This document shows, one piece after another, positions 1-38,989 of a stretch of DNA of 38,989 bases. The first letter of the stretch is position 1; the number at the start of each line of letters is the position of its first letter. The position numbers and the translations under genes were made by a program. The notes under the pieces were generated by a model that worked only from the letters and a program-made list of their open reading frames with translations, did not search any database and was not told where the DNA came from. This stretch comes from an uncultured Candidatus Saccharibacteria bacterium (GTDB lineage: Bacteria > Patescibacteriota > Minisyncoccia > UBA6257 > UBA9933): contig CAZXNT010000001.1 of the NCBI GenBank assembly GCA_964642155.1, forward strand, positions 131,238 through 170,226, given 5' to 3'.

Positions 1-441
1 CAGTGGTCTTCAAGATTTTTAAAAATTGCCGGCGCCTTGGTTTTATTTTTCGCCTTATTTAACATCAACAGCCAATTGAATGTTTTTGGAATGCCGAGTT
101 TGAATGATATTAAATTTAATAAATTAACGCCGAAAAGCGTTGTTAATAATGATTTACCGCCTATTATTGACGGCAAACAAATCATTAAAATGACCGCTTC
201 AATAAATGGCTATAACCCTAACCGCCTTAAAGCGCGCGCCGACATTCCGATAAAATGGGAAATTGAAGATGTTGGAACAAGCGGCTGCACCAATGCGATC
301 ATTGCGAAAGATTTATTTAGCGGTAAAATATCCTTAACGCCCGGCCAAACCAGCGCTAAAGAATTCACGATTGAAAAACCCGGAATTTATAAATTTACCT
401 GCTGGATGGGAATGGTGTCGGGAACTTTTGAGATAATATGA
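1..441 (+). CDS. C-terminal part of a membrane protein with cupredoxin-like domain (heavy-metal associated), 5' truncated
   Basis: Frame open from base 1; TM segment then [20 protein letters not shown] cupredoxin motif; overlaps copA start. Confidence 0.75.
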
Positions 442-2642
442 AAACCACTCTAAAAATAACCAATATGGATTGCGCGTCCTGCGCCGCTAATATTGAACAC
501 GCTCTTAAAAAAACAAAGGGCGTGCAAAACGCCGGCGTTAATTTCGCTTCAGAAAAAGCAAGCGTTGAATTTGACGCGTCGCAAATTGATGTCAATGCGA
601 TTAAAAAAATAATCAACGAACTCGGCTACGGCGTCGTTGACGAGTCCGCCGAAATGGCCGGAATGTCCGAACACGAGCATCACCATCCTGACGAGCCGAT
701 TAAAAAATTGAAAAAACGTTTTATTTTTTCACTAATTCTTGGCCTGCCGATTATTTACATAGTAATGGCAGAACTTATTGGCCTACCGGCGATTCCGATT
801 CCGCAGCAAACAGAGGCGCTTATTCAAGCCATTCTGGCAACCGCGGTTATCGCTTTTTGTTTTGATATTTGGAAATATGGGCTTAAAGGATTGTTAAAAA
901 TGCGACCGAATATGGACTCCTTGATTTTTATCGGCACGGCCACGGCTTATTTTTACAGCTTAATAATTTTAATATTATCAATGCCGGGAGACTTGTATTT
1001 CGAAAGCGCGGCTCTTATTTTGATTTTCATTGCTTTGGGAAAATATCTGGAAGCGAAAACCAAAGGCAAAACCGGCGAAGCGATAAAAAAACTTATCGGT
1101 CTCCAGCCAAAAGAAGCGACTGTTATAAGAGACGGACAAGAAATAAAAATAAATATTTCCGAAGTAAAAATCGGCGATATTATTTTAATCAAGCCGGGAG
1201 AAAAAATTCCGGTTGATGGAAAAGTCATTAGCGGATATTCGGCAATTGATGAAAAAATGATAACCGGCGAAAGCATTCCAGTGGAAAAGAAAATCAGCGA
1301 CGAAGTAATTGGCGCCACTATCAATAAAACCGGTTTTTTAAAGATAGAAGCGAAACGAATAGGCAAAGACACTGTTTTGGCGCAAATTATCAAAGTGGTT
1401 GAAGAGGCGATGGAATCAAAAGCGCCGATTCAGCTTTTAGCCGATAAGATTTCTCTTTATTTCGTTCCGGTTGTTATAGTTATCGCCTTATTTTCTTTTA
1501 TTGTCTGGCTCGCGGTCGGGCAAAGTTTCCAATTCAGCCTTACTGTTTTTGTGACGGTTTTGATTATCGCCTGTCCTTGCGCCCTGGGGCTGGCGACTCC
1601 AGTGGCGGTAATGATGGGAACCGGCCTGGCCGCTGAAAAAGGAATTCTAATCAAAAGCGCCGATGCTTTGGAAATCGCCAAAAAAATAACCATGGTGGTT
1701 TTTGACAAAACCGGAACCCTGACCAAAGGAGAACCGGCTGTAACCGATATAATATCCGTGACAAAAAATGAATTATCTATTTTACAAATCGCGGCGAGTT
1801 TGGAAAAAAAATCAGAGCACCCGTTGGCGCAGGCGATAGTTGATGAAGCGAAAAAAAACAATCTGGAATTTTTTGAAGTTGAAAATTTTGAAACCATTCC
1901 CGGAAAAGGCGCGGTTGGCAAAATAAAAAATCAAAAAATTTATATCGGAAATAGAAATTTAATGGCGGAAAACAATATAGAAATCAACGATGAAACGAAT
2001 AAAGTTATTGAAAAATTAGAGCAGCAAGGAAAAACCGCGATGATTATCGCGATGGAAAAAGAAATTATCGGGTTGATTGCGGTCAGCGATACAATAAAAG
2101 AAACATCTATTGAAGCAATTAAAAAATTAAAACAAATGAATAAAAAAATCGCGATGATAACCGGCGACAATAAAAGAACCGCCGAAGCGATCGCCCGCCA
2201 ACTTAATATAGATAATGTCTTATCCGAAGTTTTGCCTCAAGAAAAATCGCGAGAAATAAAAAATCTCCAAGCGCGGGGAGAAATAGTGGCGTTTGTCGGC
2301 GACGGTATCAATGATGCGCCGGCGTTATCGCAAGCAAATTTGGGCATCGCCGTCGGTTCGGGCTCGGACATCGCGATTGAAAGCGGACAAATTATTTTAG
2401 TTAAAAATGATTTGAGAGACGCGGCAACGGCAATTAATTTAAGCGCCTACGCTCTGCGGAAAATAAAGCAAAATCTCTTTTGGGCATTTTTCTATAATAT
2501 CGCCGGCATTCCCATAGCCGCCGGAATTTTATATCCTTTCTTCGGCTGGCTGCTTAACCCCGCAATCGCCGCCGCGGCAATGGCGTTTTCGTCGGTAAGC
2601 GTAATTTTAAACGCCTTGACGATGAAATATCACAACAACTAA
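438..2642 (+). CDS. copA: Copper-translocating P1B-type ATPase
   Basis: MDCASC HMA domain, TGES, CPC, DKTGTLT, SEHPL, GDGIND, YN and MAFSS motifs. Confidence 0.95.
2568..2629 (+). repeat. 62-bp direct repeat, copy 1 (copA 3' end)
   Basis: Identical to 3592-3653. Confidence 0.95.
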
Positions 2643-3259
2643 ATAAGGCTGAATTTTATTAATTCTTTTTTTATAATTTTTTCGTTAACCTCAAATCCTT
2701 TTTTGAAAATTATCTTTTCACTATAATTGATGTCGTTAAAATAAGAAAGTTGTATTCTAAAAAATTTTTCATTGAATTCGTTTTTAAAAATTTCGTTGGC
2801 TTTTTTTGATATTTCTTTAACTGAAAAATAATCTTTAATAATAAAATATAAATCAACATAGTCTTTCCACTTTGGCCTTCTGCCCAAGGCATAAGCTTTC
2901 ATTGCCGATAATGTTATCAAGTCCGGCAACTTTATAAAGTTTTCAAATTTTTCGGAAAAATTAATTTTGAACGGAAATTCAAAAAAAGTGAATCTTACGC
3001 CGTTTATCAATAAAGTAAATTGTCCTGTTTCGTCGCGAATTACACGCTCATCTTTTTTAAATGTTGTTATTTTTCTGCGAATATAATAATTATTAAACTC
3101 TTTATCAGTAAATAAATCAAAATCAATTGATTCCCGATGTCCAATGTGAAGCGCGATGGCCGTTCCGCCGACTAATCCAAATTTTTTTTTGAATAAGCCA
3201 ACAAAAGGCAACAATTCAACTTGTTCTTTTGTTAAAATTTCTTTATGCAGTTTTCGCAT
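2639..3259 (-). CDS. AbiEii-like nucleotidyltransferase (type IV TA toxin family)
   Basis: [22 protein letters not shown] and K..A...R..KDYVDLY motifs. Confidence 0.85.
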
Positions 3260-3518
3260 AGTTATTAAAATATAAACTAAAATAATTTTTTACTTTTTTG
3301 TCGTAATTAGTTCTCCATCCGCTTATTTGTTTACGAAAAATCTTTGCTGTTTTTTTTATGCCGAGTATTTTAAAAAGCGTTTGCACATCATCCCAATTGC
3401 CGTAATTCAAAGTATGCTCCACAATTGATTCATCGGAAAGTTGTGTGACATCTTTCACATACCACGCCAAATACGCTCTCTTTTTTATAAAATTTTTAAT
3501 TTTTTGCCTGTTTTCCAT
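3243..3518 (-). CDS. Small partner protein of the AbiEii-like gene (putative antitoxin)
   Basis: 91 aa, LAWY..IVEHTLNYGNWDD motif, overlaps the nucleotidyltransferase start. Confidence 0.65.
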   Translation of the reverse strand: MENRQKIKNFIKKRAYLAWYVKDVTQLSDESIVEHTLNYGNWDDVQTLFKILGIKKTAKIFRKQISGWRTNYDKKVKNYFSLYFNNYAKTA

Positions 3519-3591
3519 AAATTTTTATTTTAATTATACCAAATTTTACCCCAAAATCAAAATCCGCAATTAATCTTATTTGTTTAATACT

Positions 3592-3653
3592 GCCGCCGCG
3601 GCAATGGCGTTTTCGTCGGTAAGCGTAATTTTAAACGCCTTGACGATGAAATA
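3592..3653 (+). repeat. 62-bp direct repeat, copy 2 (orphan copA 3' end)
   Basis: Identical to 2568-2629; continues as ...MKYREI*. Confidence 0.95.
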
Positions 3654-3682
3654 CCGCGAAATATAAATTTACTACTTAGTAT

Positions 3683-4957
3683 TTACTTAGTATTGTTATA
3701 AATATCTGTAATTTCCGCCGGCGTCAGCGCGCGGTTATAAACCACGACTTCGTCGATGAGGCCGTTAAAATGATTATAATACCCTGTAAGATTTTCCCTG
3801 CCAATTTCATAATCTACTATCTTTGCGTGTATGTAACCTAAAAATTGGGTTTGAGAAGAATCTCCCGCCGAATAAGTGACTGCTTGCAAAGAACCATCAA
3901 CATAAATTTTATTGCCAGTAGAATCTACTGTAAACACAACATGATGCCAGTTATTTAATGAAAAAATATTATTCGTGCTAACAGCGTATTTATAATTGGG
4001 GTCTCCCTCTTTAAATATAAGCGCAGCAAATTTGCCTGCAGTGTTTCTATACAAAGCAAAAAGTCCGTAAAGGCCTCCGACCGTCCCATCAGCTGAACTA
4101 AAAATGACATACTGTCCATCATTTGTGTTGTAAACCCAGGCCTCTATTGAACCTGCGGATAAATTTAGGCTTGCTGGTTTACCTAAAAACACATAATCAT
4201 CCACCCCATCAAAACTTCCCGCAGCCGCACCGTATCTGGCAGTGCCAAAAGTTACTCCATTATAACCAGTTCCGTGATTAGTTCCATTGCTATCTAACCA
4301 GTTATTATCCATTTTATACCAAGAAACAAGGCCATTTGTAGGCCTTGCCCAAGGAGTCGACGTTGTAGCCCCCCCTCCTGAAGTATTCCATAAGGCAAGG
4401 TTGGAGCCTAGTTCAAATCTGTTGAGATCATAACCTCCGTCATTTTGAGCTGTGGGAATAAATTTAATAGATTCTATTTTGGTTGTAAGGGACCAAGAAC
4501 CGGGAATATAAGCGTAATAGTAAGAACTGTTGTTAATTGGGTCTACTGGGAGGATTGCCAAAGAAGGACCTGCTTGGGTGGAAGAGAAATTGACGGGAAT
4601 CCAGCCTGTTCCATCCACTTTTCTGTAATCAGATTCTGGTTTGCAGGCATATGTCCAACCGCTTGAAAGAGAAGGAAGACCTGTATATGAAGAACAGTTT
4701 GAATTGGAACTGGGAAGGGATAGATAGACGACTGAGGAAGTGCCATAATAAAGGGTATTGGAGTTGAAAGTATAGAGTCTTATGGCGTCATCTATAACTT
4801 TGATTTCTGAGAGACGTTTGGCGTCTCTGGATTGTTTGAGGAGTTCCGCGGGGTTGAGAACCAATATAACGACAGTTGCCAATGTTGCCAATACACCTAT
4901 GACGATGAGGAGTTCAAGGAGGGTGAAAGCTTTATTATTTTTATTGTTAAAAATCAT
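3683..4957 (-). CDS. Type IV pilin-like protein with C-terminal LamG domain
   Basis: KAFTLLELLIVI prepilin cleavage motif, RDAKR, LPVDP, LamG motifs WHHVVFT and FNGLIDEVVVYNRAL; start moved to ATG 4957 to avoid ruvB overlap. Confidence 0.85.
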   Translation of the reverse strand: MIFNNKNNKAFTLLELLIVIGVLATLATVVILVLNPAELLKQSRDAKRLSEIKVIDDAIRLYTFNSNTLYYGTSSVVYLSLPSSNSNCSSYTGLPSLSSGWTYACKPESDYRKVDGTGWIPVNFSSTQAGPSLAILPVDPINNSSYYYAYIPGSWSLTTKIESIKFIPTAQNDGGYDLNRFELGSNLALWNTSGGGATTSTPWARPTNGLVSWYKMDNNWLDSNGTNHGTGYNGVTFGTARYGAAAGSFDGVDDYVFLGKPASLNLSAGSIEAWVYNTNDGQYVIFSSADGTVGGLYGLFALYRNTAGKFAALIFKEGDPNYKYAVSTNNIFSLNNWHHVVFTVDSTGNKIYVDGSLQAVTYSAGDSSQTQFLGYIHAKIVDYEIGRENLTGYYNHFNGLIDEVVVYNRALTPAEITDIYNNTK

Positions 4958-4964
4958 ATAATAT

Positions 4965-5942
4965 TTATAATACCAGCCATTTACGGGCGTCGGCGGCAAC
5001 AATGCGCCCTGTCGGCGTCCGCTGAATAAAACCGATTTTTAAAAGATACGGTTCGTAAATTTCTTCAATTGTGTCTTTGTCTTCTCCAAGGGCAGCCGCC
5101 AAAGCGTTAATTCCAACCGGCCGATTATGAAATTTATCAATCATAGTTTCCAACATTCTACGGTCATGAAGTTCCAACCCCATCTCATCAATTCCAAACA
5201 TGTCAAAAACTTCCAAAACAGTTTCCTTTTTAATTATTTTTAAATCATTGACTTCGGCGACATCCCGCGAACGCTTAAGTAAACGGTTTGCCAGCCGCGG
5301 CGTAAAGCGGGACGCCTTGGCAATCGTTAAAATCGCCTCCGGATTGATTTTAACTTTAAGGATTTCCGCCGAACGCTCAATAATCATTTTAATGTCGTCA
5401 TTAGTGTAATAATCAAGATGAAAAATCGCGCCGAATCGAGAACGTAATGGAGAGGAAATTAAATTTACCCTTGTTGTCGCGGCAATTAAGGTAAACGGCG
5501 GCAAATCAAGCGAGATTATTCTTCCAGACGGCCCTTTGCCGACTATAACGCTTATTTTCCCGCTATCCATGGCAGAATAAAAGATTTCTTCAATCGCCGG
5601 ATTCAAACGATGAGCTTCATCAATAAAAATAACATCTCTGTCTTCCAGATTTGTGAGAATGGCGGCCAAATCGCCCGCGCGGCTCAAGCTCGGCGCGGAA
5701 ATAATTTTTAAATTCGCTCCTGTTTCTTTGGCAACCAATGTCGCTAAAGTTGTTTTGCCAAGCCCGGGCTGACCGTAAAATAACAAATGGTCGATTGATT
5801 CATTTCTTTTTTTGGCGGCTTTTAAAATAATTTCCAACCCTTTTTTTATTTTCTCCTGTCCTATATAATCTTTAAACCTTGACGGACGCAGAAATGAATC
5901 TATAAATTGATCTTCTTTTGCGATAGTATTGACTTTTTTCAT
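4965..5942 (-). CDS. ruvB: Holliday junction branch migration helicase
   Basis: LRP..YIGQ, GQPGLGKTT, FIDEAHR, ATTR, PLRSRFG, EPYL, RTPTGR. Confidence 0.96.
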   Translation of the reverse strand: MKKVNTIAKEDQFIDSFLRPSRFKDYIGQEKIKKGLEIILKAAKKRNESIDHLLFYGQPGLGKTTLATLVAKETGANLKIISAPSLSRAGDLAAILTNLEDRDVIFIDEAHRLNPAIEEIFYSAMDSGKISVIVGKGPSGRIISLDLPPFTLIAATTRVNLISSPLRSRFGAIFHLDYYTNDDIKMIIERSAEILKVKINPEAILTIAKASRFTPRLANRLLKRSRDVAEVNDLKIIKKETVLEVFDMFGIDEMGLELHDRRMLETMIDKFHNRPVGINALAAALGEDKDTIEEIYEPYLLKIGFIQRTPTGRIVAADARKWLVL

Positions 5943-5957
5943 AATATATGCTATGTT
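5929..5957 (+). promoter_or_regulatory. Sigma70-type promoter pointing into the structured RNA
   Basis: TTGACT-17 bp-TATGTT with extended TG. Confidence 0.55.
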
Positions 5958-5975
5958 GTTTTTAAATTAGATATT

Positions 5976-6119
5976 AAAACCGTTTGGTCCTGTGGGCAAA
6001 GAAGGAATTATTTTTAGCCATGGACGGTTTGGTTTCGGCTGAACCTATCCTCGAAATAATTCTGACCTCCTTGCCATTACAGTGGGAGTTTAATAGTGCC
6101 CACAGAACTAAGCGGTTTT
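5976..6119 (+). ncRNA. Structured non-coding RNA, 6S RNA candidate
   Basis: 23-bp closing stem with two G-U pairs and one mismatch; inner stem GAATTATTT/AAATAATTC; asymmetric bubble; own promoter. Confidence 0.55.
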
Positions 6120-6439
6120 CCCAGTAGAGGAATTTCAAATTCAAAAAGAATTTTTTAATTCCTTATTTTTTGCAATAATTGTCTTAATCTTAATTTCATA
6201 AATCTGCGACCTTGTGTTGTTTTTAAATATTTTTCTCTTCTCCTTGAATCTTCCTCATTTATACAGGCTTCAACATAAATTAATATCAATGGCAATCTCC
6301 CTTTTGTTGAAAAATTCTTTTTGGCATTATGTTCTTCAATCCTTCTTTTTAAATTATTAGTATAGCCAATATAAAATTTATCATCTTTTTTACTTAATAA
6401 GACATAAACATAATGCCATTTTGAAATTCTCATACTGGG
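6120..6439. mobile_element. GIY-YIG gene cassette bounded by 20-bp imperfect inverted repeats
   Basis: CCCAGTAGAGGAATTTCAAA (6120-6139) vs reverse complement of 6420-6439 CCCAGTATGAGAATTTCAAA, 17/20. Confidence 0.5.
6155..6433 (-). CDS. Small GIY-YIG nuclease family protein
   Basis: YVYVL..FYIGYTNNLKRR..EHN..RREKYLK. Confidence 0.9.
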   Translation of the reverse strand: MRISKWHYVYVLLSKKDDKFYIGYTNNLKRRIEEHNAKKNFSTKGRLPLILIYVEACINEEDSRRREKYLKTTQGRRFMKLRLRQLLQKIRN

Positions 6440-6462
6440 TTTTTATTTGAATTTTTAATTTT

Positions 6463-6573
6463 ACCCCGTTAGAAGTTTAGCCGAGTCGGTAGATATCACA
6501 TAATACATTCTGCGAAATCGCCTTCGGCTTTCTCTTTTATAATATATTATCTATTGTAAACTTCTAACGGGGT
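6463..6573. repeat. 111-bp element with perfect 17-bp terminal inverted repeats
   Basis: ACCCCGTTAGAAGTTTA (6463-6479) / TAAACTTCTAACGGGGT (6557-6573). Confidence 0.9.
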
Positions 6574-8307
6574 TTACCAATTAATCGTTCCCGTTATGGA
6601 TTCCACTTCTTCAAAATCGGTAATTCCTGAAATAATTTTTAAAATTCCGTCTTCTTGCATCGTCACCATCCCCTGCTCGCGGCTGAATTTTTTAATAGCA
6701 GACTCGCCTGATTGTTGGAGAATTAATTCTTCCAATTCTTTATGAGACGCTAAGCTCACATCCGCCTCTCCTTTTAACAATTTTTCGTATTCCGGGTCGT
6801 TTAAAAGTAATTCATAAACGGCAATTCTTCCTTTGTAGCCGGAATTATTGCATTTTTCACAGCCATTTTCTTTGGCGCTAAAAATTTTAATTTCCTTAAA
6901 ATTTTTTTTATTAACCCGCTGAGGCAACACATTTAAAAATTTTTCGATCTTAGCGCGCAAATCATCCGAAATTTCCGTTGGAATTTTACAACTCTGGCAG
7001 AGTTTCCTTATTAATCTTTGAGCAATTATTAAATTCAAAGCCGGTCCGATGCTGGTCGGCTTAACATTAAGGTCTAAGAGCCGGGGGATGGCGGCGGCGG
7101 CGGAATTGGCATGAATAGTGGAAAAGACTAAATGACCGGTTAAAGCGGCTTGAATGCCGATTTCAGCCGTTTCTTTATCGCGCATTTCACCGACTAAAAT
7201 AACGTCCGGGTCCTGCCTCATTAATGAACGCAACCCATTGGCAAAGCTATAACCGGCCTCATCATTAACTTGTGTCTGCTCTATGCCCTCAAGATGATAT
7301 TCGATAGGGTCTTCAATAGTGATTATTTTTATTTCCGAATTTTTTTTATGCTTTAAAAAAGCGTAAAGCGTGGTTGTTTTTCCGGAACCCGTCGGACCGG
7401 TATTAAGAACCATTCCATTGGGCCTTTTAAGCTCAACTTCTATTATTTTTAAATCGTCTTCGCGCAATCCCAAATCGGACAAAGAAAGACTGATTGCTTC
7501 CGGATCTAAAATTCTCATCACGACCACTTCGCCGAATTCCGAAGGCGCGATTGCCACCCTCACTTCAATTTCTTTATTCTCGACTTTAATCGTAAACCGC
7601 CCGTCCTGTGCCTCGTCGCGAATATTTATTTTTAAATTGGACAATAATTTTATTCGCGAAAGCAAATTCGCGTAAAATTCTTTTTTAAAATCAGCCACTA
7701 CATCATGAAGCGCGCCGTCAATTCTTAATCTTAATTTAACATGACGCTCTTCCGGCTCAAAATGAATATCCGAAGCCTTATTGGCCAAAGCGCCGTTTAA
7801 AATAATTCCAAAAACTTTATTGACATCAACGGCCGCTGAAGATGTTTTTTGTAGCGCTTCTTTTATTTTATTTAAAGAATCCAATTTAATTTCTTCATTA
7901 AGAACATTTTTATCACCGCTTATTTCAATTTTGCCGGAAATTTTCCCCTGCTTTTGAGAAATAAATTTATAAAAACCGAGAACACGATTAAGACCATATA
8001 AAGAAACAATAAAAATAGAAGGTTTATAACCCATTGATTCAATTTCTTTTATAGCTTGCTTCGTGCCTTCTGCATTTGGGTCGCAAACAATTATCGCCGC
8101 CTTGCTTTTTGTAGCTTCAATAACAGCAATTTTATTTTTTTTGGCGGATTCTTCCGAAATTAAATTCAACGCTTCAATACTTATTGGAGCCGTTGAAAGA
8201 TCGGCATAAGGCAAATTGTTTTTTTCCGCCAGACGCTTGGCATCGCGCTCTTCAGCCTCGCGCTGTGTTTTGGAAAATTGACTTTTGATTTCAGAAAGAG
8301 ACTTCAT
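6574..8307 (-). CDS. pilB: Type IV pilus assembly ATPase, PilB/GspE family
   Basis: ASDIHFEP, QDGR, GPTGSGKTTT, TIEDPIEY, RQDPDVILVGEMRD, TGHLVFSTIH, CxxC pairs. Confidence 0.92.
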   Translation of the reverse strand: MKSLSEIKSQFSKTQREAEERDAKRLAEKNNLPYADLSTAPISIEALNLISEESAKKNKIAVIEATKSKAAIIVCDPNAEGTKQAIKEIESMGYKPSIFIVSLYGLNRVLGFYKFISQKQGKISGKIEISGDKNVLNEEIKLDSLNKIKEALQKTSSAAVDVNKVFGIILNGALANKASDIHFEPEERHVKLRLRIDGALHDVVADFKKEFYANLLSRIKLLSNLKINIRDEAQDGRFTIKVENKEIEVRVAIAPSEFGEVVVMRILDPEAISLSLSDLGLREDDLKIIEVELKRPNGMVLNTGPTGSGKTTTLYAFLKHKKNSEIKIITIEDPIEYHLEGIEQTQVNDEAGYSFANGLRSLMRQDPDVILVGEMRDKETAEIGIQAALTGHLVFSTIHANSAAAAIPRLLDLNVKPTSIGPALNLIIAQRLIRKLCQSCKIPTEISDDLRAKIEKFLNVLPQRVNKKNFKEIKIFSAKENGCEKCNNSGYKGRIAVYELLLNDPEYEKLLKGEADVSLASHKELEELILQQSGESAIKKFSREQGMVTMQEDGILKIISGITDFEEVESITGTINW

Positions 8308-8325
8308 AATAGTATTCGTCAATAT

Positions 8326-8410
8326 ACGAATTTAAAATAATATACTAATAGTAATCACTAATATACAAATATATTCGTATATTTGCGTTCCATTCGCGTT
8401 ATTCGCGATT
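8326..8410. repeat. Inverted short-repeat array (CGAAT/ATTCG type) in the pilB leader
   Basis: TACGAAT, TACTAAT, CACTAAT, TACAAAT then ATTCGT, ATTTGC, ATTCGC, ATTCGC. Confidence 0.7.
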
Positions 8411-8418
8411 ACTTTTAC

Positions 8419-8447
8419 ATTATACAGAAATAGTTTTCCACAGGCAA
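8419..8447 (-). promoter_or_regulatory. Putative pilB promoter overlapping DnaA-box-like sites
   Basis: Minus strand TTGCCT-17 bp-TATAAT; TTTTCCACA 8434-8442 and CAATCCACA 8445-8453. Confidence 0.55.
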
Positions 8448-8510
8448 TCCACATAATATTAAAAATCTGCTGTTTGACATAATATGGGCAGTCAATAATA
8501 TGAATAACAA

Positions 8511-9863
8511 ATGGAATTGGATCAACTTTGGCAAACAACCTTATCGGAAATAGAGCTTCAAATTTCAAGGCCGAATTTTCTTACTTGGTTTAAAAACAGC
8601 CACCTGATTGAAAAGAAAAAAGACGGTGAAATAATTGTCGGCCTGGCTAATAATTTTTCAAAAGAATGGGTAAGAAATAAATACCATAAAATAATTTTTG
8701 AAATTTTAAAAAATTACGACGATTCGATTAAAAAAATTGATTATACTGTTATTGAAAATAAAGTGGCGTTTTTTAATAACGTCGTTGACGGTTTTGAAAA
8801 ACAACTAGTTATCCCTGAACTTAAAATTGACCAAGAGTCGGGACTTCACCCCCGATATAAACTCGACACTTTTATAGTCGGCTCTTCAAATGAACTGGCT
8901 TACGCCGCCAGTCTCGCGATAATTAAAAATATTGGAAAAAAATATAATCCATTTTTCGTTTACGGCGGCACCGGTTTGGGGAAAACTCATTTAATTCAAG
9001 GAATGGGAAATGAAATTAAAAAAATTTATAAAAATAAAGTGAAAGTGAAATACGTCCATTCGGAAAAATTCGTCAACGAAGTGGTAACCGCCATCCGCAA
9101 TAAACGAATGGAAGATTTAAAAAATAGATATCGGAATATAGATGTTTTAATTATTGACGACATTCAATTTATCGGCGGCAAAGAAAGAAGTGAAGAAGAA
9201 TTTTTTCACACCTTCAATGTTTTATACGAAAACAATAAACAAATAATTATTTCTTCCGACCGGGCGCCGGCGGCCATCCCAACACTCCACGAAAGACTGC
9301 GCTCGCGGTTTGAAGGCGGAATGGCGGCAGATATCACTTATCCGGATTACGAAATGCGAATGGCGATAATTAAAACCAAATTATTGGAAATAAACGGCGA
9401 TTTACCTGATAATATCTGCGAATTAATCGCCTTAAAAGTCCAAAGAAACATCAGGGAGATAGAGGGTATTTTAAATAAAATACTTTTTTATAAAGAGGTT
9501 AAAAATATTGAATTGCAGCCGAAAACCGTTGAAGAAATCATTAATAATGTCATCCAGCAATCAAGTAGGAGAACGACTCCCAGCCAAATAATCAATTCCG
9601 TTGCCGCGTATTTTGAAATTCCACAGGAAGATATAACTGGACAATCAAGAAGAAAAATAACTCTTGAACCGCGCCAAATATCGGTTTTTCTTTTAAGGGA
9701 AATATTGGGGATGTCTTATCCGGATATCGGGGAAAAATTGGGGAAAAGAGACCACACCACAATTATTCATTCTTATAATAAAATATCTAGAGAAATAAAC
9801 ACAAATCACCAATTAAACCAAAAAATAATTTTATTAAAAGAGATGATAAACGAAAATTCGTAA
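8511..9863 (+). CDS. dnaA: Chromosomal replication initiator
   Basis: YNPFFVYGGTGLGKTHL, IDDIQF, LRSRFEGG, RDHTTIIH. Confidence 0.98.
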   Translation: MELDQLWQTTLSEIELQISRPNFLTWFKNSHLIEKKKDGEIIVGLANNFSKEWVRNKYHKIIFEILKNYDDSIKKIDYTVIENKVAFFNNVVDGFEKQLVIPELKIDQESGLHPRYKLDTFIVGSSNELAYAASLAIIKNIGKKYNPFFVYGGTGLGKTHLIQGMGNEIKKIYKNKVKVKYVHSEKFVNEVVTAIRNKRMEDLKNRYRNIDVLIIDDIQFIGGKERSEEEFFHTFNVLYENNKQIIISSDRAPAAIPTLHERLRSRFEGGMAADITYPDYEMRMAIIKTKLLEINGDLPDNICELIALKVQRNIREIEGILNKILFYKEVKNIELQPKTVEEIINNVIQQSSRRTTPSQIINSVAAYFEIPQEDITGQSRRKITLEPRQISVFLLREILGMSYPDIGEKLGKRDHTTIIHSYNKISREINTNHQLNQKIILLKEMINENS

Positions 9864-10029
9864 AAATTAACAAAAAGATTTCCTATCGCTTTCCACAAAT
9901 AATAAACAATTATTTAATGAATAAAAATTAAAATTAATCAGCGTTTATGGATTTATCCCCAACTTTCATACACACTACTAAAACTACTATTTTAATTTAT
10001 ATATTTATTATTATAGTTATAAAACTAAA
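9864..10029. other. Putative oriC unwinding region
   Basis: dnaA-dnaN spacer with DnaA-box-like CTTTCCACA (9889), TTATCCCCA (9953), TCATACACA (9966), then CTACTA trio-like repeats and an AT-rich tract; gene orientation largely flips near dnaA. Confidence 0.7.
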
Positions 10030-11151
10030 ATGAAATTAATTATTCTTAAAAAAAATTTAAAAGATGGTTTAAAATCTATTGAAAAAATTTGTGCGGAAAA
10101 TCAATCATTACCGATTCTTAAAAATTTTTTAATAGAATCTTTTGATAATAAAATAAAACTGGCGGCCACTAATTTAGAATTAGCAATTACCACTTTTATT
10201 TCCGGAAAAATTATTGAAAACGGAAGTATTACAATTCCCTTAAATATTTTTAATTCAATTATTAATAATCTTCAGGTTGAAAAAATTAATTTGGAATTAA
10301 AAAAAGATAAATTAATAATTAAAACAGATAATTATCAAGCGGAAATTCAAGGTATTAAAAAAGAGGAATTTCCAATAATTCCCAAAATAGAAAACAATAA
10401 ACAATATATCCAAATTAAAAATTCTTTATTAAAAGAAGCGTTGATTTCCGTGGTTAATTCCGTCACAACCGACAACCGTCCGGAATTGAGCGGAATTTTA
10501 TTTGATTATCAAACAACTTTATTAAAATTGGCGGCGACGGATACATTTAGGCTTTCCGAAAAAACAATTAATAACAACCAATTTGAATCAAGTTTTAGTA
10601 AAAATTTTAAAATTATCATTCCTTTAAAAACCATTCAAGAAGTTATTAAAGAAATTCAAATAAACGACGAGCAAAAAACGGAAATTTATATTGATTCCAA
10701 TCAAATTTTATTTAAAACGGAAAACACAGAAATAATTTCCCGGCTGATTAATGGGGAATTTCCCGATTATCAGCAAATTATCCCCAAAAACATTGAAGCG
10801 GAAATGATTTTAAACGCGGAAGAACTTATTAATGCCGTTAAATTAAACAGCATTTTCAGCGACCGTTTTAATGAAATAAAAATTATTATTAATAAGGACG
10901 CCAAAAATATTGAAGTTTTTTCCGTTAGCCAAAGCGTGGGAGAAAATAAATATCTTGTGCCGGCAAAAATCCAAAAAATGGCGGAAAGCCAAATGGAAAT
11001 TTCTTTTAATTGGCGGTTTCTCTTAGACGGATTAAAAAATGTAAAATCGGAAAATGTTTTTTTAGGCTTAAGCGATTTAAATAAGCCGGCAATTATAAAA
11101 TCTTCCCAAGATGAATCTTGGTTTTATATCTTAATGCCAATTAAGAACTAG
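10030..11151 (+). CDS. dnaN: DNA polymerase III beta clamp
   Basis: LPIL, ATNLE, RPELSG, ATDTFRL, SRLINGEFPDY, LMPI; follows dnaA. Confidence 0.96.
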   Translation: MKLIILKKNLKDGLKSIEKICAENQSLPILKNFLIESFDNKIKLAATNLELAITTFISGKIIENGSITIPLNIFNSIINNLQVEKINLELKKDKLIIKTDNYQAEIQGIKKEEFPIIPKIENNKQYIQIKNSLLKEALISVVNSVTTDNRPELSGILFDYQTTLLKLAATDTFRLSEKTINNNQFESSFSKNFKIIIPLKTIQEVIKEIQINDEQKTEIYIDSNQILFKTENTEIISRLINGEFPDYQQIIPKNIEAEMILNAEELINAVKLNSIFSDRFNEIKIIINKDAKNIEVFSVSQSVGENKYLVPAKIQKMAESQMEISFNWRFLLDGLKNVKSENVFLGLSDLNKPAIIKSSQDESWFYILMPIKN

Positions 11152-13271
11152 CTACTCCCTTGCCACCAGCGTTGGGAGGAGATTTCCCAATTTATAAATT
11201 GCGGGTCGTTGTTGGGATTTTGCGGAATTGGTCCGAGCGGGTCGTTTTTATCAACATAGTAAAGAATGTCGTTAATAATTCCATTAATGTAATATTGGCC
11301 ATTAATCATCGGTTTTGCGATTTCCGAAAGGTTAATTTCCGGCGGTTTATTAAAAGTTTCAACCGGATATTTCAGTAAAGCTTCTTTCATAAAAGCGTTC
11401 CAAATCGGGAGAGCCGCCAAGATGCTGCCGGCGTTTTTTTCCATCGGCTCTTGATGGTTATTTCCGGCCCAGACGCCAACCGCGAGATATGGCGCGTAGC
11501 CCATTGTCCAGGCGTCCCGATAATCATTAGTGGTTCCGGTTTTCATGGCAACTTGCCGGTCTTCAAAAACCGTTAATCCGAAACTTCCGCTGTAAAGCGG
11601 GCGCCGGGCATCTTCATCAGAAAGAATGTCATTAAGCATCTGGACGTATTGCGGCTCAAAAACTTGAACAGCTTGGTCGGAAGAAGATTCAATAATATTT
11701 TCTTTTAAGTCTTTTATTTTCAAAACGATTTTTTGATTATGCCTTATTCCGTCTTGGCTAAAAACAGAATAAGCGTTGACTAAATCAATCAGCTTAACTT
11801 CTCCGCCGCCCAATACCAAAGACAATCCATAAAAATTAGGGTCTCTTAATGTGGTGATACCCGCGTCTTTCGCCGTTTTAATAGTATTTTCAAGGCCGGC
11901 CAAATAAAGAATTTTTACTGCCGGAATATTAATTGATTGCGCGAGCGCGTTGCGGAAATTTATCGGTCCGCGGAAATAATGGTCAAAATTCTGAGGATGA
12001 TAGCAATCTTTGTCTTCATTGGAAAAATTTACAATTGCCGGGCATTTGGGGTTATTCGGAACGAATTCGGTCGGAGCGTCAAAAATAACGGTTTCCGGCA
12101 AATATCCTTTTCCAAAAGCGGTTAAATAAGCAAATGGCTTAAAAGCCGAGCCGGGCTGCCTAAGCCCTTGAACTGCCACATTGAAATTTCCTTCGTTTTT
12201 AGAGTCAAAATAATCCCGTGAACCGACCAAGGCGATAATTTCTCCGGTCTTGGGGTCTTGAGCGACCAAAGCGGCATTTTTGCCTTTATATAATTCCTCG
12301 TTGCGGGCAGCGCCTTCCGAAATAACCCGTTCGGCGATTTTTTGTGTTTCATAATCAAGCGTGGTAATGATTTTTAATCCGCCTTTTTCCAAAAAATCTT
12401 CGCCGTATTTATTCGCCAAATAATCTTTAACCATCATTATAAAATGGGGTGCTTTTATGGAGCCCAACGTGGGTTCGGAAAATTTGAAAGAAAATTTTCT
12501 TGCCCGTTCAAATTCTTCATCGTCAATAAACCCCAAATCAAGCATTTGCCTTAAAACGTAATCTTTACGTTGCAATAGTTCTTCTTTGTGTATTCCCCAT
12601 GGTGAATAATAAGTCGGCGCCTTCGGTAAACTTGCCAATAGCGCGGCTTCGGCTAGATTAAGTTCTTTGGCGGATTTACTGAAATAAATTTGGCTGGCCG
12701 ATTCAATTCCATAAGCGTTTGAACCGTAAGGAATCTGATTAAAATAAAGATTGAGAATTTCGTCTTTGGAATAACGCTGTTCTATCCAATAAGCTAAAAT
12801 TAATTCTTTAACTTTTCTTTCAATAGTTCTTTCCGACGTTAAAAAAGCGTTTTTTGCCAATTGCTGGGTGATAGTTGACCCGCCGCGGGCGCGGTCTCTT
12901 TGACCGGTTAACGGCTCAATAATCACGCCTTTTATTATGGAAGCGATGCTGAACCCCGCGTGGCTGTAAAAATTTTTATCTTCAATGCTGATGGTGGCCT
13001 TTTTGACATATTCGGGAATTTCTTCAAACGGGACCACAGTCCTTTTTTCTTCATTGTAAATTTCATAAAGTAAAACTTTTCCGGTGCGGTCGTAAATTTT
13101 GCTTGATTGGGAAACTTGGCGACTGCTGAATTGTTTCGGGTCGGGCAGTCCTCTCGCTATTTCAGAAATTTTAGTTATTGTCCAAAAACCCGCTCCTAAA
13201 ATAATCAGCAATAAAACAGCAGATGTTTTCAGCAAGATTTTTTTATTTTTTAATTTCAATTTTTTTGGCAT
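11148..13271 (-). CDS. Class A penicillin-binding protein (PBP1A family)
   Basis: EDKNFY, GGSTITQQL, RKVKE, SAFK, SIN and KTGT motifs. Confidence 0.93.
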   Translation of the reverse strand: MPKKLKLKNKKILLKTSAVLLLIILGAGFWTITKISEIARGLPDPKQFSSRQVSQSSKIYDRTGKVLLYEIYNEEKRTVVPFEEIPEYVKKATISIEDKNFYSHAGFSIASIIKGVIIEPLTGQRDRARGGSTITQQLAKNAFLTSERTIERKVKELILAYWIEQRYSKDEILNLYFNQIPYGSNAYGIESASQIYFSKSAKELNLAEAALLASLPKAPTYYSPWGIHKEELLQRKDYVLRQMLDLGFIDDEEFERARKFSFKFSEPTLGSIKAPHFIMMVKDYLANKYGEDFLEKGGLKIITTLDYETQKIAERVISEGAARNEELYKGKNAALVAQDPKTGEIIALVGSRDYFDSKNEGNFNVAVQGLRQPGSAFKPFAYLTAFGKGYLPETVIFDAPTEFVPNNPKCPAIVNFSNEDKDCYHPQNFDHYFRGPINFRNALAQSINIPAVKILYLAGLENTIKTAKDAGITTLRDPNFYGLSLVLGGGEVKLIDLVNAYSVFSQDGIRHNQKIVLKIKDLKENIIESSSDQAVQVFEPQYVQMLNDILSDEDARRPLYSGSFGLTVFEDRQVAMKTGTTNDYRDAWTMGYAPYLAVGVWAGNNHQEPMEKNAGSILAALPIWNAFMKEALLKYPVETFNKPPEINLSEIAKPMINGQYYINGIINDILYYVDKNDPLGPIPQNPNNDPQFINWEISSQRWWQGSS

Positions 13272-13306
13272 ATTCAGCGATTATTATAAGTCTAATAAAT
13301 TAAAAC

Positions 13307-13337
13307 TAAAAGCCGCCTTAAATAAAAGCGGCTTTTA
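13307..13337 (-). terminator. Intrinsic terminator-like hairpin
   Basis: TAAAAGCCGC...GCGGCTTTTA just past the stop of 13341-13535. Confidence 0.6.
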
Positions 13338-13340
13338 ATT

Positions 13341-13535
13341 TTACCTAACCCAATCTTCGTCATTGTCTCCGGCTGTTTCCACGGGAGATTCTTCTTCATC
13401 CAATTTTCCGTCTATGTCGCAACCCGGGCAAATTCCGCCTTCCAAATCAGAACCACATTCCGGGCAAACGTTATCGTCTTTATCATCCACTTGGTTTGTC
13501 AAAGTGGATGTTTTTAATGATTCTATTGTTGCCAT
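13341..13535 (-). CDS. Small acidic zinc-ribbon protein
   Basis: CPECG..CPGC, downstream of ruvC, followed by a hairpin. Confidence 0.6.
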   Translation of the reverse strand: MATIESLKTSTLTNQVDDKDDNVCPECGSDLEGGICPGCDIDGKLDEEESPVETAGDNDEDWVR

Positions 13536-13564
13536 TTGCTTAAAAGAATTTTTTGCGACCTTTA

Positions 13565-14038
13565 TTATTTAAAATTAATATAATGCGCTCCGGTTATTGC
13601 CGTGGCAATCGCGTCAGTAACGTCGTCTATTCCTTTAATTTTCGGAACTTTCAGGATTTGGGCGACCATTTTAGCAACCGCTTTTTTATCCGCCCGTCCA
13701 TAGCCGGTAACGGCTATTTTTATTTCGGACGGCGAAAATTCCAGTAAGGGTATTTTGTATTTAACAGTTAATAATGTCAAGACCCCGCGCGACTGCGCCA
13801 CTTCCAGCGCGGTTTTAAGGTTTTTCATAAAAAATAATTTTTCCAGAACAACCAGTTCGGGTTTGGTTTTTTTAATCAACTTGGAAAAATCTTTTTCTAA
13901 TTCCAAGAGCCGCTGTTGTTTGTCGTGACTTTTAATTTTTAATAAGCCGCTTTTAACAAGCGTGAGTTCGTTTTTATTTTTTTCAATTAACCCGTAGCCG
14001 ACGCGCACCGAGCCCGGGTCAAGTCCGAGAATCAACAT
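13565..14038 (-). CDS. ruvC: Holliday junction resolvase
   Basis: ILGLDPG, LEKLFF, GYGRADK, DDVTDAIATA; start at ATG 14038. Confidence 0.95.
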   Translation of the reverse strand: MLILGLDPGSVRVGYGLIEKNKNELTLVKSGLLKIKSHDKQQRLLELEKDFSKLIKKTKPELVVLEKLFFMKNLKTALEVAQSRGVLTLLTVKYKIPLLEFSPSEIKIAVTGYGRADKKAVAKMVAQILKVPKIKGIDDVTDAIATAITGAHYINFK

Positions 14039-14046
14039 TGTTAAAA

Positions 14047-14081
14047 TAGTAAGCAGGAATTGGTAATTAGTAAATAGGATA
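14047..14081. repeat. Solo arm of the YAGKAAN 7-bp array
   Basis: TAGTAAG CAGGAAT TGGTAAT TAGTAAA TAGGATA. Confidence 0.75.
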
Positions 14082-14130
14082 TCGCCGCAAAATATTGACA
14101 AAAATATTTTATTATTGGTATATTTAAATT

Positions 14131-14322
14131 ATGGCTACAACCGCTTTTCATGCGAAAACAATATCGCAACAAAAAAATAACATTGAACAGCTTAGAAAAA
14201 AAGCCGCTTTTTGGGATGAGTTTGTTGAATTTATGGAAGACAAATTTTTCGGCAGCCTTATGGAATCAACCGAGAAAGAAAAAAACATACCCTTATCTAA
14301 GGCTAAAAAAATGCTGCGTTAA
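14131..14322 (+). CDS. Putative antitoxin
   Basis: 63 aa, directly upstream of RelE-like gene; TTGACA promoter at 14095. Confidence 0.6.
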   Translation: MATTAFHAKTISQQKNNIEQLRKKAAFWDEFVEFMEDKFFGSLMESTEKEKNIPLSKAKKMLR

Positions 14323-14325
14323 AAA

Positions 14326-14601
14326 ATGGATATTTCTTTTAAGCCGAGTTTTATCAAAGATTTTAAAGTATTACCCTCGGAAATAAAAATTGAAGTCCGC
14401 AAGATTTGTAGCGGCGTATTTCCAAGTTTGAAGAGCATATTTGATTTTAAGGATTATCCAATTAAAAATATTTCCGGATTCTCAAAATATTATCGCATTA
14501 AAATAGGCGATTATAGAATCGGCTTTAAAAAGGAAACAAGTTTTAGTGTGTGTTTTATGCGCGTAAAACACCGCAGGGATATTTATAAATTTTTTCCATA
14601 A
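14326..14601 (+). CDS. RelE/ParE family toxin
   Basis: F..SFIKDFK, YYRIKIGDYRIG, VKHRRDIY. Confidence 0.88.
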   Translation: MDISFKPSFIKDFKVLPSEIKIEVRKICSGVFPSLKSIFDFKDYPIKNISGFSKYYRIKIGDYRIGFKKETSFSVCFMRVKHRRDIYKFFP

Positions 14602-14674
14602 TAAGCTTAAGGCTACCCCTTCTTCTTTATTATAAGGGAAACCGCTAAATGTTTTTGCACATTACCTGTAAAAT

Positions 14675-14702
14675 TTGACAAAAAGATAATTTTGTGTATA
14701 CT
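14675..14702 (+). promoter_or_regulatory. Sigma70-type promoter
   Basis: TTGACA-16 bp-TATACT upstream of 14811. Confidence 0.6.
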
Positions 14703-14810
14703 AAAATTAGTAAATTAAAAACTGGCGAACTCTAAGTCTTGCATAGGGCAAGAATAAGGGCAAACCGCAACATGCGCCGCTAAAAGCGACCGCAAAAAGG
14801 AGGACTTGCA

Positions 14811-15464
14811 ATGGCAACCCTAGATCAGGCAACAAAAATTCTGGAAGTTTTCAAAGGTACGCCGACGGAACAGATTCAGGACATTCTCAGTTCCGGGCTT
14901 CTCGCGGATCTTCGCGATGCTAATATCGGCATCATCGATCGCAGTACATATCGTAAGATGTGTGGGCTTCCACCGAAAGAGTTTCTAACCTGGAAGATCA
15001 TTAACATCGGTACCGGCTTCAAGAACGCGGACGATTTCCGTGAGGCTATCAAAACGGAAGGGCACGATATCAGCGACTGGGCCAATGACATCATCGGCAA
15101 GCCCGCTTTTTCAGTAAGCGCCGACGAAAAGAAAGAAATAGAACTGGTAAGGGTAACCGTCGCCGAACTTGGCTTCAAAAACGGAGCTACTCTGAAAAAC
15201 ATCTACGCCAGAGCAAACGAGCTCGGCCTGGATCTTTGTCCGAACGAAGTCGGGCCCCAGCTTCGCCTTCAGTACAAGGATCAGCCCAAAGGCGAGCGGA
15301 TCAGGATTGCCATGGATCCCATTAAGGATTCTGGCGGCGTTCCGGACGTGTTCGACGTTGCGCGCGGCGTTGGCGGTGAGTCTTGGCTCGACACGACGCG
15401 CTATGATAACCCCGGCAATGTCTGGAACTCTGACGGTGTGTGGGTCTTTGCTCGGCGCAAGTAA
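14811..15464 (+). CDS. Hypothetical protein resembling DGR variable proteins (C-type-lectin-like C-terminus)
   Basis: AGGAGG RBS; GLDLCP.EVGPQLRLQY and C-terminal VF.V.R....WL.......P...W.....WVF pattern. Confidence 0.65.
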   Translation: MATLDQATKILEVFKGTPTEQIQDILSSGLLADLRDANIGIIDRSTYRKMCGLPPKEFLTWKIINIGTGFKNADDFREAIKTEGHDISDWANDIIGKPAFSVSADEKKEIELVRVTVAELGFKNGATLKNIYARANELGLDLCPNEVGPQLRLQYKDQPKGERIRIAMDPIKDSGGVPDVFDVARGVGGESWLDTTRYDNPGNVWNSDGVWVFARRK

Positions 15465-15518
15465 AAACTTGGAACTTGGGATTCTATAAACTATTTGGAA
15501 TCTCGGTTCCTTAATCCT

Positions 15519-15551
15519 TCCCTCCAGTGTATTCACCGGAGGGATTTTTTT
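15519..15551 (+). terminator. Hairpin with T-tract
   Basis: TCCCTCC-AGTG..CACC-GGAGGGA followed by T7. Confidence 0.7.
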
Positions 15552-15620
15552 ATGGAAAAATATTTATATTGGCGCGTAGTTGAGAGTTTTTTAAAAATGA
15601 TTTACAATTTATTAATTAAA

Positions 15621-17696
15621 ATGGCTCGCAAAAAAAATAAAAAATCAGAGAGTGTTAAAAAGGAAAAATTTTCCGGCCAACAGGAAGAATTTCGCCTTCA
15701 TCACGAAACTAAAAAAAGCGTTTGGGCGGTGATTTATGGCTGCATCGGCGCTCTTTTAATATTGGCGCGCTTGAGCGCCGCAGGGCCGGTAGGCAAATTT
15801 TTTTACGGCATTTTTGAAACTCTTTTCGGCTGGGGTTATTATCTTCTGCCGTTGATTTTCTTTATGATGGCGGGCGCGTTTTTAATTTCCGAACGCCGCC
15901 GGATTTACATTATTACTTTTATCGGCGCGGCTTTGTTTATTTTTTCCGGCCTCGGGTTGATAGACATTCTTTTCCCCAACAAAGGAGGAATTGTCGGCAT
16001 GGCCGTCGGTTCGTTGGAAAACCTTTTCGGCTATGTGGGAGTATTGGTGATTGTTGTGGCAACCATCATCGTCTCAATTTTAATTATTTTTAATGTCCCG
16101 ATTAAAATTAAGCGGCAAAAACCGGAAATTAAGGCTGAGCCGGCCACAGCGGTTGAACCCGCCTTCACCGAAGTTTCCGCCGACGCTAAAGCTTTGGCGG
16201 ACAAGTCGGCGAACATTGATGATGTTGTGGTGGCGGAAGCGGCGGCGGAACCGAAGCCGATGAAAAAGAAAAACGCTTCTTTTAAATCATCCGCGTCGGT
16301 TGATTATGTTTTTCCGCCGTTAGAACTTTTACGTTCATCGGTTGAGAAGCCGACCGTCGGCGACCTCCGCGCCAGCGCTAACATTATTAAAAGAACATTG
16401 GAAAGTTTCGGCATACCGGTGGAAATGGGAGAAATTAATATTGGTCCTAAAGTCACCCGCTATACGTTAAAGCCGGCCGAAGGAATGAAAATTTCAAGAA
16501 TAACGGCACTTTCCCAAGACTTAGCTTTGGCTTTAGCGGCTCATCCAATAAGAATAGAAGCGCCGATTCCTGGCAAGTCTTTGGTTGGCATTGAAGTTCC
16601 GAATAAGGTCGCGGCCGTGGTGCGACTGGGTAGTTTAATGCATTATCCCGATTTTAACGAATCCGGACTTTTAGGAATGGTTTTAGGCAGGGATGTGAGC
16701 GGTGAGCCGATATTCGCCAATATTGAAAAAATGCCTCATCTTTTGGTTGCCGGCAGCACGGGTAGCGGAAAATCAATCGCGTTGCATTCTTTGATAATTT
16801 CCCTTCTTTATAAAAACTCTCCACAAACTTTAAAAATGATTTTAATTGACCCGAAGCGCGTCGAACTTTCCGCTTACGACGGCTTACCGCATTTGATTTC
16901 TCCGGTTGTTACTCAGACAAAAAAAGCAGCCAATGTTTTCCGCTGGGCGCTTGGCGAGATGGACAAGCGTTACGAAATTTTAATGAAGTCCGGTTCGCGC
17001 GACATCAACAGTTATAATAAAAAGTATCCCAACGAAGCAATGTTTTATATTTTGATAATTATTGATGAACTGGCTGATTTGATGGCGACTTATGGCAGGG
17101 AAGTTGAAGGCGCGATTGTGCGTTTGGCGCAAATGGCGCGAGCGACCGGCCTTCATTTAATTGTTTCCACTCAACGTCCGTCGGTTGAAGTAATCACTGG
17201 ATTGATTAAAGCGAATATTACCTCGCGCGTGGCTTTACAGGTCGCCTCGCAGATTGACTCGCGCACCATATTGGATTCAGCCGGAGCGGAAAAACTTCTT
17301 GGTGGCGGAGATATGCTTTTTATTTCCTCAGAACTTTCAAAACCGAAACGCATTCAAGGGGCTTATGTCTCAGAGGAAGAAATCAAGAAAGTCGCCGAAT
17401 TTATAAGAGAAAATAATTCTGGTATTAAAAGTGAAGAGGTGACGTTTGAAAATGGGAAAAATGAAAATAATGGGGATGGTGATGTTTTTGACGGGTATAA
17501 TAATTTTGATGAAGATGATGAATTATATGACGAGGCGGTTGAAGTTGTGAGAGCGGCCGGCAAGGCATCGGCTTCTCTTTTACAGCGCCGTTTGAAAGTC
17601 GGGTACGCGCGCGCCGCGCGCTTACTTGATATAATGGAAGCAAAAGGAATTATTGGGCCCGGAGACGGAGCCAAGCCGAGGGAAATTTATTTATAA
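15621..17696 (+). CDS. ftsK: DNA translocase FtsK
   Basis: N-terminal TMs, RIEAPIPGK, MPHLLVAGSTGSGKS, IDELADLM, TQRPS, SLLQRRLKVGYARAAR. Confidence 0.96.
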   Translation: MARKKNKKSESVKKEKFSGQQEEFRLHHETKKSVWAVIYGCIGALLILARLSAAGPVGKFFYGIFETLFGWGYYLLPLIFFMMAGAFLISERRRIYIITFIGAALFIFSGLGLIDILFPNKGGIVGMAVGSLENLFGYVGVLVIVVATIIVSILIIFNVPIKIKRQKPEIKAEPATAVEPAFTEVSADAKALADKSANIDDVVVAEAAAEPKPMKKKNASFKSSASVDYVFPPLELLRSSVEKPTVGDLRASANIIKRTLESFGIPVEMGEINIGPKVTRYTLKPAEGMKISRITALSQDLALALAAHPIRIEAPIPGKSLVGIEVPNKVAAVVRLGSLMHYPDFNESGLLGMVLGRDVSGEPIFANIEKMPHLLVAGSTGSGKSIALHSLIISLLYKNSPQTLKMILIDPKRVELSAYDGLPHLISPVVTQTKKAANVFRWALGEMDKRYEILMKSGSRDINSYNKKYPNEAMFYILIIIDELADLMATYGREVEGAIVRLAQMARATGLHLIVSTQRPSVEVITGLIKANITSRVALQVASQIDSRTILDSAGAEKLLGGGDMLFISSELSKPKRIQGAYVSEEEIKKVAEFIRENNSGIKSEEVTFENGKNENNGDGDVFDGYNNFDEDDELYDEAVEVVRAAGKASASLLQRRLKVGYARAARLLDIMEAKGIIGPGDGAKPREIYL

Positions 17697-17697
17697 T

Positions 17698-18330
17698 ATG
17701 AGTGACAAAAAAACATTTCAAGAATTATTTAGCGAAGCCGTTAGTTTGCGCGGTTTGAATTTGGAAAGATTGGCTGAAATGACGGGTGTGTCCAAAGATT
17801 ATTTGGCGGCTTTTATTTCCGGCGATTTTAAAAAAATGCCTTCGCTTCCTTATGCCCGCGGCTATCTGATGAAGATTTCTGAAATTTTAGGAATCAACGG
17901 TGATTATTTATGGAGCGTTTATAAAGAGGAAGCAATCCTTAATATTAAAAAAAGCGACCGATTGCCGGTTAATAGATTTGCTCCCAAGAGAAAAAACAAA
18001 AAAATAATTTCAATCGCAATTATTTTATTTTTTGTTATAATTTATTTAGTATTTAATATCGACGATTTGCTTGGCATCCCCGAGATAAAAATAAATCGGC
18101 CGGCGAATAGTGGCGAAATAACGAACGAACAATCCATAAAATTAAACGGAGAAATTAGCGACTTTTTTGATAAGCTAACAATCAATGGCGATGAAATCCC
18201 CGTTGAAAAAAATGGAAAATTTGAAAAAGAATATCAACTCCAGCCGGGCGCGAATAAAATAGAATTCAAGGTTAAAAGATTTTTAGGCAAAGAAATAAAA
18301 GTCGAAAGAGAAATAATATATATAAATTAA
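17698..18330 (+). CDS. RodZ-like HTH membrane protein with Ig-like C-terminus
   Basis: HTH with YARGYL, one [10 protein letters not shown]; ftsK-rodZ-recA context. Confidence 0.75.
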
Positions 18331-18335
18331 TTTTT

Positions 18336-19352
18336 ATGGCAAAAAAAGACGAACAAAAAAACGATTTGGATAATCTTCTTAAATCTCTTCAAGAAAAATT
18401 CGGCGAAGGCGCGGTGATGAAACTGGGCGATATAAAAAGAGTTGACGTGGCGGTTGTTCCAACCGGCTCTTATTCTCTTGATATGGCATTGGGAGTCGGT
18501 GGTTTTCCAAGGGGCAGGATTATTGAAATTTTCGGTCCGGAAAGTTCCGGTAAAACCACTCTCGCGCTTCACGCGGTTGCCGAAGCTCAGAAAGCCGGCG
18601 GCAAAGCGGCTTTTATTGACGCGGAGCATGCTATGGACCCGGAATACGCGAAAAAAATAGGCGTGAAAACCAATGAGCTTATTATTTCCCAGCCGGATTC
18701 GGGCGAAGAGGCGTTGAATATTTTGGAAAGCTTGGTGCGTTCGGGAATAATTGACATTATTGTTATTGATTCTGTTGCCGCGCTTACGCCGAAAATTGAA
18801 ATTGAAGGCGAAATGGGCGCGCAATATATCGGGCTTCAGGCAAGAATGATGTCGCAGGCCTTGCGAAAACTCACGGCGATTTCCGCCAAATCAAACACTT
18901 TAATTATTTTTATAAACCAATTACGCGATAAAATCGGAATGATGGGGTATGGCGATCCGACCACCACTCCGGGCGGCCGGGCTTTGAAATTTTACGCTTC
19001 AGTGAGAATAGATATTCGTCGCATCGCGCAAATTAAAAAAGGCGAAGACTCTGTCGGTAACCGCGTCAAGGCGAAGGTGGCGAAAAATAAAGTGGCGCCG
19101 CCGTTTAAAGTCGCGGAATTTGATATTATGTTCGGCGAAGGCATATCATACGCGGGCGATATTTTAAACTGCGCGATTAAGGCGGGCGTTGTAAGCAAGG
19201 CGGGGAACACTTATAGTTTTTCCGCCGAAGGCGGATCCGCCTCTGGCGGAGAAGCCATAAAGCTGGGAGTGGGGATGGAAGCGGCGCGGGAAAAATTAAA
19301 AGAAGACAAGCAACTACTTAACAAAATCAAGAAAGCGCTTCAAGGGAAATAA
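18336..19352 (+). CDS. recA: Recombinase A (with 10-aa insert)
   Basis: [37 protein letters not shown]. Confidence 0.98.
19221..19250. repeat. 30-bp twin-hairpin insert in recA
   Basis: TCCGCC GAA GGCGGA + TCCGCC TCT GGCGGA, encoding [10 protein letters not shown]. Confidence 0.9.
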
Positions 19353-19380
19353 TATTATTTTCAGATTTCGCTTACATTTC

Positions 19381-19756
19381 ACATCTAAAAAATCTTTTTC
19401 CGCCGCATAAACAGCAAACACAAAGTCATTTCTTCAACCCGCTCACGTCCCGCTTTGCGGGACTGCGCTTCCGTTAAGGTTTCAGAAATAATTTTGTGTT
19501 TGCTGTTTTCTCCTACCCCGACATATTGGCTATAAAAAAGATTTTTCAGATGTAATTAACTAACAACCGAAGCCAGATTTGCCTTGAAGAACATCCCGCA
19601 GCCCCGACGGGCTTGGTCTGACCCCGCTTTGCGGGGGAAGCCGTCGGGGCGAGGGCGAAGAAAATTTTATCGCTGGAATAAAATTATTCTGCTTCTGAAA
19701 GGCAAATCTGGCCGAGGTTGATTTAGATAGAATTGAAGCTGGCGAGAAAAGATTTT
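19381..19756. other. Large double-hairpin non-coding element
   Basis: Perfect 16-bp, 14-bp and 10-bp stems; both arms capped by CCCGC TTT GCGGG. Confidence 0.8.
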
Positions 19757-19794
19757 TCGGGATATAATCATTTTATATTTTCTAGTTTTTTATT

Positions 19795-20343
19795 GTGGAA
19801 GAAAAAGACATAATTGTTTTAGATATTGAAACAAAAAACACTTTTGACGACGTAGGCAAAGATAATTTTGACGCCTTGGAAGTTTCTTTAGTCGGGCTTT
19901 ATTCTTATAATCAAGATAAGTTTTTTGCTTTTGAAGAAAATGAATTAACGACTGCCGGCGAAATGATTAAAAACTCCGGAGTGATTATCGGCTTTAGCAT
20001 CAGCCGTTTTGATTTGCCGGTGCTTCAAAAACATTTCATCAACGATTTTGACATTTTTTCAATTCCGCGCTTTGATATTTTAGACGAAATTGAATTTTCT
20101 CTCGGCAAGCGGGTGAGTTTGGATATTTTAGCGAAAGCCAATTTGGGTTATGGCAAAAATGGCCATAGTTTAGAAGCAGCCGGCTTGTATCATGACGGCA
20201 AAATAGAGGAATTAAAAAATTATTGTTTGAACGACGTAAAAATCACCAAAGATTTATACGAACTCGCCAAAAGGCAAGGATATTTAATGATCCCTCAAAA
20301 AGACAATGAGCCGACAAAATTATCGTTTGATTTTAGTTTGTGA
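19795..20343 (+). CDS. RNase H-like (DEDD-type) exonuclease domain protein
   Basis: LDIET, GF....FDLP, SLD, YCLNDV. Confidence 0.8.
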   Translation: MEEKDIIVLDIETKNTFDDVGKDNFDALEVSLVGLYSYNQDKFFAFEENELTTAGEMIKNSGVIIGFSISRFDLPVLQKHFINDFDIFSIPRFDILDEIEFSLGKRVSLDILAKANLGYGKNGHSLEAAGLYHDGKIEELKNYCLNDVKITKDLYELAKRQGYLMIPQKDNEPTKLSFDFSL

Positions 20344-20455
20344 CGGTTTTTATTATTGTCTACGTGGCTTGACAAAAATATAAAATCAGTGTATTTTTTA
20401 ATTAGTTCTTAAGTCCGTCTTTGGCGGAAAAAACTTTAAATGGAGGTGTTGCGTC

Positions 20456-20911
20456 ATGAGTAAAAGTAAAAAAGACGTGAAGCCGATTAGTGCAAGGAAA
20501 ACGGGAGAGTTGGCAAGATTACTAGAAGAAAGAGGTGTCGGAGATGACATTGTTCGCAGAACAATGATTGAGAATCCAAACGGACTATGCTTTTTCTTAA
20601 GGGGGAAAGCATTGGGAGATTTGTTTGGTAAAACAATTACAATCAAAAAAGAAGATCATTGGGTTATTGAGATTGTCGATGAAAAGATTTTTGGTGTTGC
20701 TTATAATATAGAAGAGTATGCTATGGGGAACATTGTTAGAGTTGGAAATAGGGTGAAGATGAGACAGGTAGACTCCAGTTTTTTAAGTACGGAGGTCACA
20801 GAAATAAAATTTGGCCCATCGGGCGAGCTTCGGACTTTTATAATTGGAGTTGATTTATTAAGAATTGGCAGAACCACTCATTTTTGGAATGTTTTGGAGG
20901 TAATTATTTAA
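20456..20911 (+). CDS. Hypothetical protein
   Basis: 151 aa, GGAGGTG RBS, upstream TTGACA, downstream hairpin. Confidence 0.65.
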   Translation: MSKSKKDVKPISARKTGELARLLEERGVGDDIVRRTMIENPNGLCFFLRGKALGDLFGKTITIKKEDHWVIEIVDEKIFGVAYNIEEYAMGNIVRVGNRVKMRQVDSSFLSTEVTEIKFGPSGELRTFIIGVDLLRIGRTTHFWNVLEVII

Positions 20912-20938
20912 TATAGATTACTTTCAACGAAGACGCAA

Positions 20939-20975
20939 AAAGACTTTGGCTTACAAACCAAGGTCTTTATTTTTT
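20939..20975 (+). terminator. Intrinsic terminator
   Basis: AAAGACTTTGG..CCAAGGTCTTT plus T-rich tail. Confidence 0.6.
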
Positions 20976-20986
20976 ACGCACATTCC

Positions 20987-21211
20987 CGTAAAACGTTGAC
21001 AAAATGTGTAAAACAGTGTGAAACATTGTGGAAAAGTGTTAAACAAAAAGTGTTTAACAGTAAAAGTGTTTTACACTGAAAACGGTCGTTTTTAAAAACC
21101 CGCATAAAATGTGGGTTTTTTGATAGTGGCGTTTTGGAGTGTTGGTTGTTTTACAAAAATAACACATTTTAAAGCAATTTAAAGTATTTTTAATGTAAAT
21201 TTTGTAAAACA
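20987..21211. repeat. Array of TGT-N3-ACA motifs
   Basis: Sites at 21007, 21017, 21037, 21051, 21067, 21146, 21203; 10-bp periodicity over 20987-21046. Confidence 0.75.
21094..21121. terminator. Bidirectional terminator-like hairpin
   Basis: AAAAACCCGCAT AAA ATGTGGGTTTTT. Confidence 0.55.
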
Positions 21212-21241
21212 GCAAACACTTTATTCGGCTAAAAGTCTTTA

Positions 21242-21745
21242 CTATTCTTTAAATTTTTCTGTAAATTTAGGTAATTTGTCGTACATTCCCCACTTATAAA
21301 GACGATATAATGATTTAAATCTATCAGAAACATCCGGATCGTTACCGATTTTTTCAAGCCAATTTATGAATTGCACACCTTTATGACCTTTTAGTTTCTT
21401 ATAAAAAAGTGGAATTATAATATCTTTAAGTTGATCAAATTCTCTTACTACAAGTACAACAGCATTTCCTCTATTGTATCCGTCTTTATTTGATGGGGTC
21501 CGGATATATAAAGAGTTTTTTAATTTTAAAGTGTTTCGCATCATTCTCAATAGTTCTTCATCTCTTTCGTGCATAGCAATAACAAATGCCGGCACCACCC
21601 TTTTCTTTTTAATATTTAATTTTTTACTAATATTATTTGTATAAAAAGTAAAACACCCTTCTCCTTCAACTAATCCGCGAATATATTCATAGCTTAATTT
21701 ATGGGAATTTTGTTTATCTTGTTGGTTGTGAAACTTTTGTTCCAT
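21242..21745 (-). CDS. Single-motif LAGLIDADG endonuclease-like protein
   Basis: YIRGLVEGEGCF, F.I.M..RD..LL, IIPLF..LKG.K..QF..W. Confidence 0.85.
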   Translation of the reverse strand: MEQKFHNQQDKQNSHKLSYEYIRGLVEGEGCFTFYTNNISKKLNIKKKRVVPAFVIAMHERDEELLRMMRNTLKLKNSLYIRTPSNKDGYNRGNAVVLVVREFDQLKDIIIPLFYKKLKGHKGVQFINWLEKIGNDPDVSDRFKSLYRLYKWGMYDKLPKFTEKFKE

Positions 21746-21791
21746 CTAAATTTATTGTGTTTAGGCAACACATTATTTATAATTATATCAC

Positions 21792-22232
21792 ATGACTTAC
21801 CGAACTCAACTTGGTCAATTAGGCGAAAATATCGCCCTTGAATATCTTGTGGATAACAAATATAAGATTATTGAGCGCAATTTTAGGCAAAAATGGGGAG
21901 AAATAGATATAATAGCCAAAGCGCCGGACAAAACACTGGTGTTTGTGGAAGTAAAAACCGTTCGCGATGTGGAAAAATTACACTCGGAAAACGATAAACA
22001 ATCCAATGTTTGCCAAATTTCAGCCGAAGACCAGCTGACTGGCGCCAAACTCACAAAACTCCAAAGAACAGCGTCTTTATACGCCAATCACAATTCGGAA
22101 ATGGTTAATGATGAAAAAGGGTGGCGGATTGATTTAATCGCCATTACGATTAAGGGAGCTCTCCCCGAGCCTGCCGAACCATTGACAATCTCTAATAAAG
22201 ATTATGTAATAAAACATTACGAAAATATCTAA
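21792..22232 (+). CDS. YraN (UPF0102) family protein
   Basis: G..GE..A..YL, ERNFR..WGEIDII, FVEVK, RIDLIAI. Confidence 0.9.
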   Translation: MTYRTQLGQLGENIALEYLVDNKYKIIERNFRQKWGEIDIIAKAPDKTLVFVEVKTVRDVEKLHSENDKQSNVCQISAEDQLTGAKLTKLQRTASLYANHNSEMVNDEKGWRIDLIAITIKGALPEPAEPLTISNKDYVIKHYENI

Positions 22233-22252
22233 ATCTATGTTAAAATTTTAAA

Positions 22253-23209
22253 ATGAATATTATTAATGGTAAACAAATATCTCAAAAAATTATTGATGAA
22301 TTAAAATCGCGGCCAAAGCCGGATAAAATTTTTGCGGCGGTTTTGGTTGGCGACCCTTCGGCAAGGACTTCGAGTGAGCCTCAGTCGAACTCCTCAGGGC
22401 AAGCAAGCTTGAGTTTTTTAAAACAAAAAGAAAAAGTTGCCAAAGAGCTCGGCATTGATTTTCGGATTTACAAATTTCAAGAGCCGGTTGGCGGATTCAC
22501 CAACGATTTTTTACGGAAAGAAGTCGGCAAAATCGCTTTATTGAAAAGAGTCGGCGGAGTGATTATCCAATTGCCCTTGCCGGAGCAGATTAATCGCCAG
22601 TATGTTTTAAACGTTATTCCGCGCGAAAAAGATGTTGATGTTTTAGGGGAGCGTGCCCTCGGAGCGTTTTGTGTTGGTCGCAATCCGGTTTTACCCCCGC
22701 CAGTCGAAGTCGTAAAAGAAATAATTGAAAATTGTAAACCCCGACGCCGAAGGATCGGGGAGCCGATTGAAGCATCGGCTTTAAAAATTGAAAATTTGCG
22801 CATAGCCGTTGTGGGCGCGGGATTTTTAATCGGCAAACCGATTGCGGTTTGGCTGATGGATAAAGTTTGGGAATTAAAAATTTTTAAAAGGGGCAGTGAT
22901 TTATCAGAATTAAAAAATTATGATTTAATTATTAGCGGAACAGGCGTTGCGGGTTTAATAAAGCCGGAGATGTTAAAACAAGGCGCGGGGATAATCGATT
23001 TCGGATATTCAATTAATGAAATCGGAAAAATTAGCGGCGATTTTGACACAAGCAATCTACAATCTACAAACTATGTCCCTACGGGACATCTCTCGAAGGG
23101 AGACAATCTACAACCCGGTTTTTACACGCCCACTCCTAATGGCACGGGTCCGATATTGGTGGCAAAAATTTTTGAGAATTTTTATAAATTAAATTCAGGC
23201 GAGTTATAA
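22253..23209 (+). CDS. folD: Methylenetetrahydrofolate dehydrogenase/cyclohydrolase with three repeat-derived inserts
   Basis: IINGK, VLVGD, IQLPLP, EKDVD, GKP, TPTPNGTGP. Confidence 0.9.
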   Translation: MNIINGKQISQKIIDELKSRPKPDKIFAAVLVGDPSARTSSEPQSNSSGQASLSFLKQKEKVAKELGIDFRIYKFQEPVGGFTNDFLRKEVGKIALLKRVGGVIIQLPLPEQINRQYVLNVIPREKDVDVLGERALGAFCVGRNPVLPPPVEVVKEIIENCKPRRRRIGEPIEASALKIENLRIAVVGAGFLIGKPIAVWLMDKVWELKIFKRGSDLSELKNYDLIISGTGVAGLIKPEMLKQGAGIIDFGYSINEIGKISGDFDTSNLQSTNYVPTGHLSKGDNLQPGFYTPTPNGTGPILVAKIFENFYKLNSGEL

Positions 23210-23216
23210 ATTTATC

Positions 23217-23254
23217 TATTACATTTCAACTGCGATAGCAGTTGAAATGTAATA
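23217..23254 (+). repeat. 38-bp GATA-loop palindrome, copy 1
   Basis: TATTACATTTCAACTGC GATA GCAGTTGAAATGTAATA, perfect 17-bp arms. Confidence 0.9.
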
Positions 23255-23262
23255 ATCAGATA

Positions 23263-23610
23263 ATGAAAAAAATTAAAAACAGCTTCAAATACGCCATAAA
23301 CGGGTTAAGAGAAACACTTATTTTTGAGAGGAACTTTAAGGTGATGCTGTTGTTCGCTCTTATCGCGGTTTTTTTGATGTTTTATTTTCCAACTAGCCGG
23401 ACGGAAAAAGCCGTGATTGCCACCGCGATTTTTGCGGTGCTGACTCTGGAATTAGTAAACATAGTCATTGAAAGATTGCTGGATTTTATTCAGCCAAAAC
23501 ATGATGAAAAGGTCAGAATTATCAAAGACTTGATGGCGGCGATTGTTTTATTGGCGAGCTTGGGCGTCGTTGTTATCGGCTTAATCGTTTTTTGGCCCCA
23601 TATTTTTTAA
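23263..23610 (+). CDS. dgkA: Diacylglycerol/undecaprenol kinase
   Basis: SFKYAINGL..ERNF, ELVN..IE..LD, IKD..AA. Confidence 0.88.
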   Translation: MKKIKNSFKYAINGLRETLIFERNFKVMLLFALIAVFLMFYFPTSRTEKAVIATAIFAVLTLELVNIVIERLLDFIQPKHDEKVRIIKDLMAAIVLLASLGVVVIGLIVFWPHIF

Positions 23611-24515
23611 TGATTTTTTAAAAGATTTATTAATTCTTTTTGTCTTTCTTTTAAAATTTTTTGGTTTTCGGCTTCTATGTTTAATCTTATTAATGGTTCG
23701 GTGTTTGATGGCTGAATATTAAACCACCAACCAGAAAATTCCATAGTTAAGCCGTCCAGTCGCGAGATTTTTGCCGCGCTTTTTTTATATTTATTTTCGA
23801 TTTTATTCAATAAAAATTCATAATTCTTAATTCCAGATTCATTATTCATTCTAATATTGATCTCCCTGCTTCTGTAATATTGCGGCAATAAATTTAGATA
23901 ATCAGAAAATTTATAAGGTAGTTTTGAGACAGCATTAATAATTTCTATGGCTGATAAAATTCCCGAATCAAGGTTGAAAAATTCTTTAAAATAATAATGC
24001 CCAGACCTTTCACATCCGAAATCAGCATGAGTTCTTTTTATGGTTTTTTTTATAAAATAACTGCCGTTTTGAGATTTTATAGTTTTATATTTTTTATTTG
24101 CTCGTATTAATAAGCTGGTTGTTTCATTAACAACAATTTTTTTTGGTTTTAAGTGCCAAATCAATAAATTAGCAATGGCGTCTGGATCGGCCAATCGGCC
24201 CTTATTATCAATAAAAAGCGCCCTGTCTCCGTCAGCGTCAAAAATTATTCCCAAATCCGCTTTTTGTCGCAAAACTTCTTTTTTAAGCTGATTCATTGCG
24301 CCTTCTACCCAAGGATTCGGCCCGTGAGCCGGAAAATTGCCGTCGGGAGTTGAATTGATTAGTTTAAAAGTTTTAAAGTTTAAAAGTTTAAAAAGATTTT
24401 TTAAAATCAACCCCGTTGTTCCGTTTGAACAGTCAAGAACCACCTTAAGAGGCTTCACCGGACTTAAAAATTTTTTCAAAAAATTGGCATATATTTTTAT
24501 AAAATTTTTATTCAT
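23607..24515 (-). CDS. Phosphomannomutase/phosphoglucomutase, domains II-IV (split gene)
   Basis: DCSNG, PDGNFP, FDADGDR, ERSGH, SNTEPLIR. Confidence 0.85.
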   Translation of the reverse strand: MNKNFIKIYANFLKKFLSPVKPLKVVLDCSNGTTGLILKNLFKLLNFKTFKLINSTPDGNFPAHGPNPWVEGAMNQLKKEVLRQKADLGIIFDADGDRALFIDNKGRLADPDAIANLLIWHLKPKKIVVNETTSLLIRANKKYKTIKSQNGSYFIKKTIKRTHADFGCERSGHYYFKEFFNLDSGILSAIEIINAVSKLPYKFSDYLNLLPQYYRSREINIRMNNESGIKNYEFLLNKIENKYKKSAAKISRLDGLTMEFSGWWFNIQPSNTEPLIRLNIEAENQKILKERQKELINLLKNH

Positions 24516-24516
24516 T

Positions 24517-24927
24517 TTATTTTATTACATTACGTCTGCTATCGCAGATGTAATGTAATATTTCTTTTCCGCTTATCGGGACGGCGTTTTTGCCGACGAT
24601 TTTAAAGCCATTGTGTTCTTTGGGATTGTGCGAAGCGGTAATCATTATTCCCAAGTCGGCTTTAAAATAATTAACTAAAAAATAAAACATTGGAGTGGTG
24701 GAAAGGCCAATGGGAATAATTTTCAATTTTAAATTTTCAATTTTAAATTGTTTTATTACTGCGCGATAAAGTTTTGGTGAACTTAAACGAGCGTCATGGC
24801 CGATGACAACGGTTTTTGGTTTAATATTTTTTATCAGCGCCGCAATAATATCCGGAACGATTTTTTCGTTTATTTCTTCGGGATATTTTCCGCGAATATC
24901 ATAGGCCTTAAAAATATTATGATTCAT
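24517..24927 (-). CDS. Phosphomannomutase/phosphoglucomutase, domain I (split gene)
   Basis: IFKAYDIRG, GHDARLSS, TPM, ITASHNP. Confidence 0.85.
   Translation of the reverse strand: MNHNIFKAYDIRGKYPEEINEKIVPDIIAALIKNIKPKTVVIGHDARLSSPKLYRAVIKQFKIENLKLKIIPIGLSTTPMFYFLVNYFKADLGIMITASHNPKEHNGFKIVGKNAVPISGKEILHYICDSRRNVIK
24523..24560 (-). repeat. 38-bp GATA-loop palindrome, copy 2
   Basis: Minus strand TATTACATTACATCTGC GATA GCAGACGTAATGTAATA, 16/17 paired. Confidence 0.9.
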
Positions 24928-24934
24928 TTTTGAA

Positions 24935-26128
24935 TTATAGCAGATTAAAGATTTTTTTAATAATTTTAAGCGCGTTGTTTATTTCTTCTCTTGTCGTGAA
25001 TTTTCCCAAACTAAATCGCAAACTGCTTTTGATTTTTTTATCGCTTAATCCGATGGCTTTGAGGACGTGCGACGGTTTAGTTACGCGCGCCGAGCAAGCG
25101 GAACCGCTTGAAACCGCGATGCCGTTTAAGTCCAGCTCCATCAATAAATCTTGCGTGTTTTGATTGGGGAAATAAATATTTAGAATGTTTGGCAGTTTGT
25201 TGCCTAATGCTCCATTTATCTTCGCGTCAGGATAATTTTTTTTAATTTCTTTCCAAAAATAACCAGTCAATTCAAAAATTCGTTTTGTTTCTTTTCCGCG
25301 ATTTTGAACAGCTAATTCAACGGCTTTTGTAAAGCCGACGATTCCAGCGACATTTTCAGTGCCCGAGCGCAATCCGAATTCCTGACCGCCGCCGGTGGTA
25401 TTAGATTGTAGATTGTAGATTGTAGATTGTAGATTGCGATACAACATTCCAACACCTTTTGGGCCGTAAATTTTATGCGCTGACAAAGTCATTAAATCAA
25501 CGCCAAGTTTATTAACATCGCAATCCAAAAATTGAAAGGCCTGAACGGCGTCAGTGTGGAGCAACGGCAAAGCCGTTGCTAATTCAGAATTGTTTTTTCT
25601 TAATTCTGCATTCTGCATTTTAAATTCAGAAATCAGCTTGCTGATTTCTGTGATTGGCTGGATTGTGCCGATTTCATTATTGGCATACATAATAGAAACC
25701 AAAACAGTTCGCTCATTAAGCGATTCTTTTAATTTTTTTAAATTAACAATCCCCTGTTTATTGACCGGTAAATAAATTATTTCAATCCCTTCGCGTTCTA
25801 AGTCCCGGCAAGTTTCTAAAATAGAATCATGTTCAATTGAAGAAACAATAATGCGAGGATTTGGGATTTTAAATCTTTTAACAGCGCCGCGCAAGGCCAA
25901 GTTATTCGCTTCGGTCGCCGACCCGGTAAAAATTATTTCTCGAAAATCCGCGCCAATGGCTTTGGCGATTTTTTCTCGCGATTCGTCAACCGCTGCCATG
26001 GCTTCCTGCCCAAAAAAATGGAGCGAGCCGGGATTGCCGAATTTGTCGGAAAAATAAGGAGCCATCGCTTTTTTTACCAAGGGGTCCATCGGCGTTGTTG
26101 CCGCGTAATCAAGATATATCTTCTTCAT
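24935..26128 (-). CDS. iscS: Cysteine desulfurase, IscS/NifS family
   Basis: YLDYAATTP, GNPGS, SATEANN, HTDAVQ, SAHKIYGPKG, SSGSACS. Confidence 0.92.
   Translation of the reverse strand: MKKIYLDYAATTPMDPLVKKAMAPYFSDKFGNPGSLHFFGQEAMAAVDESREKIAKAIGADFREIIFTGSATEANNLALRGAVKRFKIPNPRIIVSSIEHDSILETCRDLEREGIEIIYLPVNKQGIVNLKKLKESLNERTVLVSIMYANNEIGTIQPITEISKLISEFKMQNAELRKNNSELATALPLLHTDAVQAFQFLDCDVNKLGVDLMTLSAHKIYGPKGVGMLYRNLQSTIYNLQSNTTGGGQEFGLRSGTENVAGIVGFTKAVELAVQNRGKETKRIFELTGYFWKEIKKNYPDAKINGALGNKLPNILNIYFPNQNTQDLLMELDLNGIAVSSGSACSARVTKPSHVLKAIGLSDKKIKSSLRFSLGKFTTREEINNALKIIKKIFNLL
25402..25436. repeat. (TAGATTG)x5 tandem repeat inside iscS
   Basis: Five perfect 7-mers, translated NLQSTIYNLQS. 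Confidence 0.95.
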
Positions 26129-26228
26129 TGATAAAAGATTATCACAAAAGCCGGAAAGATTAAAAGCTGATAAGTTGAGTTGTTATACAGGGTTGAAAAT
26201 TGTTTAGGCTCGGTTATAATGCCGGTAT

Positions 26229-28865
26229 ATGCAAATGCATCGTTTTACAATTAAAACCCAGGAGGCGTTGCAAAATGCCCAGGATATCGCGGCCCGAGAA
26301 AACCACGGGGAGCTTAAAATTATCCATCTTTTAATTTCTTTACTTTCAGACGAGAGTTCATTAGTGAGGCCGTTAATGATAAAAGCCGGAATAAATCTGG
26401 ATTCTTTGAGCCGGGTGCTTCAGGAAGAATTAAAAAAACAGCCGAAAATTTTCGGCTCAGCCAACATTGCCCAGCTTTATCTTTCTCAGGAATTGATGGC
26501 TGCATTAGATAAAGCCGCGAAAATCGCGACTGTTCAGAAAGACGAATATATTTCTTGTGAACATTTGCTTTTGGCAATTTTAGAAAGCGCTTCAGCGCCG
26601 GCCGCAATTTTGGAAAATTTCGGATTAAGGCGGGAAAATACTTTAAGAATTTTGGCGCAGTTGCGCGGTTCCATGAGAATTACCGATGAAATGCCGGAGA
26701 GCAAATTTCAGGTTTTGGAAAAATACGCCGTTAATCTTACGGAACGCGCGCGTAAAGGCGAGCTTGACCCCGTAATCGGCCGCGATGAAGAACTTAGGAG
26801 GCTTATTCAAATTTTGAGTCGCCGGACAAAAAATAATCCGGTTTTAATCGGCGAACCCGGCGTCGGGAAAACGGCGGTTGTGGAAGGTTTGGCGCAGAGA
26901 ATTATTTCGGGTGATATCCCCGAGCCGTTAAAGGGAAAAGAAATCGTGATGCTTGACCTTGGTTCGCTTATTGCCGGAACAAAATTTCGCGGTGAATTTG
27001 AAGACCGCTTAAAGGCTTTTATTAAAGAAATTCAGCAATCAGCCGGCAAGATTATTCTTTTTATAGACGAGATCCATATGATTGTCGGAGCCGGGGCTGC
27101 CGAAGGCACGGTTGACGCTTCTAATTTATTGAAGCCGGCGTTGGCGCGCGGCGAACTTCGGGCAATCGGCGCCACAACTATAAGAGAGTATCAGCGTTAT
27201 ATTGAAAAAGACGCGGCCTTGGAACGTCGTTTCTCCCCGATTATGGTCAATGAACCGTCCATTGAAGACAGTATTTCCATTTTGCGCGGACTTAAAGAAA
27301 AATATGAAAGCCATCACGGTTTGCGAATCAGCGACGAAGCAATTGTCGCGGCGGTTAATCTTTCCACCCGTTATATCAGCGACAGGTTTTTGCCGGATAA
27401 AGCCATTGATTTAATTGATGAAGCCGGAGCTGGCAGACGTTTGGAAAGCGAAAGCTTGCCTCGGGAAATTGATAAATTAAGGAGAGAAATTACCAGTTTA
27501 GAAATTGAGAAATCCGCCATCATCAATGAAAAGAACAACGACGCGAAATTAAAAGGACGATTGAAAAAATTGGAAAAAGAATTGATTAATTTAAAAGAAA
27601 AAAACGACGAGCTTTCGGGAAAATGGCAGGGCGAGAAAATGACGTTTGAAAATTTCAGAAATTTGCGGAAAAGAATTGAAGATTTTCGTCGTGAAGCCGA
27701 ATTGGCGGAACGCGAAGGCAATCTGGAAAAAGTGGCGAAAATAATTTACGGAGAATTGCCTCAGGCGGAAAAAGAATATAAGGCATTTGAAAAAAATTAC
27801 GTCAATAAAAATCAACCCCAGAACAAATTTTTTATCAAAGAAGCCGTTGGCGAAGAAGATATTGCCGCGGTTGTTTCGCGCTGGACCGGAATTCCGGTTG
27901 ATAAAATGCTTCAATCCGAAGGAGATAAGCTTTTAAAAATTGAAGATGTTCTTTCTCAAAGAGTGATTGGCCAAAAAGACGCGATTAAGGCGATTGCCAA
28001 TGCTTTGCGCCGGGCGCGAACCGGACTGGCTTCGGAAGACAGGCCGTTGGGTTCATTTATGTTTTTAGGCCCCACGGGAGTCGGCAAAACGGAATTAGTA
28101 AGGGCTTTGGCGGAATTTATGTTTAATGATGAAAAAGCGCTTGTGAGAATAGATATGTCTGAATATATGGAACGGCACAGCGTGAGCCGGCTTATCGGTT
28201 CTCCGCCGGGATACGTTGGCCACGAAGAAGGGGGTCAATTAACTGAAATAGTGAGGCATCGGCCGTACAGCTTGATTCTTTTTGACGAAATAGAAAAAGC
28301 TCATCCGGAAGTTTTCAATCTTTTGCTTCAGGTTTTGGACAATGGACGGCTCACCGACGGCAAGGGGAAAATGGTTAATTTTAAAAATTCCATAATTATT
28401 TTGACTTCCAATGTCGGCAGCGAATATTTTAAGGAAATTTCGCGATTTGGTTTTGAAACAGAAGCGGCGGATAAAAAACTTAATGCTGAAGAAAATGTTT
28501 TCAAGGACCGCGTAAAAGAAGAATTGAAAAATACTTTCCGTCCGGAATTTCTCAACCGGCTTGATGAAATTATTATTTTTAATTCGTTAACTAAGGCGGA
28601 AATCAAGGAAATTGTCGCGCTGCAAATCAACGAACTTAAAGAAAGGCTTGAAAAGCGCGGATTAAAAATCAGCGTTGATGCTTCTTTGGAAAAACATATT
28701 ATTGACACCGGCTTTGACTCGGAATACGGCGCCCGGCCGATTAAAAGAGCGATTCAAAAAATAATTCTTGACGAATTGGCGAATAAAATTATCAAGGGCG
28801 AACTTAAAAATGCTAAAAAAATTAAACTCGGCTTCAAAGAATCCGGCGTTACAATCGGCGCTTAG
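26229..28865 (+). CDS. clpB: ATP-dependent chaperone ClpB
   Basis: Two AAA+ modules ([16 protein letters not shown]), long coiled-coil M domain, PPGYVG, GARP. Confidence 0.95.
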
Positions 28866-29580
28866 GGCGATAATTTTTTCTTTAATCTTGGCGGCTGTTT
28901 ATAACAGCCGGTCGTTTTGGTTATTTTTTCTTTTTATCGTTGCCGCGCTTTATTTTTATTTTAATCCGCTCTTTGAGGCGAAAAAATATTTTTCTTCTTT
29001 TTTAATTTTTTTGATTGTCGCGTTGTTGGCGGTTAGTCATTTGCCGGCCATTGCCGGCAAGTGGAATTTTTTCGCGGCGGCCCTGTTCGGACTGTTTTTT
29101 TTCATTTTATTGGGGGTTAAAAATTTAATTTTCATCAATCGTTTGCTTATTTACGAATTTGTGAATAATTTTATTTTTCTCTCTCTTTTTATAACATTTT
29201 TTCTTTTTGATAAATCAAATTGGTTTTTTTTAAAATATTTAATCGTATTCGCGGCGATTTTTTTGCTTTTCCGGACATTTCTTTTTTTACAAGATTCTGA
29301 GCAAGGAATTCAGGCGCCAAGTTTGCCGATTTTGGCGAAAATCAATTTATTCTCGGCGAGTTTGGCGGTTTTAACTTCCCAATTCATATTAATAGCCGCT
29401 TATTTGCCCATTGGATTCTTAAATTTAGCGGCTATTTCATTGGTTGTCGTTTTAGCGCTGAAAGATTTAACGATTTCTCATTTATTCGGCAATCTTAACA
29501 GGTCGGTTATTCTAAAAAATGCGACTATGGTCTTAATTTTCAGCGTTATTATTTTTATCGCTTCTAAATGGCAGCCATAA
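28810..29580 (+). CDS. Hypothetical multi-pass membrane protein
   Basis: About 8 hydrophobic segments; start uncertain, overlaps clpB end. Confidence 0.7.
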   Translation: MLKKLNSASKNPALQSALRAIIFSLILAAVYNSRSFWLFFLFIVAALYFYFNPLFEAKKYFSSFLIFLIVALLAVSHLPAIAGKWNFFAAALFGLFFFILLGVKNLIFINRLLIYEFVNNFIFLSLFITFFLFDKSNWFFLKYLIVFAAIFLLFRTFLFLQDSEQGIQAPSLPILAKINLFSASLAVLTSQFILIAAYLPIGFLNLAAISLVVVLALKDLTISHLFGNLNRSVILKNATMVLIFSVIIFIASKWQP

Positions 29581-29644
29581 CCTGCCCCGCTATGGCGGGG
29601 TGTAACATTTTGGGGTTATTTTCGTTATCTATATTATAGACAGG

Positions 29645-29690
29645 TTATCCACAGCCGAACTGTTGACGCGCATTTGGATAACCGTATAAT
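29645..29690 (+). promoter_or_regulatory. Promoter of the surface-protein gene with DnaA boxes
   Basis: Perfect TTATCCACA 29645-29653; TTGACG-16 bp-TATAAT with TTTGGATAA in the spacer. Confidence 0.6.
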
Positions 29691-29696
29691 AAAATT

Positions 29697-30037
29697 ACAA
29701 TTGAATAGATTTGGAGTGAGGCCAAATCAAAAGTGTTCGCGAATAACGCGAATTTTTAAGCGAATAACGCGAATAATTTATTTTATTAGCATTATTTGAA
29801 TTTAATTCGCATTATTAGCGATTACTCTTGTGGTCTCGCTTCAAAAGCGGATTTTTTTTATCCCGATTAATTTGATACCACGGCTATTCTATCAAGTCGT
29901 CCCTCCCCCATAAGGGGAGAGGTGGTCGATGATTTGTGGAAACAGTCTTCTGAAAATAAACTTAACTAAAAATAAATAATTTGCGAATCTTAATGGCCTC
30001 ACTATTAAGTTCAGTAAATAAAAACTTACAAAAAATA
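29697..30037 (+). promoter_or_regulatory. Long structured 5' leader
   Basis: 15-bp stem 29710-29724/29831-29845 with three G-U pairs; second stem-loop 29888-29940. Confidence 0.55.
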
Positions 30038-33000
30038 ATGAGTATTAAAAAATTTTTCACAGGATTTGCCGCTGTTGCTTTAACAGTAGCGGTAATCGGT
30101 TCCGGCGTTAGCGCCGCAACAACTGAAGAATTACAAGCTCAGATTGCCAGCTTGCTTGCCCAAATTACGGCATTGCAAACTCAATTGTCAGGCACTGCTG
30201 CTCCATCTGCATACAGCTTTTCAACCAATTTAACCATTGGCTCAAAAGGCGACGCAGTAACGAGCTTGCAGAGCTTCTTGGAATCCAAGGCTATGTTGAC
30301 AATGCCGTCAGGCGTTGCCAAAGGTTACTTTGGAAATTTGACAAAATCTTCTTTGGCTAAATATCAGGCTTCAGTCGGAATTTCTCCGGCCGCCGGATAC
30401 TTTGGTCCGAAGTCAAGAGCTTACGTTAATTCTTTGGCTGCTGCTCCGACAACCGGAGGAACAACCACAACCCCGACAGTCCCGACAAGCGGTTTAACGC
30501 TTGCTTTGGCTTCGGATAATCCGGCAGCTGCCGCTATTCCGAAAGGCGCGGCAGGTATTACAGTTTTGAAATTCACCGTTTCAGGAAGCGGTACTCTTGA
30601 TGCTTTGACATTTAAGAGAACCGGAATCGGCGCGACCGCAGATTTTGCGTCAGCCGGTTTCTACATTTATGATGGCGATACTCGCTTGACGAGCGGAAGG
30701 AGTATTAATTCCACTTCTCACGAAGTTTCATTCCTTAATTTGGCTTTGAAAATTGAAGGAGTTAAAACTTTGAAATTGGTGGCTGATATTTCTTCAAGCG
30801 CCACAGCTAGTAATCGCAGCGTCTTTGGATTGGTTTTGGCTGTCGGCACTCCGACACCAACTGGTTCATTGGCGGGTAATGAAATGAGCGTTGGCGGTCA
30901 GCAAGTTGGCGGCGTTACTGCCACCAGCGGCGCGGCTCCGACCAACCCGAAAGTTGGACAGAAAGAAGCTCTCTTGGCTGAATTCAAACTTACGGCCAGT
31001 TCAACAGAAGACGTTAAGGTGATGAGAGTTGCTTTGACCGAAGGCGGTTCAATCGCGAACAGCAATCTTTCTAACTTCACTTTGAAGCAGGGGGGCAATA
31101 CTGTCGCGACCGCTTCCGCTATTGGCGCGAAAGATTTAGTGGTGTTTAGTTTCACCGCCCCGTTCTTACTTGAAAAAGGGCAGGAAAGGACTTTCAGCCT
31201 TTACGGCGACATCAGCGGTTTAACCCGTTCTGATGACACAGTCGTCTTCTATTTTGACAGCAAGTCTGATATTTACGCCATTGGCCAGACCTATGGTTAT
31301 TCGGTTGACCCGGATATCACTGGAATGGACACCACCGGCGAATCGGACACCTTGACTGTTCAGGGAGGCGAAATCACCATTACCTTTAATGGTCCGTTGT
31401 CCGGCGATATCGTTACTAGAGCGCAAGACGCGGTCTTGTATGATTTCACTATTGCTGCCAAAAACAGCGTTGAAATCAGGAACTTGAGATTTAATGTTTC
31501 AAGCACCGGCGCCATCGCCATTTACAACGACTTTAAAGTTTGGGATGCGACTGCCAACAAAGTGTTGACCAGCGCGACCGATGTCACCACCGCTTCTTCA
31601 ACCAATAAGACTTTCACCGACACAATTAATATTGCTGCCGGCGAATCAAAGAGGATGAAAGTAACGGCTGATGTTGATTCAACTGACAGCACTAGCGGTA
31701 CCGTTAAAGTCCACTTGCTCGCTTTCCAGAGCAATGACATCAGAAACCTGGATAACAACACTTATGTTGCAACCAGCGTCATTATTCCTAACAGCACAGT
31801 AAGCGGAAACACTCAGACCGTTAAAGCCGCGACCTTAGACCTTCAATTGTCAGCGTCTCCGACTTCCCAGACTTATGTCCAAGGAACTACCGGCGTTACG
31901 CTCGCGGGTCTTAGTTTTAGGGCGATTTCAGATGACATTAAATTGAGCTCCGTTAAAATTACCGCCACTTCTTCAACCGGAACTTTGACTTCGGGCGAAG
32001 TCCAGAGTCTTGGATTGTATGACGGCAGTATTTTATTGGGGAGCACAAAGTCATTGGATACAACGGCCTTGACTGCCACTTTTGACAATCTCAATTTGAC
32101 GATTGTCAAAGGCGTTACCAAGACTTTGACTCTTAAGGGCAATATTTCCAGCGACGCGACTGACACGGATGTTTACTACTTCTATGTCGCCGCGGTTAGC
32201 AGCAGTAATATTGTCGCTTATGACAAAGACGGCAACAGTGCCACACTTTCCGGCACAGCCGCGAATTCCGGCGCTACTGTTTCACACACCATCACCACAA
32301 CCGGCAATGTAACAGTTGCGGTTGCTCCTGATGATACTGAATCAGAAGCTGGTATTGTTATCGCTGGCACCGAAAGCGTTTTAGCGAAATTCCGTTTCAC
32401 CGCTGCTAATGAGCAGATGACCGTTAATAAACTTCAATTAATAGTTGTTCCGACTTCAAGCGCGACAGCCACTTCAACAGCTTCGTCTGACGAAGTTCCG
32501 ACTGTCAAACTTTACGACGGTTCAACTCAGGTTGGAGCCATTGCTGGTTACACTGTTCAGGCGTCTGGAGATAACGCCGGTATCGCGGTTATTGAAAACC
32601 TCGGCTGGGTTGTTCCTAAGAACGGCAGTAAAGTTTTGACTGTTAAGGGCGTGCTCAACACGATTTCAGGAGGCGCTGATACCGGTTCTTCGGTCTACGT
32701 GAGTGCTCATGCTTCAAACTTTGAAGCGCAAGGCGCGAGCGCTAAAGATACGACTATTACGGCTGCCGTTGGCAACCAGAAAGTTGTGTACAAGACCAAG
32801 CCGACTATCGCTGCTCCAACCGCGGCTTCAGCTAAACTCACTGTCGGACAAATTCCGGTAATGAAGTTTAAGATTAAAGCCGATGGTCCGGAACAGGTTG
32901 CTTTCAAGAAAATCCAATTCAAAGTTTCAATGACTGGCGCTACGATGTCAGCGGTTACCGCTGTTCCGAGCACAACCGGTAATGTTGCTTTGAAAGATGT

Positions 33001-33409
33001 TTCTGCGGGTTCTAACTTGAACATTTCTTCCGCGTTCAGCGCATCTGCCACATCTGGCACTACGCAGAGCACTATTGCAGGAGGAGCTACAGGTTATGTT
33101 TCATTGGTTCTTAACTCCGAACAGGTAATCTCTGCCGGAGCTGAGAAAGAATATGAATTGCAATTAACTTTTGCTGACGTTTCCGGCACTGTCGGAGCCG
33201 CTTCAGTAATTGCCAGCATTCATAGAGGTGAAACTACCCTTGTCAGCGCGACTACCGTGTCTGGCGTGGAAACCGCTACTTTGGATGGCGAACCTTCGTT
33301 TGTTTGGTCTGATTACTCGGTTACGAGTCATGACACAACAACGAGTGATTGGGCGAACGGCGTTCTCGTAAAGATTATGCCGTCCAGCTTGATTACCATC
33401 AGCAACTAA
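30038..33409 (+). CDS. Large secreted Ser/Thr/Ala-rich surface (S-layer-like) protein with peptidoglycan-binding domain
   Basis: Signal peptide, LQAQI coiled coil, L.IGSKG..V..LQ..L..GYFG.LT PG-binding motif, repeated beta-rich domains. Confidence 0.8.
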   Translation: MSIKKFFTGFAAVALTVAVIGSGVSAATTEELQAQIASLLAQITALQTQLSGTAAPSAYSFSTNLTIGSKGDAVTSLQSFLESKAMLTMPSGVAKGYFGNLTKSSLAKYQASVGISPAAGYFGPKSRAYVNSLAAAPTTGGTTTTPTVPTSGLTLALASDNPAAAAIPKGAAGITVLKFTVSGSGTLDALTFKRTGIGATADFASAGFYIYDGDTRLTSGRSINSTSHEVSFLNLALKIEGVKTLKLVADISSSATASNRSVFGLVLAVGTPTPTGSLAGNEMSVGGQQVGGVTATSGAAPTNPKVGQKEALLAEFKLTASSTEDVKVMRVALTEGGSIANSNLSNFTLKQGGNTVATASAIGAKDLVVFSFTAPFLLEKGQERTFSLYGDISGLTRSDDTVVFYFDSKSDIYAIGQTYGYSVDPDITGMDTTGESDTLTVQGGEITITFNGPLSGDIVTRAQDAVLYDFTIAAKNSVEIRNLRFNVSSTGAIAIYNDFKVWDATANKVLTSATDVTTASSTNKTFTDTINIAAGESKRMKVTADVDSTDSTSGTVKVHLLAFQSNDIRNLDNNTYVATSVIIPNSTVSGNTQTVKAATLDLQLSASPTSQTYVQGTTGVTLAGLSFRAISDDIKLSSVKITATSSTGTLTSGEVQSLGLYDGSILLGSTKSLDTTALTATFDNLNLTIVKGVTKTLTLKGNISSDATDTDVYYFYVAAVSSSNIVAYDKDGNSATLSGTAANSGATVSHTITTTGNVTVAVAPDDTESEAGIVIAGTESVLAKFRFTAANEQMTVNKLQLIVVPTSSATATSTASSDEVPTVKLYDGSTQVGAIAGYTVQASGDNAGIAVIENLGWVVPKNGSKVLTVKGVLNTISGGADTGSSVYVSAHASNFEAQGASAKDTTITAAVGNQKVVYKTKPTIAAPTAASAKLTVGQIPVMKFKIKADGPEQVAFKKIQFKVSMTGATMSAVTAVPSTTGNVALKDVSAGSNLNISSAFSASATSGTTQSTIAGGATGYVSLVLNSEQVISAGAEKEYELQLTFADVSGTVGAASVIASIHRGETTLVSATTVSGVETATLDGEPSFVWSDYSVTSHDTTTSDWANGVLVKIMPSSLITISN

Positions 33410-33440
33410 CCGCATTGAGTTTTTCAATAGCTCATAATTG

Positions 33441-33474
33441 AAACAAAAAGGCCCCTTTCGGGGTCTTTTTGTTT
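33441..33474 (+). terminator. Intrinsic terminator
   Basis: AAACAAAAAGGCCCC TTTC GGGGTCTTTTTGTTT. Confidence 0.85.
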
Positions 33475-33494
33475 GTGATATTCTTATAAGACTT

Positions 33495-35789
33495 ATGAGA
33501 CAAATAAGATTTATTATTAAATCACTTTTATTTTTAACCGTCTTAACTCCCCTTATTGTGGTTCAAAAAATTCCCTTTCCTTTTATTATCGGGAAAATGA
33601 TTTTTTTCAGGAGCGTTATTGAAATCGCCCTGATTTTGTTTTTAATTTATTTTTTATGGAGAGGATTTAAGCCTTTAAACTTTAAAACCTTTAAACATTT
33701 AAACTTTCTTTATATTTTTTTAGTTTTATTTTTAATCTCTCTAATTATCAGCACTGTTTTCGCCGTAAATCCTTACCGCGCTTTTTGGGGCGATTTGGAA
33801 AGAGGCGAAGGATTGTTCGGTTTTCTTCATTTTTTCGTGTTTTTAGGAATGTCAGTCGCAATTTTCAGTAAAAAAGATTGGCTTAATTTTTTTAGAATTT
33901 CCCTTGGCGTCGGTTTTATTTTGATTTTTTACGCTTTTTTACAGTATTTTAATGTCCGAAATTTCCCCTTTTTATTCATATCAGAAGGAAGGCCTTTTTC
34001 TTTTATCGGTAATCCGGCTTTTTTGGCAGCTCATATGTTTTTTTTAATGATGTCCGCTGTTGTCGTATTTTTTGAAACCCCAAGGCATTCTTTTCAGCTT
34101 TTAAGCTTTTCAGCTTCTAGACTTTATTTCTGGCGATATTTCTCTTTTTTAATAATAATTTTATCAGCGCTAACAATTTTTCTCACCGCCACCCGTGGGG
34201 CGATTGTCGGTTTGGGAGCCGGTATTTTCGCTTTATTTTTATATGGCATATTTCAAAAACAATCGGCATTGTTGCGTAAATTTTCAATCACGCTAATTTG
34301 TTTTTTAACTATTTTTTCCGGAACTTTTTGGCTTACTCGCGACGCTGAAATTTGGCAAAAAATCCCGGGTTTTAATCGTTTAGCCCAAACAATGGCTTCC
34401 GGCAAAGTTGACGCATCAACGCAATTCCGTTTAATGACATGGCAATTAAGTTTAGAAGCTTTTAAAGAAAAGCCGATTTTCGGCTGGGGAAACGAAAATT
34501 TTCTTGTCGCTTACGAAAAACATTATAATCCGGATTATGCTATTTACGGAGAATCTTGGCTGGACAGAGCGCATAATAAAATTTTTGACGTTCTCGTGAT
34601 GCAGGGAATTTTTGGGTTGTTGGCGTATTTGGGAATTTTCGGCGCTGCTTTTTATTTTTTATTTAAACAAAAATCGCGCGAATCTGCGTTTGTAACGGCA
34701 GCCATAATCGGTTATTTCGTCCAAAATCTTTTTGTAATGGACCAGATTATTTCCGATATTACTTTCTTCGCGATGGTTGGATTTATTATTTCGATTAGTA
34801 AACAGGAACAAGTAATTAGTAAACAGGGAAACAAGGGCGGGAAATTATTCCTAGTTACTAGTTTCTTGTTGCTAATTCCTATCTTCGTTCTTGGTTATTC
34901 CTTGTATTTTTATAATTACATTCCTTATATCCAGGCAAAAATAATAAATGAAGTTAAGGGAATTGAACGCGCGAGTTTAATTGAGAATAAATTAAGGGAA
35001 GCAACCAACATTTATAATTTCAGCCAATTTGATTTGAGGGCTTATATTGTTGATTATTATAATAATCAACAGACATATATTTTTCAGGATGCGTCTTTTA
35101 AACCGCTTTCAGATTTTTTTGTGAGTTTAATTGATGATATTATTAAAAGGGAACCGCACGACGTAAGGATGTTCATTAGAAAATCACAAATGCTTCAAAG
35201 CAAGGCAATTAACGATATGAGTTTATATAAAAAAGCCGAAGATTCAATGAAGCAGGCGATAGAATTGGCGCCCAATCGTCAGGAGTTATATTATAATTTG
35301 GCATTTGTTTTACTTGGCCAGGAAAAATTTCAAGAAGCCGTTGAGGCGAGTATTAAAGCGATTGAATTAAATTCTGACGTGGCGCGCGCTCATTATCATT
35401 TGGCTTTTGTCCTAGCGGTAATCGGTCCGCAAAATGCGGATGAAATTATTGAAGAAATGGAAATTGCCGATAAATTAAGCCCAAATCTTGAAAGTTTAAG
35501 AGCGGGAGACCATAATATTATTGCTTTGATTTACAGTCGGCTGGGTCGTTCCGATAAAGTGGCGGAAATTGTATTAAAAAAAATCAATTTAGGATTGCCC
35601 ACGAAATTTCTTCTTATTTATTATGAGGAGGCCCTAGGTTATTTTGCCGCTATGCGCGATGCCGATAATTTTATAAAAACGGCGAAAGACGTTATAAATT
35701 CAATTTCCGTACTTAAAGACGATATGGATGTTTTAATTGATTTGGCGGAAAAAGGAAACTGGACAATAATTGACAGCCTAGCAAAATAA
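33495..35789 (+). CDS. O-antigen ligase (Wzy_C) family protein with C-terminal TPRs
   Basis: ERGEG, GNP, TRGA, R...W, PIFGWG.ENF, DRAHN; TPR-like tail. Confidence 0.88.
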   Translation: MRQIRFIIKSLLFLTVLTPLIVVQKIPFPFIIGKMIFFRSVIEIALILFLIYFLWRGFKPLNFKTFKHLNFLYIFLVLFLISLIISTVFAVNPYRAFWGDLERGEGLFGFLHFFVFLGMSVAIFSKKDWLNFFRISLGVGFILIFYAFLQYFNVRNFPFLFISEGRPFSFIGNPAFLAAHMFFLMMSAVVVFFETPRHSFQLLSFSASRLYFWRYFSFLIIILSALTIFLTATRGAIVGLGAGIFALFLYGIFQKQSALLRKFSITLICFLTIFSGTFWLTRDAEIWQKIPGFNRLAQTMASGKVDASTQFRLMTWQLSLEAFKEKPIFGWGNENFLVAYEKHYNPDYAIYGESWLDRAHNKIFDVLVMQGIFGLLAYLGIFGAAFYFLFKQKSRESAFVTAAIIGYFVQNLFVMDQIISDITFFAMVGFIISISKQEQVISKQGNKGGKLFLVTSFLLLIPIFVLGYSLYFYNYIPYIQAKIINEVKGIERASLIENKLREATNIYNFSQFDLRAYIVDYYNNQQTYIFQDASFKPLSDFFVSLIDDIIKREPHDVRMFIRKSQMLQSKAINDMSLYKKAEDSMKQAIELAPNRQELYYNLAFVLLGQEKFQEAVEASIKAIELNSDVARAHYHLAFVLAVIGPQNADEIIEEMEIADKLSPNLESLRAGDHNIIALIYSRLGRSDKVAEIVLKKINLGLPTKFLLIYYEEALGYFAAMRDADNFIKTAKDVINSISVLKDDMDVLIDLAEKGNWTIIDSLAK
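34796..34881. repeat. Empty inverted YAGKAAN array pair (5+5 units), in frame
   Basis: TAGTAAA CAGGAAC AAGTAAT TAGTAAA CAGGGAA ... ATTCCTA GTTACTA GTTTCTT GTTGCTA ATTCCTA. Confidence 0.85.
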
Positions 35790-35792
35790 AAT

Positions 35793-37178
35793 ATGTTTTT
35801 AAAATTTTCTAAAATATTACTGTATTTAGTGCCGTTTAGCGCGGTGATTGTTTCGCGTAGCACGCTTTTCCCGTTTATTGTCGGCAAGTATGTTTTTTTC
35901 AGGACAACTGTGGCTTTGGCGGCGATATTTTTTATGTGGAATTGGGCGATAAATAGTAAACAGAAACTAGTAACTAGTAAACAGGAATTAGTAAACAGGA
36001 ATCAAAAATCAGTCCTAGTTACTAGTTACCAGTTCCTAATTACTAATGCTTTAGTCATTGCCGTTTCCATCTTCGCCTTAATCTACATTATTTCCGGGTT
36101 TTTTGGTTATAATCCGTCATTTTCTTTTTGGTCAAATTTTGAACGCGGCGAAGGTGGCTTGCAAATGCTTTTTTTGTTAATTTATTTTCTTTTGCTTACG
36201 GTTATTTTTAAGGATGATGAATCGTGGCAAAAAATGTTGACAGCCGCATCTTGGGCAGCCGCATTAGTGGTTGGCTATGGCGTGGGAGCGATTTTAGGAA
36301 TTGATCGTTTTGTGGGCGAAGGATTTTGCGCCAGATTTGCCGGCTCATTGGGCAACTCGGCTTATCTCGGAACTTATATGTTATTCGCGATTTTTTATGC
36401 CCTTTATATTGCGATACAAAACTTACAAACTTACAAACTTAAGAACTTAAAAACTTTAACGTGGTTTGGCTTGGCGTTTGTTTTCGTGATTTTTTTGTTA
36501 TTAAGCCAGACGCGCGGAGCGTTTCTGGGATTGGGGATAGCAATCATTTTCGGCTTGTTTTATTTATTTTTTAATTTGTCGGTTTCTAAAAAAATAAGAT
36601 TAATTTCTTTATCGCTTGCGGCTATTTTAATTATCAGCGGTTCGCTGGCGATTAAATTTAGAAATTCCATAAATTTATCAATGCCTTTTTGCGGAGAGCA
36701 AGGGACAAGATTACTGGATGTTTCTTTAAGCACACAAAATTTTCAAACCAGACTATGGCTTTGGCAGCAATCAATAATTATTTTTAAGGAAAAACCGGTT
36801 TTCGGCTGGGGAATGGAAAATTTCAACGTAGCGTTTGAAAAGCATTACGACCCGCGCTTTGAAGTTTGGTATGATCGGGCGCATAATATCTTTTTTGATT
36901 ATCTTGTAATGACTGGAATTTTAGGACTATTGAGTTTTGTCGGAATTTTTATTGTTTATTATTGGCAATTCTTTAAGGCACAAAAGTCCATATTAAGTCC
37001 GTATCAGTCCGCGTTATTATTTTCTCTGCCAGTGGCTTATCTTGTCCAAGGATTGGTTCTCTTTGACGTTTTGCCGATATATATAAACCTATTTTTATTC
37101 CTCGCATTCGCGAATTATATATTTAGTAAACAGGAACTAGTAAACAGTAAACAGGAATTAGGAAGCAGTAAACAATAA
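35793..37178 (+). CDS. O-antigen ligase family paralog, N-terminal membrane part
   Basis: ERGEG, GNS, TRGA, PVFGWG.ENF, DRAHN; stops within the 7-bp array. Confidence 0.88.
   Translation: MFLKFSKILLYLVPFSAVIVSRSTLFPFIVGKYVFFRTTVALAAIFFMWNWAINSKQKLVTSKQELVNRNQKSVLVTSYQFLITNALVIAVSIFALIYIISGFFGYNPSFSFWSNFERGEGGLQMLFLLIYFLLLTVIFKDDESWQKMLTAASWAAALVVGYGVGAILGIDRFVGEGFCARFAGSLGNSAYLGTYMLFAIFYALYIAIQNLQTYKLKNLKTLTWFGLAFVFVIFLLLSQTRGAFLGLGIAIIFGLFYLFFNLSVSKKIRLISLSLAAILIISGSLAIKFRNSINLSMPFCGEQGTRLLDVSLSTQNFQTRLWLWQQSIIIFKEKPVFGWGMENFNVAFEKHYDPRFEVWYDRAHNIFFDYLVMTGILGLLSFVGIFIVYYWQFFKAQKSILSPYQSALLFSLPVAYLVQGLVLFDVLPIYINLFLFLAFANYIFSKQELVNSKQELGSSKQ
35954..36045. repeat. Empty inverted YAGKAAN array pair (7+5 units), in frame
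   Basis: Encodes SKQKLVTSKQELVNRNQKSVLVTSYQFLIT. Confidence 0.9.
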
Positions 37179-37626
37179 ACAGGAAACAGGAACTAGAAAT
37201 ATGAAAACTGAAGTTAAAAATTTTTACGATTTAAAAGTATGGCAAGACACTCATAAAGTTGTTCTTGAAATTTATAAAATTACCAAAGATTTTCCAAAAG
37301 AAGAGCAATTTGGTTTAATAAGTCAGATGCGACGCGCAGCGTCATCAATTGCCGCGAATATCGCCGAGGGATTTGGAAGATTTCATTATAAAGATAAAAT
37401 TAGGTTTTATCAGCAAGCAAGAGGTTCAGCTGTTGAATTTCAAAATCATATATTTTTATCGCAAGATCTTGGTTATTTAACAAAGCAGAAAGCCCGTGAT
37501 TTATTTCAACAAATCGATGTTGTATTAAAAGAATTAAACGGTTTAATAAATTCAATAAATAAACAATTAAATTTATAGTTTTTAGTTTTTAATTCCTATT
37601 TACTAATTACTAGTTTCTAGTTACTA
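37124..37626 (+). mobile_element. Four-helix-bundle gene cassette between inverted 7-bp arrays
   Basis: 11 phased YAGKAAN units (37124-37200) end at the ATG; 7 complementary units (37578-37626) start at the stop; mobility is inferred. Confidence 0.6.
37201..37578 (+). CDS. Four helix bundle protein (23S-IVS protein / Avd-like fold)
   Basis: F.DL.VWQ, FPKEEQFGL.SQMRRAA.SI.ANIAEG, ARGS..E, DLGY. Confidence 0.93.
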   Translation: MKTEVKNFYDLKVWQDTHKVVLEIYKITKDFPKEEQFGLISQMRRAASSIAANIAEGFGRFHYKDKIRFYQQARGSAVEFQNHIFLSQDLGYLTKQKARDLFQQIDVVLKELNGLINSINKQLNL

Positions 37627-37635
37627 ATAATAAAT

Positions 37636-38238
37636 ATGTCTAAAGATTTTAAAATAATCATTGCTTTTACATCAACCATCTTATTGTTGGTGCTTGTCTA
37701 TTTTGGCGCTTTTTTGCCTCTTAAAAAATCCCAATCATACATTAATGCTGTTAAGGGTTCGTCGCAAGTCAGGTCGGTGCAGGAGTTTAATAAGTTATTC
37801 GGCAAAGCTTTGGATTTTTATTCGCCAGTCGGGCATGGCGAAGTTGTTTATGCTTATTTGAATATATTGATTAATATCGCGCAAAACCAGCAAAACAAGG
37901 AAATTATCGATATTTTATTAAAAGAAGCCGACAAGCAAATGGAGCCGATTTTAGAACAAGATAAGGGAAACGCTTTTTTTCAAAGTTTGCAAAGTTATGC
38001 TTTGCTTTACGAATTGGCGGGCAATAAATTTCAGGATATGGCTTATTATCAAAAAGCCGCCGGTATTTATGAAATCGCGCTAAAACACAGCCCGGGCCGG
38101 CAAAATTTGCTTTACGGTTTGTTTAGGTCTTATAATGTTTTGGGTAATAAAGAAAAAATCAAAGAAACAGCGGAGATTATCAATAAATATTGGCCGGAAA
38201 GTAAAAGCGCGTTGCAACAATATGAACTATCGCGATAA
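37636..38238 (+). CDS. TM + TPR-like protein, probable detached C-terminal part of the ligase paralog
   Basis: Matches layout of paralog 1 tail: TM then LPLKKSQ vs IPYIQAK; ALKHSPGRQNLLYGL vs AIELAPNRQELYYNL. Confidence 0.7.
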   Translation: MSKDFKIIIAFTSTILLLVLVYFGAFLPLKKSQSYINAVKGSSQVRSVQEFNKLFGKALDFYSPVGHGEVVYAYLNILINIAQNQQNKEIIDILLKEADKQMEPILEQDKGNAFFQSLQSYALLYELAGNKFQDMAYYQKAAGIYEIALKHSPGRQNLLYGLFRSYNVLGNKEKIKETAEIINKYWPESKSALQQYELSR

Positions 38239-38965
38239 ATTTTATTATAAATATGTTGCCACTCAAACTTCCCAACTTTACGGTGAGGCGAATTTGGAAA
38301 ACATAAAAAAACAATTCGTCATTTGGAGAAAATATTTCGGCGAATTTTTACCAGAAAATAAAAATGTGAAAATTATTGAACTGGGCTGTGGCAACGGTGG
38401 ATTTGTTTATTGGCTTCAATTTTTGGGATATTTAAGTGCGGGAGGTGTTGATATAAGCGAAGAACAAGTAAAAATAGCCGAAAAATTGGGAATAAAAAAT
38501 ATAAACAAGGCGGATTTAACAACTTTTCTCGGCAAGAAAGAAAAATTTTATGATATTATTTTTATGCGGGATGTTTTGGAACATTTTAGCAAGGATGAAA
38601 TTCTGGAAATTTTGGATTTGGTTTTTCAATCTTTAAATGTCGGCGGCAAAGTGATTATTCAGGCACCCAACGCGGAAAATCTTTTAAACGGAAGACTGCG
38701 ATACGGCGATTTTACTCATGAAATTAGTTTTACGGAAAGTAGCGCGCGGCAATTATTGTCTGTTTGTGGATTTGGCGATATTGAAATTTACGGCGCAGAG
38801 CCGGTTATTCACGGCTTCAAATCTTTCGTTCGCTATTGTTTATGGAAATGCATTGAACATTGTTTGCGCTTTTATCTTTTGATTGAAACTGGCAGCGGCA
38901 AAGGAATTTTTACGCAGAATATTATTATAAAAGCATGTTTTAACCACAGACATTTTGCACTTTAA
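38222..38965 (+). CDS. Class I SAM-dependent methyltransferase
   Basis: IELGCGNG, GVDIS, DVLEH, GDFTH. Confidence 0.9.
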   Translation: MNYRDKFYYKYVATQTSQLYGEANLENIKKQFVIWRKYFGEFLPENKNVKIIELGCGNGGFVYWLQFLGYLSAGGVDISEEQVKIAEKLGIKNINKADLTTFLGKKEKFYDIIFMRDVLEHFSKDEILEILDLVFQSLNVGGKVIIQAPNAENLLNGRLRYGDFTHEISFTESSARQLLSVCGFGDIEIYGAEPVIHGFKSFVRYCLWKCIEHCLRFYLLIETGSGKGIFTQNIIIKACFNHRHFAL

Positions 38966-38989
38966 ATAATCTAAGGATTTCATTCGGCG

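What the first reader, a model, noticed from the sequence alone, without database searches (positions are those of the whole stretch)
19221..19250. 30-nt twin-hairpin inserts with identical geometry but different sequence in recA and folD
Seen: recA has TCCGCC GAA GGCGGA + TCCGCC TCT GGCGGA; folD 23074-23103 has TGTCCC TAC GGGACA + TCTCTC GAA GGGAGA. Each is two abutting 15-nt hairpins (6-bp stem, 3-nt loop) adding 10 aa in frame. Inference: a structure-defined, frame-preserving insertion element, analogous in effect to Rickettsia palindromic elements but far smaller.
Basis: partly seen in the sequence, partly recalled or inferred. Interest (0 to 1): 0.75.

Follow-up and report, generated by a model that had tools for sequence, protein, structure and literature searches.

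The report
Tiny twin-hairpin DNA inserts inside genes
The two 30-base inserts in recA and folD are copies of a very small, GC-rich, hairpin-forming mobile DNA element that lands without any duplication at short T-rich/A-rich sites inside essential genes of ultra-small (CPR) bacteria and is simply translated as an extra ten-residue loop.

Summary
recA 19221-19250 and folD 23074-23103 are each two abutting 6-3-6 hairpins. Each is a clean 10-codon insert that the aligned relatives lack.

They belong to a family. The 676-kb genome has 6 perfect abutting pairs, against 0.4 in shuffles, and 12 members in all. A degenerate pattern finds them in 20 of 41 related genomes, with 0 hits to the reversed control.

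There are two sub-families. The TCCGCC type (recA) reads Ser-Ala-x-Gly-Gly twice. The TCTCCC/TGTCCC type (folD) is read in any frame.

Insertion is exact, with no target duplication:
- TCCGCC type at TTT^AAA.
- TCTCCC/TGTCCC type at TTG^CAA/AAA, often inside AT-rich 7-nt tandem arrays.

Stems stay paired through compensatory changes. Copies within a genome are more alike than copies between genomes.

My reading is a non-autonomous mobile DNA element recognised as DNA hairpins. The enzyme is unknown. This genome has no Y1, TnpB, DDE or DUF559 gene. Small tRNA-linked GIY-YIG nuclease cassettes carry the folD-type element at their edge.

This scan met the TCCGCC element before in other genomes. 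My five library searches found no paper on it.

The parts
19221..19250 (+). Class-1 twin hairpin (TCCGCC-GAA-GGCGGA + TCCGCC-TCT-GGCGGA) in recA, read as [10 protein letters not shown]. Inserted at AGTTTT^GAAG.
18336..19352 (+). recA host gene. The insert lies between the conserved NTYSF and KLGVG segments of the C-terminal domain.
23074..23103 (+). Class-2 twin hairpin (TGTCCC-TAC-GGGACA + TCTCTC-GAA-GGGAGA) in folD, starting at codon position 3.
23053..23073 (+). CAATCTA heptamer array (3 units) to the left of the folD twin. It continues as CAATCTACAA at 23104-23113. Relatives have an (ATTGAAA)n array (IENCKLKIEN) at this place.
23104..23113 (+). Right-hand continuation of the heptamer array (CAATCTACAA). 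It supplies the ^CAA side of the target.
22739..22780 (+). Second hairpin insert in folD (42 nt): CCCCGA..TCGGGG + AGCCGAT-TGAAGC-ATCGGCT, between IENCK and LKIENLR. It is unique in this genome. G009, G006 and G034 carry other inserts at the same site.
22355..22401 (+). First hairpin-rich insert in folD (about 42 nt extra against relatives). A 47-nt stretch recurs at 46 of 47 identity on contig C8:14344-14390.
22253..23209 (+). folD host gene (THF_DHG_CYH and THF_DHG_CYH_C domains).

Best explanation
The two inserts are copies of a family of 30-bp non-autonomous mobile DNA elements. Each element is an inverted pair of 15-nt GC-rich units (6-bp stem, 3-nt loop).

Shown:
- The element enters DNA exactly, adding 30 bp and duplicating nothing.
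- It lands at the centre of a short T-rich/A-rich motif: TTT^AAA for the TCCGCC type, TTG^CAA/AAA for the TCTCCC/TGTCCC type.
- AT-rich heptamer arrays, which repeat that motif, are favoured landing places.
- Copies multiply within a genome.
- The same sites are hit independently in different genera.
- The stems stay complementary through compensatory changes.

Inferred:
- The element is recognised as single-stranded or cruciform DNA hairpins, not as RNA.
- In genes, only copies survive that keep the frame (30 = 10 codons), give a harmless peptide (Ser-Ala-x-Gly-Gly twice for the TCCGCC type) and lie in loops. They are translated, not removed.

The enzyme is not identified. My best candidate, at about 25-30%, is the small GIY-YIG nuclease encoded by tRNA-gene-linked cassettes. 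Several of these cassettes carry a class-2 twin at their 5' edge.
For: Filled versus empty sites, each an exact 30-nt difference with no duplication:
- recA against G002.
- UvrD against G002, CAATTTC^CAATTTC.
- Mur ligase against G021.
- A 150-nt AT-rich repeat in G000, with 3 copies filled and 4 empty.

Enrichment and spread:
- 6 against 0.4 abutting pairs.
- TCCGCC pattern in 21 of 41 relatives and 26 of 401 genomes sampled across the phylum, with 0 reversed-control hits.
- Degenerate pattern in 20 of 41 relatives.
- At least 123 metagenome stretches for one class-2 pattern.

Target:
- Class 1 (n=61): -2 T in 50, +2 A in 54, +1 A/G in 55.
- Class 2 (n=32): -2 T in 28, +2 A in 31.
- Independent metagenome set (n=71): -2 T in 70, -1 G in 51, +2 A in 63.

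Recurrent hits:
- The ThrRS site PDF^KNK is filled in G003 and G012 only, out of 30 relatives. Eleven close relatives are empty.

Amplification:
- Pairs with at most 1 difference make up 12.7% within genomes and 5.0% between genomes (0 of 2000 label shuffles reach this).
- The TCTCGC/TCTGGC variant occurs only in G000, in the cassette and in the Mur gene, at 29 of 30 identity.

Structure:
- The twin fold has 97.9% of cells paired, against 83.5% in shuffles (0 of 500), with 10 of 12 pairs changed on both sides.
- A single long hairpin has only 85.5% paired.
- As single-stranded DNA, the minimum-energy fold is the twin. As RNA, it is one long hairpin.

Phase:
- 45 of 61 class-1 copies are in phase 0.

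GIY-YIG link:
- A twin sits in the anticodon loop (CTG^CAAA) of a duplicated tRNA-Cys 5' half, directly before a GIY-YIG ORF. This holds in G000, G010 and G006 and in 6 of 80 metagenome loci.
- Twin count correlates with GIY-YIG count, Spearman 0.56.
Against: - No transposition event was seen directly.
- No enzyme is shown. The GIY-YIG link is adjacency plus a correlation among related genomes, and it may only reflect general mobile-element load. About 90% of copies are solo.
- No GIY-YIG transposase is known in prokaryotes (own knowledge).
- My 98-member set was chosen by requiring at least 11 of 12 pairs. The percentage paired is therefore inflated by selection. Only the pattern searches are free of that bias.
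- Compensatory changes could arise by quasipalindrome template switching rather than by selection (own knowledge).
- The control sites for the heptamer test come from G000 only.
- Translation and retention in mRNA are inferred; no RNA run was listed.
- The single-unit 16-nt relative in the CCA-adding enzyme gives a net +12 nt, not a clean indel.
Confidence: 0.75

Rival explanations
1. This is a REP- or IS200/IS605-type miniature element moved as single-stranded DNA by a Y1 (HUH) transposase or RAYT supplied in trans or recently lost. The two hairpins would be minimal left and right ends, and the TTG/TTT motif the left-flank target.
For: - There is no target duplication, a short motif sits on the left flank, and hairpin ends are present.
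- Y1_Tnp genes occur in 15 of 41 relatives, in 10 of 20 twin-bearing genomes against 5 of 21 without. Spearman correlation with twin count is 0.41.
- RAYT and REP biology is described in PMC3733652 (passages read).
Against: - G000 (99.7% complete) has the most copies (10) and no Y1_Tnp match. G020 has 4 copies and none.
- It also has no TnpB.
- The four Y1 loci I looked at, out of 25 matches, have no twin units beside them.
- There is no GTAG or CGTC tag.
- A 30-nt element leaves no room for the guide sequences of IS608-type ends (own knowledge).
Confidence: 0.13
2. Each insert arises on the spot by replication slippage, fold-back synthesis or break repair at T-run/A-run sites. There is no element that moves.
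For: - The flanks are slippage-prone AT-rich repeats.
- Perfect stems could come from fold-back copying.
- Loops vary between copies.
Against: - The same 12 stem bases per unit recur in unrelated genes, genera and habitats.
- The inserted bases are unrelated to the flanks.
- Copies within a genome resemble each other.
- The 30-mer is a high-copy repeat in the metagenomes, at depth 78-113 against about 6-14 in the neighbouring recA bins.
Confidence: 0.05
3. The hairpins are kept by the host for a function: mRNA structure that tunes translation or stability, or a useful flexible Gly/Ser loop in the proteins.
For: - The stems are conserved better than expected for silent sites at shared sites.
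- RNA folds are strong, -27.3 kcal/mol for the recA copy.
- Class-1 copies are nearly always in the Ser-Ala-x-Gly-Gly phase.
Against: - Presence is patchy among close relatives for the same essential gene.
- The host genes are unrelated, and copies also lie in intergenic repeats and tRNA remnants.
- Class-2 copies are read in all three phases, 8/7/8.
- The conserved pairing is that of the twin fold, while the RNA minimum-energy fold is a different, long hairpin.
Confidence: 0.05
4. The inserts are assembly or sequencing artefacts.
For: Short-read graphs break at the 30-mer. Contigs end at 19250 and start at 19221.
Against: - Both junctions are seen with 0 differences in three further samples.
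- Copies occur in 20 of 41 separately assembled genomes.
- They are in frame and at one kind of target.
- The reversed-pattern controls give 0 hits.
Confidence: 0.02

Closest known systems
Rickettsia palindromic elements (RPEs). Described in the MITE review PMC10969869; passages read.
   Same: Palindromic repeats that insert in frame into unrelated housekeeping genes of a reduced genome. They are translated as extra peptide segments compatible with protein function.
   Different: RPEs are about 150 bp, in ten families, each encoding a conserved peptide, and are confined to Rickettsia (review text). This element is 30 bp, is built of two 15-nt units, has a defined TTN^NAA target without duplication, and occurs in Patescibacteria. 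I did not compare sequences with RPEs, as I had no RPE sequence to hand.
REP / REPIN / BIME elements with RAYT transposases, GTAG- and CGTC-tagged REPs (PMC3733652; abstract and passages read).
   Same: Palindromes of 20-40 bp, often as inverted dimers. Some lie inside replication and repair genes. They are thought to move as hairpin DNA. CGTC REPs also lack a dedicated transposase.
   Different: There is no GTAG or CGTC tag and no RAYT or Y1 gene in this genome. Most copies here are intragenic, 79 of 98 in ORFs of at least 80 aa, while REPs are mostly extragenic. The units abut with no spacer, and the triloops are closed by C-G.
Mitochondrial repetitive hairpin-forming elements, especially the double-hairpin elements of Allomyces mtDNA (as summarised in PMC2800124; passages read).
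   Same: Two adjacent GC-rich hairpins in an AT-rich small genome. They are found in intergenic DNA and in variable parts of genes, have no flanking duplication, and are not removed from transcripts.
   Different: Those elements are organellar. Sizes of up to 84 bp are given for the sponge elements. The paper discusses an RNA intermediate for them. Here the host is bacterial, the element is 30 bp, a target motif is defined, and the pairing evidence points to DNA-level hairpins.
IS200/IS605-derived miniature elements
   Same: Insertion beside a short specific motif, no target duplication, and hairpins at both ends.
   Different: Those are usually 100 bp or more, carry guide sequences next to the hairpins, and depend on a Y1 transposase. 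None of this was found here.

Membership tests
Rickettsia palindromic elements | In-frame insertion into unrelated protein-coding genes | tested here: met
   recA, folD, UvrD, Mur ligase, TyrRS-like, MiaA-like, TrxB-like and ThrRS genes
Rickettsia palindromic elements | Length of about 100-150 bp, encoding a conserved peptide module | tested here: not met
   The element is 30 bp. The class-1 peptide is SAxGGSAxGG only, and class 2 is read in three phases.
Rickettsia palindromic elements | Sequence relatedness to RPE families | not tested
   No RPE sequence was available from a tool.
REP/REPIN with RAYT | Conserved GTAG (or CGTC) tag at one end of the palindrome | tested here: not met
   Units start with TC/TG/CC and end with GA/CA/GG. 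GTAG appears only where a loop happens to be GTA (alignment A1).
REP/REPIN with RAYT | RAYT or Y1 transposase gene in the genome, flanked by the repeats | tested here: not met
   There is no PF01797 match in G000. None of the four Y1 loci examined in relatives, out of 25 matches, is flanked by twin units.
REP/REPIN with RAYT | Short GC-rich palindromes, often as inverted dimers, dispersed in many copies | tested here: met
IS200/IS605-type miniature elements | No target-site duplication; insertion next to a short specific motif | tested here: met
IS200/IS605-type miniature elements | Cognate Y1 TnpA, with or without TnpB, present | tested here: not met
   (G000)
Mitochondrial double-hairpin elements / RHEs | Two adjacent hairpins, GC-rich in an AT-rich genome, no flanking duplication, located in variable parts of genes | tested here: met
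   This is a likeness in how it works, not common descent.
Mitochondrial double-hairpin elements / RHEs | Retained in transcripts | not testable with these tools
   No RNA run was listed for this DNA.

The most novel reading that the evidence does not exclude
The 30-bp twin hairpin is among the smallest target-specific mobile DNAs. It would be moved by a mechanism not yet described in bacteria. In this reading, a small structure-specific GIY-YIG nuclease, encoded by cassettes that home into tRNA genes, recognises the extruded hairpins. It cuts bluntly at the centre of TTN^NAA motifs and lets the palindromic module be copied in without any duplication. AT-rich heptamer arrays serve as landing pads. 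Together this would be a steady source of new surface loops in essential proteins of CPR bacteria.
Probability: 0.15. Interest if true: 0.85.

Novelty: new variant of a known kind. Interest (0 to 1): 0.62.

Why it matters
- It shows that even 0.7-Mb, highly reduced CPR genomes are being peppered with a 30-bp selfish module. That module repeatedly lengthens loops of essential proteins (RecA, FolD, UvrD, Mur ligase, aminoacyl-tRNA synthetases).
- It gives an exact target and boundaries. The question of what moves it can therefore be tested with oligonucleotides and one small protein.
- The element breaks short-read assemblies and inflates apparent protein divergence. This matters for annotating and binning CPR metagenomes.
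- The compensatory stem changes and the modular 15-nt units make it a clean natural system for studying how hairpin DNA is recognised and maintained.

Tried and rejected
- RNA evidence: the look-up of sequencing runs listed no RNA holder, so retention or removal in mRNA could not be examined.
- Rfam: on 12 regions around hairpin copies, only tRNAs (and, on the same tRNA places, sub-threshold Plastid-ycf2 matches) came up. No known RNA family explains the copies beside tRNA-like sequence.
- Y1/RAYT as the resident enzyme is rejected for G000. TnpB, DUF559, DDE_Tnp_1 and rve are also not found in G000.
- The one reverse transcriptase in G000 is part of a diversity-generating retroelement with its own template and variable repeats. 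I do not link it to the hairpins.
- Viral contigs: only 2 exact matches to the TCCGCC pattern. I did not follow them, and there is no sign that phages carry the family.
- A simple target-duplication model for the heptamer flanks (13-nt direct repeats around C1:108858) was rejected. The spacing of 44 nt is not in frame, and orthologs show that the array was there before the insert.
- The single long 13-bp hairpin as the conserved structure was rejected in favour of the twin fold.
- Alignment to solved RecA structures did not place the gap cleanly. The statement that the site is a loop rests on the ortholog alignment and on my recollection of the RecA fold.
- Literature: five searches found no description of this element. 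The library lacks most subscription journals. Supplementary tables of PMC3733652 (intragenic REP lists) were not opened.

Full report
**1. The observation**

The window reads TCCGCC GAA GGCGGA TCCGCC TCT GGCGGA at 19221-19250, inside a 338-aa RecA ORF. It reads TGTCCC TAC GGGACA TCTCTC GAA GGGAGA at 23074-23103, inside a 318-aa FolD ORF.

- The recA copy has 12 of 12 Watson-Crick pairs. The folD copy has 11 plus one G:T.
- The window is G000:C1:131238-170226. The genome is 675,835 bp in 10 contigs, 37% G+C and 99.7% complete.
- RecA relatives are named Paceibacteria, Liptonbacteria, Nomurabacteria, Saccharibacteria and 'Patescibacteria group' MAGs. This is therefore a CPR/Patescibacteria bacterium.

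**2. More than chance**

- Genome-wide there are 6 abutting perfect 6-3-6 pairs, against a mean of 0.4 (max 2) in 10 dinucleotide shuffles.
- With G:T allowed there are 19 against 9.7. Ten of the 19 are GC-rich and clearly alike.
- A relaxed scan adds C7:11581 and C10:7820, plus two degenerate candidates that I did not count as members.
- The final G000 tally is 12 members.

**3. Real insertions**

- RecA: all 18 relatives aligned lack exactly the 10 residues. My regex dropped 11 of the 29 fetched loci. The same-genus G002 (94% identical protein) reads AGTTTT|GAAGGAGAA where G000 has AGTTTT[30 nt]GAAGCCATA.
- FolD: none of 26 relatives has the 10 residues. G000 also has two further GC-rich hairpin inserts at about 22355-22396 and at 22739-22780.
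- The first of these recurs at 46 of 47 identity on contig C8.
- UvrD: G002 has CAATTTC^CAATTTC where G000 has the 30 nt. Mur ligase: G021 has GATTTT^CAATTTT.
- Within G000, a 150-nt AT-rich dispersed repeat has three copies with the twin and four without, at GTAAAATTG^AAAATTC.
- In every case the difference is exactly 30 nt and nothing is duplicated.
- Contigs from three other samples of the same study confirm both recA junctions. A relative's contig from another study spans the site with 30 gapped letters. The 30-mer is a high-copy repeat there, at depth 78-113 against about 6-14 in the neighbouring recA bins, and 1295 in a groundwater run.

**4. The family**

- TCCGCCNNNGGCGGA repeated twice (up to 2 mismatches) occurs in 21 of 41 related genomes, at 1-9 copies. 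With up to 1 mismatch it occurs in 26 of 401 genomes sampled across the phylum. The reversed control scores 0 everywhere.
- A degenerate pattern that does not demand complementarity (YSYSNC NNN GNSRSR, twice) finds copies in 20 of 41 genomes. G000 has 10, and the control again scores 0.
- From G000 and 22 relatives I collected 98 members (108 candidates, 10 removed as unlike the family). They split into:
  - 61 class 1 (both units TCCGCC-like),
  - 32 class 2 (TCTCCC, TGTCCC, CCTCCC, TCTGCC, TCCCCC, TCTCGC, TCTGGC),
  - 5 hybrids.
- recA carries class 1 and folD carries class 2.
- One class-2 pattern alone has at least 123 matches in the metagenome collection.

**5. Anatomy**

- Loops: in class 1, loop 1 is RRA-like (GAA 16, AAA 14, AGA 9, CAA 6, CGA 4) and loop 2 is TYN-like (TCT 21, TCG 16, TTC 6, TTT 6). 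In class 2, loop 1 is TNC (TAC 11, TGC 10, TTC 7) and loop 2 is GNA (GAA 15, GCA 7, GTA 6). The metagenome set shows the same loops.
- The two units are therefore an inverted pair, not a direct tandem repeat.
- Pair counts on alignment A1: the twin fold has 97.9% of 1140 cells paired, against 83.5% in shuffles (0 of 500). It has 10 of 12 pairs with changes on both sides, and 37-54% paired when slid.
- A single 13-bp hairpin has 85.5% paired.
- Caveat: I selected members by requiring at least 11 of 12 pairs, so the 97.9% is partly built in. The pattern searches were not selected that way, and nearly all their hits are complementary.
- As single-stranded DNA, the recA copy's minimum-energy fold is the twin (-12.8 kcal/mol, z = -3.5). 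As RNA, it is one long hairpin (-27.3 kcal/mol). I read this as a hint that the conserved structure acts in DNA.

**6. Target**

- Class 1 flanks: -3 T in 40, -2 T in 50 and -1 T/C in 52 of 61; +1 A/G in 55, +2 A in 54 and +3 A/G in 54 of 61. The consensus is TTT^AAA.
- Class 2 flanks: -2 T in 28 and -1 G in 16 of 32; +1 C in 20 and +2 A in 31 of 32. The consensus is TTG^CAA.
- The independent metagenome set (71 sites, oriented TCTCCC first) gives -3 T in 57, -2 T in 70, -1 G in 51, +2 A in 63 and +3 A in 55.
- About a quarter of copies lie in 7-nt-periodic flanks: 25 of 98 at autocorrelation of at least 0.6, against 2.0% of 12,590 TTN^NAA control sites in G000. Periods 6 and 8 are not raised.
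- The genome is full of such AT-rich heptamer arrays, with 337 period-7 TRF hits. Orthologs show the arrays were there before the hairpins.

**7. Selection after insertion**

- 45 of 61 class-1 copies are in phase 0, giving Ser-Ala-x-Gly-Gly twice.
- Class-2 copies are in phases 0, 1 and 2 at 8, 7 and 8.
- The length of 30 nt keeps the frame.
- folD site 2 and the CCA-enzyme loop have been hit by different palindromes in sister lineages. The surviving sites are therefore permissive loops.

**8. Mobility**

- The ThrRS site PDF^KNK is filled in G003 and G012, which are different genera. It is empty in 11 closer relatives, and G002 has another insert there.
- The RsmH site is filled by a class-1 copy in G012 and a class-2 copy in G006.
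- Copies within a genome are more alike than copies between genomes. Mean difference is 7.2 against 8.6. Pairs with at most 1 difference make up 12.7% against 5.0% (0 of 2000 shuffles). The nearest neighbour lies in the same genome 26% of the time, against 6.8% expected. The three G000 copies inside one longer repeat add to this figure.
- The TCTCGC/TCTGGC variant is seen only in G000 among the 41 genomes. It occurs twice there, at 29 of 30 identity.

**9. What moves it**

- G000 has no Y1_Tnp, TnpB, DUF559, DDE_Tnp_1 or rve match.
- Its one reverse transcriptase belongs to a diversity-generating retroelement.
- It has 9 GIY-YIG matches. All 9 are small ORFs (79-111 aa), and most of them lie beside tRNA genes.
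- At C4:45020 the layout is as follows: a duplicated tRNA-Cys 5' half, the twin exactly between anticodon-loop bases CTG and CAAA, then tRNA positions 35-46, a GIY-YIG ORF, and an intact tRNA-Cys.
- The same layout occurs in G010 and G006, with the stems differing from G000 by compensatory G:C to C:G flips. It also occurs in 6 of 80 metagenome loci.
- Other cassettes in G000 also have GC-rich hairpins between a tRNA fragment and the GIY-YIG ORF.
- Twin counts correlate with GIY-YIG counts (Spearman 0.56) and less with Y1 counts (0.41). These genomes are related, so the p-values overstate the case.
- I therefore name the GIY-YIG nuclease as the best candidate only, at roughly 25-30%.

**10. Related single units**

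- G000 also has about 12 copies of a 16-nt perfect palindrome, TCCGCC-AGCT-GGCGGA and variants.
- In long ORFs these are mostly read as x-Pro-Pro-Ala-Gly-Gly.
- In the CCA-adding enzyme the change against relatives is a net +12 nt, so that insertion is not a simple indel.

**11. Comparison with what is known**

- In-frame palindromic repeats in housekeeping genes are known from Rickettsia RPEs (PMC10969869) and from intragenic REPs (PMC3733652).
- Double-hairpin elements without flanking duplication, kept in transcripts, are known from fungal and sponge mitochondria (PMC2800124).
- This element differs in size, unit structure, target and host. It lacks the REP tag and a Y1 gene.
- Five library searches found no description of it.
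- Earlier agents of this scan described the TCCGCC element in other genomes. My results agree. They add the class-2 sub-family, the exact targets, the heptamer-array preference, the within-genome similarity and the GIY-YIG/tRNA-Cys cassette link.

**12. Verdict**

This is a real, non-random feature and a new variant of a known kind: small palindromic insertion elements. Its mode of movement is unknown and now testable.

Noticed in passing
whole genome; e.g. window 25402-25436 (TAGATTG x5), window 23053-23073: The genome is riddled with AT-rich tandem arrays of 7-nt (337 TRF hits) and 8-nt (172 hits) units, typically 4.5-5 units long. Many are in frame inside genes (ISNFQFPIS in UvrD and Mur ligase; IENCKLKIEN in relatives' FolD). 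At one UvrD site, sister species carry arrays of different unit sequence.
   Followed up: partly
G000 C4:44794-45100, C2:77031-77371, C2:145150-145518, C9:9387-9759, C4:46689-47085; window 6206-6415: Eight of the nine small GIY-YIG ORFs (79-111 aa). Five of them (C4:44794, C2:77031, C2:145213, C9:9387, C4:46879) sit beside tRNA genes. Three of these (C4:44794, C2:77031, C2:145213) lie between a duplicated tRNA 5' fragment and the intact tRNA (Cys, Phe, Glu), usually with GC-rich hairpins in between. They look like endonuclease cassettes that home into tRNA genes.
   Followed up: partly
G000 C2:116544, C3:22835, C3:69675, C3:108789, C4:59238, C4:60282, C5:17688, C5:19227, C6:14494, C10:5844, C8:7534, C9:12691: There are 16-nt perfect palindromes TCCGCC-AGCT-GGCGGA (and AGTT/AGTG/AACT/AGTC loops, or CCCGCC stems). 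They share the class-1 stem and are read as x-PPAGG in long ORFs. The insertion arithmetic (net +12 nt in the CCA enzyme) is unexplained.
   Followed up: partly
window 23219-23250; G000 C1:109333-109366, C7:15943-15978: Palindromes of about 32-36 nt, TTACATTTCAACTGC-GATA-GCAGTTGAAATGTAA and relatives, one of them lying just after folD. Other long palindrome families (ACCCAGCACATAA...TTATGTGCTGGGT; TCAATTCCCGTTATTTCAAC-GATC-...) recur on several contigs.
   Followed up: no
G000 C3:28844-32494: A diversity-generating retroelement: a 298-aa reverse transcriptase, a 139-nt template/variable repeat pair (82.7% identity) and a 604-aa target gene.
   Followed up: partly
window 21242-21745 (-): A free-standing LAGLIDADG_1 endonuclease ORF (167 aa) lies between recA and folD.
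   Followed up: partly
G000 C4:58949-58978: A degenerate twin (CCCCGT-TTC-ACGGGA + CCCCGT-TTT-GCGGGG) lies between tRNA-Lys and tRNA-Leu, next to a tRNA 3'-half-like remnant that neither ARAGORN nor Rfam calls.
   Followed up: partly
L033 (G027:C14:18292-18321): A class-1-like twin sits inside the D-loop region of a tRNA-like 5' sequence (GGGTAGCTCAGCT^GGTTAGA). I did not check whether that tRNA is functional.
   Followed up: no
L274, L275 (IMG/VR contigs): Only two viral contigs hold an exact TCCGCC twin. Their context was not examined.
   Followed up: no
G000 C2:17170-17360, C6:8005-8195, C7:4820-4960, C7:11520-11720, C7:13330-13475, C7:19500-19650, C1:63330-63450: A dispersed AT-rich repeat of about 150 nt with seven copies. 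Three carry the class-2 twin at one position. Its own nature (promoter region, or an element) is unknown.
   Followed up: partly

Follow-up and report, generated by a model that had tools for sequence, protein, structure and literature searches.

A four-helix-bundle gene in an IVS-type hairpin cassette bounded by inverted heptamer arrays: a candidate repeat-protein system shaped like REPIN-RAYT

REPIN-RAYT systems reportedly comprise a low-copy gene for a Y1/HUH transposase lying between inverted copies of its own repeat, a fixed palindrome that is also dispersed as singlets and inverted doublets. In Rickettsia, short palindromic elements occur in frame in protein-coding genes, where they are tolerated in loops; their sequence is fixed and has no tandem substructure, and we know of no associated protein gene. 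Proteins of the Avd family bind nucleic acids together with a reverse transcriptase (RT). The intervening sequence (IVS) in the 23S rRNA of Coxiella carries 2-3 tandem GACAGAT units ahead of the ATG of its S23p ORF, in numbers that differ among strains, and its 28-bp terminal stem is cleaved by RNase III in vitro; as described in PMC4990558, the S23p protein is probably not produced and is decaying.

Tandem heptamers have also been described outside rRNA. Those of Xanthomonas and Nostoc lie mostly 0-50 bp from ORFs, and Xanthomonas has 70-75 convergent (inverted) heptamer pairs (PMC4692102, main text); in Beggiatoaceae the TAACTGA heptamers have been proposed to serve a post-transcriptional network (PMC4679880, main text). 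Both accounts treat heptamers as G-quadruplex or regulatory elements. Within the main texts, supplementary tables apart, PMC4692102 has no occurrence of '23S', and PMC4679880 none of 'intervening', 'S23' or 'four helix'.

The window analysed here is a stretch of 38,989 nucleotides from an uncultured Candidatus Saccharibacteria bacterium (Table 1). The first-pass annotation had observed in it a four-helix-bundle (4HB) gene of TIGR02436 type between complementary heptamer arms; this observation is confirmed, and the gene belongs to PF05635/TIGR02436. In the register of that annotation the left arm reads TAGTAAA CAGGAAC TAGTAAA CAGTAAA CAGGAAT TAGGAAG CAGTAAA CAATAAA CAGGAAA CAGGAAC TAGAAAT, and the right arm, whose first unit supplies the stop codon TAG, reads TAGTTTT TAGTTTT TAATTCC TATTTAC TAATTAC TAGTTTC TAGTTAC. 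TRF placed period-7 arrays of 9.3 copies at 37128-37192 and of 5.6 copies at 37590-37628, and an inverted-repeat search paired 37118-37160 with 37590-37632 (43 nt, 81% complementary, 429 nt apart). With at most one mismatch, AGTAAACAGKAA matches 13 times in the window versus 0.38 expected, a count reached by 0/100 shuffles. Pairing of the arms as a long stem, as had been proposed, was borne out by the predicted fold of the 531-nt RNA, which is closed by a stem of both arms (-105.9 kcal/mol, z -4.39; 0/100 shuffles as stable). As in an ORF-bearing IVS, terminal inverted repeats enclose the ORF in a long predicted stem.

Table 1. Features of the window around the 4HB gene and its repeat families.
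Feature	Position	Strand	Basis
Solo arm, window arm family, intergenic	14047..14080	+	motif search, fold
Heptamer array of 5 TAGATTG units, in frame in a minus-strand gene	25402..25436	+	TRF
Paralog 1 (ligase + TPR)	33438-35789		continuous ORF
Period-8 array TTTAAACC, 4.9 copies, in frame in paralog 1	33666..33704	+	TRF
Inverted doublet without gene, window arm family, in frame in paralog 1 (ligase/TPR junction loop)	34796..34880	+	85% complementary to right arm over 34 nt
O-antigen-ligase-like paralog 2 (Wzy_C)	35793..37178	+	Pfam Wzy_C 76.7 bits, ORF list, sequence
Inverted doublet without gene, window arm family, in frame in an N-terminal loop of paralog 2	35954..36047	+	83% identical to left arm over 64 nt
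Period-8 array AAAACTTA, 4.9 copies, in frame in paralog 2	36418..36456	+	TRF
Left arm, 11 tandem heptamers up to the ATG at 37201	37124..37200	+	sequence, repeat search, TRF, fold
4HB gene PF05635/TIGR02436, 125 aa, occupying the hairpin loop	37201..37578	+	profiles, 2GSC match
Right arm, 7 heptamers complementary to left arm, from the stop codon on	37576..37624	+	sequence, repeat search, TRF, fold
'Tail' gene, 200 aa, without Pfam family; separate ORF beside the ligase in most relatives	37636..38238	+	Pfam, ortholog junctions

The product of the 4HB gene matches PF05635 over profile positions 2-106 of 106 at 130.4 bits (cut-off 33.8) and TIGR02436 at 122.9 bits (cut-off 24). The motif given for the PF05635 family is GxxRxxxSxxxNxxE (PMC3936711); R45, S49, N53 and E56 are all present, and the leading G is replaced by Q42. 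Across 18 sequences N53 and E56 never vary, and conservation of R45 and S49 is at least 90%. The nearest solved structure is 2GSC (XCC0516; E 2.3e-20), whose entry comprises 5 chains, and a pentamer is named in the cited title of Lin et al. 2006. The element is transposase-free, as first suggested: no recombinase was found within the cassette, and Y1 transposase (PF01797) had 0 matches in the 99.7%-complete genome, 6/14 control genomes having a match. No target-site duplication was seen by eye at the borders of the cassette and the two doublets, and no population reads join across the cassette.

Copies of the arm family are also found without the gene, and the two empty pairs and the solo arm listed by the first-pass annotation are real. 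Both doublets fold as hairpins (in paralog 1, z -2.31 with 5/200 shuffles as stable; in paralog 2, z -3.82 with 0/200), and the solo arm is unstructured (z +1.03). The spacer of the paralog 1 doublet, previously given as 16 bp, is about 18-22 nt on re-reading. That arms are read as protein holds for the cassette itself, since the ligase ORF takes its final 17 codons and its stop from the left arm, and for the in-frame hairpins in both paralogs. The period-8 array of paralog 1 represents a further family within the repeat population of the genome. The minus-strand gene holding the TAGATTG array is cysteine-desulfurase-like, as recognised by eye only.

The inverted-array design around 4HB genes is general. 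All 3/3 PF05635 genes of the genome have inverted heptamer arms, with a different unit in each. Among 33 full-length 4HB genes of this genome and its relatives, the flank inverted-repeat score reached at least the 99th percentile of controls (456 placements in the same loci) in 28 and stayed under this threshold in 5, a strong association that agrees with the earlier expectation of inverted arrays around TIGR02436-type genes elsewhere. TRF detected arrays on both flanks of 24 of these genes, on one flank of 8 and on neither flank of 1; upstream periods were 7 (19), 8 (6) and 9 (4). The loop holds roughly the ORF alone, with 358-480 nt between the arms and medians of 7 nt from arm end to ATG and 4 nt from stop to arm. 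Within the genome, array-type arms surround only 4HB genes, and the other high scorers among 613 crude genes are two-sided plain palindromes. Repeat period and unit track 4HB protein clades; this tracking may be plain co-inheritance.

The architecture recurs in other phyla. Flanking heptamer arrays accompany 9/10 cyanobacterial plasmid 4HB genes (8 inverted, 1 direct) and are absent from 1/10; two 4HB copies elsewhere have direct instead of inverted arrays, and inverted flanks were found in only 2/7 Gemmatimonadaceae copies. In 3/3 Xanthomonadales genomes the single 4HB gene lies between inverted GGGAATC-like arrays; its neighbours in Xanthomonas are a biotin-carrier gene and a biotin-carboxylase gene. 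A pattern of three tandem GGGAATC units (at most 2 mismatches) has 335, 111 and 36 matches in these genomes, and a control pattern has 0. PF05635 was detected in 9/10 genomes chosen solely for four GGGAATC units versus 1/14 control genomes; Vibrio jasicida has a GGGAATC array, yet no PF05635 match.

Across 30 sampled relatives, which as related genomes are not independent and of which some samples cover only 16-20 kb, the density of 7-9-nt arrays outside 4HB genes (masked with 250 nt on either side) correlates with PF05635 count (rho 0.83). The median is 23.8 arrays per 100 kb in 4HB-positive genomes (n=18, range 6.6-68.4) and 6.7 in 4HB-negative ones (n=12, range 1.7-12.6). Such a correlation runs both ways. 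Period-7 arrays of at least 4 copies number 113 in 676 kb of the source genome, 76 in 576 kb of other 4HB-positive genomes and 11 in 576 kb of 4HB-negative genomes; period-6 arrays are similar across the three sets. The lengths of period-7 arrays show a second mode, at 29-35 nt, that is absent for periods 6, 8, 9 and 10.

Counting its own place, the family of the window left arm occurs at 4 places in the genome, that of the right arm of the C7 copy at 15 and that of the C5 copy at 2-3. A unit of a resident arm set lies within one mismatch for 103/124 arrays versus 43% of random heptamers, and single-linkage clustering joins all 124 arrays into one group; family assignment is soft because AT-rich heptamers are alike by composition. 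Repeat families outnumber 4HB genes in the genome. Long heptamer arrays lie wholly within crude ORFs in 85/124 cases, in frame, in variable protein loops. By eye, the array-bearing proteins look like housekeeping enzymes.

We favour, with modest confidence, the interpretation that the window locus is an IVS-type hairpin cassette in a repeat-protein system shaped like REPIN-RAYT, in which we infer an activity of the protein. Alternatively, the host itself may make and keep the arrays, through slippage or as terminator or insulator hairpins, and the 4HB gene may be a selfish passenger that survives only in inverted doublets and moves between doublets of one family, and is lost, by homologous recombination between arms, its protein having no role in the arrays. 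We regard this as rather unlikely. It would fit a cassette without recombinase in a genome without a detected Y1 transposase, and recombination could be sustained by paired arms of 25-51 nt and arrays reaching 77 nt, with the gene-less doublets of the same families as potential targets; the ligase-tail gap holds different 4HB clades in different genera, and both the density correlation and the clade-unit tracking are also expected if cassettes live only among arrays. However, it does not explain why arrays are scarce without the gene (no more than 12.6 per 100 kb in 12/12 4HB-negative samples), why the dominant unit forms the arms of a single-copy 4HB gene at one conserved site in three Xanthomonadales genera, or why protein residues are invariant across clades, and slippage does not predict a second length mode for period 7 alone.

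We consider improbable a regulator model, in which the 4HB protein recognises specific RNA or DNA sequences and the arrays near start and stop codons act as operators of a post-transcriptional regulon, those of its own gene being autoregulatory and nothing being mobile. The arrays do lie a few nucleotides from the start and stop codons of the 4HB gene, which is single-copy at a conserved site in Xanthomonadales, and the proximity of Xanthomonas and Nostoc arrays to ORFs (PMC4692102) and the network proposed for Beggiatoaceae (PMC4679880) point the same way; but most long arrays of the source genome are in frame inside variable loops of proteins that appear housekeeping-like by eye, and presence and absence at orthologous sites, deletion remnants there and the variety of families in one loop indicate turnover rather than conserved operators.

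Least probable by far is the interpretation of the first-pass annotation, that the cassette interrupts an intact ligase-TPR gene whose empty site is paralog 1 and whose halves are rejoined by excision or RNA-level bypass: the arms do pair, and the reading frame of paralog 1 does continue across the gene-less doublet at its own ligase/TPR junction, but ligase and tail are two ORFs without cassette or arrays in 6/11 orthologous junctions read, an outcome that the annotation had itself named first among those refuting it, the paralogs are 32% identical, unrelated arrays occupy the junction loop of paralog 1 in other genera, and the left arm contains an in-frame stop while the tail has its own ATG, as in orthologs. 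In one further relative, ligase and tail are fused and arrays are absent; therefore no gene was split by the cassette, and rejoining or bypass at the RNA level is unneeded. Since ligase and tail are already separate without the cassette, it entered a pre-existing intergenic gap. Relatives of paralog 1 have one continuous ORF at all 14 loci, which together with the low identity rules out the paralogs as alleles; their supposedly equivalent position is a permissive loop and does not testify to filled and empty states of a single site. The description of the tail as TPR also needs correction: its 200 aa have no Pfam match, and similarity to the TPR region of paralog 1 is weak (47 aa, E 1e-4). Synteny of ligase and tail is kept in relatives, and in other genera this site is occupied by another 4HB clade or by what a deletion has left of one. 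One such remnant at the junction means that deletion derivatives exist; overall, the filled-versus-empty interpretation is right only in part.

In the favoured IVS-type cassette, a PF05635 gene fills the loop of a predicted hairpin with inverted short-unit arrays as arms, between two protein-coding genes. Since its entry into the ligase-tail gap, the left arm terminates the ligase ORF. In the transcript the arms would pair as a stem of about 40 bp, which, by analogy with rRNA IVSs, RNase III would cleave, so that the insertion would be tolerated within the operon; the genome does encode RNase III. Each 4HB gene is bordered by its own repeat family, gene-less copies of which are dispersed as single arrays and inverted doublets, intergenically and in frame in variable protein loops; the cassette would be one member of this genome-wide repeat-protein system. 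The protein would bind its cognate tandem units, and binding may maintain or spread the arrays, most likely by template switching or gene conversion between arrays rather than by cut-and-paste.

More speculatively, and against our own leaning, PF05635 might be the missing trans-acting partner of bacterial short tandem repeats at large (cyanobacterial STRR, Xanthomonas GGGAATC, candidate-phylum arrays). The pentameric 4HB protein would read about five 7-9-nt units and drive transposase-free copying to new sites, including in-frame protein patches, and ORF-bearing rRNA IVSs would be the special case that landed in rRNA. If true, such protein-repeat elements would make up a new class of genetic element.

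Among known systems, Avd has a related fold, and its profiles match the product of the 4HB gene weakly, with 24.4 bits for bAvd (curated cut-off 40) and 26 bits for DivGenRetAVD (curated cut-off 80). The window 4HB gene has no RT, template or variable repeat beside it, and an RT match is absent in 14/28 4HB-positive genomes. The only RT of the genome belongs to its one DGR, on contig C3, with its own Avd-like ORF; this and the sub-cut-off score rule out a DGR Avd. A MITE or classical DNA transposon is ruled out by three different arm units in three copies of one genome, and no direct duplication was seen by eye. Rickettsia palindromic elements are likewise in-frame repeats tolerated in protein loops, but are of fixed sequence without the tandem units of the window repeats.

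As in REPIN-RAYT, the 4HB gene is bracketed by inverted copies of its cognate repeat, of which singlets and doublets are scattered elsewhere, and in Xanthomonadales it keeps one conserved chromosomal site. The differences are a small four-helix bundle in place of a Y1/HUH transposase, PF01797 being undetected in the genome, and repeats that are tandem arrays of 7-9-nt units, many in frame inside genes. With the ORF-bearing 23S rRNA IVSs of Leptospira and Coxiella (S23p ORF) the cassette shares a PF05635 protein and an ORF in the loop of a terminal inverted-repeat stem, and with that of Coxiella also tandem heptamers directly ahead of the ATG (PMC4990558). Those IVSs sit in rRNA helix 25 or 45 and fragment the rRNA, whereas the window cassette lies between a Wzy_C ligase ORF and a tail ORF and not in an rRNA gene, which rules out a 23S rRNA IVS proper; both its arms are long tandem arrays, partly translated, and gene-less arm copies are dispersed through the genome. 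The heptamer repeats of cyanobacteria (STRR), Xanthomonas (GGGAATC), Nostoc (GGGGA(C/T)T) and Beggiatoaceae (TAACTGA) are similarly abundant tandem heptamers near ORF ends, read as G-quadruplex or regulatory elements with the 4HB gene unmentioned in the main texts of PMC4692102 and PMC4679880. In each of the three Xanthomonadales genomes, the arms around the single 4HB gene belong to the GGGAATC family. PF05635 proteins, in which we infer binding of the cognate repeats, are related to nucleic-acid-binding Avd and pentameric in the solved relative.

The four-helix-bundle (4HB) cassette is built as the first-pass annotation described it: both arms, the ORF and the overlap of its stop codon with the right arm are all present in the sequence, and we regard family and architecture as practically certain. 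Profile searches placed the ORF clearly within PF05635/TIGR02436. The closest solved relative of its protein is XCC0516 (PDB 2GSC), and PADLOC matched it to no defence family. TRF returned a period of 7 for the arms, with 9.3 copies on the left and 5.6 on the right, and a repeat search paired 43 nt of them at 81% complementarity across a separation of 429 nt. In the predicted fold of a 531-nt RNA (-105.9 kcal/mol, z -4.39) the two arms close the structure as a stem; none of 100 shuffles was equally stable. The window holds 13 occurrences of the arm motif where 0.38 would be expected. Arrays are also translated, supplying C-termini and in-frame loop segments of window proteins. Two inverted array pairs lacking an ORF (gene-less doublets) and a solo arm, reported earlier from the same window, were found as well.

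Coordinates of the cassette, its neighbours and other features of the source genome (window positions unless a contig such as C1 is named)
Feature	Position	Basis or remark
Left arm, 11 heptamers (YAGKAAN register), up to the ATG	37124-37200	sequence
4HB ORF, 125 codons, PF05635/TIGR02436	37201-37578	profile searches
Right arm, 7 complementary heptamers, the first opened by the stop TAG	37576-37624	sequence
Following ORF (tail), no Pfam family	37636-38238	start at 37636
Wzy_C ligase fused to TPR repeats (paralog 1)	33438-35789	Pfam
Second Wzy_C ligase (paralog 2)	35793-37178	Pfam
Gene-less inverted pairs	34796-34880, 35954-36047	in frame; predicted hairpins
Solo arm	14047	no hairpin fold predicted
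Ala/Thr/Ser-rich low-complexity ORF, 1142 aa	29981-33409	immediately upstream of both ligase genes
TAGAATW-clade 4HB ORF without stop	C5:31524-31838 (L002)	
Third 4HB copy	C7:19249-19640 (L003)	in-frame TGA
Period-8 array in a conserved small protein	C2:94211-94248	encodes YKLKNLKTYK
GC-rich palindromic element	~23070-23110 (C1:154320), C1:75322, C2:17279, C6:8114, C7:11590	nested in heptamer arrays
REP-like palindromes flanking genes	C3:50117-50941, C3:16585-17112, C1:73819-74430, others	
DGR: 296-aa RT, divergent 132-aa helical ORF (Avd-like by eye), Asn-rich template-like stretch	C3 ~28.8-32.5 kb (L111 4842-8486)	

The source genome (676 kb, 37% G+C, 10 contigs, 99.7% complete) appears from its size to be of the candidate-phyla-radiation type. 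Its two ligases had been read as filled and empty alleles; since they are only 32% identical, they are old paralogs instead. The tail bears a faint likeness to the TPR part of the first ligase, and the cassette had been taken to split an intact ligase-TPR gene. The tail protein is present in 26 of the 41 genomes searched, the window's own included, and we inspected 11 ligase-tail junctions. At six of these (G014, G012, G010, G036, G025 and G006) the ligase ends at its own stop and the tail begins as a separate ORF a few to ~65 nt on, with neither cassette nor arrays; G020 has a ligase-tail fusion, again array-free. The gene pair was therefore already split before the cassette arrived, which is the first of the outcomes that the first-pass annotation named as refuting its reading, and insertion into a pre-existing gap is very likely. 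The same gap holds a 4HB cassette of another protein clade, with different, AATTTTC-like arms, in G008 and G009, and, by coordinates, also in G038 and G001. In G013 the 80-nt gap retains a left arm and, from the 5′ part of an ORF, ~22 nt (20 of 22 positions), and then meets the tail ATG; this remnant belongs to the clade of G008 and G009, extends past the array and is counted as evidence. The cassette thus occupies an intergenic gap that has been filled, emptied and filled again among relatives.

Among relatives of paralog 1, all 14 loci read carry a single continuous ORF, and the loop at the junction is variable, with arrays in 5 of the 7 loops read. The contents comprise a longer version of the same hairpin (G002), a period-8 direct array (G001), other arrays (G008 and G009) and no array at all (G016 and G036). 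Given this variety, the proposed "equivalent position" is a permissive loop and not one site in two states. Population data were drawn from Logan contigs of DNA runs. One contig, from a related organism (X5, ~91% alike), matches 36735-37119 and diverges exactly at the start of the left arm. Another, from X6, passes from 37159 to 37596 across only 2 intervening letters, its shorter side spanning just 33 letters, and probably represents another locus or organism with a gene-less doublet. Neither contig carried an empty allele of the cassette site.

Association of 4HB genes with inverted arrays, proposed from the single window, proved general among related genomes. All three PF05635 genes of the source genome have inverted heptamer arms, the unit being different in each. 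Of the 41 related genomes, 28 held PF05635 matches, as many as 8 in a single genome. When the flanks of 33 full-length 4HB genes were scored for inverted repeats, 28 reached at least the 99th percentile of 456 control placements. TRF arrays lay on both flanks of 24 of these genes, on one flank of 8 and on neither of 1, with units of 7, 8 or 9 nt, median arm-ORF gaps of 7 nt upstream and 4 nt downstream, and loops of 358-480 nt. On a maximum-likelihood tree of 34 4HB proteins, repeat period and unit sort by protein clade: a TAGAATW clade (three genomes, two families), two period-8 clades (3/3 and 4/4 members), a period-9 pair and an AATTTTC clade (four genomes). Because related genomes share these labels, the tracking is co-inheritance and not co-evolution. 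A strand polarity of the arms, with a purine-rich upstream arm acting as serial ribosome-binding sites, was rejected (17 vs 10 of 27, p 0.25).

Some copies run into their neighbours. In three genomes (L002 of the source genome, L005 in G012 and L010 in G025) the TAGAATW-clade ORF has no stop and continues via the downstream arm, read as a SLNPKSYILNSKS-type linker, as far as a membrane-protein gene, so that the open frames reach 264-269 aa. The third copy of the source genome, on C7, is probably a pseudogene because of its in-frame TGA; its right arm codes for the N-terminal leader (MKIENYKLKINN...) of a type IV pilin-like gene (GFTLVELL; by eye). The string ATGAATCAATTT... in gene-less doublets of the C7 family may be a remnant of an ORF start or plain array; it was not counted as evidence.

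Arrays are abundant well beyond the 4HB genes. Seven is the commonest TRF period in the source genome (197 of 986 rows), and 11 of 14 array pairs lying at most 60 nt apart are inverted complements, against 12% among random pairs. The lengths of period-7 arrays have a second peak at 29-35 nt, absent from periods 6, 8, 9 and 10. Members of the arm families are found at 4, 15 and 2-3 places, the query's own place counted each time; single-linkage grouping of units put all 124 arrays of at least 27 nt into one group and was rejected as uninformative. These 124 divide into 85 wholly inside crude ORFs, 23 intergenic and 16 straddling an ORF end, so that with ~620 crude genes more than one gene in ten of this 676-kb genome may carry an array patch. 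In a comparison of 30 genomes, array density (units of 7-9 nt) tracked the number of PF05635 matches with 4HB genes ±250 nt masked (rho 0.83), in samples of which some were short, the contigs of positives were partly picked via a hit and relatives are not independent. Densities per 100 kb were 1.7-12.6 in the 12 4HB-negative genomes and 6.6-68.4 in the 18 positive ones. Period-6 repeats were equally frequent in the source genome and in the other 4HB-positive and 4HB-negative sets.

Arrays within ORFs fall in variable loops and often take the place of existing sequence instead of adding to it. Clean 33-nt insertions were rejected: over 244 query-homologue pairs for 42 in-ORF arrays, aligned within variable loops, the net gap had a median of 2 aa (mode 0), the arrays themselves one of 11 aa, and neither insertion borders nor target duplications could be defined in these pairs. 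In one conserved small protein, a period-8 array encodes YKLKNLKTYK between SPTF and HxDCY motifs. This peptide recurs in G017 (L084), a genome without a PF05635 match, and G004 (L066) has unrelated residues of equal length at that position, which indicates replacement and not addition. Five units per pentamer is speculation: the copy number of period-7 arrays peaks at 4-5, but for period 8 there are bumps at both ~3.5 and ~4.5-5 copies, and a fixed unit count is indistinguishable from a fixed length of ~33 nt. Two other repeat classes were noted. A GC-rich palindromic element of ~30 nt (GTC(C/T)CC..CGGGA..TC(T/C)C..GGGAGAC type), nested in heptamer arrays at five places, looks as if it targets arrays; at the C2, C6 and C7 places a larger element of ~150 nt is shared, identical across the ~100 nt printed. 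Near-perfect palindromes of 26-40 nt (e.g. TTCCAATATTCTCAAGAATATTGGAA), REP-like and not tandem, lie either side of ordinary genes.

The arrangement recurs across phyla. From cyanobacterial plasmids, ten genes bearing the annotation "four helix bundle" or "S23 ribosomal" were examined: nine had flanking heptamer arrays (8 inverted, 1 direct) and one had none. Two of the ten, both with such arrays, lie within cas operons: cas6-4HB-cas4 on a Pseudanabaena plasmid (L059), where the arrays are direct (AAAAGCT x14, AAAAGCC x9), and cmr2-4HB-cmr3 on a Picosynechococcus plasmid (L062). Such placement may explain the 18 genes of this family given as cas-associated in one report (PMC3936711), and heptamer arrays may cause miscalls of CRISPR arrays or cas genes. 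At a score threshold of 12, inverted flanks were found for 4 of 5 copies in Moorena and 2 of 7 in one Gemmatimonadaceae genome; in four further phyla, 5 of 8 copies had inverted arrays, 1 direct and 2 none.

The accessible text of Rehm et al. (PMC4692102) puts the number of GGGAATC arrays in a Xanthomonas genome at ~186, of which 70-75 form convergent pairs; it mentions no 4HB gene. Scanning species genomes for four GGGAATC units gave at least 120 stretches, and PF05635 was then found in 9 of 10 carrier genomes, taken from the matches listed, vs 1 of 14 controls. Xanthomonas euroxanthea, Dokdonella immobilis and a Luteimonas sp. each have a single PF05635 gene between inverted GGGAATC-like arrays, in Xanthomonas with a biotin-carrier gene on one side and a biotin-carboxylase gene on the other. 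Three tandem GGGAATC units (at most 2 mismatches) matched 335, 111 and 36 times in these genomes, respectively, and a control pattern 0 times. Among the matches listed (L136-L215), at least four exact units occur in Xanthomonadales, Gemmatimonadaceae, Moorena and other cyanobacteria, Acidobacteriota, Thermoanaerobaculia, Elusimicrobia, a Thermoplasmata archaeon and Vibrio jasicida; in such distant groups the unit reflects either repeated origin or transfer.

How might gene and arrays be connected? By analogy with rRNA intervening sequences (IVSs), for which stem cutting by RNase III is established, RNase III, whose gene is present in the source genome, would cut the cassette stem and so make an insertion in an operon or rRNA harmless. 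The 4HB protein would bind its cognate tandem units, and arrays would thereby be maintained or spread, a relation resembling that between a RAYT and its REPINs; we consider such a functional tie somewhat more probable than its absence. The element is transposase-free, as first proposed: no nuclease or recombinase lies in the cassette, and no Y1 transposase was found in the source genome. Copying might proceed through template switching or gene conversion, favoured by the lack of observed target duplications and by the many arrays that stand in place of other sequence, although this route is put forward tentatively. The main rival, which we hold to be unlikely, makes the gene a passenger on host-made arrays, moving by homologous recombination. 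A reverse transcriptase (RT) as general partner was rejected, RT being found in 17 of 41 relatives and absent from 14 of 28 4HB-positive genomes. The single RT of the source genome belongs to a canonical-looking diversity-generating retroelement (DGR) that has an Avd-like ORF of its own and is distinct from the IVS-type genes; its target gene, 601 aa, matches the template-like stretch at its C-terminus, and the RNase III gene lies 1.4 kb away.

The function of IVS-encoded proteins has been a question since 1993, and bacterial heptamer excess since 1990-2007. Our results tie the two together through a gene embedded in inverted arrays of its genome's own abundant unit, an embedding seen in at least four phyla, with arrays sparser where the gene was not found. 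The tie renders both questions directly testable. It also matters for annotation, given the array-derived C-termini, loop segments and leader, and the in-frame link between 4HB and next gene in three genomes. The components are already in print separately: the IVS ORF, the Coxiella IVS heptamers, and heptamer excess in Xanthomonas, Nostoc and Beggiatoaceae. In the literature searched, largely the main texts of open-access journals, we found no paper joining the IVS ORF with heptamer excess and none naming both XCC0516 and GGGAATC. Within that literature, heptamers beside a 4HB/S23 ORF are described solely in a Coxiella paper, which reports 2-3 GACAGAT units ahead of the S23p ATG in the 23S IVS and cutting of its 28-bp stem by RNase III in vitro (PMC4990558). 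The cassette has the same build as an rRNA IVS with an ORF but lies outside rRNA; the system behaves like REPIN-RAYT but without a RAYT; and the window 4HB protein, unlike Avd, is not a DGR accessory protein.
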